This document shows, in pieces, positions 1 through 46,575 of a stretch of 46,575 nucleotides of DNA. The notes under the pieces were generated by a model. The model was not told where the DNA came from, made no database searches, and worked only from the letters and a program-made list of their open reading frames with translations. Every line of letters starts with the position of its first letter. Position 1 is the stretch's first letter. Both the position numbers and the translations under genes were made by a program. This stretch comes from an uncultured Dehalococcoidales bacterium (GTDB taxonomy: Bacteria > Chloroflexota > Dehalococcoidia > GIF9 > AB-539-J10), in contig CAYVCJ010000001.1 in the NCBI GenBank assembly GCA_964450165.1, positions 1 through 46,575 on the forward strand, given 5' to 3'.

Positions 1-101
1 CGGAAGCTGAGACAGCAAAGGAAGCACTGGACGGTTCCGATTTTCAAGGACGCACTTTGAAAGTTGACGAAGCGAAGCCACCAAGAAGGGATCGAAGATA
101 G
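1..101 (+). CDS. RRM/RNP-type RNA-binding protein, C-terminal fragment (5' end off-window)
   Basis: Frame 3 reads ...EAETAKEALDGSDFQGRTLKVDEAKPPRRDRR, with TAG at 99-101. The G-R-x-L-x-V-x-EA-x-P ending plus Arg-rich tail is typical of small bacterial RRM proteins. Confidence 0.55.
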   Translation, partial: EAETAKEALDGSDFQGRTLKVDEAKPPRRDRR

Positions 102-436
102 TAGATAATTTTCAAAGACAATCTAGATTTGGAGTGGTTATGCAGAGTATATGAAGATAGTTGCTGGGGCGAATGTTTTTAAAGGGTTGAAGAATCTAGC
201 AAACAGATGCCGCATAGGAATCTACTGGACAAGTATCTTCTGACAAAGTCAACCGTACGAATGTTAGTCGAGCGGCCAACATCAGAGTAGCCAACAAGCT
301 CAAACCTTAGAAGTTTTCTTATTTAGCGCGATGGTGTATGTCTAGCTGTATTTAAAGCGGGCTACCGACCGTGCCTATTTAGCTTAGCGTTTTTGTTGAT
401 CTGGTTTCTTGCTATCAAACATTATGGCTCGACCAT

Positions 437-1903
437 TCAAGAACCGTGAGGGGACAAATTTCTCCGATACTCAGCATACTCAGCTAATCTGGAAAGGACG
501 GCAGCAGCATGGTCGGGCAACGGATAAAGTGGGATTCCTTTCTGCACCGCAAGCTTGCTTACCTGAGCATCTATGTATCCGCTACCAAACTCTGAAGCGA
601 TAATAATTGGCTTACCATACTTAGCCACTAAAACTGCTAACTGTTCAAGCACCTCAGCCATGGTATCCGCGAATGCCTTGAGCTGTTCACGCAAGACTGA
701 GCTCTCACTGGATACCAATACTATGCTTCTTGGTAACATTGGTGATAAATTCAGCAACATCAGACCATCGATGGTGGCACAACGGAGCATAACCTCAATA
801 GATTTCATCACATCCTCCCCGAAAACCCCCGCCACCAAATCTACCGGGTTGCCTCGGCTCCACCAGGCAGGCAAGAGGCCATCCAATTCCTTTATAGTTT
901 CCTCAGGAAGCTGAGCCATACTAAGGCCAGCGTTGACACAGGCATCAGCACCAAGGACTCCCCAACCTCCACCAGCAGTCATTATTCCTACCCTTTTCCC
1001 CTGAGGCAGCGGTTGATGCAACAGGGCAGCGCCAACGTTGAATATCTCATCCATGTCCCGAACCCTTATGATCCCTGCTTGCTTGCAAACAGAGTTGAAA
1101 ATAGCATCAGAGCCTGCTAATGAAGCAGTATGTGATTTGGCTGCTTTAGCTCCCGCACTTGTATATCCTGCTTTAAGTGTCACGATGGGCTTTTTTTGAG
1201 TGACCTTCTTAGCTGTTTCAAAGAACTTTCTACCGTCTCTTAATCCTTCGATGTAGCTCAATATGACTTTAGTCTCAGTATCCTCAGCCAAATACTCAAG
1301 ATAATCTTCTAAATGCAAATCTGCTTCATTGCCATAGCTGATAAGTTTACTGATACCAAAACCCTTATTGCTTAATCTTTGGACGATGGAAAACCCGATA
1401 TTACCGCTTTGTGAGACTACAGCAAAGGGCCCCGGCTCAGGGAATAAAGGTGGCATGAGGGCAGACAAGCTACAAGCTGTGCTGATAATGCCAAAGCAAT
1501 TGGGTCCCACTAAAATCATCCCGCTCTTGTGAGCTATACGGACGACTTCCCTCTGCAATTTCGCTCCTTCAGTTCCTACCTCAGCAAAGCCAGCAGTAAT
1601 GATGACCGCAGCCTTGATTCCCTTCTCAGCGCATTCTTGCAAAACTTGTGGCACGCTGGAGGGAGGAATCACAAATATTGCAAGATCGGGAGTCTCAGGC
1701 AGAGCCTTGACACTGGAATATGCCTTGAAGCCCAGGATTTCTTTCTCTCTCGGATTTATCGGATACACCTTGCCTGTGAAGTGCCCGGTGATAATGTGAG
1801 ACAAGATAACAGACCCCCATTTATATGGATTTGCTGATGCTCCAATCAAAGTAAGGGACTTAGGATTGAAAAGGGGGTCAAATTTTTGAAGTATTTCAGA
1901 CAT
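437..1903 (-). CDS. acdA: ADP-forming acetyl-CoA synthetase (acetate--CoA ligase), alpha subunit: CoA-binding plus succinyl-CoA-synthetase-like domains
   Basis: 488-aa ORF. N-terminal NPKSLTLIGAS...GKVYPINP CoA-binding fold, ITAGFAE, LVGPNCFGI, and KSHTASLAGS (phosphohistidine loop). Confidence 0.8.
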   Translation of the reverse strand: MSEILQKFDPLFNPKSLTLIGASANPYKWGSVILSHIITGHFTGKVYPINPREKEILGFKAYSSVKALPETPDLAIFVIPPSSVPQVLQECAEKGIKAAVIITAGFAEVGTEGAKLQREVVRIAHKSGMILVGPNCFGIISTACSLSALMPPLFPEPGPFAVVSQSGNIGFSIVQRLSNKGFGISKLISYGNEADLHLEDYLEYLAEDTETKVILSYIEGLRDGRKFFETAKKVTQKKPIVTLKAGYTSAGAKAAKSHTASLAGSDAIFNSVCKQAGIIRVRDMDEIFNVGAALLHQPLPQGKRVGIMTAGGGWGVLGADACVNAGLSMAQLPEETIKELDGLLPAWWSRGNPVDLVAGVFGEDVMKSIEVMLRCATIDGLMLLNLSPMLPRSIVLVSSESSVLREQLKAFADTMAEVLEQLAVLVAKYGKPIIIASEFGSGYIDAQVSKLAVQKGIPLYPLPDHAAAVLSRLAEYAEYRRNLSPHGS

Positions 1904-2025
1904 GACCTCTCTATTACCAACTATCAGTGGCTACTATTTATCCAAACTTTTTGAGATTCTAGCATAGCCAACCGCTCATATTATTCCATTTGGGAAGTAC
2001 AGTCAATCGCAGCTTAGAAAACACC

Positions 2026-2054
2026 GTTGTTTTGCTCAACTAGCTTTGCTATGA
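2026..2054 (+). promoter_or_regulatory. Candidate sigma70-type promoter for the deacetylase gene
   Basis: TTGTTT (2026-2031), 17-nt spacer, TATGAT (2049-2054). A strong SD AAGAGGTGA lies 7 nt before ATG 2076. Confidence 0.3.
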
Positions 2055-2075
2055 TGCGATAAGAGGTGATTAATT

Positions 2076-3119
2076 ATGAAGGCAGGATTAGTATATGACC
2101 CAATTTACCTGGAGCATGATACTGGTGACCATGTGGAGAATTCGCAGCGGTTGGTATCCATAATGTCGCATTTGGAGGAGACCGGGATGAAAGAAAAGCT
2201 TATCTCGTTTTCTCCCCGTCTTGCCTCAATAGAGGAGGTAGAGATGGTGCATGCTCCGGAATATGTTTCCCACATCAAAAGCAAAGCTGAAAGCGGAGGC
2301 GGATGGCTTGACCCTGATACTGTAATGTGCCCAAGATCCTATGAGGTAGCGTTATATGCCGCTGGTGGAATGTTAACCGCTGTGGAAAAGGTGATGACAG
2401 GAGAAGTGGACTCTGCTTTCGCTCTCGTCAGGCCTCCGGGACACCATGCCACCTCCAATAGAGCAATGGGATTCTGCATTTTCAATAACATAGCTATTGG
2501 GGCTAAATTTGCCATAGCTAACTTCAATATTGAGCGCATTCTAATTGTTGATTTTGATGTTCACCATGGCAATGCAACTCAGGAGGCTTTTTACAATGAC
2601 TCCAAGGTCCTCTATTTCTCCACCCATCAATATCCCTTCTACCCCGGGACTGGCTGGCTGGATGAAACCGGAACCGGTCAAGGAAAAGGATATACCGTTA
2701 ATTTTCCCATGTCTGCTGGCTGGGGAGATGACGAATACCTCAGGGCTTTCAACGAAGTTTTGGTTCCCGCAGCTAGAAAATTCCAACCACAGCTTATCCT
2801 TGTTTCTGTTGGCTTTGACCCTCACTGGGCTGACAGTATAGCTATGATGCAGGTGAGCGTTTCTGGTTTTGCTCAGATTGTTAAGATGCTAAGGCAGCTA
2901 GCTGTCGAGTTATGTCAAGGACATCTTGCCCTTACTTTGGAGGGGGGCTACAACCTTGAAGTAGCTGCTTCAGGAACAAGAGCTATTTTCGATGTCCTTC
3001 TGGGCAATGCGGAGGTAGTTGACCCGTTAGGCAAAGCACCGGTCATAAGAAAAGCCGTTGGTTTTGAAGAACACCTTAAAAGAATAAAGGAAATACACCA
3101 TACAGAAAATCAGGATTAA
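2076..3119 (+). CDS. Histone deacetylase family protein (AcuC / acetylpolyamine amidohydrolase-like)
   Basis: 347 aa. Motifs RPPGHHA, DFDVHHGNATQ, FYPGTG and EGGY are HDAC class I/II zinc-site signatures. Confidence 0.85.
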   Translation: MKAGLVYDPIYLEHDTGDHVENSQRLVSIMSHLEETGMKEKLISFSPRLASIEEVEMVHAPEYVSHIKSKAESGGGWLDPDTVMCPRSYEVALYAAGGMLTAVEKVMTGEVDSAFALVRPPGHHATSNRAMGFCIFNNIAIGAKFAIANFNIERILIVDFDVHHGNATQEAFYNDSKVLYFSTHQYPFYPGTGWLDETGTGQGKGYTVNFPMSAGWGDDEYLRAFNEVLVPAARKFQPQLILVSVGFDPHWADSIAMMQVSVSGFAQIVKMLRQLAVELCQGHLALTLEGGYNLEVAASGTRAIFDVLLGNAEVVDPLGKAPVIRKAVGFEEHLKRIKEIHHTENQD

Positions 3120-3120
3120 C

Positions 3121-3152
3121 AGGATAGTCAGGTATATGATGTAAACTATCCT
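3121..3152. terminator. Possible bidirectional hairpin between convergent deacetylase and hemW genes
   Basis: AGGATAGT (3121-3128) pairs with ACTATCCT (3145-3152) around a 16-nt loop, followed by TTGTT. The stem is short and AT-rich and overlaps the hemW stop codon. Confidence 0.25.
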
Positions 3153-4339
3153 TTGTTCTCCGGCAGAAAGTGTAAGAAAACCTCGTTCCCCAAAAGTTTG
3201 CCTTTAGTGGTTAGCCTGATTCCATGTTCATTTTTAGCTATCAAACCCAGTTCAACCAGCTCGTTAATTTGTTGCTCCTGATAAATAGAATAAAGCTCCA
3301 CGCCGAAGCGATGGGCAAAGTCAGCAAGATTTACCCCATCGTCTAATCTCAAACCTAAAATCACTGCCTCAGCAATTTCTAAATCCCCATCAATGTGCTC
3401 AATGTTATCCACCAAGGGATTATTAAAATATGCTTCTTGAGACGCCTTTGTTTCCGTATTACTGAGGCGTTTTACATATTCTATTGGCGCTAAAACATTA
3501 GCCCAGCGATAACCACCCAAATAAGAATGAGCACCAGCACCAAAACCCAGATAAGGTTCATTTTTCCAATAGGTTAAGTTGTGTTGACATTCCTTCTCGG
3601 GCAATGCCCAATTGGATATCTCATAGTGATTATAGCCCTCTTTAGCCAGCTTATCTGAAGCCAACAAATACATGTCAGCCGCCAGGTCAGCGTTGGGTTT
3701 TGGCAGTGAACCTGATGCTACCGCATTGGCCAATGGTGTCCCAGGCTCTAAGGTGAGTGGATAAAGTGAAAGATGCTCGGGATTCAGCTTTGTCACCTCA
3801 ACAAGATTGTTCTGCCAATCTTTTATTGTCTGCCATGGCAAAGCGTATAGCAAATCGGTATTAATGTTCTCAAATCCTGTCTCCCTGGCTGTTAAATAAG
3901 CCTTTCGGGCTTCAACTGCCGAGTGAATCCTTCCCAACAGCTTAAGTTCACTATCGCTGAAGCTTTGCACTCCTAAGCTCAATCGGTTAACACCACTTTG
4001 CCGCAATCGGGTAAGAAAGGATTGGTCAATGGTTCCAGGATTTGCCTCTAAAGTCACCTCTAAATTTGATGGCATGTTGAAAAGCTTACTGCAGCTTTCG
4101 AGCATGTAGGCTATTGATTTCGCTGGAAGCAAGCTAGGTGTGCCTCCACCAAAGTAAATTGTTTTTACCTCAAACTCCCAAACATCTTTAGCATAAAGCT
4201 GCATTTCCTTCTTCAAAGCATCTATATACTGAGGAATGAGCCAGCTCAGCCTGGTATAGGAATTAAAATCACAGTAATAACACTTGGATAAGCAAAAAGG
4301 GATGTGAAAGTAGAGGCTCAGTTTCTGCGATTTGCCCAT
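3146..4339 (-). CDS. hemW: Radical SAM HemN-family protein (heme chaperone HemW-like)
   Basis: N-terminal YFHIPFCLSKCYYCDF (CxxxCxxC) and a GGGTPS motif. ATG at 4339 overlaps the secF stop (TGATG); the ORF track starts one codon earlier at TTG 4342. Confidence 0.85.
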   Translation of the reverse strand: MGKSQKLSLYFHIPFCLSKCYYCDFNSYTRLSWLIPQYIDALKKEMQLYAKDVWEFEVKTIYFGGGTPSLLPAKSIAYMLESCSKLFNMPSNLEVTLEANPGTIDQSFLTRLRQSGVNRLSLGVQSFSDSELKLLGRIHSAVEARKAYLTARETGFENINTDLLYALPWQTIKDWQNNLVEVTKLNPEHLSLYPLTLEPGTPLANAVASGSLPKPNADLAADMYLLASDKLAKEGYNHYEISNWALPEKECQHNLTYWKNEPYLGFGAGAHSYLGGYRWANVLAPIEYVKRLSNTETKASQEAYFNNPLVDNIEHIDGDLEIAEAVILGLRLDDGVNLADFAHRFGVELYSIYQEQQINELVELGLIAKNEHGIRLTTKGKLLGNEVFLHFLPENKG

Positions 4340-5256
4340 CAAGCAGCTTTTTTAGTGGCAGGACGCCACGGAAACAGTTGCCCCCACTCCTTCTTTTCCC
4401 AGACAACCAGGAGCGGACCAGCGATGCATAATGAGCTATAAGTGCCAGCGAGTAACCCAAATAATAATGCCAGTACAAAGTAGTGAATTGTGGCTCCGCC
4501 GAAGAGCAACAGCGCTAGGACAACGCAAAGCGTGGTTAAGAAAGTATTCAAAGAGCGTGCCAGAGTCTCCGTAAGGCTAGAATTCACCGTCACAGCAAAA
4601 TCAGGGCTGATGCCTCTAGTTTTATTTTCTCTAATGCGGTCAAATACAACTACAGTATTGTTGATACTGTAGCCTACAATGGTAAGCACCGCAGTGATAA
4701 ACATGGCGTTAACTTCCACATTAGCCACTTGACCAAGAATAGCGAAGATGCCCAGGATAATAAGTACATCATGAATCAAGGCAATAATGGCGCAGGTACC
4801 CCACTTGAATGGGCTAGGCATACGGCGAAATGCCCAGACAATATAAAACAGCATAGCTACAGCAGCTATTGCTACGGCGATGCCGGCGTTATGTGCTGTT
4901 CGAGTAGCTATCACAGGGGAAATTGCATTATAGTCAAGGACTAAAATCTCCGTATCCAAGTCAGTTTCTAATCCACTAATTAGAGCTTCCTTCTCTCCAG
5001 GTGATATTTCTTTGATGCGGATGAAAAAATTATTCTCACTCCTCTGAACAATGGCCTCGGGATATCCCAGAGCAGTCAATTCTTGACGTAGCTGATTCTG
5101 CTCTACCTGTGGAGCAAAACTGAGGGTCATGGATGTGCCACCGCTGAAGTCAATCCCCGGTTGCAGCTTAAAAGCCGCCAGTGAGATTATCATTACAATA
5201 ATCACTATGGCTGAGCCGAGGAAAAACCATTGTTTTTTCCCTATAAAGTCAATCAT
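4339..5256 (-). CDS. secF: Protein translocase subunit SecF
   Basis: 305 aa, polytopic. GIDFSGGT near the N-terminus; SecD/SecF-type C-terminal six-TM block. Confidence 0.9.
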   Translation of the reverse strand: MIDFIGKKQWFFLGSAIVIIVMIISLAAFKLQPGIDFSGGTSMTLSFAPQVEQNQLRQELTALGYPEAIVQRSENNFFIRIKEISPGEKEALISGLETDLDTEILVLDYNAISPVIATRTAHNAGIAVAIAAVAMLFYIVWAFRRMPSPFKWGTCAIIALIHDVLIILGIFAILGQVANVEVNAMFITAVLTIVGYSINNTVVVFDRIRENKTRGISPDFAVTVNSSLTETLARSLNTFLTTLCVVLALLLFGGATIHYFVLALLFGLLAGTYSSLCIAGPLLVVWEKKEWGQLFPWRPATKKAA

Positions 5257-6584
5257 ACTCTAACCCCGTAAGCCGCTAGATTAGTGACCAGGCGACCGCC
5301 AACAATAAGGCGAAGGAAAGTTCGAGTAACGACGATGGCGGTAAACATACTTAATGCCACACCAACAAACAAAGTCAAAGCAAAGCCCCTAACCATGAAA
5401 GCCCCAAAGGTACCACCAAGCCAGAAAAGGATGATGCAAGCAATGAACGTAGTGATGTTGCTATCGCGAATAGCTGGCCAGGCGCGATTAAATCCAGCCT
5501 CTACAGCGGCACCCAACGTGCGTCTCGACCGCAATTCTTCCTTCATTCGCTCAAAAATAAGAACATTGGCATCAACAGCCATGCCTAAAGACAAGATGAG
5601 AGCGGCGATGCCAGGTAACGTCAAGGTTATCGGGAAAACGCTAAAAATAGCTAAAAGAACAACACCGTAGATTCCCAGGCTGAAGCAAGCGACTAACCCA
5701 AGTAAGCGATAATAGGCAAGCATAAATAGCAATAACAGTACCAACCCAATTCCAGCAGCAATCATGCTTTTCCTTATGGAATCGGCTCCTAAAGAAGCAT
5801 CTACATCCCGCTGGTCAATAAGCGTCAAGGGAACATCTAAGGCACCAGAGTTAAGTTTGTTTGCCAGGTCAGCAGCTTCTTCCAGGGTAAAACGACCTTC
5901 AATTCGTCCCCGGTCGCTGATTACTGATTGAACCACTGGCGCTGATATCATTTTGTTGTCCACAAAAATAGCTAATTGCTTATCCAGGTTGCGCCTTGTT
6001 ATCTGCTCGAAGAGATATGCACCTTCACTATCCCATTCAAAAGCAACTATTGGACCTTCATAAGGGTCTACATCTCGGTAAGCACGATTCAGATACTTGC
6101 CAGTGAGTTCCTTCTCCTGACCATCTTTACCGATAGCCGTAGCAGATTCATTCCCAAAGACCGGCTCTCCCGTGGTTTCATTAATTACCGGGTCACCGTT
6201 TTCATCGAACCTTTGCTCTCTAAACTCAAGCAGCCCCGTCTCCCCGATGAGTTCGATTGCCCTGGTAATATTTTCCACCCCAGGGAGCTGAATTACTATT
6301 TGGTTGGTCCCTAATTTCTGAATTGTAGGCTCGGTAACACCAAATTCATTAACCCTTCGTTGAATTTTCTCTGTCACTGCCGCCATAGCTTCCGCGTTAC
6401 TCACAGAGGGGTCTTTCTGAGATAAATTGGCTTCATAAAGCAATTGACTGCCACCTTTAAGGTCAAGCCCTAACGTCAACCCACTAGGACCGAGTAACTT
6501 AGTATTTACTGGCAACATTGACCATAACGCAAGGCCAAGAAGCACGATGATGAAAATCAACCAGTAAATATTTCTCTTGCTCAA
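5253..6584 (-). CDS. secD: Protein translocase subunit SecD
   Basis: 443 aa. LGLDLKGG motif, large periplasmic-type domain, C-terminal TM bundle. TTG start overlaps the cca stop (TTGA); ATGA overlap with secF. Confidence 0.9.
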   Translation of the reverse strand: MSKRNIYWLIFIIVLLGLALWSMLPVNTKLLGPSGLTLGLDLKGGSQLLYEANLSQKDPSVSNAEAMAAVTEKIQRRVNEFGVTEPTIQKLGTNQIVIQLPGVENITRAIELIGETGLLEFREQRFDENGDPVINETTGEPVFGNESATAIGKDGQEKELTGKYLNRAYRDVDPYEGPIVAFEWDSEGAYLFEQITRRNLDKQLAIFVDNKMISAPVVQSVISDRGRIEGRFTLEEAADLANKLNSGALDVPLTLIDQRDVDASLGADSIRKSMIAAGIGLVLLLLFMLAYYRLLGLVACFSLGIYGVVLLAIFSVFPITLTLPGIAALILSLGMAVDANVLIFERMKEELRSRRTLGAAVEAGFNRAWPAIRDSNITTFIACIILFWLGGTFGAFMVRGFALTLFVGVALSMFTAIVVTRTFLRLIVGGRLVTNLAAYGVRV

Positions 6585-8122
6585 TTAACCAACCTTTGTT
6601 TTGGGAGATTGCTTCGCTGCGGTCGCAATGACAGCTTTCTTCCCACCAACGCCAGTGCCTCCTCTTTAGTGATTAATTCGCCACTGGCTTGAGCTTCCTG
6701 TACCAAATCCAAAAGCTCACCAATCAATGGCCCTGGTGTTAAACCAAATGTATTGATCAAGTCATGACCATCGACCAGTTTTGCCGGCAGAACCTTAGCC
6801 TGCTGCCTTTCACGCTCAGTTAATATATAGTTTATCAGCCTGCAATGTCTTTTCCATTCCTCCATGTCTAAAAGAGGGCCACGACTAGCGAGATAATCAG
6901 CTAAAGCCAAGATTAAAATATCGATGCCAGCGTCGTCTACATCTCTGAAGTAGCGATAAATTGCTCGCTGCGTAGGCATCTCTTTATCCGCCATTTGCAT
7001 TGGGCGAAGGTGGTGATAAACAAGGCTTTCCACCAAGTTTATTTCCCGGTTGCTAAATCGTAGCCTTTCCAGGATAGCTGCCATCATATCCGCCCCTTCT
7101 TTAGCATGACCATAAAAGTGCGTTCTACCGGCATTATCAACAAATTTTGTCCTTGGCTTGGCAATATCATGGAACAATCCACCCAGTTTAAGCAACGTTC
7201 TATGAGTGCTACCACTGGATACTTCTTGATCCAAATGTTCCTTTATGCGGTCTGACCAAGGAGCATCGGCCAATATCTCTTCACTCCCATATTCCCAATC
7301 ATGCTCCCTGATTAGAAATTCCATTGCTGCCACGGTTTGCAGCGAATGGTCAAATACATCCCAAAAATGTAGTCTGGGTTGTTCCACACCCTTGCTTTCC
7401 GCTAACTCCGGGACTAAAGCCAAAAGCAAGCTAAGTTCATCAAGATAATACAGGTAGTGAGCAGTATTTGACAAATTAACTATCTTAAGCAATTCTTCTC
7501 TGATTCTTTCCCCAGGAACCTTACTGACCAAATGAGAATGGTAACGGATTAAAGCCTCAGTCTTGGGCTCAATAGCGAAATTGAGTTCGTCAGCAAGACG
7601 CACCGCCCGTAACATCCTGACAGCATCAACCTCAAATATTTCTTTGGTGACACCTCGTATGATCCCGTTTTTTAGATCCTTCTCGCCCGCAAATGGATCA
7701 ATGAGCTTCACTCCAAATTCCTTCATAATTCCTTGATTCTGCTTGGGACTTCGGCTCACCACGTTGACGAATTGCTTAAGCTCAGCAGCCATAGCGTTTA
7801 TGGTGAAATCACGACGCGCAAGGTCAGACTCAACATCATCCGAGAAGGAAGACAGATCAACATACCATATTTGTTCACCTTCACTTACCACCACCCTGGC
7901 TATCCCATTGACATCGTCTAGTAGCACAAATTTGCCTTTCAGGGCTCTGGCTACTTCATGGGCTATGTCTATCGCACTACCATTTACAGCAATATCGAGG
8001 TCATTGGTCTCTTTACCTAAAAACCAATCACGAATAAGACCTCCCACCGCGTAGCTTTGATATCCTTGATGGGCCAACAGCGAAGACATCTTGTTCAGGA
8101 TAAGAGTCACTTCAGTCTGCAT
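6581..8122 (-). CDS. cca: CCA-adding tRNA nucleotidyltransferase with C-terminal HD domain
   Basis: GGLIRDWFLGKETNDLDIAV (polymerase-beta head, GG-x-RD...DxD), RRDFTINA, and FHDIAKP (HD). The first ATG is at 8122; the ORF track extends to TTG 8140. Confidence 0.8.
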   Translation of the reverse strand: MQTEVTLILNKMSSLLAHQGYQSYAVGGLIRDWFLGKETNDLDIAVNGSAIDIAHEVARALKGKFVLLDDVNGIARVVVSEGEQIWYVDLSSFSDDVESDLARRDFTINAMAAELKQFVNVVSRSPKQNQGIMKEFGVKLIDPFAGEKDLKNGIIRGVTKEIFEVDAVRMLRAVRLADELNFAIEPKTEALIRYHSHLVSKVPGERIREELLKIVNLSNTAHYLYYLDELSLLLALVPELAESKGVEQPRLHFWDVFDHSLQTVAAMEFLIREHDWEYGSEEILADAPWSDRIKEHLDQEVSSGSTHRTLLKLGGLFHDIAKPRTKFVDNAGRTHFYGHAKEGADMMAAILERLRFSNREINLVESLVYHHLRPMQMADKEMPTQRAIYRYFRDVDDAGIDILILALADYLASRGPLLDMEEWKRHCRLINYILTERERQQAKVLPAKLVDGHDLINTFGLTPGPLIGELLDLVQEAQASGELITKEEALALVGRKLSLRPQRSNLPKQRLVN

Positions 8123-8311
8123 AACAAAATACGGAGGCAATTATAGTTTGAAAAAGTAATACCTGTAAAGGGATAGACACGTAAGAGCTGCCAGAACGCA
8201 TAAAATCTGGAAAATTGAATACAATAGTCTATTTTTTATGACATAACTATGTTAAAATCACCGAGTTTCATTATTATATTAACTTTTTTATCATCAACAG
8301 TTATGAGGAAG

Positions 8312-9562
8312 ATGAAGATTTGCCTCCTTACTTACAGGGGGAATCCTTACAGTGGTGGTCAAGGCATCTATATCTATTATCTAGCTCGTGAATTACAGCG
8401 CATGGGACATCAAGTGGACGTAATCAGTAGTCAGCCATTTCCCGAATTAAGCGAAGGGATTGCCTTGCACCGCCTCAAAACTTCAAGCATATATTATCGA
8501 GATACCTCGTTTAAGGAAAACTTTCTCAAATGTCGAAGCCTGACCGATTTTGGTGAATTATTCACCACCAAATATGGCATATTTAGTGACCCACTGGCAT
8601 TCAGTGTAAGAGCCTACGCCAAGGTCAAAGAGCTTTGTAAATCACGGAAATTCGATATCATACATGACAATCAAGGGCTTGGTTATGCGCTTCTCTTAAT
8701 GAAAAATTTGGGGATACCAGTCATTGCTACTATCCACCACCCGCTTACTATAGATAAACGGGCTGATTTAGAACAAGCTGATAGCTTGCGAAGTAAGTGG
8801 GGAGTCCACATGTTCTATCTTCTCACCCACATGCAGGCTTTTGTTGCCCGACGCCTGGACAGAGTAATTACAGTATCCCAGAGTTCGGCTAAGGAAATTG
8901 AGAGGTCATTTAAGGTAAATCCGGATAAATTGAGAGTGGTCTATAACGGTACAGATACCGACATCTTTAAGCCAATTGAGGGAGAAACTGACAATAGAAA
9001 TGGCTTAATTATGGTTGGGAATACCGATGATAGGAAGAAAGGGGTTATTTACCTCTTGAAAGCGCTGCAGTTATTAGCGGATGATGGAATAAGGTTAAAT
9101 ATTGTAGATGACCCGTGGCAACGTGTGCCATATGGGGACTCGGTAGAGCCACCACCACCTTCCTATTCTTTGCGTATGTTGGAAAAATTCGGAGTGGATG
9201 GGTTAGTTAGCTTCACCGGGCGACTGACCAAAGAAGAGTTAGTCAGACAATATTCAAGGGCAGAAATAGCCGTGGTACCTTCTCTTTACGAAGGTTTTGG
9301 GTTCCCTGCGTCCGAAGCGATGGCTTGCGGCGTTCCGGTAATAGCCAGTTCCGGTGGAGCTCTCCCTGAAGTAGTGGGGAACGCTGGCATACTTGTCCCA
9401 CCAGGAGAACCTGGACCTTTGGCTGAAGCAATCAAGCGTCTGCTCAAAGATAAACAATTACAACAGGAGCTGGGAGAGGCAGGAAGGAGGAGGGTACAGC
9501 AAGAATTTAGCTGGGAGCAGGCAGCCAACAAAACTGTGAAGGTATACCAGGAGTTATTGTAG
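8312..9562 (+). CDS. GT4-family (GT-B) glycosyltransferase
   Basis: MKICLLTY...GGQGIY N-terminus and C-terminal EGFGFPASEAMACGVPVIAS (E-x7-E). The ORF is open from ATG 8249, with alternative starts at 8303 and 8312. Confidence 0.8.
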   Translation: MKICLLTYRGNPYSGGQGIYIYYLARELQRMGHQVDVISSQPFPELSEGIALHRLKTSSIYYRDTSFKENFLKCRSLTDFGELFTTKYGIFSDPLAFSVRAYAKVKELCKSRKFDIIHDNQGLGYALLLMKNLGIPVIATIHHPLTIDKRADLEQADSLRSKWGVHMFYLLTHMQAFVARRLDRVITVSQSSAKEIERSFKVNPDKLRVVYNGTDTDIFKPIEGETDNRNGLIMVGNTDDRKKGVIYLLKALQLLADDGIRLNIVDDPWQRVPYGDSVEPPPPSYSLRMLEKFGVDGLVSFTGRLTKEELVRQYSRAEIAVVPSLYEGFGFPASEAMACGVPVIASSGGALPEVVGNAGILVPPGEPGPLAEAIKRLLKDKQLQQELGEAGRRRVQQEFSWEQAANKTVKVYQELL

Positions 9563-9566
9563 CGCA

Positions 9567-10292
9567 ATGGTCACTGTAGGACTTGACTTGTTGGGGTTGA
9601 GAGATGGTGATTGGTTACTAGATGCTGGTTGCGGTGAGGGAAGACACTCCTGGGTAGCATCTAAGCGAAATCACTCCACCATTATCGCTTTTGATACTGA
9701 TTTGGAGAGCCTCGAAAAAAATAAATACACTCTGGCTCTATTAAAGCAAAAAGGTGAGGTAAACAGTAATAGCCATCTACTGCAAGCCGATATAACGAGT
9801 CTTCCCTTCAAGGATGGTGCTTTCAATAGGATTATATGCTCTGAAGTTTTAGAGCATATACCTCAAGACCGACAAGCAGTCAGAGAGCTGACTAGAGTAT
9901 TGGATAGTGATGGTGCAATGGGAGTCAGTGTGCCGCATTATCTTGCCGAGTCTATCTGCTGGATGCTTTCCAAGGATTACTACGGTTTTCCGGGAGGGCA
10001 CATAAGGAAATATAAGTCTCGACAAATTACTGCTCTCTTGCACTCCAGTGGACTTAATATCTATGCTATCCGCCGCAACCACGCTCTACATTCGTTTTAC
10101 TGGATACTTCGCTGCCTTTTCGGAATCAAAAGGGAAAATGCCTCGCTCCCTTCCTTATACCATAAGTTCCTGACGATTGATATAGACAACAAGCATAAGG
10201 CTCGGCGCTGGCTGGAGGGTTTCCTTAACCTGATCATCCCCAAGAGCATTGTCATTTACACTCGGAAAAAGGGACACCCTTCACTACAATAA
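9567..10292 (+). CDS. Class I SAM-dependent methyltransferase (type 11-like)
   Basis: LLDAGCGEGRHS (motif I), a DITSLPF acidic loop, and ICSEVLEHIP. Confidence 0.75.
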   Translation: MVTVGLDLLGLRDGDWLLDAGCGEGRHSWVASKRNHSTIIAFDTDLESLEKNKYTLALLKQKGEVNSNSHLLQADITSLPFKDGAFNRIICSEVLEHIPQDRQAVRELTRVLDSDGAMGVSVPHYLAESICWMLSKDYYGFPGGHIRKYKSRQITALLHSSGLNIYAIRRNHALHSFYWILRCLFGIKRENASLPSLYHKFLTIDIDNKHKARRWLEGFLNLIIPKSIVIYTRKKGHPSLQ

Positions 10293-11034
10293 TATCTGCT
10301 AACGAAGGAAACAAACGAGCTGCCTTGTCTAAAGCTCCCAGAATACCATAGCAGATTGGCTTCGGAAGCTTGGAAAGAATGCTGCCCCACCAGGGCATAC
10401 CCCATAACAGAGATATTCCTTTGATGCTCTTTATTTGAAAGTTGGCCTTCACCAAATTGTAGAGTGATTGATAATCGAACTTATATGTATGGTCAACAGG
10501 TAAAACCCAGGGAGTTATTTGCTCTTCAGCTTTCGCCCCAAAAACCACTTTTAACCTGGTAACCTTTTTCCCTATACGAAAACCAAGACTCTCGAAATTG
10601 GCTATGGCAATTATCATCTCCCCTTCGGGCTTAAGCACTCTGGAAATTTCTTCCATGGTTTTACTTGGTGACATGAAGTGGTCCAGTGCTCCTTTGCACA
10701 TAACTTTATCGAAGAAGCATGACTTGAATGGTAGAGTCTCTCCCATACCCTGCAATAAAGCTACTGTCGTGTCAGCTTGAGCAAGGTGCTCCTTAGCTCG
10801 ACCTAGCATTACTCTAGAAGGCTCAAGACCGATAGCTATAGCCCCATTGTTCGCTAACTCAGCGGCATCAACAGCTCTACCACATCCTACATCTAATATA
10901 TATTCACCTTCTTTAGCAGCTACGTCTTGAATGATCAGGCGGGGTGTTTGTCGAAATAAGAACTCTAGGTCGGGATGTATTATCGGCGGCACTACATGGT
11001 CATCATCCCATTTCAAATCTAATTTTTCTTCCAT
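10252..11034 (-). CDS. Class I SAM-dependent methyltransferase
   Basis: [16 protein letters not shown] (motif I), LEPS, and [10 protein letters not shown]. Its 3' end overlaps the convergent methyltransferase by 41 nt. Confidence 0.75.
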
Positions 11035-11094
11035 GCTTCCGTTGCATCAATATTACCTCATCCACTACACTATATTCTACCCCTTGGCTTGTTA

Positions 11095-11123
11095 TTGCGT
11101 TGCCTGATGTTCCATGTCATAAT
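11095..11123 (+). promoter_or_regulatory. Candidate recA promoter giving a near-leaderless transcript
   Basis: TTGCGT (11095-11100), 17-nt spacer, CATAAT (11118-11123), then only 9 nt (ACCGCTGAA, no SD) before ATG 11133. Confidence 0.35.
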
Positions 11124-11132
11124 ACCGCTGAA

Positions 11133-12137
11133 ATGTCGACAGAGCGGGAAAAGACCATAGAATTAGCCATCGAGCAAATTGAAAGGCAATTCGGCAAGGG
11201 CTCGATTATGAAATTAGGCAAAGCTTCTGCTGGAGTACCTGTGGAAACTATCTCAACTGGTGCGATAGCTCTCGATTTGGCCCTAGGTGTTGGCGGCATA
11301 CCTAAAGGACGTGTTGTTGAAATCTTTGGTTCCGAAGGCTCAGGTAAAACCACTCTTGCCCAACATATAATTGCCGAAGCTCAAAAGGCTGGTGGCACTG
11401 CTGCGTATGTAGATGCTGAGCACGCACTTGACCCTACATATGCTAACAATTGTGGCGTACAGCTTGATGACTTGCTTATCTCCCAACCTGATACCGGCGA
11501 GGAAGCCCTGGAAATCACTGAGACTCTGGTAAGAAGTGGCGCCATAGATGTAATAGTTATTGATAGCGTAGCCGCATTGGTGCCTAGAGCAGAGATAGAA
11601 GGTGAGATGGGCGATGCCCATGTTGGCTTGCAAGCCCGCTTGATGTCTCAAGCGCTAAGGAAATTAGTCGCTGCTATCAGTAAATCGAAAACAGCAGTGG
11701 TATTTATCAATCAATTACGTGAAAAAGTAGGCATCATCTTTGGCAACCCAGAGATAACACCAGGGGGAAGAGCACTGAAATTCTATAGCTCAGTAAGGAT
11801 AGACTTAAGGAGAGGCGATGCCATTAAGCAAGGCACAGAGATAATTGGCACACGTGTCAGAGCTAGAGTGGTTAAGAACAAGGTATCTCCCCCATTTCGT
11901 AACACCGAATTCGATATAATGTTCAACCATGGGATAAGCAAGGAGGGAGGGTTACTCGACATTGGAGTAGCCACAGGCATAATAAAGAAACTTGGTGCGT
12001 TCTTCAATTATGGCGACACAAAATTGGGACAAGGAAGGGAGAATGCTAAGGACTACTTGACCCAACATCCTGAGGTCGCTTCACAACTGGAACGTGAGAT
12101 TAGAGCTGCAAATGCCTCTTTAGATACTTCCACTTAA
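11133..12137 (+). CDS. recA: Recombinase RecA
   Basis: [26 protein letters not shown], Walker [10 protein letters not shown], and [10 protein letters not shown]. The ORF-track start at 10944 is an unlikely upstream extension. Confidence 0.95.
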
Positions 12138-12187
12138 TGAAGCTCGGAAACTTCTAATGCAGAGCTTGTCTAGCTAGAAAGGCTTAC

Positions 12188-12682
12188 ATGGTAGGCAATA
12201 ATGATACTCTTCAGCGCTGCCTTGATTCAGCTTATCGGTATCTTAGTTACCGCCCCCGCAGTGAAGCTGAGATAAGGCAATGCCTGAAACGGCGCAGTTT
12301 TGATAGCGAAGTAGTGGAGAAAACAATCGCGAAACTTAAGGAGCAAAATTTGATTGACGATGTTGCTTTCGCACAGTTTTGGAAGAGTAATCGTTTATCT
12401 TTCAAGCCTAGGAGTAAAAGATTAATAATAAAGGAATTGAAGGATAAAAAGATAGCTCCGGAAGTTATCGAACAAGTAACTCAGGACATAGATGATGAAG
12501 CCAATGCTTATAAGCTAGGTTCCAGTCGGATGCATACCCTGGGTGAGTTAAATTACTTGGACTTCTATAGACGCCTATCCAGCTATCTTAGTTATCGTGG
12601 CTTTAGTTATGCTGTCATCAGACAAATCTTATCCCGCTTGTGGGAAGAAAAGAAGCAAATTAGTAACCAAATAAGCTTATAA
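12188..12682 (+). CDS. recX: RecA regulator RecX
   Basis: 164 aa directly downstream of recA. YLSYRPRSEAEIRQCL and repeated three-helix RecX pattern. Confidence 0.85.
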   Translation: MVGNNDTLQRCLDSAYRYLSYRPRSEAEIRQCLKRRSFDSEVVEKTIAKLKEQNLIDDVAFAQFWKSNRLSFKPRSKRLIIKELKDKKIAPEVIEQVTQDIDDEANAYKLGSSRMHTLGELNYLDFYRRLSSYLSYRGFSYAVIRQILSRLWEEKKQISNQISL

Positions 12683-13841
12683 ACACCCCAGCGGCGGCAG
12701 CCGTGCCAATGACACCAGCTACATTGGGCCCCATGGCATGCATTAGTAAGAAGTTTCTAGGATTAGCTTTTTGCCCCATTCTCTGAACGACTCTAGCTGA
12801 CATAGGCACGGCTGAAACACCAGCAGCCCCAATCATGGGATTTATCTTCGTCTTAAGTACCAAATTCATCAATTTAGCAAAAACCACACCTCCAGCAGTA
12901 GCCAGGGTGAAGGCAAATATACCAATAGCAAACACTAACAATGGTCCAGGATGTAGGAAGGATTGAGCTGATACGTAGGCACCCACACAGAAACCAAGGA
13001 AAATAGTTACTATATCCACGAAGCCGGTAGCTAATGAATTGGACAACCTATCAGTAACGCCAGTGACTGAAAGAAGATTACCCAGCATGAATGTCCCGAT
13101 GAGTGGTAATGCTGAAGGGACTAGAAGTCCAACGATGACAGTAGTATATATCGGGAAAGCTATCTTTTCGAGAGTAGAAACCGACCTTAATTGCGGCGCC
13201 ATATATATTGCTCGTTCCTTTTTGGTAGTCATAGCTCTAATGACCGGGGGTTGGATTAATGGCACCATAGCCATGTAAACATAAGCACTTATAGCGGTAA
13301 ACCCCATAAGATAAGGGGCCAGCGTCTGGGTGAGATAAACCGTGGTTGGACCGTCAGCACCACCTATGATTCCTATGCTGCAGGCCTCAGGAAGAGTAAA
13401 TCCTAATGCTATAGCTACGAACAAGGCGGCATAGACGCCTAATTGGGCTGCCGCCCCCAGTAAGAAATAGATAGGCCGGGCAATAAGAGGACCAAAGTCG
13501 GTCATGGCACCTAACCCGAGAAACATAAGAATAGGGATAATCTCCCACCCAAAACCATACTGGAAAATACGGGATAGAAATCCGATTGGCTCTCCACCCT
13601 GCCCTATTAATTCCACCCAGTGAGGTGGTAGATAACCCACAATAGTACCGTCGGGCATTTGGAAGCCCATGACCCCATAGCCTAAAGGTAAATTGCCCAT
13701 AATAATCCCAAAACCAATGGGCACCAAAATCAGCGGCTCCCATTTCTTAGCTATGCCAGCGTAAATGAATAACCCGCCGATGACGAGCATTATTAACTGC
13801 TGGTAACTGAAGGAAGCTAAGCTCTCCCCTATACCAAACAT
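12660..13841 (-). CDS. Sodium ion-translocating decarboxylase, beta subunit (OadB/MmdB/GcdB family)
   Basis: 393 aa, polytopic. N-terminal QQLIMLVIGGLFIYAGIAKKWEPLILVPIGFG and IGGADGPT are typical of the family. Confidence 0.85.
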   Translation of the reverse strand: MFGIGESLASFSYQQLIMLVIGGLFIYAGIAKKWEPLILVPIGFGIIMGNLPLGYGVMGFQMPDGTIVGYLPPHWVELIGQGGEPIGFLSRIFQYGFGWEIIPILMFLGLGAMTDFGPLIARPIYFLLGAAAQLGVYAALFVAIALGFTLPEACSIGIIGGADGPTTVYLTQTLAPYLMGFTAISAYVYMAMVPLIQPPVIRAMTTKKERAIYMAPQLRSVSTLEKIAFPIYTTVIVGLLVPSALPLIGTFMLGNLLSVTGVTDRLSNSLATGFVDIVTIFLGFCVGAYVSAQSFLHPGPLLVFAIGIFAFTLATAGGVVFAKLMNLVLKTKINPMIGAAGVSAVPMSARVVQRMGQKANPRNFLLMHAMGPNVAGVIGTAAAAGVFISLFGY

Positions 13842-13874
13842 AGCTCGTCTTCCAATTCAAGTCTTACCATAAGC

Positions 13875-14027
13875 TCATTTCTCCGGCTCATTCTCCTGTT
13901 TCTTTTGTGTTTTTTGGGATATTATTCCCATGCCAGAAGTCACCAGCCAAAGGATAATCAAAACGATAAAGACAGTGCCAAATCCCAATCCTGCAACCTT
14001 AATTGCCTCAATCCAATTTACTACCAT
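13875..14027 (-). CDS. Small membrane protein, OadG-like decarboxylase gamma subunit (below ORF-track cutoff)
   Basis: Hand translation gives MVVNWIEAIKVAGLGFGTVFIVLIILWLVTSGMGIISQKTQKKQENEPEK: one TM helix with a G-x-G-x-VF core. AGGAGG lies 10 nt upstream, and the ORF sits 33 nt upstream of the beta subunit. Confidence 0.5.
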   Translation of the reverse strand: MVVNWIEAIKVAGLGFGTVFIVLIILWLVTSGMGIISQKTQKKQENEPEK

Positions 14028-14124
14028 AATTATGTTCCCTCCTAGTTTTCAACAGTATACCGGCCAACCAATAAAAGAGTTAATTGTATAATACTAAAAA
14101 TTATTAATACAAGGATATAAGTAA

Positions 14125-14154
14125 TTGACACTATGTAGCCATGAAGGATATATT
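14125..14154 (+). promoter_or_regulatory. Candidate promoter for tRNA-Ile
   Basis: TTGACA (14125-14130), 18-nt spacer, TATATT (14149-14154), 11 nt before the mature tRNA 5' end. Confidence 0.4.
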
Positions 14155-14165
14155 TATTCAATAAA

Positions 14166-14239
14166 GGGCCATTAGCTCAGTTGGTTAGAGCACGGTCCTG
14201 ATAAGACCGGGGTCTGTGGTTCGAATCCACAATGGCCCA
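14166..14239 (+). tRNA. tRNA-Ile (anticodon GAT)
   Basis: Cloverleaf folded by hand: acceptor GGGCCAT/ATGGCCC, D stem GCTC/GAGC, anticodon stem CGGTC/GACCG with loop CTGATAA, T stem TGTGG/CCACA with loop TTCGAAT. No encoded CCA. Confidence 0.9.
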
Positions 14240-14328
14240 CTATAGGTGTAGAATGCCAATATGCATTAACCCCAGAGCGGCAAAAGAATTATAATCCGGG
14301 GTGAGATTCCCCAAGATTATGAAAGCAT

Positions 14329-16248
14329 ATGGAACCTAATATTGAGACACTTGAGCAAGCAGTAAGTCGAGCTGGCAAGCTTAGCCAGGAAGCAAGGAGA
14401 GCTGCAGAACAATCTGCAAGAGCTTCCCAAGATGCCATAAGCAGAGCTGAGGAAATTAGCCAGGCAGCCATACAGGCTGTTAAGGAAGCAAAGAGAGCCT
14501 CTCGCGACGCTATAAGCAAAGTTGAAAAAATTAGTCAGGCAACTATGGAGGCTGCCCAAGAATCAATAAAGGCAGCCCAAGAAGCAATAAGCAAAGCCCA
14601 GGCATCAGCGAAGACACTTGAAGAAACAGCAAGCAGGATTGAAACATCAGCCCAATCAGCCAAGGATGATACCGAAGCATTGCTAAAGGCATCCCAAGAA
14701 AGAATAAGCAGTGCTGAAGAAATAAGCCGTGCAGCCATCGAAGTTGCTAACAAAGCAGAGGAGGCATCTCGAGAAGCAATAGGTAGGACTGAGGAAGTAA
14801 GTCGTGCAGCAATAGAGGTTGCTGAAAAAGCGAAAAAGACATCACAGAAAGCGGCAACCAAAGCTGAAAAGATAAGTCAAGAAGCCAGAGAGGCTGCTGA
14901 AATACCAATAAAAGCATCGCAAGAAACAATAAGCAAGGCCGAGGCATCAATTAGGCTAGCCACGGAGGCTACGGAGGCGTCGCGAAGGACATTTGAAGAG
15001 GCAATAAGCAGAGCTGACGAAGTAAGTAAAACAGCTATGGAGGCTACACAAGCAGCATCGAGGGTGTTTCAAGAGGCCATGGGCAGAGCTGATAAGATAA
15101 GCAAAACAGCCATGGAGACTACCACGGCGACAGCAAGAGCATCGCAAAAAGCAATCGGTAAAGCTGAAGAAATAAGCCAGGTAGCTTGGGGAGCGGCTGA
15201 AGAGGCAAAAAGGGTGTCTCACGAAACGATGACTAGAGCTGAGAAGATAAGCCAATCAGCCCAGGAAGCGGCTCAAGAGGCAAAGAAACTGTCTCAGGAA
15301 GCAACAAGCAAAGCTGAAGAAATAAGCCAGGTAGCTTGGGGAGCGGCTGAAGAGGCAAAAAGGGTGTCTTACGAAGCGATGACTAGAGCCGAGAAGATGA
15401 GCCAAGGAGCCAAGGAAGCGGCTGAGGAGGCAAAGAAACTGTCTCAGGAAGCAACGAGCAAAGCTGAGAAGATAAGCCAGGCAGCCAAGCAAGCTGCTGA
15501 AGAAGCGAAAAGAGCATCTCAGGAAACAGAAGGTAAGGCTGAACAATTAATCAAATCAGTTATAGAGACTGTCGAAACGGCGGCAAAAACGTCCCGAGAA
15601 GCGATGCGAAGGGCTGAGGAAGCTGCCGAGGAAGCTAAGGGGGTCGCTAGGCAAGTAATAAACGAGGCTGAACAAATAAGCCGAGGCATCCTGGAGGACA
15701 CTGAAGAAGCAAAGAAAGCTTCTCAAAAGGCAATAAGCAAAGTTGACGAAGCAGGCCAAATGGCTAAGGAGACCGCTGAAGAAACGAAAAGAGCATCCCA
15801 GGCCGCTATAAATAAAGGTGAAGAAATAGCTGAAGCGGCTAGCAAAACCATTAGAAAATCTACTGAAGAAGCCAGCAAAGCTGTTATTGCCTCAATAAAG
15901 ACATTCGAAGAGGTAGTTAATAGAGCTGTGGAAACAAGTAAATCAGCCAGGAGGGCTGCAATAGCATCAGTACAAATATTTGAGGAGCTGATAGGCGAGG
16001 CCGGAAAAGAAAGCCAACAAGCTAAGGAAGTTACTGAGGAGCCAGCAAAGGTGTTTGAGGAAGCAATAAGTAAAGATGAAATCAGCGAGGAAGAAGAAGA
16101 GAAGAAGCCAGTAGAGCCCAGCAAGGAAATCGAGGCACGTTTGAACCTGCTCGCCAAAATGTATGCTGCCAATAAAGATAAATATGTTGAAGAAGTTGAA
16201 CAGATTGGGCTGGCAGCAGACGAAGAAGAAGATGTGGAGCAAGACTAA
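14329..16248 (+). CDS. Long alpha-helical tandem-repeat protein (about 20 x 25-residue units), function unknown
   Basis: 639-aa ORF. Almost only A/E/K/S/Q/I/T/R, with no signal peptide or TM segment. Unit consensus is roughly EAISKAEEISQAAxEAAEEAKRASQ. Acidic non-repeat C-terminal tail. Confidence 0.8.
   Translation: MEPNIETLEQAVSRAGKLSQEARRAAEQSARASQDAISRAEEISQAAIQAVKEAKRASRDAISKVEKISQATMEAAQESIKAAQEAISKAQASAKTLEETASRIETSAQSAKDDTEALLKASQERISSAEEISRAAIEVANKAEEASREAIGRTEEVSRAAIEVAEKAKKTSQKAATKAEKISQEAREAAEIPIKASQETISKAEASIRLATEATEASRRTFEEAISRADEVSKTAMEATQAASRVFQEAMGRADKISKTAMETTTATARASQKAIGKAEEISQVAWGAAEEAKRVSHETMTRAEKISQSAQEAAQEAKKLSQEATSKAEEISQVAWGAAEEAKRVSYEAMTRAEKMSQGAKEAAEEAKKLSQEATSKAEKISQAAKQAAEEAKRASQETEGKAEQLIKSVIETVETAAKTSREAMRRAEEAAEEAKGVARQVINEAEQISRGILEDTEEAKKASQKAISKVDEAGQMAKETAEETKRASQAAINKGEEIAEAASKTIRKSTEEASKAVIASIKTFEEVVNRAVETSKSARRAAIASVQIFEELIGEAGKESQQAKEVTEEPAKVFEEAISKDEISEEEEEKKPVEPSKEIEARLNLLAKMYAANKDKYVEEVEQIGLAADEEEDVEQD
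14698..15597 (+). repeat. Twelve consecutive in-register 75-nt (25-codon) coding repeats
   Basis: Residues 124-423 of the 639-aa ORF tile exactly into 25-mers (ERISSAEEISRAAIEVANKAEEASR ... ETEGKAEQLIKSVIETVETAAKTSR). Confidence 0.8.
15160..15459 (+). repeat. Near-identical 150-nt tandem duplication (2 copies, third copy begins at 15460)
   Basis: AAAGCTGAAGAAATAAGCCAGGTAGCTTGGGGAGCGGCTGAAGAGGCAAAAAGGGTGTCT occurs at 15160 and again at 15310. The rest of each unit differs at only a few positions. Confidence 0.85.
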
Positions 16249-16379
16249 GCAAAAGCGAGGCTATACAGACAATTGAAGCGGACTTGTTTGTGTTCAGGAC
16301 TTGTATCCTTGGGTAAACCTGCGTAAACGGCGAGTAAATGTATTAAGAGGAAAGATGTAATAGGAAAAGGAGGTATATT

Positions 16380-16877
16380 ATGTTGAGTCAGGAAGAGCAA
16401 TTTCCCGATACTGATATAGACGAAGGAAAAACTGAACAGCAAGTGAAGAAAGTTTCTAAGAAACCCAAGCAAGCCATAGAATCCCTTACTGAAATTCAGC
16501 AACGAGCAATGATGGCTTACGCGGCCTACATGGATGCTGAACGTCAGGTACAAGAGGCGTATAAGCAACAAGAACGACAGATAGAAAAGGTCTATGAAGG
16601 AGCTAAGCAACAAGCTGCGCAGGCTTGTGAGGAAAATATAGCACAGGCATTGAAAACGCGTGAAGCGACTAAGCAACAAGCTGCAAAGTCTTATGAAGAA
16701 ACTATAGCACAGGCATTGAAAGCTCACGAAGAGGCAGAGCAGCAAGCCAGCAGAATCTCTGAGGAAAACATAGCTCAAGCGTTAAAAATCCGTGAGGAGG
16801 CAGAACAACAAGCCTGGAAATCTCGAAATGAAGGTATAGAGCGTACATGGCAAATCTTTACTAAGAGCAAAGGCTAG
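16380..16877 (+). CDS. Small helical repeat protein (3-4 x 22-residue units), function unknown
   Basis: 165 aa. Strong SD AAGGAGG lies 7 nt before the ATG. Repeats are KQQAAQACEENIAQALKTREAT / KQQAAKSYEETIAQALKAHEEAE / QQASRISEENIAQALKIREEAE. Confidence 0.75.
   Translation: MLSQEEQFPDTDIDEGKTEQQVKKVSKKPKQAIESLTEIQQRAMMAYAAYMDAERQVQEAYKQQERQIEKVYEGAKQQAAQACEENIAQALKTREATKQQAAKSYEETIAQALKAHEEAEQQASRISEENIAQALKIREEAEQQAWKSRNEGIERTWQIFTKSKG
16605..16850 (+). repeat. 66/69-nt coding tandem repeats
   Basis: Unit starts at 16605, 16671, 16740 and 16806. The core ATAGCACAGGCATTGAAA is repeated. Confidence 0.7.
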
Positions 16878-16945
16878 GGAAAAACCTGCCTTCTTGCTAT
16901 GTCTCCATCTACTACGGGGAAGCTAATATATCAGCTATTTCGTAA

Positions 16946-18118
16946 TTACAACAGCACAGGAATATCACTGAAGATTTCTTCAACTTCTCTATTAGCATAC
17001 TGTAATCCCTGTCTCGCTTTCATAGCCGTGATCAAGTCAATTGCTTTGGTGAAGTAGTTTGTCACCTTTCCTAGAGCGTCAAAATCAGACAGAACTACAG
17101 AAACATCTACTGCCCTTTTTTGCCTAGGATAATCCCCACTTCGTATCAAGGCATTCGGGGCTACCGCCCTCAAATTGTCTCCAAGCTCTTTCATTACGTC
17201 CATATTCATCTCTCCAGCTGGTGCGGAGAGAAGGTAAAGAGCTCTCCTCGCACTTCTAGGGTCACATGTGAGCGACAGTTCACTTAGAGCCCTATCCATT
17301 GCATGGACTCCCTTGTTGGTTTCAGTCATCTTGTCCTTGAAGTGAGCTTTGTCCTTGAGCGGCAATTTCCTCCGCCGAATTAGCGATTTACCTACCCCAA
17401 TTGCTGTCCACCCTGCAAGAGTCTGTATTATATCTCCAGCGTCGAGCACCTTTGATCCAATATACTTTGGCTTCGTCTCCTCACCAGCACAAAGTAGATT
17501 GTAAAATGGCTCAACTATCCGGGCATTAATCCTCGCCAGGTTTTCTGAAATTGAGGAATCCTTCCTGATATACCTCTGGTTATCAACAAGAATTATGGCG
17601 TCAGCTATTAAATATACCGATTTAAGGCAAATAGCAGTATTGTAAATCGTTCTTGCTTCGGATGTTTCTTCCTGTCGAAAAGGGAGAACAATTATATTAT
17701 AAATTGGTTTTCCTACATAGCGCTCTTTTAGGAACCGCGTTAATACCCCTATTGCTCCAGAGCCAGTGCCCCCGGCAGCACCGGCAATCAATAGAAAAGC
17801 ATCAGTTTCAGGAAACCGTTCCGCTGCCCTTACAGCATCTATGATCTTGTCGCCGTCTTCCCTCGCTATTTCAGCGCCAAGTTCACTTATCTTACCTACT
17901 CCATGCCCACCAGTCTTTTGCCCTCCCACAACAATCCTGTGTTTGTAGTCAGCTTTGATGTTGGATAGTCCACTTAAATCAGCAATGTCTGTATTAATAG
18001 CGAAGATATCAGCAATTACGTCAAGTTTGCGTACAACTTGGGCTCTCTTGTTAAGCCAGGCAAACCTATCAGCAATTCTGCCACCACATTGCCCCAGACC
18101 CATAACTAGTAGCTTCAT
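16946..18118 (-). CDS. Tubulin/FtsZ-superfamily GTPase, CetZ/tubulin-like rather than canonical FtsZ
   Basis: 390 aa. GLGQCGG (res 7-13), INTD (41-44), GGHGVG (70-75), GAAGGTGSG (113-121; nt 17756-17773 encode GGTGSG), VDNQRY (178-183), LDAGDIIQTLAG (225-236), GDYP (328-331). C-terminus is EEIFSDIPVLL. Confidence 0.8.
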   Translation of the reverse strand: MKLLVMGLGQCGGRIADRFAWLNKRAQVVRKLDVIADIFAINTDIADLSGLSNIKADYKHRIVVGGQKTGGHGVGKISELGAEIAREDGDKIIDAVRAAERFPETDAFLLIAGAAGGTGSGAIGVLTRFLKERYVGKPIYNIIVLPFRQEETSEARTIYNTAICLKSVYLIADAIILVDNQRYIRKDSSISENLARINARIVEPFYNLLCAGEETKPKYIGSKVLDAGDIIQTLAGWTAIGVGKSLIRRRKLPLKDKAHFKDKMTETNKGVHAMDRALSELSLTCDPRSARRALYLLSAPAGEMNMDVMKELGDNLRAVAPNALIRSGDYPRQKRAVDVSVVLSDFDALGKVTNYFTKAIDLITAMKARQGLQYANREVEEIFSDIPVLL

Positions 18119-18125
18119 TCAAGTT

Positions 18126-18155
18126 ATTTTAGCTAAATTTGTATCATGATGTCAA
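18126..18155 (-). promoter_or_regulatory. Near-consensus promoter for the tubulin-like gene; predicted leaderless mRNA
   Basis: Minus strand: TTGACA (18155-18150), 18-nt spacer, TAAAAT (18131-18126), then 7 nt (AACTTGA, no SD) before ATG at 18118. Confidence 0.45.
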
Positions 18156-18203
18156 CATAGCTATTTCTACTTCGGTGGAGGGGAACAGTTTGGATTATCC
18201 GCG

Positions 18204-18599
18204 TTAGCGCTTAGTGTATTGTGGCGCTTTACGAGCCCGCTTAAGACCGTATTTCTTACGTTCTTTGACTCTGGCATCTCGAGTGAGCAACCCTTCCTGT
18301 CGCAACAGAGATTTAAATGACTCGTTCTGTTTGACTAGAGCTCGGGCAATGCCGTGCTGAATAGCCGTAGCCTGCCCACTCAAACCGCCGCCTCTTATCT
18401 TTATAGTAGTGTCATAGCTGCCCATGGTTTCAGTAACTCGACCAGGGGCTTCTATTAATTGACGATGTAAAAGACGAGGAAAAACCTCTTGATAAGGCTT
18501 ACCATTGACAATAATCTTTCCGTCACCAGGGAAAAGTCTGACTCTCGCTATAGCGCATTTACGCCTTCCCGTGCCCCAGACATAAGCTTGCTCATCCAT
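18204..18599 (-). CDS. rpsI: 30S ribosomal protein S9
   Basis: GTGRRKCAIARVRL motif and C-terminal ...KRARKAPQYTKR. Confidence 0.95.
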   Translation of the reverse strand: MDEQAYVWGTGRRKCAIARVRLFPGDGKIIVNGKPYQEVFPRLLHRQLIEAPGRVTETMGSYDTTIKIRGGGLSGQATAIQHGIARALVKQNESFKSLLRQEGLLTRDARVKERKKYGLKRARKAPQYTKR

Positions 18600-18605
18600 T
18601 GAATT

Positions 18606-19028
18606 TCATCTCCTTGATGTGACTTGAACATGATGTGGATGCTCATTCCCGGAATAAACTTTTAGTTTCTTAAACATAGCTTTGCCCAAGCGGTTCTTGG
18701 GTAACATTCCCTTAACAGCTATTTCTATTACCCGTGTAGGACGCTTGGAGAATAATTCCTGGAAACTAAGTTCTCTCAACCCTCCAGGATAACCAGAATG
18801 CCGATAGTAAATCTTTTGTTTACCTTTCTTACCAGTAACCTTCACCTTGGCAGCATTAAGCACTATAACATAATCACCAGTATCAAGATGAGGTGTATAA
18901 ATTGGTTTATGCTTTCCCATTAACAGTTTAGCTATCTGGGATGCTAATCTACCCAGAACCTGTCCAGTGGCATCAACGACCTGCCACTCTCGCTTAATCT
19001 CTGTGGAGCTAGGACTAGGAGTCTTCAT
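18606..19028 (-). CDS. rplM: 50S ribosomal protein L13
   Basis: [30 protein letters not shown]. Confidence 0.95.
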
Positions 19029-19789
19029 TGCTGAACCCCCAGAGGTTTACAATAATTAACCTTATTCAGGAACAAACCATAAGCAGGAGCTCTGGGACCA
19101 GCCAAGCCAAAAATCCTCGCCTCCATAATATTCCTAAGATCCTCGATTCTCATTTTACCCAATCCCAGCTTAATCAGGAGTCCAATGGTATTGCGTACTT
19201 GGTGAGGCAAGAATGAATCAGCTACTATCCGAAAAACGATTAAACGCTGCTTTTTATCAACCTCTGCTTTGTAAACATTACGCACCGCGTTCTTTGGACT
19301 ATTTAAAGAGGTACCAAAGGATGTAAAGTCATGGCTGCCAACAATAAGCTGGCACGCTTGATTCATCAGGTTTGTATCCAACGTACTGGAAACATGCAAA
19401 GCAAAGCCTTCACTGAATGGAGACCGCGATTCAGTATTCAGGATATAGTAGCAATATTCCCTACTCAAAGCATCTCGCCTGACATTAAAATCATCGCTAG
19501 TTCGACAAGCCGCCTTAACCACTATATTTGTAGGAAGGTAATAATTTAACGCCTTTATCATCGCCATAGTGGATAATCCTTCTCTCGCCCAAAAGCTTAC
19601 TACTTGCCCCTTAGCATGCACACCGGCATCGGTTCTGCTGGCTGCCATAGCTCGACTGCTCCGACCACAAAACTTGTTGATAGCCTTTTCCACCTCATCT
19701 TGAATAGTGGGCAATCCAAGTTGCCATTGAAAACCATAATACTTTGTACCATCGTATTCTACAACCAGAACATATTTTGTAAGAGCCAC
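19025..19789 (-). CDS. truA: tRNA pseudouridine(38-40) synthase TruA
   Basis: [12 protein letters not shown] and SRTDAGVHA (catalytic Asp). GTG start; ATGA overlap with rplM. Confidence 0.9.
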
Positions 19790-20142
19790 TATTCAATTAA
19801 TTGGACCTGTACCAGGCAAGCATTGTCTCCGACACGGCGTCTCAATTTAATCAACCGAGTATAGCCTCCAACCCGGCTAGAATACGTTGGAGCAACCTCA
19901 TTAAAGAGCTTTTCGACTACCTTTTTGTCCGTAACAAATGTCAACACACGACGTCTCGAAGCAAGACTACCATCTTTCCCTAAGGTAATCATTTTTTCAG
20001 CCAAACTACGGATCTCTTTGGCTTTAGCCTCCGTAGTGATAATCCTTCCATGAGTTAACAAATCGGCTACTTGATTTCGGTACAGTGCCCATCGATGACC
20101 TGTCGGTCTGCTTAACCTGCGTCCAGCTATTTTATGCCTCAT
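19789..20142 (-). CDS. rplQ: 50S ribosomal protein L17
   Basis: MRHKIAGRRLSRPTGHRWALYRNQ. Confidence 0.95.
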   Translation of the reverse strand: MRHKIAGRRLSRPTGHRWALYRNQVADLLTHGRIITTEAKAKEIRSLAEKMITLGKDGSLASRRRVLTFVTDKKVVEKLFNEVAPTYSSRVGGYTRLIKLRRRVGDNACLVQVQLIE

Positions 20143-20146
20143 CCTC

Positions 20147-21136
20147 TTATTTCCCTCTTCTTTTCCTCTTCTTTTCCTTTTCCTCTACAGCAAAGCCCAA
20201 GCTTGCTAGCAATGTATACACCTCTTTTTGAGATTTCGCTCCTAACCCAGGTAGTGGTGGTAATCCCTGCCTACTCTTAGCTATAAGTTGCCCTAGAGTC
20301 AAAATTCCAACTCTGGCCAAACTATTGCAACTGCGAGTGGACAACCCTAATTTCCCTACGGGGGCATCAACATCAACACCAGCTGTCAATTTGGCAACAG
20401 GTTCGAGTTCTCTCTCTATTACTGGAATGAGCTCTTTAAATGGGGAAATCTGGCCGATCAAGATATCAGCAGCCTCGCTGACTGCCTCGCTTGGCGACAT
20501 GGTACCATCAGTCCAAACCTCTAACATAAGTCTTTCAGGGCTTCCCTCCCTACCAGGGTTAATAGTCTCATCTGAAAAATTGACCTTGCGCACCGGTGTG
20601 AATATAGAGTCTATCGATAATGCTCCTAAAGGCAAGTTTTTGGCAGATCTCGCTGGTAAATATCCCCGACCTAATTCTACGTTAAATTCTACCCGAAGCT
20701 TGGCTTCAGGAGAATCCAATGTAGCCAGGTACAGTTCAGGATTGGCAATCTCAAAATCTGCTGACGGTTCAATATTACCAGTATAAATTTTCCCTTCCCC
20801 AGCTACATCCAGAAGTAGATTACCAGGTTGATAGGACAGAGGTCGAAATCTTATTTGCTTAACGTTTAACAGAAATTCAATGACATCTTCCTTGATATAA
20901 GGGAGTGGAGAAAACTCATGCTGAACCCCTTCAATTTTAACCCAGGTTACCGCAGCCCCAGGCAAGGAGCTAAGGAGCACACGTCGAAGAGCATTGCCTA
21001 AAGTGATGCCGTATCCTGGCTCTAGCGGCTCAGCAAGAAATTTGCCATAGTTGTTTACCGTCTCAACAGACTTAGCGCCAGGAATAGGCAACTTAACTGA
21101 ATTATCTTGAGTAGTATTCAACAACGACTTTTCCAT
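20147..21136 (-). CDS. rpoA: DNA-directed RNA polymerase alpha subunit
   Basis: EPLEPGYGITLGNALRRVLLSSLPG. A start at ATG 21136 would overlap rpsD by 35 nt, so the true start may be further downstream. Confidence 0.9.
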   Translation of the reverse strand: MEKSLLNTTQDNSVKLPIPGAKSVETVNNYGKFLAEPLEPGYGITLGNALRRVLLSSLPGAAVTWVKIEGVQHEFSPLPYIKEDVIEFLLNVKQIRFRPLSYQPGNLLLDVAGEGKIYTGNIEPSADFEIANPELYLATLDSPEAKLRVEFNVELGRGYLPARSAKNLPLGALSIDSIFTPVRKVNFSDETINPGREGSPERLMLEVWTDGTMSPSEAVSEAADILIGQISPFKELIPVIERELEPVAKLTAGVDVDAPVGKLGLSTRSCNSLARVGILTLGQLIAKSRQGLPPLPGLGAKSQKEVYTLLASLGFAVEEKEKKRKRRGK

Positions 21137-21734
21137 CGAATTTAGCATCAAGATCATCCTTAGTAGGTAATGCCAAAACTTCACCTACCACATTTTCTTC
21201 ATCTAAGCTCAGCCAACTAGGCATACTCTTTCCCTTAATCTCCTCAAGTAGTCTTTCATAATATCCGGTTTTAGTGCTTCCTTCCCGCCATTTAATGACG
21301 TCACCTACATGCACTAGATAGGAAGGTATGTCCACCTTAGTCCCATTAACAAGCATATGACCATGCCGAACTACCTGTCTAGCTTGAGGACGTGAACTGG
21401 CAAAACCTAATCGATACACTACATTATCCAACCGTCTCTCCAGCAATATTAGCAAATTTTCACTAGTAATGCCTTGAACTCTTTGCGCTTCCTCGAAGAT
21501 GTTGCGAAATTGCTGCTCAAGAATTCCATAACTAAACCGAATTTTTTGTTTTTCACGCAGTTGAAGCCCACGTTCTGTAATCCTACGACGTCGCCTGTTC
21601 AACGAATGCTCCCCTGGAGGGCTGTTCTTTCTCTCCAAAGGACACTTTGGAGTCAAACATTTTTCTCCTTTAAGCATTAACTTTTCACCAAGATAACGGC
21701 ACAAACGACATGTGGGTCCTGTATAACGCGCCAT
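21102..21734 (-). CDS. rpsD: 30S ribosomal protein S4 (Cys-containing form)
   Basis: MARYTGPTCRLCRYLGEKLMLKGEKCLTPKC. Confidence 0.95.
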   Translation of the reverse strand: MARYTGPTCRLCRYLGEKLMLKGEKCLTPKCPLERKNSPPGEHSLNRRRRRITERGLQLREKQKIRFSYGILEQQFRNIFEEAQRVQGITSENLLILLERRLDNVVYRLGFASSRPQARQVVRHGHMLVNGTKVDIPSYLVHVGDVIKWREGSTKTGYYERLLEEIKGKSMPSWLSLDEENVVGEVLALPTKDDLDAKFDGKVVVEYYSR

Positions 21735-21735
21735 T

Positions 21736-22131
21736 CTACACCTTCCTCTTTTTAGGTGGACGGCAACCATTGTGTGGAATCGGGGTTACATCTCTAATGC
21801 TGGTAACAGTAAGCCCCGAAGCTTGCAATGTGCGAATGGCGGCTTCTCGTCCACTACCAGGTCCTTTAACATAAACATCAACCTGGCGCAAACCGCTGTT
21901 TGTCGCTTGACGCGCTGCTCTCTGTGCGGCTAACTGAGCAGCGTAAGGAGTACCTTTTCTAGAACCCTTGAATCCAGCACTACCAGCGCTTCCCCAAGAA
22001 ATAACGTCGCCCTTCGAATCAGTCACAGTGACTATAGTATTATTGAAGGTAGACTGAATATAAACCCTTCCTTCATTGATTCCACGGCGTATTCTTTTTT
22101 TTCTTGCTTTGGTCTTTTTTGTCGTCGGCAT
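21736..22131 (-). CDS. rpsK: 30S ribosomal protein S11
   Basis: [18 protein letters not shown] and [14 protein letters not shown]. Confidence 0.95.
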
Positions 22132-22132
22132 A

Positions 22133-22522
22133 TTACTTCTTACCTAAACCGCGTTTTTGCCCCCTACCTGCTACCGTCTTTCGTGCACCCCTCTTAGTAC
22201 GAGCATTAGTGCGTGTCCTTTGTCCATGAACTGGCAAATTCATACGGTGTCTGATACCGCCATAGGAACCAATTTCAATTAATTGCTTTATGTTAGACTG
22301 TATTTCTCTTCGAAGTCCACCTTCTACTTTGTATTGCTTATCCACAATATCGCGAATTCGAACAACCTGCTCTTCGGTAAGATCCTTGACTTTAATACTA
22401 GGATCAATCTCAGTAGCAGCTAAGATATGCTTGCTTAATGTAGATCCAATACCATAGATATATTGTAACCCTACACTAACCGGCTTTTCTTTGGGAAGGT
22501 CCACTCCAGCAACGCGCGCCAT
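22133..22522 (-). CDS. rpsM: 30S ribosomal protein S13
   Basis: [26 protein letters not shown]. Confidence 0.95.
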
Positions 22523-22528
22523 TATCTA

Positions 22529-22642
22529 TTAACCTTGCCTCTGCTTATGTCTTGGATTAACACAAACAACCCTAATTACACCCTTCCGTCGAACAATTTT
22601 GCATTTGCCGCAACGAGGCTTAACCGAAGAACTTACTTTCAT
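22529..22642 (-). CDS. rpmJ: 50S ribosomal protein L36 (zinc-binding form; below ORF-track cutoff)
   Basis: Hand translation gives [37 protein letters not shown]; TAA at 22531-22529. Confidence 0.9.
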
Positions 22643-22669
22643 CTCAAATTGACGTCAAAACGAAAACTC

Positions 22670-22698
22670 ATTATAAGAGAACATTAGATACTTGTCAA
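22670..22698 (-). promoter_or_regulatory. Perfect-consensus sigma70 promoter inside the cluster, upstream of rpmJ-rpsM (alpha-operon promoter)
   Basis: Minus strand: TTGACA (22698-22693), exactly 17 nt, TATAAT (22675-22670), about 27 nt before the rpmJ ATG. Confidence 0.6.
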
Positions 22699-22716
22699 AA
22701 CACACAGAAACTCCAT

Positions 22717-22932
22717 TCAAAGCCGGTAAGTAACTCTGCCCCTAGTCAAATCGTAAGGGGAAAGCTCTACCAATACCCTATCCCCGGGTAGTATTTTAAT
22801 ATAATGCTTTCTCATCTTGCCTGAAATATGGGCTAACACCATATGACCGTTAGCTAGTTCAACACGAAACATGGTGTTAGGCAAACATGTGACCACCTTA
22901 CCTTCGACCTCTATTCTTTCCTTTTTAGCCAT
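22717..22932 (-). CDS. infA: Translation initiation factor IF-1
   Basis: [41 protein letters not shown]. The ORF-track start at 23004 lies inside map. Confidence 0.95.
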
Positions 22933-23671
22933 ACTTGGTGAGTATTTCACCCCCGTTATCGGTAATAACAATGGTATGTTCAAAATGTGCCGAGAGACTT
23001 CCATCAGCAGTTAACACAGTCCACTTATTAGGTGCAAGCTCAGTACGCCAATCCCCGGCATTGACCATAGGCTCAATAGCAATAGTCATGCCTTTGCGAA
23101 GCAGGGGACCTTTCCCGAACGTAAAATTAGGTACTTGAGGTTCCTCATGTAGATTCCGACCTATTCCATGCCCGGTATACTCCCTAATTACAGAAAACCC
23201 CCTCGACTCAACGTAATTTTGTATAGCAGTTGAAATATCACCAACATGTGCACCAGATTTAGCTTGGGCAATGCCCGCTTTCAAGCTCTCTTCGGTAACC
23301 CTCATGAGTTCTTTAGCTTGCGCAGTTACTTCCCCGACACCGACGGTTATAGCTGAATCGGAATGAAAACCCTCAAAAATAACCCCTCCGTCCAAAGAAA
23401 CGATGTCTCCCTCCTTTAATACTCGCTCACCAGGAATACCATGAACTACTTCATTGTTCACCGAAATACATAAATTAGCCGGGAAGCCCTGATAATTTTT
23501 GAAGGAGGATTTAACTTTCCTATTCCTTAACTCCTCAGCTGCAATCTCATCCAAATAGCATGTTTTGATTCCTGCCCTTATCTCCTCCCTCAGCCTATGC
23601 AAAACAGCTGCCAGGATTTTACCACTTTGGCGCATAAGAGCTACTTCTTCAGGAGATTTTACGATTACCAT
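22925..23671 (-). CDS. map: Type I methionine aminopeptidase
   Basis: Metal-ligand blocks [19 protein letters not shown] and FEHT. Confidence 0.95.
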
Positions 23672-24330
23672 TTGAAAATTTTTTGCTTCACTCCTAATAA
23701 TGATATTATTTCCTTCGCTACCTCTGCTATCCCTCGGTCACCATTGACTTCAATAAGCTTACTTTGATTCCTATAATAATCCACTATGGGGATAGTCTGA
23801 GCAAGGAAAACTCTCAGTCGTTCTTTTATCGTCTCTTCTTTGTCATCATCTCGCTGATATAGTTCACCACCACATTTATCACACTTCCCGGGTACTTTTG
23901 GTGGTGCGGTTAGTAAATGATATGGAGTCTGACAATTCCGGCAAAGCCATCGCCCTCCGAGCCGCTTCAAAAGTTCCTCATCGGAGACCTTAATATATAC
24001 CACCTTGTCAACATGTTTACCCGCATCGGTAAGACTCTTATCTAATGCCGCAGCTTGTGCTAACGTCCGTGGAAAACCATCAAAAAGACAGCCAGAAATG
24101 CAATCGGGCATCTCAATCCTCTGCAAAATCATCTTAATAGTTATTTCGTCAGGCACTAATTCGCCTTGCTCCATATAAGATTTAGCTAGCAGGCCCAATT
24201 CAGTTTCCTTGTTCAATGCTTCTCGAAACAAATCACCCGAGGCTACATGTGGCAAATTTAATTCACTGGATAGGATATCCGCTTGTGTCCCCTTACCAGC
24301 ACCTGGAGCTCCTAAGAGAATAATATACAT
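23665..24330 (-). CDS. adk: Adenylate kinase (Cys4 zinc lid)
   Basis: LLGAPGAGKGTQ; lid CRNCQTPYH...CDKCGGEL. Confidence 0.95.
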   Translation of the reverse strand: MYIILLGAPGAGKGTQADILSSELNLPHVASGDLFREALNKETELGLLAKSYMEQGELVPDEITIKMILQRIEMPDCISGCLFDGFPRTLAQAAALDKSLTDAGKHVDKVVYIKVSDEELLKRLGGRWLCRNCQTPYHLLTAPPKVPGKCDKCGGELYQRDDDKEETIKERLRVFLAQTIPIVDYYRNQSKLIEVNGDRGIAEVAKEIISLLGVKQKIFKW

Positions 24331-24343
24331 ACTTAACCTATCC

Positions 24344-25654
24344 TTATCTCAAAAACCCTTCATATCGCCGCATGGTTAATTGAGCTTCCACCTGTTTCAT
24401 AGTGTCCAAAGCAACACCAACAACTATAAGCAGGGCAGTGCTGGAAATTGTCAATACAGCGACGCCAGTAATTTCTTTAGCAATGAAAGGCATAATTGCT
24501 ACTGAAGCCAAGAAAATAGCACCACCGAACGTAATAAGACGGATAACATGGTCTAAATATGCTGCAGTTGCTTTCCCAGGACGAATTCCCGGAATGAAAC
24601 CTCCTTGTTCCTGCAATCTCTTAGCCAAACCTAGTTGTTCAAATATTATCATGGTGTAAAAGAAAGTGAAGCCCAGTACTAGTAGAAAATATACTCCCCA
24701 ATAAACTAACCCCAATGGAAGGGTAGCGCCGGGATTAAAAACATGCGCTATTGTGTTAGCAAAATTCGGGGATGTCGAACTGGCAAAATAGCTAGCAATC
24801 GTTGCCGGAAGTGTCACCACTGCAATAGCAAAAATGAGAGGAATCATCCCCGCTGTATTTACCCTGAGGGGAATATAAGTTGAACCTGATTGTCGATACA
24901 TGCGCCCGCTACGAAAGGTAGTGCGGGCATACTGCACAGGGATACGGCGATGAGCTTCAATGAACGCCACTATAAATACTAGAGTACCCAAACCAAGTAT
25001 AAGGAAGGTAACTAACCCCAGAGGGTTTTCCATTGATAGGAAACCTTTCCCCAGCATATCAGGTAATCCAGCTACGATACCAGCGAAAATTATCAATGAT
25101 ATCCCATTCCCAATACCCCTCTCAGTAATCAATTCACCCAACCAGACGAGAAACACAGTGCCAGCAGTCATTGATATTACTACAGTGGCAGTGGTTAGCG
25201 GGTCAAGCTGCATCACAATACCTTGTCCCCGCAGTATGGCCAGCATACCATAACCTTGCAAACCCGCCAGAGGTATTGTTAGGAGATGGGTAATACGGTT
25301 AATCTTCCGTTGTCCAGCTTCCCCTTGTTGAGATATAGCTTGAAGACTAGGAATGACCGGGACTAGTAGCTGCATAATTATCGAAGCAGTAATGTAAGGA
25401 TAAACTCCCATAGCAGCAACGCTGAATCTTCTCATAGCCCCGCCGCTAAATAGGTCGAGCATACCAAAAAGTTGGTTTTGCTCGAAAAGCTGACGCAGGG
25501 CATCAACGTCAATGCCGGGCAAGGGAACGTGAGCTACAAATCGAAAAACCACTAAAATGCCCAAGGTAAAAAGAAGCTTTCGCCTCAAGTCTGGCAACAT
25601 GAACATATCTTTCATTGCCTGGATGAGACGTGACTGAGATTCCCTACGCTGCAC
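24344..25654 (-). CDS. secY: Preprotein translocase SecY
   Basis: 436 aa, 10-TM pattern. PDLRRKLLFTLGILVVFR and GIRPG motifs. GTG start abuts the rplO stop; an ATG alternative lies at 25615. Confidence 0.9.
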   Translation of the reverse strand: MQRRESQSRLIQAMKDMFMLPDLRRKLLFTLGILVVFRFVAHVPLPGIDVDALRQLFEQNQLFGMLDLFSGGAMRRFSVAAMGVYPYITASIIMQLLVPVIPSLQAISQQGEAGQRKINRITHLLTIPLAGLQGYGMLAILRGQGIVMQLDPLTTATVVISMTAGTVFLVWLGELITERGIGNGISLIIFAGIVAGLPDMLGKGFLSMENPLGLVTFLILGLGTLVFIVAFIEAHRRIPVQYARTTFRSGRMYRQSGSTYIPLRVNTAGMIPLIFAIAVVTLPATIASYFASSTSPNFANTIAHVFNPGATLPLGLVYWGVYFLLVLGFTFFYTMIIFEQLGLAKRLQEQGGFIPGIRPGKATAAYLDHVIRLITFGGAIFLASVAIMPFIAKEITGVAVLTISSTALLIVVGVALDTMKQVEAQLTMRRYEGFLR

Positions 25655-26098
25655 CTAAATCTCCTTTACTTCACCACCAGCGGATAGTATTTTCTTTCGC
25701 GCAGTAGCAGATAGCTTGTCAGTTTTCACAAACAATGAGTGATGCACATCACCGGTACCCAAAATCTTAACAGGATGCTTTAGTGACCCAATTAAGCCTG
25801 CCTCAAAAAGCTTTTCCTTGGTGACCTCAGAGCTAGGAGGAAATATGTTCAGCTTATCTACATTCACAATGCTGTATTCCTTTTTGAAGGCATTAATAAA
25901 GCCTCTTTTTCCCGGCAATCGTTTTATAAGAGGCAATTGCCCACCCTCAAAGCCAAGACGTACCTTACCGCCGGAGCGAGACTTTTGCCCCTTACATCCC
26001 CTCCCTGAATAGGTGCCATGCCCACTGCCGTTCCCCCTCCCAACACGCTTCCTTTTATGTCTAGCACCTATTGACGGTCTTAACTCATCCTGTCTCAT
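25655..26098 (-). CDS. rplO: 50S ribosomal protein L15
   Basis: [27 protein letters not shown]. Confidence 0.95.
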
Positions 26099-26603
26099 TT
26101 TGCTCGTCCTTTACAACCTTTTCTGGCTTCCTTAGGCTTGCCAAAGCAAGTATTGTTGCCCTGGCTGTATTAATTCGATTAGAACTTCCCAAGGATTTGC
26201 TAAGAATGTCCCCTATACCTGCCAATTCAAGCACTGCTTTAACTGTATTGTTAGCAATCAAGCCGGCGCCCGGCGCTGCCGGCTTCAGTAAAATCTTAGA
26301 CGCACCAAATTTGGCCAGAACTTCGTGAGGAATGGTACTGTCCGCAAGTGGAACCTCAATCAATTCCTTTTGTGCCGCTGTGTTAGCTTTGCGAATTGCC
26401 TCAGGAACACCGGTGGCTTTACTCGACCCTACTCCCACATGTCCATTGCTATCACCAACCACCACCAAAGCCCTGTAGCGAAGACGACGACCACCTTTAA
26501 CCACCTTAGTTATACGGTCAATAGCTAGTAGCCTCTCGTTAATCTCTAACCCCGAGGGGTCAATTTTAGCTTTTTCACCAATTATCTTAGTAACTACTTT
26601 CAC
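26085..26603 (-). CDS. rpsE: 30S ribosomal protein S5
   Basis: [29 protein letters not shown]. Overlaps rplO by 14 nt, leaving no room for rpmD. Confidence 0.95.
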
Positions 26604-26613
26604 TCTAGTAACC

Positions 26614-26979
26614 CTAAAATTCCAATCCAGCTTGCCTGGCAGCCTCGGCTAAAGCTTTGACTCGTCCATGATACTTATATCCACCTCTATCAAAAACTAC
26701 TTGTGTAATACCTTTGTGTATTGCTTTTTGGGCAACCAGCGAACCTACAAATTCAGCTTTCTTTGTTTTCACCTCTTTCCCAAGCTTTTCCTTTGCAATG
26801 GGCTCAACAGTACTTGCTGAAACCAGTGTTTCCCTCGAATAATCATCTATGATCTGTGCATATATGTGATCTGAACTTCGGAAAACACATAACCTAGGGC
26901 GAGAGACTGTACCAGATATTTTCTTCTTTACCCGCTTATGCCGTTCTCGTCGAAGCACTTTTGAATTTGCTTTAAGCAT
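26614..26979 (-). CDS. rplR: 50S ribosomal protein L18
   Basis: [20 protein letters not shown] and [27 protein letters not shown]. Confidence 0.95.
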
Positions 26980-26987
26980 TGTATCCG

Positions 26988-27539
26988 CTAGCCTCCACTT
27001 ATTGCCTTACCAGCCTTACCAGGTTTCAGTCGAATTTCCTCTCGACTATATCTAATTCCCTTTCCTTTATAGCAATCTGCGGGACGTATAGCTCTGATTT
27101 CAGCGGCTACCTCCCCCACAACCTCCTTATCAATACCCTTAATGTAAACACGGTTCGTTCCCTCAACGGAAACGGAAATACTAGCGGGAATTTGGAACTC
27201 CACAGGATGACTGTATCCAACCTGAAACAACAATTTATCACCCTTTTCTTGCACCCTATAACCCACTCCCTGCAGCTCTAGAGCTTTTTCAAAACCTTTG
27301 CTAACCCCCTCGACCATATTAGCGATTAAACTACGCGTGAGCCCGTGTAAAGCACGATGCGATCTATCATTACTCTGCCGGGACACTACTATATCCCTTT
27401 CCTCTAATCTAATAGAGATATCTGGGTGAAAGCAACGATAAATTTCTCCCTTGCTCCCTTTTACGGTTACTTTGTTTCCTTGAATATCTATTTGTACATC
27501 TTCAGGCACGGGAACAGGAAGTAATCCGATGCGAGACAT
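26988..27539 (-). CDS. rplF: 50S ribosomal protein L6
   Basis: [31 protein letters not shown]; ATG at 27539. Confidence 0.95.
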
Positions 27540-27556
27540 ATTACATAACCTCCAAA

Positions 27557-27955
27557 CTACCACACATAAAGTAAAAGCTCACCTCCCAGCCCAAGCTGCC
27601 ATGCTTTCTGGCCAGTCATAATACCCTTAGAGGTAGATAAAATAGACATGCCTAGTCCTCCATAAACACGGGGAATTTCTCCCTTGCCAACATAAATCCT
27701 CAAGCCAGGTTTGCTAACCCTTTCTAATCCCAACAACGCTGGTTGACCCTCTATATACTTGAGATATATTTCTATCGTTGACTGTGGCTTACCCTTAATT
27801 ACCTTGTAATCCTGAATAAACCCTTTATCCTTAAGAACCTCAGCTATGGATAATTTTATTTTAGAGGAGGGTATGACAACGCTATCATGCTTCGCCATAA
27901 TGGCGTTGCGGATTCGAGTCAACATATCAGCGATTGGGTCAGTGCCTACCATCAT
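27557..27955 (-). CDS. rpsH: 30S ribosomal protein S8
   Basis: [14 protein letters not shown] and C-terminal GGELLLYVW. Confidence 0.95.
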
Positions 27956-27965
27956 AGTGCAGTCC

Positions 27966-28154
27966 TCACCAACTCGACTTTCTCACTCCGGGGATTTGCC
28001 CGGTTAGTGCCAGTTTTCGAAAACAAATGCGGCACAAGCCAAATTTACGCATATAAGCACGTGGGCGTCCACATAATTCGCAGCGATTACGTTGCTGAAC
28101 CTTGTATTTCGGCGAACGTTTCGACTTCACGATCCTAGCTACTTTAGCCATCAC
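27966..28154 (-). CDS. rpsN: 30S ribosomal protein S14, short zinc-ribbon (type Z) form
   Basis: About 61 aa. [22 protein letters not shown]; ends KSSW. Confidence 0.95.
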
Positions 28155-28695
28155 TCCTACTCCTAAAAGGCATGCCTAAGAATTCCAATAGGCTCATTGC
28201 TTCTTCGTCCGCATTGGCAGTAGTCACTATGGTCACCTGGAGTCCACGGATCTTATCCACTTTATCATATTCAATTTCGGGGAAAACTATTTGCTCCCTC
28301 ATACCTAAATTATAATTTCCACGATTATCAAAAGAAGTTCTCGATACCCCTTGAAAGTCACGAAACCGTGGCAAGGTTATATTGATTAATTTGTCCAGGA
28401 AATCGTACATTCGAGTACCACGCAACGTGACCATCAGACCAATGGGCATACCAGCTCTCAATTTAAATGAGGCGATAGATTTCTTTGCCTGTGTAACCAC
28501 AGGCTTTTGCCCCGAAATTGCTGTCAAATCCTTTTCAGCTGATTCAAGTGCCTTAGGGTCCTGTACCGCCTCTCCCAAACCGATGCTCAAGACAATTTTC
28601 TCTAACTTAGGCACTTGCATCATATTGCTGTAACCAAATTTTTCCTTAAGCTGAGGAACTACTTCCTTTAGGTATTTCTCCCTTAGTCGAGCCAT
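28144..28695 (-). CDS. rplE: 50S ribosomal protein L5
   Basis: [35 protein letters not shown]; ATG at 28695. Confidence 0.95.
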
Positions 28696-28705
28696 GTTTA
28701 GTATA

Positions 28706-29017
28706 TTAATCAATCACCTCATTACAAGAACGGCAAATTCGCACCTTCTTACCATCATCTAGAAAGCGAAAACCAACGCGCACCGGTTTACCACATTTAT
28801 CGCAAAGTAACATTACATTAGAACAGTGGAGCGGAGCTTCAAGCTCTATTATGCCCGCCTGTCGAGCTGCACCTTGGGTTTTAGAATGACGTTTAATCAG
28901 ATTGACTCCTTCCACCACAACTTTATTCTCCTCAGGAAGAACTTTGCGAACTTTCCCTTTTGCACCTTTCCCTTTGCCAGCAATAACAACAACAGTATCG
29001 TTTCTCCTTATCTTCAT
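28706..29017 (-). CDS. rplX: 50S ribosomal protein L24 (with Cys4 C-terminal knuckle)
   Basis: [23 protein letters not shown] (KOW motif) and CDKCGKP...CRSC. Confidence 0.95.
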
Positions 29018-29018
29018 C

Positions 29019-29387
29019 TTATACAACCTCTGGAGCTAACGAAATTATTTTAGCAAAGTTCTTATCTCGTAGTTCTCTAGCCACCGGACCGAAGATACGG
29101 CTTCCTTTAGGATTATTCTTATCGCCAAGAATTACTGCAGCATTCTCATCAAACTTAATATAAGAACCGTCTATGCGACGGTAAGGTTTAGCCACACGAA
29201 CAATCACAGCTCGTACTATTTCGCCTTGTTTCACCATACCATGCGGTATAGCTCGTTTCACCGAAGCTACAATAATATCACCAATGTGAGCATACCTTCT
29301 TCTAGTGCCACCAGGCACATTGATACACATGATCTGCCTAGCTCCTGTATTATCAGCTACTTTAACTCTGCTGTTGGTTTGAATCAT
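29019..29387 (-). CDS. rplN: 50S ribosomal protein L14
   Basis: [22 protein letters not shown]. Confidence 0.95.
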
Positions 29388-29658
29388 CTACTTGTACCCC
29401 TATTGGTCTCGATACGAGCTCTGTCACTCGCCATCTTTTTCCCTTAGACAGAGGGCGCGTCTCCATAATTTTTACCTTGTCTCCAACCTTAAAAGCATTA
29501 TCTTCGTCATGAACTTTGTATTTTTTCATGCGTTTTACCAGTTTCTTATATAGTCGATGTCGTCTCACCGTCTCTACAGCTACCACAACAGTTTTATTCA
29601 TTTTGTCACCCACCACTACTCCAGTTCTAATTTTCCTTTTTCCTAACTGACTCGTCAT
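29362..29658 (-). CDS. rpsQ: 30S ribosomal protein S17
   Basis: [17 protein letters not shown]...[17 protein letters not shown] short C-terminal extension overlaps rplN by 26 nt. Confidence 0.9.
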
Positions 29659-29849
29659 ATGCCAAGTTCTCTTTCACGAAGAATGGTCTTAAGTCTGCTA
29701 ATCTTCTTCTTAACTCGAGGGACCTCACGATGATTGCCAAGCTGCCGAGTGGCTAGACGGAAACGAAGATTAAACAGCTCTTCATGAGCCTCTTCTAATT
29801 GCTTTAACAGTTCTTCATCGCCAAGAGCACGGATTTCACTAGCCTTCAA
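29655..29849 (-). CDS. rpmC: 50S ribosomal protein L29
   Basis: 64 aa. [23 protein letters not shown]. Confidence 0.95.
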
Positions 29850-30264
29850 CTTTCGTCTCTCCCTTTGTAATAAAGCTGGTAGCGATGGGTAGCTTGTAAG
29901 AAGCCAAGTGCATTGCTTCGCGAGCTAAGTTTTCGCTTATGCCCCCTAGCTCAAAAAGAACTTTACCTCTCTTAGTCACAGCTACCCAGTGGTCAGGAGA
30001 ACCTTTGCCTCCTCCCATCCTTGTCTCTGCCGGCTTCTTAGTTACGACCTTATCTGGGAAAATGCGTAGCCATAATTTGCCACCGCGGCGTATATAGCGC
30101 ACCAAAACACGCCTCGCAGCCTCTATCTGCCTCGCTGTTAGCCAGACAGACTCCTCAGCCCTCAACCCAAAATCGCCAAAGACCACAGTATTACCACTAG
30201 TGGCTTTCCCTCTCAAGTGGCCTCTCTGGACTTTACGATATTTAACCCGTTTCGGTTGTAACAC
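29839..30264 (-). CDS. rplP: 50S ribosomal protein L16
   Basis: [15 protein letters not shown]; GTG start. Confidence 0.95.
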
Positions 30265-30904
30265 TTTCCTTCATCACCTCCTCAGGAATGTCGCCTCGAT
30301 AGATCCATGTCTTGACTCCGATACGCCCCATTGCTGTACGAGCTTCAACAAAACCATAGCTTATATCAGCAGATAACTTATGCAACGGCATCTGGCCCTG
30401 ATGTAAAGTCTCAGATCGAGCGATCTCGCGTCCACCAAGCCTGCCACTACATTTTATCTTTATCCCTTTTGCACCTGCCTCTAAAGTTCTAAAAGCTGCC
30501 TGCTTCATTACCCGGCGGAATGGAATTCTGTTTTCAATACGGTCAGCTATATTTTGAGCTACAGGACAAGCTTCAAGCTCCGGACGCTCAACTTCTCGAA
30601 TAGTCAATCTAACTTCCCCACTGCTAATTCTCTGCAATTCTTTCTTTAATATTTCTATATTTTGCCCCCCCCTACCAATCAAGATACCTGGGTGAACGGC
30701 ATAAATGGTTAAATATATCTCGTCCCCAAGTCGCGCGACTTCCACCAAAGAAACACCACTATCACGGCATCTCTGCGCTATAACCTTGCGCAATCTTAAA
30801 TCCTCTTGCAAGAAGCGGCCATAGTCCTTTTCAGCAAACCACTTAGCCTCCCAGCCTCGACTAATGGCCAGCCTGAAACCACGTGGGTCGACTTTTTGTC
30901 CCAA
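30242..30904 (-). CDS. rpsC: 30S ribosomal protein S3
   Basis: [12 protein letters not shown] and KH-domain block [12 protein letters not shown]; TTG start. Confidence 0.95.
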
Positions 30905-30906
30905 GG

Positions 30907-31245
30907 TTAACTTTCCTCCTCTGCAATAAACACCGTAATATGGCTGGCTCGTTTTAAAATGGGGTTTACTCTCCCTCTCGCTTGTGGTCGAAATCTCTTC
31001 AAAGTATGCCCTTTATCACAAAAAATCTCACTAATCCTGAGGCCAGCAGGCGACATTTCAAAATTATTTTCAGCATTAGCTGCCGCTGATTTAATCACCT
31101 TGGCTACAGCCTTAGCTGCTGGAGTAGGTAGAAAACTAAGCATTGTTAATGCCTCATCAATTTTTCTACCTCCAACTATATCCGCCACTAAACGAACCTT
31201 TTGGGGTGAGATACCAACGTCTTTAGCTACCGCCTTTACCTTCAT
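30907..31245 (-). CDS. rplV: 50S ribosomal protein L22
   Basis: ISPQKVRLVADIVGGRKIDEAL. Confidence 0.95.
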   Translation of the reverse strand: MKVKAVAKDVGISPQKVRLVADIVGGRKIDEALTMLSFLPTPAAKAVAKVIKSAAANAENNFEMSPAGLRISEIFCDKGHTLKRFRPQARGRVNPILKRASHITVFIAEEES

Positions 31246-31249
31246 TCAG

Positions 31250-31537
31250 TTACTTCCTTGCCTGTACAGTTACTTTAGCCCTTGTAACATGCCCCCTAAA
31301 CGTTCTGGTAGGAGCAAATTCTGCCAACTTATGTCCAACCATACCTTCGGTAATAAAAATAGGTACGTGTCTTCGCCCATTATGAACAGCAATAGTGTGC
31401 CCTATCATTTGAGGAAGGACGGTGGAAGCACGAGCCCAAGTCTTTATTACCGTCTTCTCCCCCGAATTATTCAGCAACTCTATTTTCCTAAGCAATTTAG
31501 CATCGCAATAAGGACCTTTCTTACGTGACCTCGACAT
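31250..31537 (-). CDS. rpsS: 30S ribosomal protein S19
   Basis: [10 protein letters not shown] and [32 protein letters not shown]. Confidence 0.95.
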
Positions 31538-31538
31538 T

Positions 31539-32360
31539 TCACTTCCTTCGCTTAATAATCATTTTATCCGATTTCTTATTACGGCGTGTCTTTGGCCCCA
31601 GTGCCAGCTTTCCCCAAGGTGTTTTAGGAGGCATCCCTCGAGGGGTTCTACCCTCACCCCCTCCATGAGGATGATCTCTTGGAGTCATAGCAGAACCACG
31701 AACTGTAGGACGGAATCCCAACCACCTTCGACACCCTGCCTTACCCAGCACCAAATTCTCATGCTCAACGTTACCCACTTGTCCAACAGTAGCCCAACAC
31801 CTGTGATGAAATTTCCGTAATTCACCTGAGGGCAACCGAAGTGTGACATATTTATCTTCTTTGCTCAATATTTGAGCAGCAGTCCCGGCGCTGTGAACAA
31901 GCCCACCACCTCTACCAGGCTCAAATTCAATATTATGGACTGATGTGCCTGTAGGAATCAAACTAATAGGTAAGGCATTGCCAAGTCTTATGTCAACTTC
32001 TTCTCCCGCCTCCACAACATCTCCCACCTGAAGACCTAAGGGAGCGAGAATATAACGTTTTTCTCCATCAGCATAATAAATTAATGCGATCCGAGCTGAA
32101 CGATTAGGATCATATTCGATTGCAGCTACTTTACCAGGAACGCCAACTTTATCCCTCTTAAAATCGATGATTCTAAGCTTTCGTTTGGCCCCACCACCAC
32201 GGTGACGTACTGTTATTACACCGCGACTATTGCGTCCCCCTTTCTTCCTCAATGGTAACAGCAATGATTTTTCAGGAACTGTCTTAGTTATTTCCTCAAA
32301 ACTAGCTTTGACCATACTTCTCCGACCAGGAGAAGTTGGCTTGTAACTTTTTAATGCCAC
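31539..32360 (-). CDS. rplB: 50S ribosomal protein L2
   Basis: [14 protein letters not shown] and [13 protein letters not shown] start with GGAGG 6 nt upstream. Confidence 0.95.
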
Positions 32361-32380
32361 AAATTACCTCCAATTTATAT

Positions 32381-32476
32381 CTAGGGATGTTTCCTCATCC
32401 ATCGAGTTTTCTTAAGGAGCTTCCGATGATGATGTCTGGACATCTTCTTTTTTCTCCACTTTACTACCGAGCCCAC
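32381..32476 (-). CDS. bS22-like small basic ribosomal protein (AURKAIP1/COX24-type micro-ORF, 31 codons)
   Basis: Hand translation from GTG 32476 gives MGSVVKWRKKKMSRHHHRKLLKKTRWMRKHP, with TAG at 32383-32381. GGGAG lies 7 nt upstream. The ORF fills the otherwise unexplained 128-nt rplW-rplB gap. It resembles, from memory, mycobacterial bS22 [25 protein letters not shown]... Confidence 0.6.
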   Translation of the reverse strand: MGSVVKWRKKKMSRHHHRKLLKKTRWMRKHP

Positions 32477-32488
32477 GATTAACTCCCT

Positions 32489-32773
32489 TTAAACACCTTC
32501 AAAGAAACTGATCTTATCACCTGGTCCCAGAGTAATTACTGCCTTTTTCCATGGTGAACTTGTCACTTCTCTCTTGCCCATTCTCTTCGTCTTCCCAGGT
32601 GTGGTTATCACGTTTACTTTAGATACTTTTACTTTAAATGCCAGCTCAACTGCTTGTTTGATTTGAGCCTTATTAGTTTCTTTAGCCACTTCAAAGACGT
32701 ACTTCTTTCTCTCCTGCAGCAATGTAGCTTTCTCCGAGATTATGGGACGTCGTAAAACTTCATAAGGATGCAT
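32489..32773 (-). CDS. rplW: 50S ribosomal protein L23
   Basis: VLRRPIISEKATLL and KVSKVNVI. Confidence 0.95.
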   Translation of the reverse strand: MHPYEVLRRPIISEKATLLQERKKYVFEVAKETNKAQIKQAVELAFKVKVSKVNVITTPGKTKRMGKREVTSSPWKKAVITLGPGDKISFFEGV

Positions 32774-33407
32774 GCTTAATCACCTTTCTTCCCCAAATTT
32801 GCTCAATTTTATGTATTGCAGGAATGGTAACCATTAGCTCTTGATGGGAAAGCAAATCAGCTATATTAATCAAAGCCGAAGGCAAAACATCTACACTAGC
32901 CAAATTACTAGCTGACCTAACTACATTTGGAGTAGAATCAGCAGTGACAATTAACACTGAAGAATCGATCTCAAACGCCGACAAGATGTTAGTCATTTCC
33001 TTCGTTCCCGGCCTGTCAAAAGTAAACTTTTCCACTACCTTCATATTGCCCTCTCTGACTTTGGCAGAAAGAACACACTTTAGAGCTAGACGCCTCATTT
33101 TCTTAGGCATAGCCTGGTAATATGAGCGAGGGTGGGGCCCAAAAACTATTCCTCCCCCCACGAGAAGCGGTGACCTCAAAGTTCCTCTCCTTGCCCGTCC
33201 TGTATGTTTTTGGAAATAAGCTTTCCTCGTGCTTCCACGAACTGCCCTCCTTGTTTTCGTGGATGCAGTGCCTTGACGCTTATTGGCTAATTGCCTTACT
33301 AAAGCTTGATGAACTACCGCATCATTGAAAGGAAGGTCAAAAATATCATCGCTAACCTCTAGCTGTGTAACAACCTCACCAGATAAATTGTAAACCGAGA
33401 CTTGCAC
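32760..33407 (-). CDS. rplD: 50S ribosomal protein L4
   Basis: [21 protein letters not shown] and [10 protein letters not shown]. Confidence 0.95.
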
Positions 33408-34028
33408 TTACAACCTCCCTACTTTCTCAATAAACAGTAATCCCTTGTTAGCCCCAGGTACACCACCTTTTAACAAAAGCAGGTTGTGGTTGGAATCAAC
33501 TTCGATGACCTTGACATTAGGCAGAGTCACTTTCTTCGCTCCCATATGTCCAGCCATACGCTTCCCTTTAAACACCCTGCCTGGAAACGTAGTAGCACCA
33601 ATTGACCCTGGAGCCCGGTGACGGTCAGATTGGCCATGCGTTTTCGGTCCTCCGGCAAAATGATGACGTTTTACTACACCAGCAAAGCCCTTGCCTTTAG
33701 AGAAACCGCTTACATTTACTAAATCACCTTTATTCAGAAAACCGACGTCTATCCGCTGACCAGGCTGATATGAGCTAATATCATTGGTCTTGAATTCATG
33801 AAGATAATGAACTTTCTCTATACCTTTGAGGTGTCCAGATTGAGGCGAATTAAGATGGCTTGCTTTCCCAAAACCAAGCTGGATAGCATTATATCCATCT
33901 TTGCTCTCATCTTTCACCTGAATGACAAAACACGGACCAGCTTCGATAGCAGTCGCTACTATGGCTTCGCCACTCTCCAGAAAAACCTGCGTCATACCTA
34001 CTTTTTTGCCAATAATACCTTGAGCCAT
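33408..34028 (-). CDS. rplC: 50S ribosomal protein L3
   Basis: GIIGKKVGMTQVF and SKGKGFAGVVKRHHFAGGPKTHGQSDRHRAPGSIG. Confidence 0.95.
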   Translation of the reverse strand: MAQGIIGKKVGMTQVFLESGEAIVATAIEAGPCFVIQVKDESKDGYNAIQLGFGKASHLNSPQSGHLKGIEKVHYLHEFKTNDISSYQPGQRIDVGFLNKGDLVNVSGFSKGKGFAGVVKRHHFAGGPKTHGQSDRHRAPGSIGATTFPGRVFKGKRMAGHMGAKKVTLPNVKVIEVDSNHNLLLLKGGVPGANKGLLFIEKVGRL

Positions 34029-34035
34029 CGGTTTA

Positions 34036-34344
34036 TCACAATTTAATATCCACTTGCACTCCAGAGGGTAAGTTAAGTTGACTTAAAGCGTCTATAGTTT
34101 TAGAGCTAGGTTGTAGGATATCTATTAATCGCTTATGTGTGCGAATTTCAAATTGCTCCCTGGAATCTTTGTCAATATTTGGGGAGCGAATAACACAAAA
34201 CTTCTCTATTTTTGTAGGCAAAGGTATAGGACCAACAACTATAGCTCCAGTGCGTTCCACAGTATCCACTATCTGTTTTACCGACTGATCAACCAGTCTA
34301 TGGTCAAACCCTTTTATTTTAACCCGAACTTTCTGGTTGCTCAT
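34036..34344 (-). CDS. rpsJ: 30S ribosomal protein S10
   Basis: [24 protein letters not shown] and [14 protein letters not shown]. Confidence 0.95.
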
Positions 34345-36426
34345 CTATTTCACCGCCATTTCAGCCATATGCTGCCTGGCTAAATCGTCAGGTAATTCTT
34401 CGTAACGGCAAAACTCCATAGTGTAATTGGCTCTTCCCTGGCTAAGTGACCTTAAATCTCCCGCGAAACCGAAGGTTTCTGCTAAAGGAACATAGCAGCG
34501 AATGATGCAAAGTGTCTCGTGGGTCTCAATACTCTCAATATGAGCTCTTCTCGAATTCACATCACCCAAAATCTCCCCTAGAAATTGATCCGGGGTGAGT
34601 ATTCCTACCTTCATGATTGGTTCGAGCAGAATGGGCCTAGCCTTAGGTATACCGTTCTTCACCGCAATAGACGCTGCTACGTTAAAAGCTAAATCAGAAG
34701 AATCAACCTCATGGAAACTGCCATCACATAGAATCACTTTGATATCCACCACAGGATACCCAGATACTCCACTTTGTAAAGCTGCTCGACTACCTGCTTC
34801 TATAGCAGAAATGAATTCCCTAGGTATAACCCCACTTCGGATTTGATTAAAAAAGGCGAAACCACTACCTTTTTCACCTGGCTCTAGCCTGAGCCAAACG
34901 TGTCCATATTGCCCTTTACCACCAGATTGACGAATAAATCTCCCTTCCGATTCTACCGAGATGGTTATTGTTTCTTTGTAAGCTACTTGTGGCCTACCAA
35001 CGTTTACCTTTACTCCAAATTCACGAGAGGCACGCTCCGTGAGAACCTCAAGATGAAGCTCGCCCATGCCCGAGATAATAGTTTGACCGGTTTCTGAATC
35101 CTGGTAAAACTTAAACGTTGGATCTTCATCTGTGAGTTTGTTCAAGGTATCGTATAATTTATCCTGATCAGCTTTACTCTTAGGTTCAATTGCCATGGAA
35201 AGCACCGGCTCAGGAAAACGTATAGACTCAAGGAGCAAGGGAGAGGTAATATCACAAATAGTATCACCAGTGAACGTCTTCCTAAGTCCAACAACAGCTA
35301 TAATGGTGCCAGTGTCAGCTTCATCGATTTCCTCCCGCCGATTAGCATGCATAAGATACAGCTTTCCCATCCGTTCCCTCTCATCTCTAGTGGAGTTAAG
35401 AACCTGTGCCCCGGCTCTTACTCTTCCTGAGTACACACGGAGATAACTCAATCTGCCCATAAATGGGTCAGAGACTGTTTTAAAAACCAGCGATGCAAAA
35501 GGACCTTCATCGTTAGGCTGACAAGCAATTCTCGCCCCGTCACTAAGTCTCATTGCGGGGACGGGAGGAATATCCAGAGGCGAAGGGAGATAATCAGCAA
35601 CAGCATCAAGCAGAGGACGTATTCCTTTACCTCGCAAAGCACTACCACAAAGAACAGGAACTACTTGATTAGCTATGGTTGCCCTTCTTATAGCAGCCTT
35701 TAGTAATGAGACTGTAATATCTTGACCTTCGAGATACATTTGCATAATCTGATTATCACTTTCAGCTAACCTTTCAATTAATTTTTCACGGTACTCAGTC
35801 GCTATGGCTCTATCACTCTCCGGAATACTTTCCTTTACAGGCATTAAATCAGGATTGTCAGGAAAGGTGATAGCTTTATTCTCCACGAGGTCAATAACTC
35901 CCCGGAAGAGATTTTCAACCCCTAGAGGAAGCTCTATGGGCAATGGTTTAGCTTGAAGCCGCTCTTCTACCATCCTTACGACATGATAAAAGTCAGCACC
36001 GACTCTGTCCATCTTATTCAGAAAACAAAGCCTGGCTACATTATATCTATCCGCCTGACGCCACACTGTCTCCGATTGAGCCTCAACACCCGCTAAAGCA
36101 TCAAGTATCACGATGCCACCATCCAAGACACGGAGAGCACGTTCTACTTCAGCGGTGAAATCCACATGCCCGGGCGTATCAATGATGTTGATGCGATGCT
36201 CCCGCCAATAGCAAGTAGTGGCTGCCGAAGTAATGGTAATGCCACGCTCGCGCTCCTGTTGCATCCAATCCATAGCCGCAGTGCCTTCGTCCACCCCACC
36301 AATCTTGTAGGTACGCCCGGTATGGTAGAGTACCCTCTCTGTGGTGGTGGTTTTACCAGCGTCTATATGGGCGATAATCCCCATATTGCGTATCTTTTCT
36401 AAAGGAAAAGTTCGTGACACACCCAC
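34345..36426 (-). CDS. fusA: Elongation factor G
   Basis: 693 aa. IRNMGIIAHIDAGKTTTTERVLY, DTPGHVDF and NKMDR. Confidence 0.95.
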   Translation of the reverse strand: MGVSRTFPLEKIRNMGIIAHIDAGKTTTTERVLYHTGRTYKIGGVDEGTAAMDWMQQERERGITITSAATTCYWREHRINIIDTPGHVDFTAEVERALRVLDGGIVILDALAGVEAQSETVWRQADRYNVARLCFLNKMDRVGADFYHVVRMVEERLQAKPLPIELPLGVENLFRGVIDLVENKAITFPDNPDLMPVKESIPESDRAIATEYREKLIERLAESDNQIMQMYLEGQDITVSLLKAAIRRATIANQVVPVLCGSALRGKGIRPLLDAVADYLPSPLDIPPVPAMRLSDGARIACQPNDEGPFASLVFKTVSDPFMGRLSYLRVYSGRVRAGAQVLNSTRDERERMGKLYLMHANRREEIDEADTGTIIAVVGLRKTFTGDTICDITSPLLLESIRFPEPVLSMAIEPKSKADQDKLYDTLNKLTDEDPTFKFYQDSETGQTIISGMGELHLEVLTERASREFGVKVNVGRPQVAYKETITISVESEGRFIRQSGGKGQYGHVWLRLEPGEKGSGFAFFNQIRSGVIPREFISAIEAGSRAALQSGVSGYPVVDIKVILCDGSFHEVDSSDLAFNVAASIAVKNGIPKARPILLEPIMKVGILTPDQFLGEILGDVNSRRAHIESIETHETLCIIRCYVPLAETFGFAGDLRSLSQGRANYTMEFCRYEELPDDLARQHMAEMAVK

Positions 36427-36429
36427 TCC

Positions 36430-36903
36430 TCACCAACGATAATGTACGAAAGCCTTGTTAGCTTCAGCCATCTTGTGAACGTCGCTACGCTTCTTAACCG
36501 CTACACCTTGATCTTGAATGGCACCAATCAACTCGGCAGCTAGCTTTTGCCCCATTGACTTATCATGGCGTGCTCTAGCTGCACTAACTAACCATCTCAT
36601 TGCAAGCGAACGCCCTCTATTTTCTTCTACTTCTACAGGAACTTGATACGTAGCTCCACCGACACGCCGCGGCTTAACCATAACAGCCGGTGTGACATTC
36701 CTAATCGCCTGCTCCAAAACTTCCACAGGGCTACTATTTACTCGTTCACTGGCAAGCGACAGAGCATCATAAACAATGTGCTCCGCAGTGGCTTTCTGCC
36801 CACGCAGCATGAGTTTATTGATGAATTTAGACACAATAACACTTCCGTATTTGGCGTCAGGAGAAATTTCTCTTTTTACTACCTTATTACTTTTTCTCGG
36901 CAT
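36430..36903 (-). CDS. rpsG: 30S ribosomal protein S7
   Basis: KFINKLMLRGQKATAE; ends KAFVHYRW. Confidence 0.95.
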   Translation of the reverse strand: MPRKSNKVVKREISPDAKYGSVIVSKFINKLMLRGQKATAEHIVYDALSLASERVNSSPVEVLEQAIRNVTPAVMVKPRRVGGATYQVPVEVEENRGRSLAMRWLVSAARARHDKSMGQKLAAELIGAIQDQGVAVKKRSDVHKMAEANKAFVHYRW

Positions 36904-36911
36904 ATGCCACC

Positions 36912-37331
36912 CTATTTACCCTCAGGCCGCTTAGTACCATATCTGCTACGACTCCCCTTCCGATTAGCCACCCCTTCAGTATCCAAGGTACCGCGAATAA
37001 TGTGGTAGCCAATTCCAGGAACATCCTTGACTCTACCACCACGGATCAAGACCACCGAATGTTCTTGTAAATTGTGCCCTTCACCAGGAATATAGGCGGT
37101 CACTTCCATTCCATTAGTTAGCCTCACATAAGCAACTTTACGTAGCGCCGAATTTGGTTTCTTAGGAGTAACAGCCTTAACCTGAATGCAGACTCCTCGC
37201 TTCTGAGGTGAACCTTGAGTCCATCTGGTCTTGCCTTTTATAGCATTATAGCTGAAATGCAGCGCCGGAACTCTGGTTCGTTTACCAGGTTTCCTGCGCC
37301 CCTTGCGGACAAGCTGATTAACAGTTGGCAC
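36912..37331 (-). CDS. rpsL: 30S ribosomal protein S12
   Basis: [22 protein letters not shown] and GGRVKDVPG; GTG start. Confidence 0.95.
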
Positions 37332-37480
37332 TCCTATGACCTTCCTATGTTCTAACCTACTTAAAAGATAGCTGGTTGTACATTAACCTTTCTTGTTCTA
37401 ATTATATATAGCATAAGTTCACTTGGGTAGTCTTTGCTAACTACTTAACTTACTCCTCAAGTATAACACAACAAACGCGC

Positions 37481-37509
37481 AGTTTAGCAAAGAACGGTAA
37501 ATATGTCAA
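37481..37509 (-). promoter_or_regulatory. Candidate str-operon promoter with a long (about 150 nt) leader
   Basis: Minus strand: TTGACA (37509-37504), 17-nt spacer, TAAACT (37486-37481). It lies in the AT-rich divergent region shared with the radical SAM gene. Confidence 0.35.
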
Positions 37510-37539
37510 CTTATGTAACTAAATACTTTGAAGTTTAAC

Positions 37540-39414
37540 ATGCCCAGAGGCTATAATGCCCAAAACAAAATCAACAAGATGCTCGAATTCAACACGATTC
37601 TTAGGCAAGTCTCAAGGCCTGGCCGCTATACTGGAGGTGAGTGGAATAGCATAGTCAAGAATTGGAAGACCACGCCGATTAGAATTGCCTTATGCTATCC
37701 CGAAATTTATGAAATTGGCATGTCCAACCTGGCAATACCTATTTTGTATGACATACTCAATGAACAGCCAGATGTTTTGGCGGAGAGGGTTTTTGCTCCA
37801 TGGACTGATATGGAACTAGTCCTGCGGGAAAGCCGCATCCCTCTTTTCAGTTTAGAATCAAAACATAGGCTGAGCGAATTTGACATTATCGGCTTTTCAC
37901 TAGGCTACGAGCTTACTTACACCAATGTACTTAACATCTTAGACTTAGGTCAAATTCCACTATTCAGTTATCACAGGGATGACTCGCATCCCCTGATAAT
38001 AGCTGGTGGTAGCTGTGCTCTTAATCCTGAGCCGATGGCTGATTTCATTGATTTGTTTGTCATCGGTGAAGGTGAGGAAATAATTGTCGAGCTGCTAAAG
38101 GTCTTCCGCGGATATAGAAAGGACAAAAAAGAAATGCTGCGACAAGCGGCCAAATTGCCAGGCGTTTATGTACCTCGTTTTTATCAAATACATTACAACA
38201 AGGATGGCATTGTAAGTAGCATTATCCCTACGCTCCCTGAAGCTAAGCCAAGAATCGAGCGCAGATTAATAGCTAAACTACCTGCTCCAGTTGTAAAGCC
38301 GGTGCTTCCTTACATTGAGACGATACATGAGCATGGAGTCACAGAGATCCAGCGAGGTTGTACTGCTGGTTGCCGATTTTGTCAAGCTGGGATGATCTAC
38401 CGTCCTGTCCGAAAACGCCCACAACAAGAAATAGAGAGAACTGTAGCCGAATTGTCAGAATATTGTGGATATAATGAGATGTCTCTGCTTTCTTTAGACA
38501 CCGGAAGCTACACTGATATTGAAGTCCTCGTCAATAAATTAGCGAGTCAGTATTATGCGAGGCACCTTAGCCTATCTCTACCCAGTTTACGCCTGGATTC
38601 GGTTACACCAGAGTTGACTGAATTACTAACAAGACCACAGCACAAAATAACTTTGACCTTTGCTCCCGAAGCAGGAAGTGAAAGACTACGCCGTGTAATC
38701 AACAAGAATATTCCTGAACAGGTTATGTTAGAAACGTTAGCCGCCATAAATAAAGAGTGGGTAAATCTGAAGCTATACTTCATGATCGGATTGCCCAGCG
38801 AGACCCTTGATGATATAAAAAGCATTGTTGAGCTCATTGCCAAAATAAGTCGTCTATGCCGAAAAAGCAGACTGCGTATCGGTATATCTATTCTGGTTCC
38901 TAAGCCTCATACTCCTTGCCAATGGGTAGGACAGGAAACGGAAGAAAAATTACTGCCTAAATATGAAATATTGAAACGAGGATTAAACCAACTAGGGATA
39001 AAATTTCCTTGGCTCAACCTCAAAGCCAGCCAAATAGAAGCAGCTTTATCCATGGGTGATCGCCGCTTAAGCAAGGTTATCTATCGTGCTTGGCAACTGG
39101 GATGTAAATTTGATGCCTGGAGCGAATATTTCAATCACCAAAAATGGGTTAGCGCTTTTGAAGAGCATGGACTTGATATCTCCTTCTATGCTAATCGGAG
39201 ACGAACAGTTGATGAAACATTGCCCTGGGAGCATATTGATATCGGAGTAACTAGAAAATTCCTTGAAACGGAATATTACAACCTTTGGCAAGGAAAGGAA
39301 ACGCCAAATTGTAGCCACGGAAAATGTAATGCTTGTGGTTTACAACGATGGTCAGTTGCTTGTCGTGAAAAATACAAGGCAGATATTTCAAACCCGCTCT
39401 TGCTGACAGACTGA
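37540..39414 (+). CDS. B12-binding-domain-like radical SAM protein (TIGR03960-type)
   Basis: N-terminal VSRPGRYTGGEWNS and a CTAGCRFCQAG cluster (CxxxCxxC). The ORF is open from TTG 37528; the first ATG is 37540 and 37579 (MLEFN...) is an alternative. Confidence 0.75.
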   Translation: MPRGYNAQNKINKMLEFNTILRQVSRPGRYTGGEWNSIVKNWKTTPIRIALCYPEIYEIGMSNLAIPILYDILNEQPDVLAERVFAPWTDMELVLRESRIPLFSLESKHRLSEFDIIGFSLGYELTYTNVLNILDLGQIPLFSYHRDDSHPLIIAGGSCALNPEPMADFIDLFVIGEGEEIIVELLKVFRGYRKDKKEMLRQAAKLPGVYVPRFYQIHYNKDGIVSSIIPTLPEAKPRIERRLIAKLPAPVVKPVLPYIETIHEHGVTEIQRGCTAGCRFCQAGMIYRPVRKRPQQEIERTVAELSEYCGYNEMSLLSLDTGSYTDIEVLVNKLASQYYARHLSLSLPSLRLDSVTPELTELLTRPQHKITLTFAPEAGSERLRRVINKNIPEQVMLETLAAINKEWVNLKLYFMIGLPSETLDDIKSIVELIAKISRLCRKSRLRIGISILVPKPHTPCQWVGQETEEKLLPKYEILKRGLNQLGIKFPWLNLKASQIEAALSMGDRRLSKVIYRAWQLGCKFDAWSEYFNHQKWVSAFEEHGLDISFYANRRRTVDETLPWEHIDIGVTRKFLETEYYNLWQGKETPNCSHGKCNACGLQRWSVACREKYKADISNPLLLTD

Positions 39415-39655
39415 CTCGTTATCACAGAATCTACAAGGCCGAGGGGGGATTCCTTTGCTACCTTGCAGGCCTAACAAACCAGCTGAAAAGTGGGTATAAT
39501 GCGATATTACGGGAGTTCTCGGGTACCACAAAAAGCTATTAGCCCTGGAAGAACAATAATCGATGGCATGGCAACTGTGTTGATGAATGTAGGTGCATTG
39601 GTAGCCCCTTACTCGATCATTGTCTACTTCGTTTGCACTGATCATGCATAGAACA

Positions 39656-42070
39656 CTACAAGGTAGCGATTGAAACTAGTTCATCATCGTCACTCAGCAC
39701 CATCAAATGTACACCCCGACCATTCCTGCTCTGGACTGAGACTTGTTTCATGGGGATACGCACTATATTGCCACTAGCTGCTAACATCATCAGATAGCCT
39801 TCATCTCTATTTACCAGCTTGGCTGCCACTATTTTACCTATCTTGTCACTGGCTCTATGAGCTCTAAGCCCTTTGCCGCCCCTCTTATGAACAGAATAAT
39901 GTTCCAACAAAGTTACTTTGCCAAACCCTTTCTCGCTCACCGTAAGCAAATATGCACTAGGAGACACAATACCCCCGCCGACAACCTGAGCACCATCCAA
40001 TCGAATACCTCGAACGCCGCCACTAGTCCTAGAAGCACACCTCAAGCTGTCCACCTTGAACCTGGTAGCCTGCCCATTCTCGCTTACTAAAATGACATCA
40101 TCTGCATTAGTAGCTATTCCAGCCAATATTAGCTCATCTCGATTATCAAGTCTCATACTTATAATGCCTTTCTTTCTGACCTTAGCAAACTTCTGTAAGT
40201 AAGTTTTTTTAATCATGCCAGCTTTGGTAGTCACCACCAAGAATTTATCTGATGCAAAATCCGCTGCAGCTACCATTGTGGTTACCTTATCCTTTAAATC
40301 AATAACCAATAAGTTGACTAACGCAGTCCCCTTGGTACCTCGAGACAAACCTTCAGGGATTTCGTAGCACTTGAGCGAATAAACTTTCCCAGAAGCGGTA
40401 AAGAAAAGTAAGTTATCATGGGTATCAGCTACCAGGATGTGCTTGATAGAGTCAGCTTCACGAGTTGCCATCCCCATGACTCCTTTTCCACCACGATGCT
40501 GCAGCCGATATATGTTAACCGGAACTCTCTTAATGAATCCTTGATTAGTTAAGATAATCACCACTTTTTGGTGAGGAATAAGCTCTTCTTTACGGAACTC
40601 AACTGCTTCCTCCTCGTTAATCATAGTCCGCCGGTGATCACCATACCTCGATTTCAATTCAGCAACGTCTTGCTGAATAAGGAATGATACCTTCTTGGGA
40701 TTAGCCAATAAATCTTCTAAGTAGGAAATATTGCTTATTATGTTCTTATATTCCTCATCTACCTTCTCTCGCTCCAGGTGAGCCAACCGGCGAAGTGGCA
40801 TGTCAAGAATAGCTTGTGCCTGAATCTGCGATAAGCTAAAAACTGATGCTAGCTTGATACGAGCAGACTCAACCGTCTCACACTCACGAATTGTGTTGAC
40901 CACTTGCTCGAGATTATCCAAGGCGATTTTAAGTCCCTCAAGTATATGTGCCCTCTCCCTGGCTTTTTGAAGTTCAAACTGAGAACGCCTGGTGATAATC
41001 TCCCGACGAAAATCAATGTAACAAATCAGAGCCTCTTTAAGGTTAATAAGCTTAGGTTGCCCATTAACCAAAGCTACCATATTAATGAAAAAGGCAGTCT
41101 GCATTACAGTGTTCAGGTAAAGATTATTAATCACCTGCTGGATAGATGCCTCTTTCTTAACTTCAATAACAATTCTCATGCCTTCTCTATCTGATTCATC
41201 CCGTACTTCACTAATACCATCAATCTTCCTTTGCTTAACTAGCTCAGCTATCTTCTCCACTAAAGCTGATTTATTCACCTGATAAGGAAGCTCAGTGATA
41301 ATTACCTGTCCTCTACCCCCCTTGGTGGTTACCTCATTAACTTTAGCCCGAACCACAATTTTCCCCTGCCCAGTGGTATAGGCATTCCTCATTCCTTCAA
41401 CGCCCAAGATCAGACCCCCGCTAGGAAAATCAGGCCCCTCAATAAACTCCAAAAGTTCCTCAATAGCAGCATCAGGGTTGTCAATCAAATAAGTGATGGC
41501 ATCACACACTTCAGCAAGATTATGTGACGGTATATTAGTTGCTATGCCCACAGCTATACCTGTAGAGCCATTAACCAACAGATTAGGTAATCTTGCTGGC
41601 AAGACAGAGGGTTCCTTAAGGGAAGCATCAAAGTTAGGAACGAAGTTAACAGTATCTTTGTCAATATCAGCTAGCATCTCCTGTGCAATCTCAGTGAGCC
41701 TGGCCTCCGTGTAGCGCATCGCTGCTGGTGGATCATTATCGACACTGCCAAAATTACCCTGTCCATCGATTAAAACGTATCTCAAGGAAAAATCCTGTGC
41801 CATCCGCACCATAGCTTCATAAACAGGAGCATCACCATGAGGGTGATATTTCCCCATAACCTCCCCGACAATTCGAGCACTTTTCTTATGTGGACTATTA
41901 TGGCGTATCCCCAACTCATTCACGGAGTAGAGAATACGCCGTTGCACTGGCTTCAAGCCATCCCGTACATCAGGCAATGCTCGCGACACAATAACGCTCA
42001 TAGCATAGTCAAGGTAGGAGCTCTTCATTTCCTCTTCGATATTAATAGGCTTTATTGTCCCTACTGCCAT
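39656..42070 (-). CDS. gyrA: DNA gyrase subunit A
   Basis: 804 aa. [38 protein letters not shown], and C-terminal beta-pinwheel repeats. Confidence 0.95.
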
Positions 42071-42093
42071 TGTGTCTTACTCTCCTTTGTTCT

Positions 42094-42909
42094 TCACTCG
42101 ATATCCTCAACCACCGAGAAACCATCTGGCAAGATTTCTTCAGAGGAATCTTCAACGTCCTCGTCAAAATGCTCGACTTCTTCCATTGCCCCTTGTTCCT
42201 TGTCAGCAACATCTCGTCTCAGTGATCCTCCCGTAGCATAAAAATGGGAAGACCTTGCGGTTTCACCTGGGAAAGAAGGAATACCACTTTGCTCGGGATG
42301 CTGATATACTTCTTTAATTATCACCTGCATTTTGTTTGCTTCTATATCAAAAATGGCAGCCACATACTTATTGCCACCTTTTATCAGTTTCGTGAGGCGT
42401 GAGTTGTGTTTAGGTTCTACCTCGCCGAGATACACCCCATCACCATTCTTAACGACCAGGCGCTGTCCTTCTACGTCCAACTGCACCTGGTCACCCTGAG
42501 CTACTGTAACTAATACGTCGCTTGAGGCTAAATTATGAAGGTTTACCATTCCGGACTTGGTTGATTCAGTAACAAAAAGCTCAGGGATAATTTTGTTGAG
42601 TCTACTAGCAGATCTCACGCTGGATTCCGGTAAACTATCCAAGCGAGCAATATTTTTCTTAGCAATAGGATTATTCGGTGCAAGTTCCAGTGTCTTAAGA
42701 TAAGCTTCCTTTGCCTGAGCAAATTCCCTCAATTCTGTCAAAGCTCTGCCAAGACGATTATAAGCTTTAATATCGTTAGGAAATCTTTCAAGCATATTCC
42801 TGTTTAACTTTGCAGCTTCTTCCCAGCGTCCTTGCACGGCCAAATTTATCGCTTCAGTACTTAATCGTTGCCTTTGTAAAGCTTCCTCTTCCCCCAATTG
42901 ATAAGGCAT
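42094..42909 (-). CDS. TPR-repeat protein with uncharacterised C-terminal domain and acidic tail
   Basis: 271 aa. TPR-like helices (WEEAAKLNRNMLERFPNDIKAYNRLGRAL...AKEAYLKTLELAPNN). The tail is EEVEHFDEDVEDSSEEILPDGFSVVEDIE. Lies 23 nt upstream of gyrA. Confidence 0.6.
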   Translation of the reverse strand: MPYQLGEEEALQRQRLSTEAINLAVQGRWEEAAKLNRNMLERFPNDIKAYNRLGRALTELREFAQAKEAYLKTLELAPNNPIAKKNIARLDSLPESSVRSASRLNKIIPELFVTESTKSGMVNLHNLASSDVLVTVAQGDQVQLDVEGQRLVVKNGDGVYLGEVEPKHNSRLTKLIKGGNKYVAAIFDIEANKMQVIIKEVYQHPEQSGIPSFPGETARSSHFYATGGSLRRDVADKEQGAMEEVEHFDEDVEDSSEEILPDGFSVVEDIE

Positions 42910-42969
42910 CTTTAATCACCTCATATAACAATAGTAATATAAGCATCTTACCATAGCAAATACACTCAT

Positions 42970-43563
42970 TTACCCCTGCAAAGTCACAGCAAATAGCCGA
43001 GAATAAATAGGCCCGTCAGGTGTTAGCTGGCTCTTCATCAGATTGATAGAATTTACAGTAATATAGCCTTTGCTCTCAAATTTGGTAGAGGTCAATAAGC
43101 GCCCCAGGCCATTTCTATCACTTAATGAGGCGTTATCCCTGACCCGTGCCAGTGTCAAGTGTGGTACAAATGATTGATTTTCTCTAGCAAAGCCTAAACG
43201 AACAAGTTTGGAATCCATCGTCCGCTGTAACTCTAAAAGCTTGTCTGTCTCACCGCTTATACCTACCCAGATAACACGTGGCTGCTCCATTCTTGGGAAG
43301 GCTCCTAAACCCAAAATCTCCAACCGAAACGGAGAGACTCCACGAACGGCTTCCCTCATAGCTCCAGTTATCTCAGTTATCTGATTAACAGCAATATCAC
43401 CTAAGAATTTTAAGGTCAAATGAACATTCTCAAAGTCCACCCATTTAACGAACGGCTGCCTGGCATCCATCAGTCTATTGCCTAACTCCGCCAGGTCAGA
43501 CTTAATTTCACCAGGCAACTCAATAGCGATAAAAGACCGAATCCTCTCGTGCTCAGATGTCAA
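42970..43563 (-). CDS. thpR: RNA 2',3'-cyclic phosphodiesterase (2H family, ThpR/LigT)
   Basis: Two H-x-T motifs: VHLTLKF and PHLTLAR. Confidence 0.85.
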   Translation of the reverse strand: MTSEHERIRSFIAIELPGEIKSDLAELGNRLMDARQPFVKWVDFENVHLTLKFLGDIAVNQITEITGAMREAVRGVSPFRLEILGLGAFPRMEQPRVIWVGISGETDKLLELQRTMDSKLVRLGFARENQSFVPHLTLARVRDNASLSDRNGLGRLLTSTKFESKGYITVNSINLMKSQLTPDGPIYSRLFAVTLQG

Positions 43564-43727
43564 GCTTCTCCCTTTTTAGCATAGGCTAATTCAGCCACCA
43601 CTACATTTGTAGTCTTAATTTTAGCTTCAATCACATTTTTTTGAAAATATTCCATTTACCATATAGACATTACGAATCATCTTTATTTACAATAGTTAGA
43701 TTAATAATATTTACTACTCGTAAGCAA

Positions 43728-44594
43728 ATGTCAAATCGCATCAAAGTAGTCTCTCAAGATAGCATGCATAGCAATCCGTTCGATCTATCTGTGCCGGAGC
43801 TTACACAGATGGCAAAAAAGGTACGCCAGCACATAATTAGTATGATCGCTACAGCAGGCAGCGGACATCCCGGAGGTTCTTTATCAGCGACAGACATCAT
43901 CACTGCACTTTACTTCAAAATTATGCACTATGACCCGCATAATCCTGGATGGCAAGACCGGGACCGTTTTATATTAAGCAAAGGACATGGCGCTCCAGCT
44001 TTATATGCCGTCCTGGCTGAAAGTGACTACTTCCCAGTAGAGGAATTGACCACATTGAGAAAACTAGACAGCCGCCTCCAAGGACATGCCGACAGAAACT
44101 TTACCCCTGGAGTGGAAATGTCAGCAGGCTCGTTAGGTCAAGGTTTATCCTTCGGCATTGGTATCGCACTAGCTGCCAGGCTTGATGAGCGCGATTATCA
44201 AACTTATGTTCTCCTTAGCGATGGTGAATGTGAAGAAGGGCAAACTTGGGAGGCAGCTTTATCAGCTCCCCACTTCAAATTAGACAACTTGACCGTCATT
44301 ATTGACCGTAATCGACAGCAACTCAGCGGCTGGACTCGAAATATCATGGACGTCGAGCCGTTAAATGAAAAATGGCAAGCTTTCGGTTGGCATACTATTG
44401 AAATAGATGGCCATAGCTTTAATCAAATTCTAGCTGCTTTCGAGGAAGCCAAGACAATTAAAGGCAAGCCAACCATCATCATCGCGCATACCATTAAAGG
44501 TAAGGGAGTTAGCTTCATGGAAAATAACGTTGAATTCCATGGCAAGGCACCTACCGCGGAAGAAGCGGAAAGAGCGTTAGAGGAGCTGGGATAA
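43728..44594 (+). CDS. Transketolase, N-terminal (TPP-binding) subunit of a split enzyme
   Basis: ATAGSGHPGGSLS, LSKGHGAPALYA and GSLGQGL. The ORF is open from 43641; the ATG at 43728 gives the usual length. Confidence 0.85.
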   Translation: MSNRIKVVSQDSMHSNPFDLSVPELTQMAKKVRQHIISMIATAGSGHPGGSLSATDIITALYFKIMHYDPHNPGWQDRDRFILSKGHGAPALYAVLAESDYFPVEELTTLRKLDSRLQGHADRNFTPGVEMSAGSLGQGLSFGIGIALAARLDERDYQTYVLLSDGECEEGQTWEAALSAPHFKLDNLTVIIDRNRQQLSGWTRNIMDVEPLNEKWQAFGWHTIEIDGHSFNQILAAFEEAKTIKGKPTIIIAHTIKGKGVSFMENNVEFHGKAPTAEEAERALEELG

Positions 44595-44596
44595 TC

Positions 44597-45559
44597 ATGA
44601 CTGTGGAAGCATCCACTCGCGAGGCTTATGGCAGAACCCTGATTGAACTTGGCAAACAAAACAAAGACATTGTTGTTTTAGATGCCGATCTATCACTGTC
44701 AACAATGACTCACTTTTTTGCACAAGAATTCCCACAGCGCTTCTTCGACTGTGGTTTAGAGGAACAAAACATGATAGGCATAGCTGCTGGATTGGCTGCT
44801 TCAGGAAAAATCGTTTTTGCCAGCTCTTTCGCTGTTTTCGCTTCATGCCGTTGCTTTGACCAAGTCAGGTTGTGTGTTTCCCAACCAAAGCTAAATGTTA
44901 AAATCGTGGCTACCCACAGTGGCATTAGCGTTGGCGAAGACGGCACTTCTCACCACGCCATCGAGGATTTATCGTTATATTGCGCACTTCCCAGTTTTAC
45001 TGTTATTGTCCCCGCTGATGCTATCGAAACTACCAAGGCAGTAAAAGCGGCTGCAGCTACCTACGGACCTTTTTACATCAGATTAAGCCGTCCCAAGACA
45101 CCACTCATCTACCATGAAGACCATCACTTCATAGTGGGTAAGTCGATAACCTTGAGACCTGGTAAAGACGTTACCATTATAGCCATGGGCATTATGGTAG
45201 CTAAAGCTTTACAAGCAGCACAGAAACTGGCAACACAAGGAATAGATAGCCGTGTAATTGATATGCACACTCTCAACCCCCTGGATGCGGAAGCTATAAT
45301 CAAAGCAGCTTCAGAGACAGGCGCTATTGTCGTTGCTGAGGAGCATCTAGCACACGGTGGTCTGGGCAGCCGTGTTGCTCAAGTAGTAGTTGAAGAAAAG
45401 CCAGTGCCTATGTCCTTCGTCAACCTTAAAGACCATTATGCTTCGTCGGGCAAAGCCGAGGAACTGCTTCGAAGATTTGGGCTGACCGCGGAAGGTATCG
45501 AGGAAGCAGCAAAGCAAGTTGTTCAAAAGAAAAGAAGTTTCCTTCCTGGAGATGCCTAG
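44597..45559 (+). CDS. Transketolase, C-terminal (pyrimidine-binding) subunit
   Basis: REAYGRTLIELG, VVLDADLS, FDCGLEEQNMIG and EDGTSHH. Confidence 0.85.
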   Translation: MTVEASTREAYGRTLIELGKQNKDIVVLDADLSLSTMTHFFAQEFPQRFFDCGLEEQNMIGIAAGLAASGKIVFASSFAVFASCRCFDQVRLCVSQPKLNVKIVATHSGISVGEDGTSHHAIEDLSLYCALPSFTVIVPADAIETTKAVKAAAATYGPFYIRLSRPKTPLIYHEDHHFIVGKSITLRPGKDVTIIAMGIMVAKALQAAQKLATQGIDSRVIDMHTLNPLDAEAIIKAASETGAIVVAEEHLAHGGLGSRVAQVVVEEKPVPMSFVNLKDHYASSGKAEELLRRFGLTAEGIEEAAKQVVQKKRSFLPGDA

Positions 45560-45593
45560 CAAGATTTGGCATCAACAGCTCAGCATCAAACCG

Positions 45594-46292
45594 CTACCCT
45601 TCTAAGATAATTCTGGCGTCTACAGCCACAACCCTATCCTTATAGGCAAATATAGGATTAAGATCGAGCTCCTTAATTTCAGGAGTTTGCTCTACAAACC
45701 GTGAGACTCTCACTATTAGATCTTCCAGCATATCGATGTTAGCTGGCTCTTGCCCCCTATAACCTTTCAGTAAAGGGTAGCCCTTTATTTCCCTGATCAT
45801 TTCAGCAGCATCCCTTTTAGTAATTGGGACTATCCTGAAAGAAACATCCTTCAGTAACTCTACCAGAATACCGCCGAGGCCAAACATGAGCACTGGTCCA
45901 AATTGAGGGTCCTTGCTCATGCCGACAATTACCTCGATGCCCGGACGAGCCATTTTCTGAACCGTCAACCCGTGAATAATAGCGCTGGGATATCTCTGCT
46001 TTATGGATGACATGATTTCACTATACGCCCTGCTCGCCTGAGTGGCATTAGCAATGCCCAATCTAACTCCACCGGAGTCACTCTTATGAACAATATCAGG
46101 CGAGGCAATTTTAAGCACCACCGGGAACCCCAACCCTTTACTCACAGAGATAGTTTCTTGCTTAGTTCTAACTAGCCTTGTTTCAACAACTGGTATGCCT
46201 GCTCGCTCAAGCAATTTCTTAGATTCAAATTCCGTTAACACTGTCCTTCTCTCCGTCCTTGCTTTATCCAAAATTGCGGTTCCTGCTGTCAT
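45594..46292 (-). CDS. acdB: ADP-forming acetyl-CoA synthetase, beta (ATP-grasp) subunit
   Basis: 232 aa. LTEFESKKLLERAGIPV, GFPVVLKIASPDIVHKSDSGGV, and ELDLNPIFA. Confidence 0.8.
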   Translation of the reverse strand: MTAGTAILDKARTERRTVLTEFESKKLLERAGIPVVETRLVRTKQETISVSKGLGFPVVLKIASPDIVHKSDSGGVRLGIANATQASRAYSEIMSSIKQRYPSAIIHGLTVQKMARPGIEVIVGMSKDPQFGPVLMFGLGGILVELLKDVSFRIVPITKRDAAEMIREIKGYPLLKGYRGQEPANIDMLEDLIVRVSRFVEQTPEIKELDLNPIFAYKDRVVAVDARIILEG

Positions 46293-46521
46293 GTCTTTCC
46301 ATTTCCTCCCGTGATTCAGCTATCCGTGTATTATAGCCCAATATAAAACGCCTGTATATCATCACACACTTGGCCATTCAAAGCCGGTGAACGCTTCACG
46401 GAGTATTATGAGTACAGGCAAGGGTTAGCCAAGACTATTCTTAGCTTGCTAAATTCCCGACCGGTAGAGTGCGCAAACGAAGTTGGTATTCCTAATTGGA
46501 GCAAGTCCTTGGCTAATTGAG

Positions 46522-46575
46522 TGCCGAGGGAGGGACTCGAACCCACACTCCCTTGCGGGAAACGGATTTTAAGTC
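46522..46575 (-). tRNA. tRNA-Leu (anticodon TAA), 3' portion; 5' part off-window
   Basis: The reverse complement reads ...GACTTAAAATC (loop CTTAAAA), a long variable arm CGTTTCCCGCAAGGGAGTG, T arm TGGGTTCGAGTCCC, and acceptor CCTCGGCA. Confidence 0.8.

Follow-up and report, generated by a model that had tools for sequence, protein, structure and literature searches.

A 25-residue-repeat helical protein linked to a CetZ-like tubulin homologue: a probable cytoskeleton module of Dehalococcoidia

The window analysed here is a 46,575-nt stretch of DNA from an uncultured Dehalococcoidales bacterium (contig CAYVCJ010000001.1 of assembly GCA_964450165.1). It contains three neighbouring genes, here called B, s and Z. 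Gene B (14329-16248, forward strand) is an ATG-started ORF for a 639-aa protein of 25-residue repeats, with a computed mass of 69 kDa, a pI of 5.0 and a composition of 21% Ala and 18% Glu. A consensus scan found a putative promoter-like site upstream (14266-14295, forward strand; TTAACC, 18-nt spacer, TATAAT; 10/12 matches), with the start codon of B 34 nt downstream. Gene s (16380-16877, forward strand) is preceded by a strong Shine-Dalgarno sequence, GGAGG, and its ORF encodes a 165-aa protein of tandem 22-residue (2 x 11) repeats with a Fourier peak at 3.67. Gene Z (16946-18118, reverse strand) is convergent with s and encodes a 390-aa CetZ-like GTPase of the tubulin superfamily.

The B protein consists of a head, a long repeat rod and a composite C-terminal end, all encoded on the forward strand. 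The conserved head (residues 1-20; 14329-14388) was delimited by aligning 62 relatives at their N-termini and carries the family motif F-E-x-A-V-A-R-A-E-x-L-S. The repeat rod (residues 21-503; 14389-15837) was defined by HMM unit positions and a 3.57-residue periodicity, and includes 13 exact-register 25-residue units (residues 110-434; 14656-15630) that were detected with a 25-mer HMM and Tandem Repeats Finder. The degenerate rod end (residues 504-580; 15838-16068) is still helical, with a Fourier period of ~3.58, and Phe-containing segments (..F-E-E-A-I..) are conserved in the family alignment; AlphaFold2 predicts helix over roughly residues 500-550 with pLDDT 84-94. The acidic, Pro-containing linker that follows (residues 581-597; 16069-16119) is predicted to be flexible, as it is non-helical with pLDDT <50 in both AlphaFold2 models, and its length differs between relatives. 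It tethers a conserved C-terminal helix, SKEIEARLNLLAKMYAANKDKYV (residues 598-620; 16120-16188), which AlphaFold2 models as a helical block of pLDDT 88 and whose R, L, L, M and Y show little or no variation in the family alignment. The family pattern is R-L-x-[FLS]-L-x-x-M-[YF], represented in the window by R-L-x-F-L-A-K-M-Y, and R-[LM]-x-x-L-x-x-M-[YF] was present in 69/69 checked relatives of the Z-anchored set. The protein ends in an acidic tail (16189-16245), and its final 59 residues hold 21 Asp+Glu vs 8 Lys+Arg. This tail had been noted in an initial annotation, as had the lack of a transmembrane segment and of a signal peptide. We agree on all three: the top 19-residue hydropathy window of B reaches 0.49, and a signal peptide was judged absent because the N-terminus is acidic.

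The description of this ORF as a repeat protein with 25-residue units and a 3.57-residue period is borne out. The 25-mer HMM resolved 18 clear units plus partial units of 14 and 18 residues, which makes the earlier figure of about 20 units a fair one. In the HMM frame, the first units start at residues 21, 46 and 71 and are followed by a 14-residue insert; thirteen units in exact register come next (110, 135 ... 410), followed by an 18-residue unit and by units at 428, 453 and 478. The initial annotation used a frame shifted by 14, and in that frame its twelve-unit register at residues 124-423 was recovered exactly, after three units from residue 35. Self-identity at lag 25 was 0.355 vs 0.115 +/- 0.012 in 1000 shuffles (z ~20), with further peaks at lags 50, 75, 100 and 125. 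Tandem Repeats Finder detected 75-nt and 150-nt periods at 14687-14831 and 15160-15527, the latter range lying inside the exact-register tract and holding a recently duplicated double unit of 50 residues (150 nt). The repeats had been called exact, which is true of unit length but not of sequence: unit-to-unit identity averages only about 40%, and at the DNA level the copies are 72-87% alike, i.e. diverged and not identical. Nor is the repeat region free of Pro and Gly as had been stated, since it contains 11 Gly (residues 152, 252, 277, 288, 338, 360, 402, 438, 453, 476 and 497) and a sole Pro at residue 193.

Fourier analysis of Kyte-Doolittle hydropathy gave a peak at 3.57 residues (25/7) with a power of 869 vs 37 +/- 12 in shuffles, or about 70 SD over them. 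The phase is coherent over residues 21-503, through both discontinuities, and the proposed long amphipathic helix of 7+7+11 units with 25/7 periodicity is supported. In the family, 68% of the unit spacings are exactly 25, and the remaining common ones (11, 14, 18, 22, 36 and 47) are almost all sums of 7 and 11, which matches the requirement for a continuous helical seam. The family consensus, built from 897 distinct units, reads A-A-K-E-A-A-E-E-S-x-R-A-S-Q-E-A-I-S-R-A-E-E-I-S-Q. Conservation at polar positions 11, 14, 15, 19 and 21 equals that at the seam positions, and units are about as alike between species (identity 0.37) as within one protein (0.40), so the consensus is under selection and not merely homogenised by recent duplication. 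On a helical wheel the small-residue face is about 145 degrees wide, the apolar face has basic residues on either side (unit positions 3 and 19), and Glu lies on the back. Ala and Ser dominate the seam, where Ile/Val appear at unit positions 17 and 23 alone and large hydrophobics number ~2 per 25 residues (15% overall). There are 66 opposite-charge i-to-i+4 pairs, where about 29 would be expected.

With its long helical rod, heptad/hendecad periodicity, head and tail, B has the architecture of the coiled-coil-rich or intermediate-filament-like class. B may be a two-stranded coiled coil, a four-helix assembly or a single helix, stabilised by salt bridges, that rests on a partner. A canonical two-stranded coiled coil has a core made up mostly of Leu, Ile or Val and complementary charges beside it; by that measure the Ala/Ser seam, with Ile/Val at 17 and 23, is weak, and the basic flanks of the apolar face disfavour the e/g pairing of a simple homodimer. 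The single alpha-helix (ER/K) class was rejected, as charged residues make up only 35% of B and a strong 3.57-residue apolar seam is present. AlphaFold2 modelled full-length B from the single sequence with low confidence (pLDDT 60, pTM 0.28), as helix nearly throughout with breaks only at Pro193, at residues 455-458 and in the linker. In a histidine kinase (P0130), the 25-mer of B recurs as the long helix that joins PAS to HisKA, a linker position that is normally a parallel dimeric coiled coil.

The initial annotation had not recognised the 25-mer as a named family, and none was found above threshold in Pfam or NCBIfam. There was no PDB family either; profile and sequence searches against the PDB returned designed helical proteins only, which are compositional matches. 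A literature search for a known 25/7 repeat family gave nothing usable, and exact-sequence look-ups for B and s orthologues and for the window's Z returned no record. A word-indexed homologue search with full-length B had no matches; low-complexity words probably saturated its candidate list, so this empty result is not evidence of absence. The C-terminal 130 aa retrieved two 96-aa fragments only. With phmmer, 37 matches were found among 1.84 billion representative proteins, mostly fragments of 64-400 aa, and this search is of little use for gauging the distribution of B. Unrelated 25-residue repeat proteins, e.g. P0123, were also among its matches. Checking phyletic spread and repeat number, as had been proposed, revealed many relatives in Dehalococcoidia, with 502-911 aa and 10-30 units each and matches of up to E = 2.4e-283 in contigs of this class. 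They have in common the head, the 25-mer consensus and the tethered C-terminal helix followed by an acidic tail. In one independent metagenome-assembled genome (L043), the orthologue is collinear with B over its 633 aa and has 87% identity to it, with one indel of 7 residues and another of a single residue.

Z combines a tubulin GTPase domain with a CetZ-type C-terminal domain and is nearer CetZ than FtsZ. Its Pfam matches above cut-off are Tubulin (PF00091; 6.8e-31, 108.5 bits) and CetZ_C (PF21011; 1.8e-17, 63.8 bits), and its closest solved structures in the PDB are Haloferax CetZ 4b46 (E = 3.6e-38) and 4b45, along with 3zid, while the FtsZ equivalog model scored 54 bits vs a cut-off of 295. 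A conserved short motif ends each of the three proteins. In Z this is an invariant F..DIP.LL that recalls the FtsZ C-terminal docking peptide; in s it is ...E-R-T-W-x-[IV]-[FY]-T-K-x-R-[RK], found in 72/74 homologues. Such short conserved ends are typical of peptide docking in FtsZ-type networks, where the FtsZ C-terminal peptide is an established docking site.

Gene order is the key evidence that B belongs with Z and s. We defined the module as a B-family gene followed by an s-family gene that is convergent with a CetZ-like gene, which is the order in the window (B+ s+ Z-). Among 85 Z-anchored loci, 70 have Z followed by s and B on the opposite strand, and the outer flanks vary, with 24 unrelated families upstream and 23 downstream. 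The reverse test used 80 metagenome loci collected with the C-terminus of B; s and Z were present in 45/45 of those that extended far enough (at least 2 kb past the B stop codon). The Dehalococcoidaceae keep the s-B pair beside Z, flanked by a second Z paralogue. CetZ-like paralogue loci without nearby s or B do exist, e.g. two that adjoin dnaX (L064 and L079), so Z can occur without an adjacent s-B pair. Relatives of Z are encoded in 359 species genomes, and the 80 that were listed carry Dehalococcoidia or Chloroflexota titles, except for one Deltaproteobacteria contig (L083).

CetZ is commonly described as archaea-specific, and Dehalococcoides is reported to be without a peptidoglycan wall. 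CetZ-like genes in Dehalococcoidia have already been published (PMC9871819), and Dehalococcoides is disc-shaped (PMC8163811). In D. mccartyi BTF08, the tubulin-like btf_0551 and the nearby hypothetical btf_0548 were abundant in disc-shaped pure-culture cells; in co-culture, with its barrel-shaped cells, they were less abundant or were not quantified (PMC8163811). In strain 195, an operon of the hypothetical genes DET0588 and DET0587 adjoins the 'FtsZ' gene DET0589, and transcripts of DET0586-0588 were linked to solvent inhibition (PMC5102406, PMC4340931). We regard btf_0548-0550 and DET0587/DET0588 as candidate leads only for counterparts of B or s. The solvent link would also fit a stress role and would then count against a cytoskeletal reading of B. 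Haloferax volcanii CetZ1 governs the disc-to-rod shape change. Published archaeal cetZ neighbourhoods contain type IV pili, cofactor-biosynthesis and sugar-epimerase genes and no repeat rods (PMC9856176), and thus differ from the s/B neighbours of Z, which is itself like the CetZ1/CetZ2 system by Pfam CetZ_C and best PDB matches. For other archaeal tubulin-like genes we found just a general remark on coiled-coil gene neighbours. In the literature searched, we found neither a description of s and B partners of CetZ-like genes nor a direct structural partner of any CetZ.

Z, s and B probably form an undescribed bacterial cytoskeleton module. Of the three architectures suggested initially for B, the cytoskeletal one is strongly supported by gene order, as B is tied both ways to a CetZ-like tubulin homologue and a second repeat protein. 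On balance we lean towards B being a cytoplasmic helical rod that, with s, serves as a structural accessory (spacer, cross-linker or scaffold) of CetZ-like Z filaments. The analysis shows the sequence architecture, helical propensity and family of B and its two-way linkage to s and Z, whereas the functional steps proposed for the three are all inferred from sequence and gene order. B would be a nearly all-helical rod of ~72 nm over the repeats, or ~85 nm with all predicted helix. If each 25-mer is taken as two heptads plus one hendecad, with 3.57 residues per turn, the small/apolar stripe hardly drifts and a nearly straight rod is expected; i-to-i+4 ladders of Glu with Lys/Arg within the helix may stiffen it. 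One end of the rod would carry the conserved head and the other the flexible linker, short conserved helix and acidic tail. B is probably co-transcribed with the hendecad-repeat gene s, and together with the adjacent Z the pair would act as a three-gene module conserved across Dehalococcoidia. We infer that B forms rods, oligomerises and docks through the terminal motifs, and that B and s may position or stabilise CetZ-like polymers beneath the cell membrane. By analogy with archaeal CetZ, the system would serve cell-shape control. In function, B and s would resemble ZapA, ZapB, EzrA and SepF, a group of helical proteins, some small and some long, whose role is to bundle, tether or regulate a polymer of the tubulin superfamily. 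These show no homology to B and have no counterpart of the 25-mer repeat rod, and their partner is FtsZ whereas that of B would be CetZ-like.

B could instead be a self-assembling intermediate-filament-like protein that is merely co-inherited or co-regulated with Z and does not bind it directly. Crescentin, FilP and Scy share with B the head-rod-tail layout, a very long helical rod of variable length and a non-heptad period of heptads and hendecads, and this class is, as for B, defined via architecture and not sequence homology; no sequence relationship to B was detected. End-to-end assembly could run through the conserved head and tail, and the range of 502-911 aa is as in coiled-coil-rich proteins. 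The unit of Scy has 51 residues (51/14 = 3.64), and B differs from all three in its 25-residue unit (25/7 = 3.57), Ala/Ser-dominated seam, strongly conserved polar positions and genetic tie to a tubulin-superfamily gene. Since the near-obligate linkage to Z and s (45/45; 70/85) exceeds what independent systems would lead one to expect, and an Ala/Ser-rich seam is weak for stable self-association, we consider this explanation unlikely. We think it improbable that B covers membranes or other surfaces as an amphipathic helix, or protects against stress, e.g. from solvents, as in the phasin/apolipoprotein- and LEA-like architectures that had also been suggested. Lys/Arg on both sides of an apolar face and Glu behind it make up the class-A-like pattern of apolipoproteins, phasins and group-3 LEA proteins, and the solvent-linked DET0586-0588 would fit if homologous. 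The Phasin_2 (PF09361) match is, however, weak and below the gathering cut-off (17.8 bits, E = 0.004, residues 477-564 only, vs 24.9), and just 3/17 relatives show so much as a weak one. Apolipoprotein A1/A4/E and LEA_4 gave no Pfam match in B at E <= 1. The Ala/Ser-rich face has few large hydrophobics, the period is 25 (3.57) and not the 11 or 22 (3.67) of those families, and the obligate linkage to a tubulin homologue would be left unexplained.

Foldseek with the low-confidence AlphaFold2 model of B gave as best match the hairpin of a Thermotoga chemoreceptor (2ch7, E = 4.9e-4). This raises the prospect of an antiparallel hairpin that dimerises to a four-helix bundle and acts in signalling or as an array scaffold, and with a small-residue face of ~145 degrees each helix could touch two neighbours. 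We set this hairpin aside because of the low model confidence and consider it highly improbable: the predicted turn lies at Pro193, which is not conserved and is absent from relatives, and single 7-, 11- or 25-residue indels among close relatives would misregister the arms. A methyl-accepting chemotaxis signalling domain was likewise rejected, as Pfam MCPsignal had no match in B and the turn is not conserved. Lastly, we give a negligible probability to the possibility, raised earlier, that this ORF is an artefact of assembly or an unexpressed frame within repetitive, purine-rich DNA. The empty word-indexed search would fit it, and the predominance of fragments among relatives in the representative library suggests that assemblies often break within the gene. 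Against it stand dozens of independent assemblies with full-length collinear orthologues in which head, unit consensus and tail are conserved, as well as more than 100 other independent contigs with the B architecture. The divergence of the repeat copies, the promoter-like site upstream and the Shine-Dalgarno sequence ahead of s also argue against it.

Returning to B as an accessory of Z filaments, we consider a bolder version distinctly unlikely, in which Z, s and B make up a three-part bacterial 'tubulin plus MAP' cytoskeleton with B rods along or between CetZ-like protofilaments. The periodically conserved polar surface of B would then contact the protofilaments, and B would act like tropomyosin, GvpC or fibrous microtubule inner proteins. 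Tropomyosin on actin and GvpC on GvpA are, like B, long helices of quasi-equivalent repeats with conserved exposed positions, which suggests a periodic binding surface; neither is homologous to B. B rods might determine how far apart or how long the filaments are, the terminal motifs of s and B could tether the assembly to the Z tail, to the membrane or to both, and the system may give wall-less Dehalococcoidia their flattened disc shape. The subunit repeat of the tubulin/FtsZ family is about 40-44 A, and 25 residues at ~1.5 A each span ~37 A, so binding of one unit per subunit is disfavoured. A ruler of one B unit per subunit was rejected on this geometry, and one-to-one register of B with a tubulin-family protofilament is unlikely.

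The 25/7 repeat of B is a natural and very regular helix or coiled-coil repeat that is useful for coiled-coil rules and protein design. A bacterial CetZ-like gene is locked to two uncharacterised repeat proteins throughout a class that includes the bioremediation organism Dehalococcoides. If the 'tubulin plus MAP' arrangement were true, B would represent the first repeat-ruler partner dedicated to a prokaryotic tubulin homologue, and the system would be a bacterial counterpart to the archaeal CetZ shape system. Z, s and B thus offer a concrete three-protein system for studying the shaping of a wall-less prokaryote by a tubulin homologue.

Gene B (14329–16248, + strand) is an ORF encoding a 639-aa protein whose residues are 21% Ala, 18% Glu and 10% each Lys and Ser; Gly occurs 15 times and Pro 5 times overall. 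Its self-identity at a lag of 25 residues is 0.355, versus 0.115 ± 0.012 in shuffles (z ~20). The 25/7 periodicity proposed in the initial annotation is confirmed by the hydropathy profile, which has one dominant Fourier peak at 3.57 residues (power 869 versus 37 ± 12 in shuffles). A 25-mer HMM places unit starts at residues 21, 46 and 71, followed by a 14-residue insert, 13 units in exact register over residues 110–434, an 18-residue unit and units starting at 428, 453 and 478. Shifted by 14 residues into the frame of the initial annotation, this register reproduces exactly the 12 units described there at residues 124–423. Fourier power is greater over the whole rod than in the in-register block alone and the phase thus survives both discontinuities. 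The units are exact in length, as had been stated, but not in sequence (pairwise identity ~40%). Tandem Repeats Finder detected 75-nt and 150-nt periods in the gene with copies matching at 72–87%; the copies are therefore diverged, not identical. The acidic tail and the lack of a transmembrane segment and signal peptide were also borne out, but the repeats are not free of Pro and Gly, since the repeat region contains 11 Gly and 1 Pro.

From 897 distinct units we built the family consensus A-A-K-E-A-A-E-E-S-x-R-A-S-Q-E-A-I-S-R-A-E-E-I-S-Q. On a 25/7 helical wheel, positions 12, 5, 23, 16, 9, 2, 20, 13, 6, 24 and 17 make up an unbroken face of ~145 degrees. This face consists of Ala, Ser and Gly, with Ile/Val only at 23 and 17 and sometimes Phe at 13; it is bordered by Lys/Arg at 19 and 3, and the back of the helix is rich in Glu. 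Only 15% of the residues in the B rod are large and hydrophobic, and opposite-charge pairs from i to i+4 number 66 versus ~29 expected. Conservation at the polar positions 11, 14, 15, 19 and 21 equals that at the seam positions. These comparisons indicate that the consensus itself is under selection, because units are about as alike across species (similarity 0.37) as inside one protein (0.40).

Pfam, NCBIfam and PDB searches assigned B to no family, in agreement with the earlier statement that its 25-mer belongs to no named family. A word-indexed protein search recovered no homologues and an exhaustive one mainly fragments. Relatives were located by following the neighbouring gene Z, with local phmmer over contigs carrying Z homologues, which gave a B homologue in 71 loci, including the window (E down to 1e-283), and an s homologue in 74. 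Full-length B-family proteins have 502–911 aa and 10–30 units. All members share the head F-E-x-A-V-A-R-A-E-x-L-S and, near the C-terminus, the tethered helix R-L-x-[FLS]-L-x-x-M-[YF], after which comes an acidic tail. Adjacent units are spaced by exactly 25 residues in 68% of cases, and nearly all other common spacings (11, 14, 18, 22, 36, 47 and 50) can be composed from 7s and 11s; one heptad separates B from its closest orthologue. Rod length may be tuned by gaining or losing blocks of 7, 11 and 25 residues.

Gene Z (16946–18118, - strand) encodes a protein with Tubulin and CetZ_C domains. Its nearest solved structures are Haloferax CetZ and it scores far under the FtsZ equivalog cut-off. 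More than 5000 homologues were found, and wherever a source is named the label is Dehalococcoidia or Chloroflexota. The C-terminus closes with an invariant F..DIP.LL, which resembles the FtsZ C-terminal docking peptide. Gene s (16380–16877, + strand) encodes a 165-aa protein that contains 22-residue (2 x 11) repeats and has a periodicity of 3.67 residues. The sequence at its very C-terminal end, E-R-T-W-x-[IV]-[FY]-T-K-x-R-[RK], is kept in 72 of 74 homologues and may be a peptide for membrane targeting or docking.

The same trio recurs on contigs carrying Z homologues, with Z followed by s and B on the opposite strand in 70 of the 85 loci found via Z, while the genes outside it belong to 24 and 23 unrelated families on the two sides. 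In Dehalococcoidaceae a second Z paralogue lies beyond B, in the order eno, gap, Z, s, B, Z, dnaX (locus L053, 2734–8179, and 14 similar loci). Elsewhere Z genes occur in tandem, or a single Z adjoins dnaX without s or B; the s-B pair is absent from some Z paralogue loci. In the reverse test, a metagenome scan with the C-terminal region of B, 80 loci were kept. The 45 that reach at least 2 kb beyond the B stop codon all have s and Z in canonical order, and the remainder are truncated contigs. In locus L042 (5020–8145, - strand) s is followed not by a B homologue but by a gene for a secreted or anchored protein of 1041 aa with an N-terminal hydrophobic and a C-terminal transmembrane segment, which may represent a replacement or rearrangement.

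In the window, a tRNA-Ile(GAT) gene (14166–14240, + strand) with its own promoter-like site (14125–14154) lies directly upstream of B. B also has a promoter-like site ahead of it, and s a strong Shine-Dalgarno sequence. The + strand at 14000–17000 shows strong purine skew (AT skew 0.33–0.48, GC skew up to 0.23), which is accounted for by the codons that B and s use for Ala, Glu, Lys, Gln and Ser. The skew also gives rise to long spurious opposite-strand ORFs, e.g., 15723–16172 and 16245–16778. Further upstream, the recA ORF (10944–12137, + strand; GTG at 10944) is over-extended. It overlaps an opposite-strand methyltransferase gene, and the RecA domain begins near an ATG at 11127.

AlphaFold2 without an alignment predicted B as helix nearly throughout (residues 5–190, 198–454, 459–580 and 599–627), at low confidence (pLDDT 60, pTM 0.28). 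A second model, of the last 140 residues with a small alignment, gave the rod end, a disordered linker and, at the conserved motif, a short helix predicted with confidence. A classic dimer does not typically have such an Ala/Ser seam and basic flanks. However, the histidine kinase P0130 (876 aa) has ~380 residues of the same ASQEAIxRAEE 25-mers joining its PAS and HisKA domains, a helix that in histidine kinases is normally a parallel dimer. In the protein P0144 the 25-mers come after a PAS domain, and in P0141 B-like units are fused to an s-like N-terminus; the rod of 25-mers therefore is a reusable module.

CetZ-like genes in Chloroflexota-Dehalococcoidia have been noted before, in a study that does not discuss the neighbouring genes (PMC9871819), and archaeal cetZ loci differ from the Z-s-B module in their neighbouring genes (PMC9856176). 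Pure cultures of D. mccartyi BTF08 contained btf_0551, which is tubulin-like, and btf_0548, a hypothetical protein encoded nearby, in abundance; in co-culture, where cells are barrel-shaped and not disc-shaped, btf_0548 was not quantifiable and btf_0551 lower or not quantified (PMC8163811). Strain 195 has an operon of the hypothetical genes DET0588 and DET0587 adjoining the 'FtsZ' gene DET0589, and both of them, along with DET0586, track solvent inhibition (PMC5102406, PMC4340931). The hypothetical genes of both strains are candidates for s and B, as a lead. A coiled-coil accessory of a tubulin-family polymer is a kind already known; the searched literature and profile libraries held no description of the B family, its 25/7 architecture or its fixed link to a bacterial CetZ-like gene.

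We regard as established the reciprocal class-wide linkage of B with s, the second repeat protein, and with the CetZ-like tubulin Z and, as far as sequence can tell, the highly regular helical repeat rod, the selected unit consensus and the tethered terminal motif. The most economical reading is that B would serve a bacterial CetZ-like cytoskeleton as a structural accessory, in the role of spacer, cross-linker or scaffold. That B instead forms an independent, intermediate-filament-like filament seems unlikely, and a role as a stress or surface-coating protein is quite improbable. A chemoreceptor-like hairpin bundle was suggested by Foldseek, which gave the hairpin 2ch7 as best match to the low-confidence model; it was set aside as its predicted turn lies at Pro193, which is absent from relatives, and we consider it very improbable. 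An assembly artefact as the origin of the ORF has a negligible probability. CetZ is often called archaea-specific. Despite this label, a Z relative turned up in 359 of the 185,579 species genomes scanned, and among the 80 loci listed all but one (L083, titled Deltaproteobacteria) are titled Dehalococcoidia or Chloroflexota.

Follow-up and report, generated by a model that had tools for sequence, protein, structure and literature searches.

What does a tubulin-superfamily GTPase do beside two strongly repetitive helical proteins in a bacterium that has no peptidoglycan? The question is raised by a 46,575-nucleotide stretch of an uncultured Dehalococcoidales genome (the window), in which a GTPase gene converges on the genes for two such proteins, REP1 and REP2 (Table 1), in an order whose members no longer carry the dcw/peptidoglycan genes and are enclosed by an S-layer-like wall (PMC10608941). 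A preliminary description made from the DNA had read the three genes as a cytoskeletal module, and the sequence comparisons presented here support that reading. The explanation that we hold to be marginally better than even is a conserved cytoskeletal module of Dehalococcoidia, a group of Chloroflexota, in which a filament-forming CetZ-like GTPase would work with dedicated long-helix partners, possibly in shaping peptidoglycan-less cells.

Organization of the Locus

All three open reading frames were recovered where they had first been described, with the opposing stop codons 68 nt apart. No convincing intrinsic terminator emerged from a scan of this gap, and the homologous gaps span about 68–135 nt as measured from tblastn match ends and 12–13 nt in two distant relatives as measured from called gene coordinates. 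Since the REP genes and the GTPase gene are convergent and do not form one operon, their synteny cannot be read as co-transcription; it might even mirror antagonistic expression. REP2 has a ribosome-binding site (AAAGGAGGT) 4 nt 5' of its ATG, and the putative promoter-like site upstream of the GTPase gene suggests that this gene may have transcription of its own, separate from that of the ribosomal operon. The locus had been taken for the only non-housekeeping block in the window, which it is not: a histone-deacetylase-family gene, a glycosyltransferase, methyltransferases, radical-SAM genes and a TPR gene occur elsewhere in it. Similarly, classical partner genes are indeed absent from the window, as had been noted, but a canonical ftsA-ftsZ pair exists in the lineage, namely in the related genome L014.

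Table 1. Features of the three-gene locus (window coordinates)
Feature	Position	Strand	Length or basis
Promoter-like site TTAACC-18-TATAAT, 34 nt 5' of REP1 start codon	14266..14295	+	consensus scan, 10/12; pattern match only
REP1 ORF	14329..16248	+	639 aa
REP1 N-terminal cap M..N.x.FEQAVxRAEKLSQAA	14329..14394	+	conserved, alignment of 12 REP1 proteins
REP1 repeat body, ~22 units of 25 residues, consensus ISRAEKISQSAIEAAEEAKKASQEA	14404..16068	+	
REP1 C-terminal amphipathic helix motif EIEARLNLLAKMYAANK	16126..16176	+	conserved, REP1 alignment; predicted helix 599-627
REP1 acidic C-terminal tail EEVEQIGLAADEEEDVEQD	16189..16245	+	sequence and alignment of 12 REP1 proteins
REP2 ORF	16380..16877	+	165 aa
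Gap between convergent stop codons	16878..16945	.	68 nt
A-type CetZ-like tubulin-superfamily GTPase ORF	16946..18118	-	390 aa
GTPase C-terminal tail DIPVLL	16949..16966	-	tail census of 54 sequences
GTPase T7-loop region LDAGDI	17429..17446	-	aligned to VDSSEI of 4b46 chain
GTPase T4 signature loop GAAGGTGSG	17756..17782	-	>90% conserved in 54 homologues
GTPase T1 nucleotide-binding loop GLGQCGG	18080..18100	-	sequence position
Promoter-like site TTGACA-18-TAAAAT, between rpsI and GTPase start codon	18126..18155	-	consensus scan, 11/12; pattern match only

The GTPase and Its C-Terminal Tail

The CetZ-like character first ascribed to the GTPase is borne out by its Pfam hits, Tubulin at 6.8e-31 and CetZ_C at 1.8e-17 (63.8 bits, cut-off 21.6). 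Among solved structures, the best matches are the archaeal CetZ entries 4b46, 4b45 and 3zid (3.6e-38 to 2.2e-16), with the best FtsZ at 4.5e-10. Pfam finds no FtsZ_C domain in the GTPase, and its TIGR00065 score of 54 bits lies below the cut-off of 295. Its T1 loop, which we take to be of the tubulin/CetZ type and not of the FtsZ GGGxxN type, corresponds to GQAGG in archaeal CetZ, and a rough neighbour-joining tree sets the protein, as part of a 'GQCG' clade, apart from the 'GQAG' clade that contains HvCetZ1. Judged by sequence, the GTPase falls into a bacterial group that is sister to archaeal CetZ; a phylogenetic survey that includes a Dehalococcoidia group among its 'CetZ-like' sequences gives this group one line (PMC9871819). 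Conservation of the T1, T4 and T7 motifs exceeds 90% among 54 homologues, and the alignment of the T7 region with that of 4b46 indicates that the GTPase has the acidic residue that should activate GTP hydrolysis in the next subunit. The nucleotide-binding and T7 motifs are intact. The protein had also been described as divergent, but within its own group it is not especially so: homologues of 65–99% identity are abundant in Dehalococcoidia, and the search for them returned 5668 of 8000 scored candidates at E<=0.001, with all of the 120 matches listed being 64–99% identical.

The tail of the A-type GTPases, to which the window's protein belongs, has the consensus F-x-[DE]-I-P-[VLMI]-L-L in a census of 54 sequences. 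This tail had first been described as being of a partner-docking type. The further suggestion that it docks onto the ends of the REP proteins is weakened by the occurrence of [DE]-[ILV]-P-x-L-L in the sister B-type paralogue and in more distantly related GTPases, both without a REP neighbour, and by its likeness to the C-terminal peptide of the lineage's own FtsZ. One might ask whether the CetZ-like GTPase joins the Z-ring by an FtsZ-like tail, with the REP proteins in ZapB- or EzrA-like roles, which we regard as rather unlikely. The tail does resemble the FtsZ C-terminal peptide of L014 (SIPAFMR), in which genome the B-type paralogue also lies about 2 kb from ftsA-ftsZ, and in one proteome the GTPase falls along with a protein annotated as FtsZ (PMC8163811). 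However, the A-type gene never adjoins ftsA-ftsZ at the loci examined. Moreover, archaeal CetZ proteins are reportedly not required for division.

REP1 and REP2 as Helical Repeat Proteins

REP1 is an acidic protein (net charge -27) of biased composition (A 21%, E 18%, K 10%, S 10%). Its 25-residue repeat, as first described, is confirmed by autocorrelation (top lags 25, 50, 75 and 100, with 36% identity at lag 25), by DNA repeats of 75 and 150 nt (Tandem Repeats Finder) and by a hydrophobicity spectrum with a single dominant peak at 3.57 residues, i.e., 25/7, a single Ile/Ala/Ser stripe running along the repeat body at this spacing. A low-confidence AlphaFold2 model from the single sequence (pLDDT 60) has helices at 5–190, 198–454, 459–580 and 599–627 and tentatively points to an almost entirely alpha-helical protein. 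Homologues range from 187 to 735 aa in total length; the C-terminal motif is retained even in REP1-like proteins beside GTPases only 45–46% identical (IAGRLQNLVRMHTTGK, IASRLQSLVRMHTTAR), although the repeat there has changed to a 72-residue period. REP1 matches no Pfam family above cut-off and lacks a transmembrane segment (its 19-residue hydropathy peaks at 0.49); the protein database yielded no set of REP1 homologues.

REP2 is likewise acidic, and its 11/22-residue repeat is equally evident in the autocorrelation (lags 22, 44 and 11), in a 66-nt DNA repeat and in a hydrophobic period of 3.68, near 11/3. Residues 1–35, with a KK..KK patch, are predicted to be disordered, and residues 36–164 to form one continuous helix of 129 residues (AlphaFold2 with 43 sequences, pLDDT 98), while two alignments (A1 and A2) reveal the conserved blocks QQRAxAAYxAYxEAxRQ..AYKxQE and ERTWxxFTK. 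No relative was found in Pfam, NCBIfam, PADLOC or among solved structures, nor a transmembrane segment (maximum 19-residue hydropathy 0.16), and inspection reveals no evident signal peptide in either REP protein. The REP2 homologues fall into 57 clusters, the few with a source name being hypothetical or from Dehalococcoidia/Chloroflexota, except for two automatic JGI labels; btf_0548 was not confirmed as a REP homologue, and REP2-type domain proteins occur also away from any GTPase. Both REP proteins are lineage-specific, cytoplasmic, acidic and nearly all-helical, with non-heptad stripes of 3.57 and 3.67 residues. The GTPase of the window is basic (net charge +9), and with pI values of about 9.0 for the A-type, 7.0 for the B-type and 5 for both REP proteins, the charges are complementary only for the REP-linked paralogue.

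Stathmin/Op18, to which REP2 has no homology, has the general form of a long helix with a disordered N-terminal cap and associates with tubulin, and the predicted structure of REP2 invites a parallel whereby REP1 and REP2 would oppose assembly, lying along the GTPase subunits to sequester or cap them, with the convergent layout providing reciprocal control. The complementary charges and the convergent genes with short gaps and no clear terminator would suit such an arrangement. Yet it is quite unlikely: repeats of 25 and 22 residues correspond to about 3.7 and 3.3 nm of helix, a mismatch with the approximately 4.3-nm subunit spacing of tubulin-family protofilaments, and the roughly four-fold length range of REP1 is easier to reconcile with a spacer than with a factor that sequesters subunits stoichiometrically. 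Also against it, the GTPase of D. mccartyi and the hypothetical protein next to it go up and down in parallel (PMC8163811).

We find it just as improbable that REP1 makes a nucleotide-independent filament or lattice of its own under the membrane, in the manner of an intermediate filament, with the GTPase only positioning or remodelling it. A parallel can be drawn with Scy, FilP and crescentin, which are also very long helical rods with odd periodicities (25/7 = 3.57 and 11/3 = 3.67 in the REP proteins) and conserved ends; the unusual repeats of Scy and FilP resemble the REP1 stripe, which stays coherent at 3.57–3.63 residues over more than 500 residues of rod. However, family and profile searches detect no sequence similarity of the REP proteins to known coiled-coil-rich cytoskeletal proteins, the REP1 core is only weakly hydrophobic because its positions are mostly Ala, Ser and Ile, and a version of just 187 aa is short for a filament former. 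The REP proteins also differ from Scy, FilP and crescentin in their obligate association with a tubulin homologue.

Linkage across Genomes

The co-occurrence of the three genes, singled out at the start as the key test of the cytoskeletal reading, is seen from both directions. Among 17 GTDB loci seeded with the GTPase, the 13 of A-type (61–94% identity) all have a convergent REP1-like gene, and 12 of them REP2 too; in 54 metagenome loci seeded with REP2, a convergent GTPase is found wherever there is downstream room (45/45) and REP1 wherever there is upstream room (43/43). Nor is the neighbourhood lost upon rearrangement, as had been envisaged if the genes were unrelated: the trio stays intact through at least seven flanking contexts on the GTPase side and at least six on the REP1 side, and REP2-like or REP1-like genes are convergent to GTPases of only 45–50% identity. 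These patterns establish that REP1, REP2 and the GTPase gene are inherited as a unit, though REP2 is dispensable in some lineages, being absent from one locus that has REP1 (L012) and from two distant loci with a REP1-like gene alone beside the GTPase.

It is accordingly highly unlikely that REP1 and REP2 are phasin-, apolipoprotein- or LEA-like proteins that cover lipid or granule surfaces, with a functionless adjacency to the GTPase: 11-mer based repeats and an A/E/K-rich composition are typical of such proteins, and Phasin_2 is matched weakly (E=0.0039; 17.8 bits, with the cut-off at 24.9), but adjacency of this extent, down to 45% GTPase identity, would be very unlikely for unrelated genes, both REP groups are true conserved families with specific motifs outside the repeats and not generic low-complexity or LEA-like sequence, and the acidic tail after the REP1 amphipathic helix would argue against binding to anionic membranes.

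A Proposed Mechanism and Its Parallels

If the three genes do constitute a cytoskeletal module, the GTPase would polymerise with GTP into protofilaments, like CetZ1, FtsZ and tubulin. REP1 would be a rod of variable length with its conserved ends as the working parts; the amphipathic helix and acidic tail at its C-terminus are the parts that we propose to bind the A-type GTPase, which is unusually basic. REP2 may be an adaptor or bundling factor made of one 19-nm helix that forms coiled coils, and the two together might tether, space or stabilise GTPase filaments under the membrane and S-layer envelope. The [DE]-I-P-x-L-L tail, for its part, would more likely dock a partner shared with the B-type, e.g., the membrane anchor FtsA, than the REP proteins.

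The closest parallel is archaeal CetZ (Haloferax volcanii CetZ1/CetZ2; PDB 4B46, 4B45, 3ZID), with which the module shares the Tubulin/FtsZ GTPase domain with CetZ_C, the T1 GQxGG, T4 GGTGSG and T7 acidic residue, and hosts that have an S-layer, lack peptidoglycan and also carry a canonical FtsZ. The difference is that the host here is bacterial, whereas CetZ has been described as archaea-specific (PMC9856176, PMC11621097), and archaeal cetZ has pili, purine, F420 and epimerase genes for neighbours where the module has helical-repeat partners (PMC9856176). FtsZ with ZapA, ZapB, EzrA, SepF and FtsA likewise combines a tubulin-superfamily protein with long-helix proteins and a short conserved C-terminal peptide, but the module's GTPase has no FtsZ_C, the lineage holds a separate true FtsZ-FtsA pair, and family and profile searches detect no similarity of REP1 or REP2 to the Zap, EzrA or SepF families. 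TubZ-TubR-TubY, PhuZ and BtubA/B-BtubC also place a non-FtsZ tubulin homologue beside dedicated partner genes; these are, however, systems of plasmids, phages or Prosthecobacter whose partners bind DNA or are TPR proteins, while the present module is chromosomal, lies amid core genes, is widespread in one class, has repeat-helix partners and gives no significant match to phage or defence families. The REP families, going by source-named homologue clusters, are not known outside Dehalococcoidia and have no Pfam domain or annotation, and no description of the three-gene module was found in the literature.

CetZ1 polymerises with GTP and controls the plate-to-rod shape transition in S-layer-walled haloarchaea (10.1101/2024.04.08.588506, PMC13556191), and by analogy the module possibly has a role in cell shape. 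In D. mccartyi, the GTPase and the neighbouring hypothetical protein are reduced or not detected in co-cultures whose cells show an abnormal barrel morphology (PMC8163811). If the module does act on shape, a wall-less cell would gain control over its form or the organisation of its envelope, in addition to having the canonical FtsA-FtsZ divisome, and the module looks like an undescribed internal skeleton of a wall-less bacterial group.

A Conserved Convergent Three-Gene Locus

The preliminary description had placed in the window two genes for helical-repeat proteins (hereafter REP1 and REP2) and, converging on them, one for a tubulin-superfamily GTPase, and had asked whether the three co-occur across genomes. 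An ORF listing of the window recovers all three exactly at the positions claimed, with the stop codons of REP2 and the GTPase gene facing each other across 68 nt. A shared bidirectional terminator was sought in this gap, with no convincing hairpin followed by a T-run being detected. The antisense ORFs running across REP1 and REP2 are by-products of the repeats: between 14000 and 17000, the REP coding strand shows a strong purine excess (AT skew 0.33–0.48, GC skew at most 0.23), which is distinctive within the window and gives rise to several long spurious antisense ORFs.

Coordinates of features in the window and at related loci (L, loci from other genomes or contigs; P, proteins from database searches)
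Feature	Position	Strand	Remarks
recA ORF as called	10944-12137		GTG start
recX	12188-12682	+	
recX/decarboxylase overlap	12660-12682		convergent 3' overlap, 23 nt
Na+-translocating decarboxylase beta-subunit gene	12660-13841	-	
Promoter-like site of tRNA-Ile(GAT)	14125-14154		TTGACA-18-TATATT, near-consensus
tRNA-Ile(GAT)	14166-14240	+	solitary, between oxaloacetate-decarboxylase beta-subunit gene and REP1
Promoter-like site	14266-14295		before REP1, consensus pattern match
REP1	14329-16248	+	ORF, 639 aa
REP2	16380-16877	+	ORF, 165 aa
GTPase	16946-18118	-	ORF, 390 aa
Promoter-like site	18155-18126		opposite strand, between rpsI and GTPase, consensus pattern match
B-type GTPase loci	L012:5915-10646; L014:549-1724; L015:8001-9176; L016:491-1672; L017:6874-8046		
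Canonical ftsA-ftsZ	L014:3742-6170	-	Pfam FtsA; Tubulin and FtsZ_C; FtsZ tail EELSIPAFMRQRR
nuo cluster beside B-type/B-like GTPase	L017:1262-6735; L081/L082:1-4749		GTPase just downstream and divergent
REP2-type domains away from any GTPase	L072:6001-7050; L075:77-1036		
P0160	L088:189-953		254-aa ORF on a single 1026-nt Logan contig
CetZ-like gene before two tandem ftsH genes	L086:5001-10312		39% identical, tail GLPSLLETEED

A survey seeded with the GTPase, covering one genome per GTDB species, yielded 17 loci with two paralogues, namely the A-type, to which the GTPase of the window belongs, and its sister, the B-type. The 13 A-type loci (61–94% identical to the window GTPase) all possess a convergent REP1-like gene coding for 488–728 aa with a 25-residue period directly past the GTPase stop codon, and in 12 of them a REP2 gene (126–186 aa) lies between the two. 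Reciprocally, searching metagenome contigs with a REP2 profile returned 54 loci, wherein a convergent GTPase (62–98% identity) is found in all 45 that extend 400 nt or more downstream, with match ends about 68–135 nt apart, and a REP1-like gene in all 43 that extend 500 nt or more upstream. This answers the decisive question of the preliminary description: the trio is conserved. Clustering of the flanks distinguishes seven differing contexts on the GTPase side and six on the REP1 side; the linkage of the three genes is very tight, reciprocal and survives rearrangement, and there is a strong case that they are functionally linked. A role of the GTPase defined by its adjacency to the ribosomal operon (rpsI) was rejected, as this context is kept in only 7 of the 54 REP2-seeded and 5 of the 13 A-type GTDB loci.

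Beyond the A-type, convergent REP2-like genes accompany GTPases of 48–50% identity (P0179, P0180), and convergent REP1-like genes (187 and 735 aa) accompany those of 45–46% identity (P0185, P0187). The repeat of the 735-aa protein has drifted to a 72-residue period, and both of these REP1-like proteins retain the hydrophobic stripe (3.59–3.63 residues) and the C-terminal motif. No REP-like neighbor accompanies four further-removed relatives of the GTPase (P0189, P0195, P0207, P0184), so the association is limited to the A-type and one neighboring clade. On a tree without support values, the GTPase-REP link may predate the split between A- and B-types.

Elsewhere in the window, recX and the decarboxylase gene overlap at their 3' ends, and the latter gene is inverted in two related loci (L004 and L011) relative to the arrangement in a third (L003). 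The recA ORF as called begins some 60 codons ahead of the conserved recA N-terminus (MSTEREKT…), reaching into the neighboring methyltransferase gene; an internal ATG near 11130 probably marks the true start.

A CetZ-Like GTPase in Bacteria

The GTPase matches the Pfam Tubulin profile (PF00091, E = 6.8e-31) and carries the CetZ-type C-terminal domain CetZ_C (PF21011; 63.8 bits against a cut-off of 21.6), a domain also precomputed on 120 of 120 homologues among the matches listed. Its closest solved structures are archaeal CetZ proteins (4b46, 3.6e-38; 4b45, 5.6e-23; 3zid, 2.2e-16), with the best FtsZ chain (4.5e-10) and the best tubulin-like chain (1.5e-9) far behind. Both the T1 loop (GLGQCGG) and the T4 loop (GAAGGTGSG) are preserved intact, with conservation above 90% across 54 homologues. 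The T7-loop LDAGDI aligns with VDSSEI of CetZ1 (4b46), such that the acidic residue is present, and it is conserved. In the tubulin/FtsZ superfamily, such a residue completes the active site of the neighboring subunit and is required for polymerization-coupled GTP hydrolysis. By its sequence, therefore, the GTPase is a bacterial CetZ-like protein with intact catalytic motifs. An assignment to FtsZ was rejected (TIGR00065 at 54.2 bits against an equivalog cut-off of 295.2, and no match to FtsZ_C, PF12327).

Homologues at 65–99% identity are plentiful in Dehalococcoidia and Chloroflexota and, where labeled at all, bear names such as "tubulin/FtsZ family protein" or "FtsZ"; among 1.84 billion representative proteins, there are 1058 relatives at E ≤ 0.001, with identity grading from 51% to 26%. 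A rough neighbor-joining tree without support values separates a clade with a GQCG T1 loop from one with a GQAG T1 loop. The former holds the Dehalococcoidia proteins, A- and B-types included, along with relatives, mostly ending in [DE]-[ILV]-P-x-L-L, and is sister to the latter, which contains Haloferax CetZ1; the GTPase is thus placed outside the canonical CetZ clade. A previous phylogenetic survey likewise termed Dehalococcoidia sequences 'CetZ-like' and placed them outside the supported canonical CetZ node (PMC9871819). The group has been noticed once already, in that survey, and is routinely annotated as FtsZ. CetZ has been described as archaea-specific (PMC9856176, PMC11621097), whereas the host here is bacterial, as indicated by the recA-recX pair and the rpoA-rplQ-truA-rplM-rpsI operon of the window; the related loci come from Dehalococcoidia MAGs with ftsA-ftsZ, and the window itself derives from a bacterium of that class.

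Sequence and Predicted Structure of REP1 and REP2

REP1 is rich in Ala (21%), Glu (18%), Lys (10%) and Ser (10%), and its 25-residue repeat is visible as BLOSUM autocorrelation peaks at lags of 25, 50, 75 and 100 (36% identity at lag 25) and as 75- and 150-nt units in Tandem Repeats Finder. REP2 repeats at 22 and 11 residues (66-nt DNA units), and its lineages differ by the gain or loss of entire 22-residue units. For each protein, the Fourier spectrum of hydrophobicity has a single dominant peak, at 3.57 residues (25/7) for REP1 and 3.68 (11/3) for REP2; both sequences thus read as coherent amphipathic helices whose stripes are not heptad. Transmembrane segments are absent from both, and inspection reveals no signal peptide.

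Alignments of REP2 reveal invariant residues in the blocks QQRAxAAYxAYxEAxRQ..AYKxQE and ERTWxxFTK. Its homologues form 57 clusters, none with a Pfam domain over the REP2 region, and the few source names read "hypothetical" or Dehalococcoidia, bar two automatic JGI labels. An AlphaFold2 model built from 43 sequences predicts a disordered segment (1–35) followed by one unbroken helix (36–164, pLDDT 98) of about 19 nm, which as a lone helix would need a partner or self-association for stability. In REP1, alignments show conservation of an N-terminal cap (FEQAVxRAEKLSQAA) and of a C-terminal amphipathic motif (E-[IV]-x-[AS]-R-L-[DN]-[FL]-L-A-[KR]-M-Y-A), after which comes an acidic tail. A database search with full-length REP1 returned no homologues, probably due to its low complexity; hence, it was modeled without an alignment, and this low-confidence, single-sequence model is nearly all helix (5–190, 198–454, 459–580 and, past a linker, 599–627). 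A spacer or tether might be expected to show just this combination of conserved ends and a body whose length varies about four-fold.

That the likeness between loci is mere composition is ruled out by the motifs AAYxAY, ERTWxxFTK and RLxxLxxMY together with the fixed gene order, and REP1 and REP2 are two new, genuine protein families of the long-helix type. No known family claims them: a phasin identity was rejected (Phasin_2 at 17.8 bits, under the 24.9 cut-off), the Pfam search yielded no LEA family, and no likeness to ZapA, ZapB, EzrA, SepF, TubR or TubY emerged from Pfam, NCBIfam or the sequences of solved structures, among which the REPs retrieve noise or designed helical repeat proteins only. 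Foldseek found no match of note to the REP2 model. As PADLOC gave no match and PHROGs only weak ones (E ≥ 6e-5), to families without a known function, a defense or phage origin was rejected.

The Sister Paralogue and Other Relatives

The B-type is represented by four loci and a second copy in L012, with the tail K-D-[IV]-P-[ST]-L-L, and no REP gene lies beside the B-type GTPase in any of its loci. Only five positions distinguish A- from B-type residues, without a clear surface patch. In L012, the A-type gene, REP1 and the B-type gene are grouped, the first convergent with and the last divergent from REP1, with no REP2, an arrangement that may be close to the ancestral duplication. B-type or B-like GTPases repeatedly lie beside the complex I (nuo) cluster, which is a second, different conserved context for them. 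In L014, ftsA-ftsZ lies about 2 kb from the B-type gene; the co-existence of ftsA-ftsZ and the CetZ-like genes implies three tubulin-superfamily genes in these bacteria.

In P0160, the initial ~115 residues of a B-like tubulin GTPase domain, which breaks off within the T4 loop, run into an entire REP2-type domain; the ORF is a chimera of the assembly or else a genuine fusion linking both families. Some REP2-type domains (AYAAYxEAxR…WxIY[ST]K) have no GTPase nearby. A PAS domain precedes one of them in a fusion (P0165); another, with a C-terminal extension, is immediately followed by a PemK/MazF-family toxin gene (P0168). Two CetZ-like proteins (P0181 and P0183, 47–49% identical) bear, instead of the short tail, a ~100-residue C-terminal extension with the common motif …TQPSLSFEG[IV][LV]P…. 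Given the clearly bacterial context of the more distant CetZ-like gene in L086, directly followed by two ftsH genes, such proteins are not confined to Dehalococcoidia among bacteria.

A Candidate CetZ-Like Filament and Its Partners

The A-type GTPases carry a mean net charge of +8 and are basic (pI about 9.0), the B-types are neutral (pI about 7), and both REPs are acidic (pI about 5); thus, charge complementarity tracks the REP-linked paralogue. The tail form F-x-D-I-P-V-L-L is common to the B-type and to distant relatives without REP neighbors, and is similar to the C-terminal peptide of FtsZ from the lineage itself (…EELSIPAFMRQRR in L014), suggesting that it would dock a common partner, e.g., a membrane anchor, rather than the REPs.

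These features can be accommodated in a model wherein the GTPase would form filaments, REP1 would be a variable-length rod whose C-terminal helix and acidic tail bind the basic GTPase, and REP2 would be a coiled-coil adaptor or bundler, with the module organizing the envelope (membrane plus S-layer) or the shape of the cell, in parallel to FtsA-FtsZ. We consider this model of the REPs as partners of the filament slightly more probable than not. The same genes could alternatively constitute an accessory to division; the REPs might oppose assembly in the manner of stathmin; REP1 might form an autonomous intermediate-filament-like lattice; or the REPs might be unrelated amphipathic coat proteins. 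As a type, the trio would be a tubulin-superfamily filament with dedicated accessory proteins and not a categorically new system. A literature search found neither reported direct binding partners of CetZ nor any description of the REP families or the trio.

Implications for Dehalococcoidia

Dehalococcoidales and SAR202 have lost dcw/peptidoglycan genes, keeping mraZ-mraW-ftsA-ftsZ and an S-layer-like wall (PMC10608941), and the retention of ftsA-ftsZ is confirmed in L014. Dehalococcoides mccartyi 195 has, in addition to ftsZ and ftsA (DET0343 and DET0342), two more "FtsZ" genes, DET0589 and DET0636 (PMC5102406), which would fit the A and B paralogues. In D. mccartyi co-cultures with unusual barrel-shaped cells, the GTPase and a neighboring hypothetical protein were both lower or unquantifiable (PMC8163811), an indirect correlation of proteome and morphology. 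Among the genes btf_0548 to btf_0551 of D. mccartyi BTF08, btf_0548 may be a REP homologue. Haloarchaeal CetZ1 polymerizes in a GTP-dependent fashion and drives the plate-to-rod change (10.1101/2024.04.08.588506, PMC13556191), and its hosts, like Dehalococcoidales, have an S-layer and no murein. By this analogy, a role specifically in cell shape may be entertained, if tentatively. Rather unlikely as it stands is the broader proposal that Dehalococcoidia possess a chromosomal housekeeping CetZ-type cytoskeleton with its own class of rod-like partners, which would replace the lost peptidoglycan/MreB machinery for cell shape, with REP1, a spacer or ruler of variable length, lying between the filament and the envelope. 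If true, bacteria would have an equivalent of the haloarchaeal CetZ system, and the REPs would be the first set of tubulin-associated proteins to be defined for a CetZ-like filament.

The strictly conserved trio supplies concrete candidate partners for a CetZ-like protein, and two unannotated protein families would gain a functional context. With it, the CetZ-like branch of the tubulin superfamily comes to include a bacterial class that is widespread and of environmental importance. The trio also bears on how bacteria without peptidoglycan, such as the disc-shaped Dehalococcoides cell, hold their shape.

Follow-up and report, generated by a model that had tools for sequence, protein, structure and literature searches.

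The window analysed here, a stretch of 46,575 nucleotides from an uncultured Dehalococcoidales bacterium, carries on its minus strand an open reading frame (positions 16,946–18,118) that starts with ATG and encodes a 390-amino-acid GTPase of the CetZ family, within the tubulin/FtsZ superfamily, as judged from profiles, a structural model and alignment. All motifs quoted in a preliminary description of this DNA are present in the translation: GLGQCGG (residues 7–13), GAAGGTGSG (113–121), VDNQRY (178–183), LDAGDIIQTLAG (225–236), GDYP (328–331) and the terminal EEIFSDIPVLL; to these we add the strand. The protein consists of a GTPase domain (residues 1–185), a CetZ_C domain (188–360), a C-terminal helix (350–369), a short linker and the end peptide F-S-D-I-P-V-L-L (383–390). 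On the plus strand, convergent with the CetZ-like gene and 68 bp away from it, lies CC165 (16,380–16,877), which encodes a 165-amino-acid alpha-helical repeat protein. The same strand carries CC639 (14,329–16,248), whose 639-amino-acid product is rich in Ala, Glu, Lys and Ser and repeats a unit of 25 residues about 20 times. Neither product belongs to a known family. Directly upstream of the CetZ-like gene, on its own strand, are rpsI (18,204–18,599) and rplM (18,606–19,028), recognised by the Pfam families Ribosomal_S9 and L13.

The preliminary description had called the protein CetZ-like and not FtsZ, and profile, fold and tree comparisons all agreed with that call. Pfam Tubulin (PF00091) matched residues 3–183 (E = 6.8e-31; 108.5 bits, cut-off 33), and Pfam CetZ_C (PF21011) matched residues 188–360 (E = 1.8e-17; 63.8 bits, cut-off 21.6) over profile positions 2–179 of 180; the CetZ_C domain was precomputed for 240 out of 240 homologues among the matches listed. 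By contrast, the protein reached 54.2 bits against the FtsZ equivalog model TIGR00065 and thus fell short of its cut-off of 295.2 bits, the Pfam domain FtsZ_C was absent, and the T4 loop reads GGTGSG rather than GGGTGTG, the FtsZ consensus given in the preliminary description. Searching the PDB with phmmer returned Haloferax CetZ1 (4b46; 3.6e-38), CetZ2 (5.6e-23) and Methanosaeta CetZ (2.2e-16), with the best FtsZ at 4.5e-10. The AF2 model had a pLDDT of 93.3 when built from 64 diverse sequences, as against only 56.6 from 24 close orthologues. Foldseek placed CetZ1 (TM 0.93, rmsd 1.9 Å), CetZ2 (4b45; TM 0.91) and Methanosaeta CetZ at ranks 1–3 and every FtsZ lower, with rmsd values of 1.9–4.1 Å for these CetZ structures versus 3.2–4.5 Å for FtsZ; TubZ appeared at ranks 40 and 42.

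Across every class of paralogue, homologue alignments showed no change in G.GQCGG, GGTGSG, DNQRY or DAGDIIQTL. Within the T7 loop DAGDIIQTL, D226 and D229 are both invariant, and D229 aligns with E218 of CetZ1, reportedly the residue mutated in GTPase-dead CetZ1. In a neighbour-joining (NJ) tree, 80 CetZ-type sequences, with HvCetZ1, Halogeometricum CetZ and Haloplanus CetZ on their side, separated from Dehalococcoidales FtsZ with 100% bootstrap support, tubulins and TubZ being left out. The deep nodes of this tree, on which the branching relative to archaeal clades and the direction of any transfer (archaea to bacteria or the reverse) depend, had 0–48% support.

The closest known proteins in both sequence and fold are thus the archaeal CetZs (H. 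volcanii CetZ1 and CetZ2, and Methanosaeta thermophila CetZ, 3zid), which share the two Pfam domains, the tubulin-type GGTGSG T4 loop, an acidic T7 residue at the position of CetZ1 E218, and an additional helix near the C-terminus, after which comes a short tail with a conserved hydrophobic end peptide. The protein differs from them in that it is only 25–27% identical to CetZ1 and CetZ2, its T1 loop reads G-Q-C-G-G instead of the haloarchaeal G-Q-A-G-G, and its host is bacterial. The preliminary description had claimed an unambiguously bacterial setting, and indeed the genes that surround it encode RecA, RecX, SecD, SecF, GyrA, EF-G, SecY, TruA, RpoA, L13, S9, L17, L2 and a bacterial-type S10. 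The ORF is a CetZ-family GTPase in a bacterial Dehalococcoidales chromosome and departs from the archaeal-host descriptor of its family, which is a taxonomic and not a molecular criterion.

The conserved unit at this locus is a three-gene module, formed by the CetZ-like gene with convergent CC165 and CC639, and it occurs in about 69 of 80 loci compared. CC165 was adjacent and convergent to the CetZ-like gene in 68–69 of these loci and CC639 was adjacent in 68–70, in 17 cases also standing divergently to a second CetZ-like paralogue; every other neighbour family was found in at most 24 of the 80. Adjacency to rpsI, raised earlier as a possible conserved link, was confined to 6 of the 80 loci, all from close relatives, so that rpsI and rplM lie outside the module. 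Two intact CetZ-like paralogues were present in about 21 loci, and some divergent paralogues, those of the P0121 type, lacked the CC partners. A CC165-like ORF also adjoined a relative of about 50% identity (E = 5e-17). Because CC165 and CC639 are convergent and not co-transcribed with the CetZ-like gene, it is their conserved adjacency that carries the proposed functional link. One sequence, P0343, resembled a natural CetZ–CC165 fusion of the Rosetta stone kind, which we rejected: with a junction inside the T4 loop (SAAG joined to VREQ) and a contig 1 kb in length, it can almost certainly be put down to chimeric assembly.

Alignment of the CC165 family showed a variable charged N-terminus, a conserved segment (L.E.QQRA..AYAAY.EAERQ...AYK..E.Q.EKAY) with tyrosines spaced 11 residues apart, 22-residue repeats that vary in number, and a conserved end (E..ER.W.IFTK.RK). 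Pfam and PDB profile searches for CC165 relatives gave only noise (DUF6240 in 4 out of 28 members; maltodextrin phosphorylase at E = 0.04), and matches in a large database were all hypothetical proteins. The CC639 repeat, placed in register by its period-25 autocorrelation, has the approximate consensus ISRAEEISQEAIEAAEKAKKASQEA and is flanked by a conserved N-terminal segment (FE.AVARAE.LSQAAR.AAE.S) and a conserved C-terminal segment (I.ARL.FLAKMYA..K) followed by an acidic tail; CC639 had no signal peptide and no Pfam match. The idea that CC639 acts as a ruler with one repeat per filament subunit was set aside, a 25-residue helix measuring about 3.7 nm against the 4.2 nm longitudinal repeat of CetZ1.

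Between rpsI and the CetZ-like gene we found a predicted sigma-70-type promoter, TTGACA-18-TAAAAT (18,126–18,155, minus strand), with 11 of 12 consensus positions. A gap of 7 nt separates the end of the −10 element from the ATG, and a Shine-Dalgarno sequence is absent, so the transcript is predicted to be leaderless and the gene to form a transcription unit apart from rplM-rpsI. The arrangement TTGACA-N17/18-TAnAAT recurs 6–7 nt from the start codon across the subclade of the window, whereas in the Dehalococcoidaceae subclade it lies about 25–30 nt upstream of the start codon together with a GGTG Shine-Dalgarno sequence.

The C-terminal peptide is conserved in orthologues, as the preliminary description had supposed. 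F383, D385, I386, P387, L389 and L390 were invariant in 24 orthologues of 64–83% identity, and the motif [DENQ][ILV]P.L[LIFM] stood at the C-terminus in 113 of 118, 120 of 120 and 97 of 100 homologues in three sets (about 98% of close homologues). The tail had been described as FtsZ-style; the likeness is real, same-lineage FtsZ proteins ending in EELAVPAFLRQ or DELDVPSFLRK and sharing the pattern D/E-[IV]-P-x-[FL]-L, but it is not specific to FtsZ. A Bathyarchaeia CetZ-like protein ends in SKDIPPLL and Haloplanus CetZ in DDRIDGLL, while H. volcanii CetZ1 bears a conserved and essential hydrophobic C-terminal peptide, LESLF, proposed to contact the adjacent subunit and lacking the proline seen here (D-I-P-x-L-L versus L-E-S-L-F). 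Comparable tails in archaeal CetZs mark the [DE]-I-P-x-L-L peptide as a trait of the family itself rather than an FtsZ feature grafted onto CetZ.

Canonical ftsZ and ftsA, which the preliminary description had proposed to look for, were present on the same contigs as the CetZ-like gene in two relatives, L060 and L066, with FtsZ scoring 400 and 414 bits against TIGR00065. In L066 the gene order is mraZ-rsmH-ftsA-ftsZ-cetZ-like, and in L060 ftsA-ftsZ lies about 6 kb from the CetZ-like gene. FtsZ and FtsA also occur in all high-quality Dehalococcoidales genomes examined in PMC10608941. Because the lineage retains a canonical FtsZ–FtsA pair, the CetZ-like protein does not stand in for the division FtsZ but adds a further element to the cytoskeleton; the earlier suggestion that it might be the division filament is therefore unlikely as a primary role. 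It differs from FtsZ further in having a short linker instead of a long disordered one and in lying, with one exception, outside the dcw cluster, and it differs from archaeal CetZ in coexisting with an FtsA-based divisome.

The strongest alternative is that the protein belongs to the divisome, where it would modulate or co-assemble with the FtsZ ring, its tail binding the FtsA (or SepF) anchor alongside FtsZ or in competition with it, much as two archaeal FtsZ paralogues divide their labour. The resemblance of its D-I-P-x-L-L tail to the same-lineage FtsZ peptide (L)-x-V-P-x-F-L speaks for this, as do the position of the L066 gene immediately 3' of ftsZ, which would suit a part in division no less than one in shape, and the nearby ftsA-ftsZ pair of L060. 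Moreover, D. mccartyi proteomics (PMC8163811) grouped a tubulin-like protein with division proteins, its decrease running parallel to that of FtsZ. However, ftsZ adjoined only 1 of 100 CetZ-like copies and lay within 10 kb in 2 of 80 loci, neighbour conservation singles out the CC proteins rather than divisome genes, and the linker modelled for the CetZ-like protein is very short beside that of FtsZ. The characterised H. volcanii CetZ1 serves shape and motility, and no division role for it was found in the literature searched. We therefore consider membership of the divisome doubtful.

The reading that we favour, with a probability of about 0.6, is an accessory GTP-driven filament of the CetZ branch that works with CC165 and CC639 in cell shape or envelope organisation, beside FtsZ. 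Most likely, the CetZ-like protein would bind GTP and polymerise head-to-tail into protofilaments, GTP-dependent polymerisation being expected of it as of FtsZ, with which it shares the superfamily fold. Hydrolysis would be triggered by the T7 loop (D226/D229) entering the nucleotide pocket of the next subunit, as in CetZ1, FtsZ and tubulin. The gene would be transcribed from its own strong promoter, and CC165 and CC639, as long alpha-helical repeat proteins, would probably serve as filament-associated scaffolds or adaptors. On its short linker, F-x-D-I-P-x-L-L would most likely be a docking peptide, whose partner might be a CC protein or FtsA and/or, in line with the proposal for CetZ1, the adjacent subunit; FtsA in these genomes ordinarily binds an FtsZ peptide of similar kind, E-L-x-V-P-x-F-L-R. 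The M-loop (residues 244–266), basic and aromatic in place of the CetZ1-type amphipathic protrusion, may make membrane or lateral contacts.

The likely role of such a filament would be shape or envelope control in peptidoglycan-free cells with an S-layer-like wall, in parallel to CetZ1 in haloarchaea. Dehalococcoidales lack peptidoglycan and have an S-layer-like wall (PMC10608941), and archaeal CetZ hosts share these traits, with an S-layer-type envelope and several paralogues per genome. In D. mccartyi BTF08, the disc-shaped cells of pure cultures contain large amounts of an 'FtsZ/Tubulin GTPase' other than FtsZ and of a hypothetical protein encoded nearby, and both drop in co-culture, where cells turn barrel-shaped (PMC8163811), a hint that a second tubulin-like protein is tied to cell morphology. 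The D. mccartyi genes btf_0551 and btf_0548 are putative counterparts of the module genes; among the best 120 matches of a large-database search there were no named isolates.

A degenerate, non-polymerising GTPase paralogue that was recruited as a regulator or scaffold and forms no filament is improbable. Some tubulin-superfamily members, such as FtsZl-1 and Misato-like proteins, are not known as classical filaments, and polymerisation is something that we infer for the CetZ-like protein; against this alternative, no paralogue class shows any change in the nucleotide-contact loops or the catalytic residues of T7, and its predicted fold superposes on the protofilament-forming CetZ2 structure (4b45).

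A more far-reaching version of the accessory-filament reading, which we hold only tentatively, is a bacterial cytoskeleton of the tubulin family that is complete in itself: between one and three CetZ paralogues, with two dedicated helical-repeat partners, would have taken over shape and envelope control when peptidoglycan was lost, and the FtsZ-like tail would share or compete for the FtsA anchor, coupling shape to division. If true, it would provide the first example beyond the archaea of a CetZ system whose partner proteins are identified; a wall-less bacterium with an S-layer would then have come to an 'archaeal-style' cell biology by convergence or transfer. The CetZ literature that we searched reports no direct binding partner of CetZ; CC165 and CC639 are candidate partners open to direct test, and the module offers a natural experiment on disc-shape control in a wall-less bacterium, with one conserved C-terminal peptide type on two different tubulin homologues within the same cell. 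Dehalococcoides is, moreover, a key organism of chlorinated-solvent bioremediation.

The CetZ-like gene is present, at 59–94% identity, in no fewer than 393 species genomes of GTDB, and the family comprises more than 7,000 clusters at 90% identity, making it a very large bacterial CetZ branch that is so far confined to Dehalococcoidia-type bacteria. The GC and GC3 of the gene are host-like, and neither measure gave any trace of recent transfer. The gene is a long-standing resident; the lateral acquisition considered in the preliminary description does not hold as a sporadic event. A recent archaeal transfer, a TubZ/PhuZ-like tubulin serving a mobile element or plasmid segregation without an integrated host function, or an archaeal contaminant in a bacterial bin would have in its favour that CetZ is elsewhere regarded as archaeal, that a P0148-type clade sits amid IS elements and resolvases, that the P0121 type lies beside a terminase-like gene and that TubZ is among the Foldseek matches. 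All of these are nevertheless hardly credible and essentially refuted for this clade, given this spread and composition, core bacterial genes flanking the CetZ-like gene on one contig, a conserved neighbourhood free of mobile-element genes, a far better fit to CetZ than to TubZ structures, a predicted bacterial sigma-70 promoter and the implausibility of chimeric contigs over 80 independent MAGs.

The preliminary description had also offered an uncharacterised bacterial clade, and a large bacterial branch does exist, but its existence had already been noted: one sentence in Santana-Molina et al. (2023; PMC9871819) mentions CetZ-like proteins of Chloroflexota-Dehalococcoidia as 'sparse paraphyletic groups' matched by a CetZ C-terminal HMM. 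Those sequences almost certainly belong to the same protein family; here the family proves widespread and multi-paralogous, with two partner genes, its own promoter and a conserved tail. Papers from 2024–2026 still call CetZ archaea-specific. The module, the paralogy, the promoter and the co-occurrence with FtsZ were not found in the literature searched; in the passages of PMC9856176 consulted, no partners like CC165 and CC639 were seen reported for archaeal cetZ regions.

Among non-FtsZ tubulin-superfamily proteins in bacteria, BtubA and BtubB of Prosthecobacter offer a parallel, and the paired paralogues in one locus recall BtubA/B. Similarity to BtubA/B and to TubZ/PhuZ is weak, however (E of about 1e-5 for BtubA/B), and the CetZ-like loci have no kinesin-light-chain-like bklc or TubR-type partners. 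Both CetZ-like paralogues retain the catalytic T7 residues, and the genes are chromosomal, lineage-wide and vertically inherited.

The CetZ-like gene is a minus-strand open reading frame (ORF) at 16946..18118, starting with ATG and encoding 390 aa, and we recovered in its translation every motif quoted in the preliminary description: GLGQCGG (residues 7-13), GAAGGTGSG (113-121), VDNQRY (178-183), LDAGDIIQTLAG (225-236), GDYP (328-331) and, at the C-terminal end, EEIFSDIPVLL. The protein matched Pfam Tubulin (PF00091; E=6.8e-31, residues 3-183) and CetZ_C (PF21011; E=1.8e-17, residues 188-360), both well over the gathering score, but scored only 54 bits on the FtsZ equivalog model TIGR00065 (NCBIfam), whose cut-off is 295. 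Its top three PDB sequence matches were Haloferax CetZ1 (4b46, 3.6e-38), CetZ2 (4b45, 5.6e-23) and Methanosaeta CetZ (3zid, 2.2e-16), with bacterial FtsZs at 1e-10 to 1e-5 only. The protein is thus CetZ-like, as first proposed, rather than an FtsZ, and belongs to a known family. AlphaFold2 gave a poor model with 24 close orthologues as input (pLDDT 56.6); one built from 64 sequences (24-83% identity) had a pLDDT of 93.3 and a pTM of 0.92. The suggested comparison of a model with solved structures placed CetZs ahead of all FtsZs: Foldseek against the PDB ranked CetZ1 first (target-normalised TM 0.93, rmsd 1.9 A), followed by CetZ2 (0.91) and Methanosaeta CetZ, with about forty FtsZ structures below them (TM 0.71-0.84, rmsd 3.2-4.5 A); TubZ structures ranked 40th and 42nd. 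The model has an extra C-terminal helix of the CetZ/tubulin type (350-369), then a stretch of about ten residues and a short helix spanning the terminal peptide.

A large protein database contained thousands of relatives. The best 120 (64-99% identity, 390-404 aa) all had Tubulin and CetZ_C domains; the named entries among them came from Dehalococcoidia or Chloroflexota MAGs, under the labels "cell division protein FtsZ", "tubulin/FtsZ family protein" or "tubulin-like protein CetZ". The nucleotide-binding loops and T7 loop were invariant in 24 orthologues, and D229 aligned with CetZ1 E218, the residue reportedly mutated in the GTPase-deficient CetZ1 of Duggin et al. in 2015. From the invariant loops and this match, we infer that the protein would be fully equipped for polymerisation-coupled GTP hydrolysis.

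The C-terminal tail had been read as an FtsZ trait carried by a CetZ-type protein. Its conservation held: F383, D385, I386, P387, L389 and L390 were invariant in the 24 orthologues, and the motif [DENQ][ILV]P.L[LIFM] lay three or fewer residues from the C-terminus in 113/118, 120/120 and 97/100 homologues from three independent sets. Its assignment to FtsZ did not hold, as archaeal CetZs have such tails too. The C-terminus of Haloferax volcanii CetZ1 is likewise formed by a short, hydrophobic and conserved peptide, LESLF, which is proposed to contact the adjacent subunit and whose mutation abolished rod development (bioRxiv 10.1101/2024.04.08.588506). Related end peptides occurred in many divergent family representatives; a Bathyarchaeia protein ends in SKDIPPLL and a Haloplanus CetZ in DDRIDGLL. 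Because of LESLF and these related peptides, the tail is a family trait, and its Dehalococcoidia version resembles the FtsZ peptide most closely. The lineage's canonical FtsZs end in …EELAVPAFLRQ… and …DELDVPSFLRK…, so both tubulin homologues of one cell carry similar peptides.

Linkage of the gene to rpsI, which the preliminary description had proposed to survey, was not general, the rpsI/rplM/truA neighbourhood being confined to 6 of 80 loci, all from close relatives. The conserved neighbours were two genes on the opposite flank, convergent with the CetZ-like gene, CC165 (16380-16877) and CC639 (14329-16248), present in 69 and 68 of the 80 loci, respectively, in constant order and orientation; every other neighbour family occurred in at most 24. 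The 80 loci contained 100 CetZ-like ORFs: CC165 lay directly downstream of 68, 17 were a second, divergent paralogue upstream of CC639 (A→ ←CC165 ←CC639 B→), and five were the first member of a tandem pair. GTPase loops, T7 loop and tail were kept across all paralogue classes. A P0122-type relative (~50% identity, tail ELPLLL) also had a convergent CC165-like ORF (E=5e-17), and the more distant P0121 and P0148 types lacked CC partners.

CC165 and CC639 form a previously undescribed pair of helical-repeat proteins. The N-terminus of CC165 is variable and charged; it is followed by a conserved block (L.E.QQRA..AYAAY.EAERQ...AYK..E.Q.EKAY, one Tyr per 11 residues), 22-residue repeats in variable copy number and a conserved C-terminal end, E..ER.W.IFTK.RK, in which the Trp is invariant. 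In CC639 (Ala 21%, Glu 17%, Lys 10%, Ser 9%), a 25-residue repeat recurs about 20 times; motifs at both termini are conserved, and the tail is acidic. Neither had a signal peptide or a Pfam match; with CC165, a PDB profile search returned noise only, and a profile search of 5.8 billion proteins found just "hypothetical proteins" of Dehalococcoidales type. On the basis of conserved adjacency, we infer that both are filament-associated partners. A 319-aa protein from a Dehalococcoidales MAG (P0359) joins a PAS sensor domain to a CC165-like C-terminal module (…QAERAYAAYMDAERQVAKAYHENE…, end …AWDIYSKIAK), which suggests that the module can serve as a sensor-controlled output or interaction domain. 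P0343 (254 aa, on a 1026-bp Logan contig) looks like CetZ-like residues 1-115 fused to a CC165 homologue, but it is most likely an assembly chimera over the convergent gene pair, because the junction falls within the T4 loop.

Upstream of the window gene, a sigma-70 promoter close to consensus (TTGACA-18-TAAAAT, 18155-18126, minus strand) ends 7 nt from the ATG, and the gene has no Shine-Dalgarno sequence. In a comparison covering loci L001-L041, the same promoter recurred in the window's subclade, 6-7 nt separating its -10 element from the start codon; in the Dehalococcoidaceae sister subclade it lay ~25-30 nt upstream and was followed by a GGTG-type Shine-Dalgarno sequence. Given the spacing and the missing Shine-Dalgarno sequence, the mRNA is predicted to be leaderless in the window's Dehalococcoidales subclade. 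Because the promoter is conserved in both subclades, the gene appears to be a separate transcription unit, even downstream of rpsI.

The evidence best supports a bacterial CetZ system: a GTP-driven tubulin-superfamily filament, accessory to FtsZ-FtsA and under its own promoter, would act together with the two dedicated helical-repeat proteins, and its C-terminal peptide could dock onto a CC partner, FtsA or the adjacent subunit. The system most likely acts in organising cell shape or the envelope, given the analogy with CetZ1, whose haloarchaeal hosts are wall-less and S-layered like the Dehalococcoidales host, and a proteomic correlation in Dehalococcoides mccartyi. In strain BTF08, FtsZ (btf_0595), a separate "FtsZ/Tubulin GTPase" (btf_0551) and a hypothetical protein encoded nearby (btf_0548) were abundant in pure culture, where cells were disc-shaped, and reduced or undetected in co-culture, where cells were barrel-shaped (Kruse et al. 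2021, PMC8163811). These data are compatible with the CetZ-like/CC module, btf_0551 and btf_0548 being putative orthologues. The main rival is modulation of division through a shared FtsA anchor.

A primary role as the cell's division filament, also raised as a possibility in the preliminary description, is unlikely, because canonical ftsZ-ftsA genes are present in the lineage. The window contained no ftsZ, ftsA, sepF or minD; a search of relatives' contigs found ftsA-ftsZ in L066 and, ~6 kb from the CetZ-like/CC module, in L060 (FtsZ 414 and 400 bits with TIGR00065; FtsA 391 and 343 bits with TIGR01174). The genes mraZ, mraW, ftsA and ftsZ also occur in D. mccartyi and all high-quality Dehalococcoidales and SAR202 genomes examined, lineages that have lost peptidoglycan genes and have an S-layer-like wall (PMC10608941). 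In L066, a Dehalococcoidales MAG, a CetZ-like gene with tail …SKNIPTLL directly follows a minimal division cluster (5811-11176; mraZ-rsmH-ftsA-ftsZ-cetZ-like-nrdR-nrdJ); CC165 and CC639 were absent nearby, and it may represent a third paralogue class.

Lateral acquisition of an archaeal-type tubulin had also been considered at first. A recent import conflicts with the presence of relatives in at least 393 genomes (one per GTDB species) and with a composition (GC 0.447, GC3 0.402) inside the host range (GC3 0.355-0.452); the gene is an old, vertically inherited resident. The best 80 of these genomes (59-94% identity; closest L040, L001 and L002, ~94%) were all Dehalococcoidia, Dehalococcoidales or Dehalococcoidaceae MAGs, and a profile built from more divergent copies matched >7,100 90%-identity clusters at E<=1e-20. 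The rest of the window is unambiguously bacterial, as described, encoding RecA, RecX, SecD, SecF, GyrA, CCA-adding enzyme, EF-G, SecY, RpoA, TruA, bacterial-type S10 and L2, and L17, L13 and S9. In a neighbour-joining tree (82 sequences, 369 columns, rooted on Dehalococcoidales FtsZ), the split between FtsZ and all CetZ-type proteins had 100% bootstrap support. A 36-sequence clade (87% support) united the window protein with other Dehalococcoidia-labelled groups and the P0122 (bacterial context) and P0148 (mobile-element context) types; haloarchaeal CetZ1 and CetZ2 and Bathyarchaeia and Nitrososphaerales sequences fell outside. Deeper nodes were poorly supported, so the tree does not fix the direction or date of any inter-domain transfer.

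The presence of the family in bacteria is already known: Santana-Molina et al. (PMC9871819) mentioned CetZ-like proteins in Dehalococcoidia, the only such link in the literature searched, and CetZ papers from 2024-2026 still term the family archaea-specific. New here are the module and its paralogy, together with the promoter, the statistics on the tail and the finding that FtsZ co-occurs.

Several minor observations concern paralogues and the window. The P0121-type Dehalococcoidia paralogue (L085 842-2020, L086 2264-3442; ~51% identity, tail …DLPSLE, 269-member cluster) is convergent with a 457-aa gene matching a terminase large-subunit C-terminal domain and has a large Ig-like repeat membrane protein upstream. 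In L081 and L082, a divergent CetZ_C tubulin-like protein of the P0148/P0303 type (8001-9257, 418 aa, tail …LPDL) is surrounded by IS605/TnpB, resolvase, IS66 and group II intron genes; the gene directly downstream (9322-10305) encodes a conserved protein of 327 aa that has an N-terminal membrane anchor and matches no Pfam domain, and these genes may form a mobile or accessory CetZ-like system. In the window, a lone tRNA-Ile(GAT) gene (14166-14240, plus strand), outside any rRNA operon and preceded by a promoter-like site (14125-14154, 11/12 matches), is flanked by the gene for the oxaloacetate decarboxylase beta subunit and by CC639, and transketolase is split over two plus-strand ORFs (43641-45559) encoding an N-terminal half of 317 aa and a C-terminal half of 320 aa.

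Follow-up and report, generated by a model that had tools for sequence, protein, structure and literature searches.

The rplW-rplB gap

What lies between rplW and rplB in the S10 operon of an uncultured Dehalococcoidia bacterium, and, if it is a gene, to which family does it belong and how did it come to be there? The window analyzed here, a stretch of 46,575 nt, carries the genes rpsJ (34036-34344; Pfam S10), rplC (33408-34028; L3), rplD (32760-33407; L4), rplW (uL23; 32489..32773; PF00276, 105.5 bits), bS22 (32381..32476), rplB (uL2; 31539..32360; PF00181 and PF03947), rpsS (31250-31537; S19) and rplV (30907-31245; L22), tightly packed on the minus strand over 30907..34344. Within this array rplD and rplW share 14 nt (32760-32773), and upstream of it fusA (34345-36426, minus strand) abuts rpsJ directly at 34344/34345, with no tuf gene between them.

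The gap between rplW and rplB spans 128 nt (32361..32488), and both of its flanks are confirmed by Pfam (L23 and L2). Read along the minus strand, the rplW TAA is followed by AGGGAG, TTAATC, a GTG, 30 more codons, TAG, 20 nt containing GGAGG, and the rplB GTG. The open reading frame, GTG-GSVVKWRKKKMSRHHHRKLLKKTRWMRKHP-TAG, occupies 32476..32381 on the minus strand, from a GTG start at 32476-32474 to a TAG stop at 32383-32381, and its 31 codons translate as MGSVVKWRKKKMSRHHHRKLLKKTRWMRKHP. The feature was delimited from the ORF list, the sequence itself, profile matches, matches to PDB chains and pN/pS. Its product is a free-standing peptide with its own start and stop, extremely basic (K or R at 14 of 31 residues, H at four more) and within the length range of ~30-33 residues; intact, it would weigh ~3.9 kDa. 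A Shine-Dalgarno-like AGGGAG (32483..32488, minus strand) lies directly after the rplW TAA and is separated by 6 nt from the GTG, such that 12 nt intervene between the rplW stop and the start of the ORF; orthologues carry purine-rich GGAG or GAGG motifs at the equivalent place, consistent with a ribosome-binding function. The ORF ends 20 nt before the GTG of rplB, and this spacer holds a putative Shine-Dalgarno site for rplB, GGAGG (32367..32371, minus strand). The first-pass annotation had described just this anatomy, namely rplW and rplB 128 nt apart, a 31-codon GTG-to-TAG frame in the gap with its own Shine-Dalgarno motif right after the rplW stop, and an end 20 nt ahead of the rplB Shine-Dalgarno and GTG, and each element, including the peptide as given there, is present in the sequence.

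Other occupants of the gap were considered. A consensus scan of the minus strand in 32361-32488 returned no promoter-like or terminator-like sites, and no Rfam family matched the gap at threshold; the single match in permissive mode, to a snoRNA (12.5 bits, E 0.67), is noise, and a regulatory RNA was rejected. Also rejected was an antisense ORF of 48 aa (32336..32482, plus strand): no more than 12 of 28 orthologues keep its frame open, and it arises from the richness of the sense strand in Lys codons.

Family identity and purifying selection

The peptide scores 57.2 bits against the NCBIfam equivalog model NF047430 (ribo_bS22; cut-off 34, E 1.2e-15, model positions 1-30 of 31) and 26.8 bits against Pfam PF08213 (COX24_C; gathering threshold 23, E 4.8e-6, positions 1-29 of 33). 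As NF047430, run against all six frames of the entire 1.13-Mb assembly, returned this one match only (52.3 bits, E 9.8e-14), the ORF is far beyond chance. Among all PDB chains searched with phmmer, the peptide matched chain 8crx_X, the bS22 of Cutibacterium acnes, at E 4e-5, a group of Mycobacterium bS22 chains (5o5j, 5o61, 5zeb and others) at E 7.7e-5 and 6dzi_j at E 4.2e-4, with identity at 17 of 29 residues to the bS22 chains of the C. acnes and Mycobacterium ribosomes, and, over its residues 3-29, mS38 chains at E 0.004-0.03. The proposal that the ORF is bS22-like and of the AURKAIP1/COX24 (mS38) family, for which a profile search with PF08213 or a bS22 model had been suggested as a check, thus holds on both models and on the chains of solved ribosomes. 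By rplB, the closest named records are Dehalococcoidia MAGs (Chloroflexota), and we regard it as highly probable that this ORF encodes bS22, a small-subunit ribosomal protein of the AURKAIP1/COX24/mS38 family, in an uncultured member of the Dehalococcoidia.

Within this family the peptide is of the actinobacterial type. It shares extreme basicity and the motifs MGSV.K.R.K.M and HRKLL..TR with actinobacterial bS22 (M. smegmatis MSMEG_0945, M. tuberculosis and C. acnes; PDB 5o5j, 5o61, 8crx), but differs from it in length (31 vs 33 aa, the C-terminus being two residues shorter), in its GTG start, in Trp7 and in His in place of Lys16; further, the actinobacterial gene lies elsewhere, whereas that of the window lies inside the S10 operon. 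The bS22 proteins of Bacteroidota and Borrelia (Fjoh_1533, PDB 7JIL; bb0822) are likewise tiny basic helical peptides occupying the same 30S pocket (PMC7797042, PMC10618245), but are of a different sequence type, and among control genomes NF047430 detected Bacteroides thetaiotaomicron only at E<=1, below cut-off. The mitochondrial mS38 (AURKAIP1, or yeast Cox24) has the PF08213 domain in common with the window peptide but, unlike it, is ~200 aa long, carries the domain C-terminally and is imported into mitochondria. Both mS38 and cytosolic eL41 occupy an analogous position near h44 (PMC10618245, PMC10081302); eL41 is a single unbent helix.

The first-pass annotation had further suggested looking for the same conserved ORF in the spacer of related genomes and comparing synonymous with non-synonymous change, and both checks bore out its reading. 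Exactly one copy above cut-off was found in 40 of 41 related genomes (of the genus, family and order), and the gene order rplD-rplW-bS22-rplB-rpsS is retained in all 20 loci fetched from relatives. Across 23 distinct bS22 nucleotide sequences, pN/pS is 0.126 in the bS22 frame, as opposed to 2.3 and 2.0 in the two alternative frames; synonymous sites are almost saturated (pS 0.87), but non-synonymous sites are not (pN 0.11). Entropy summed by codon position is 34.5 at third positions, compared with 9.8 at first and 7.6 at second positions, and the sense frame is open in 28 of 28 S10-located orthologues. The ORF is therefore a protein-coding gene under strong purifying selection.

These patterns are difficult to reconcile with the suggestion that the spacer is open and Lys/Arg-rich merely through its purine richness, and that no protein is made from it. 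Although the frame comprises only 31 codons and begins with GTG, and although purine-rich spacers ahead of rplB readily yield K/R-rich frames (the degenerate frames of family f40, for example, score no better than shuffles), a chance frame would account neither for a profile E value of 1.2e-15, well over the curated cut-off, nor for low pN/pS confined to this frame, nor for the same peptide being encoded at unrelated loci of other Dehalococcoidia. The codon-position pattern effectively refutes it already, and we attach next to no credence to it.

The peptide is not uniform within its lineage. Trp is found at position 7 in all members of the window's family, f1 (the window; L013, L017-L021), and Lys in all others. 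Position 16 is His in the window and H, Q or R in f1, but Lys in the rest of the order; outside f1, it is Lys in nearly all Dehalococcoidia copies read, and Asn in family f37. The Lys16 of M. smegmatis bS22 contacts the backbone of h44 (PMC10081302), and its replacement by His in the window counts against a canonical role. One could therefore envisage a genuine bS22-family peptide that has drifted in f1 to a modified or additional role, with altered rRNA contacts or non-ribosomal binding of nucleic acid. The replacement, specific to f1, of two conserved basic residues (K7 by W; K16 by H, Q or R) and the score of the window (52-57 bits, at the low end of the 42-66 bits seen in the order) would fit such drift, but f1 retains the place in the S10 operon, the length and the HRKLL..TRW core, and purifying selection persists within the family, in that the window differs from L020 and L021 by ~5-6 non-synonymous changes over ~70 sites and by 5-5.5 synonymous changes over 16-17 sites. 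We consider drift of this kind improbable, and a conventional member of the bS22 family remains our preferred reading.

Position and history of bS22 in the class

The position of bS22 was compared with that of rplB, and with fetched loci, across 301 sampled Dehalococcoidia genomes, 88 of which (~29%) carry bS22 above cut-off; the corresponding figure for sampled Chloroflexota is 55 of 301 (18%). In 25 of the 88 bS22-bearing Dehalococcoidia genomes the gene is directly upstream of rplB, and in 57 it is separated from rplB by 60 kb or more, or lies on a different contig. The remaining six, the position of which was not checked, all belong to family f56, the four checked members of which have bS22 elsewhere. 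The window's order contributes 18 of these 25 S10-type genomes, every one of its members in the class sample (families f1-f3; f4 and f5 are represented in the loci fetched from relatives), and the others come from f14, f16, f22 and f44. The S10-operon position of bS22 is hence lineage-specific, being found in the whole order and a few neighboring families. Among 80 rplB loci across Chloroflexota, Bacillota and Actinomycetota, bS22 occupies the spacer only in five Dehalococcoidia loci. Spacers between rplW and rplB that hold bS22 measure 116-209 nt, as against 50 nt or less in 66 of 77 Dehalococcoidia loci lacking it. One rplB match (G051:C65:7081-7893) contains an in-frame TGA, which could denote a pseudogene, a sequencing error or recoding.

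Elsewhere in the class bS22 has other neighbors, some of which recur. Families f61 and f29 share the arrangement proB-bS22-proA, the flanking genes matching Pfam AA_kinase plus PUA and Aldedh, respectively; in L106, for example, proB (203-1360), bS22 (1501-1593) and proA (1814-3093) all lie on the plus strand, and bS22 is within or beside proline-biosynthesis genes also in L103-L105, L107, L108, L110, L111 and L121 of these two families. In family f70 (L109, L117, L122) it sits between holB, encoding the delta-prime subunit of DNA polymerase III, and a gene for a nitroreductase, all three in one orientation; the peptides of these three loci begin MSSV, not MGSV. None of S10, proA, proB or holB was found within 1.5 kb of bS22 in 23 loci from other Chloroflexota classes. 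A separate Chloroflexota match (G513:C1:17044-17130; L235) has a TAG inside its open frame, and here too a pseudogene, a sequencing error or recoding could be responsible.

This dispersal bears on the notion that the ORF is a leader or coupling peptide, the translation of which would itself tune rplB expression, the product having no ribosomal role. Small upstream ORFs are capable of such action, this one ends 20 nt upstream of rplB, and 18 of the 22 bS22 genes of the window's order start with TTG or GTG. Yet conservation extends to the amino acid sequence and is not limited to keeping the frame open; in 57 of the 88 genomes of the class that carry bS22, almost the same peptide is encoded away from rplB; a homologous protein is part of solved ribosome structures; and rplB has a GGAGG site of its own. 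A purely regulatory peptide is thus very improbable, and we retain the ribosomal protein as the better account. As to start codons, all six S10-located bS22 genes outside the order, and all 16 in other contexts, begin with ATG.

Whether bS22 entered the operon once or several times was approached with a tree of rplD, rplW, rplB and rpsS (111 rows, 671 columns, quick LG+G4 search). The window's order and f14 form one clade of 24 S10-type genomes (SH-aLRT 95); f16 and f22 fall in an adjacent unresolved fork with f13 and the group around f51, in which bS22 is elsewhere; and f44 is placed further off with weak support. At least three changes of bS22-position state are needed on this tree, and an AU test did not reject a single clade of all S10-type genomes (p 0.43). 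A speculative reading, less likely than not, is that bS22 entered the otherwise almost invariant S10 operon once, in a Dehalococcoidia ancestor of the order and of f14, f16, f22 and perhaps f44, and that this may have turned an accessory protein, located at other loci or missing in the remainder of the class, into a constitutively co-expressed core protein. On the same speculative footing, a later shift to TTG or GTG starts in the order might act as a throttle on translation, and the rplW-rplB junction might be a recurrent landing site in the class.

Several further observations concern this junction. In family f40, whose genomes have no bS22, the rplW-rplB spacer had seemed to hold a "relic" of the gene, with L168 reading MGSQVKRRVKKRSKN, but this candidate was dropped: its HMM E value is only 0.17, and when five spacers of this kind were aligned locally, as nucleotides, to intact genes, shuffles did as well (a fraction of 0.50-0.93 of them scored at least as high). 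In family f57 (L164, L175), likewise without bS22, rplW-rplB spacers of 448 and 424 nt hold an unrelated conserved ORF of ~130-140 aa, with motifs such as ...IHIREY..YYA.HWD..., a hydrophobic C-terminus and no Pfam match. Spacers of 94-163 nt without an ORF occur in L127, L132, L140 and L143 (f13, f64, f68 and f63, respectively) and in a Caldilineae MAG (L034); long inverted repeats are present there, such as GTCATTGCGAGCGAAGCGAAGCAATC...GATTGCCGCGCTTCGCTCGCAATGAC in L127, and resemble small palindromic repeat elements inserted at the rplW-rplB junction.

Putative role, annotation and significance

Given its strand, the 12-nt and 20-nt spacers on either side, and the lack of promoter-like or terminator-like signals between them, bS22 is likely to be co-transcribed with the S10 operon, and the anatomy of the locus suggests that it would be translated independently, from its own AGGGAG at the GTG start. 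Placement in the operon would couple its synthesis to that of core ribosomal proteins. To our knowledge, no ribosome structure exists for Chloroflexota. By homology with ribosomes solved from other phyla, the peptide, a strongly basic helix of 31 residues, would insert beside the decoding center into a pocket of 16S rRNA made up of h2, h27, h44 and h45 (PMC10618245, PMC7797042, PMC10081302), and may touch 23S rRNA at the subunit interface (PMC10618245, PMC7797042). Insertion into this pocket, together with contact to 23S rRNA, would make bS22 both a structural and a bridge element of the 30S subunit, and we infer that it is a component of the ribosomes of this lineage. About two thirds of sampled Dehalococcoidia are without a detectable copy, such that the protein appears dispensable for some closely related ribosomes; M. 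smegmatis tolerates deletion of bS22 (PMC10081302).

The exact window peptide, and that of its nearest relative, are absent from a collection of ~15 billion predicted proteins in which the orthologues of relatives are present. Being short and starting with GTG, the ORF is of a kind that gene callers skip, and the absence of the exact peptide is probably due to its GTG start. There is precedent in Borrelia, the bS22 gene of which has a GUG start and was missing from annotation for the same reasons (PMC10618245). Trypsin would destroy a peptide of this kind, as happened with that of Borrelia (PMC10618245). At NCBI, the name "AURKAIP1/COX24 domain-containing protein" is given to orthologues in related Dehalococcoidia MAGs (e.g., HUV46267.1, UCH51132.1), and in GCA_036382715.1, GCA_016875875.1 and the complete genome CP070642.1 the L23 and L2 genes flank a called 31-aa COX24_C gene. 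Such orthologues (HUV46267.1, UCH51132.1; CP070642.1) occupy the same place between L23 and L2, are 31 aa long and are 68-84% identical to the window peptide, but, unlike its exact sequence, have been called and named. Since same-position orthologues are already called and named in related MAGs, bS22 here is probably a local annotation gap, and not a new gene or family.

bS22 was first discovered in mycobacterial ribosome structures, and later in Flavobacterium johnsoniae and Borrelia burgdorferi (PMC10081302, PMC7797042, PMC10618245). A literature search for placement of bS22 in the S10 operon found no paper describing it, and matches in a search for bS22 in Chloroflex* were only unrelated uses of the string. 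The S10-operon position is lineage-specific, undescribed in the papers searched and already auto-annotated.

No new kind of biology is opened by this find; it identifies an apparently missed ribosomal protein gene of this genome that is worth annotating, and adds Chloroflexota to the phyla carrying bS22 of the actinobacterial type. More broadly, the S10 operon is highly conserved and seldom acquires an extra gene, as it has here, and related genomes, which variously carry bS22 within the operon, at another locus or nowhere, provide a natural contrast for addressing whether bS22 is an accessory or a core protein.
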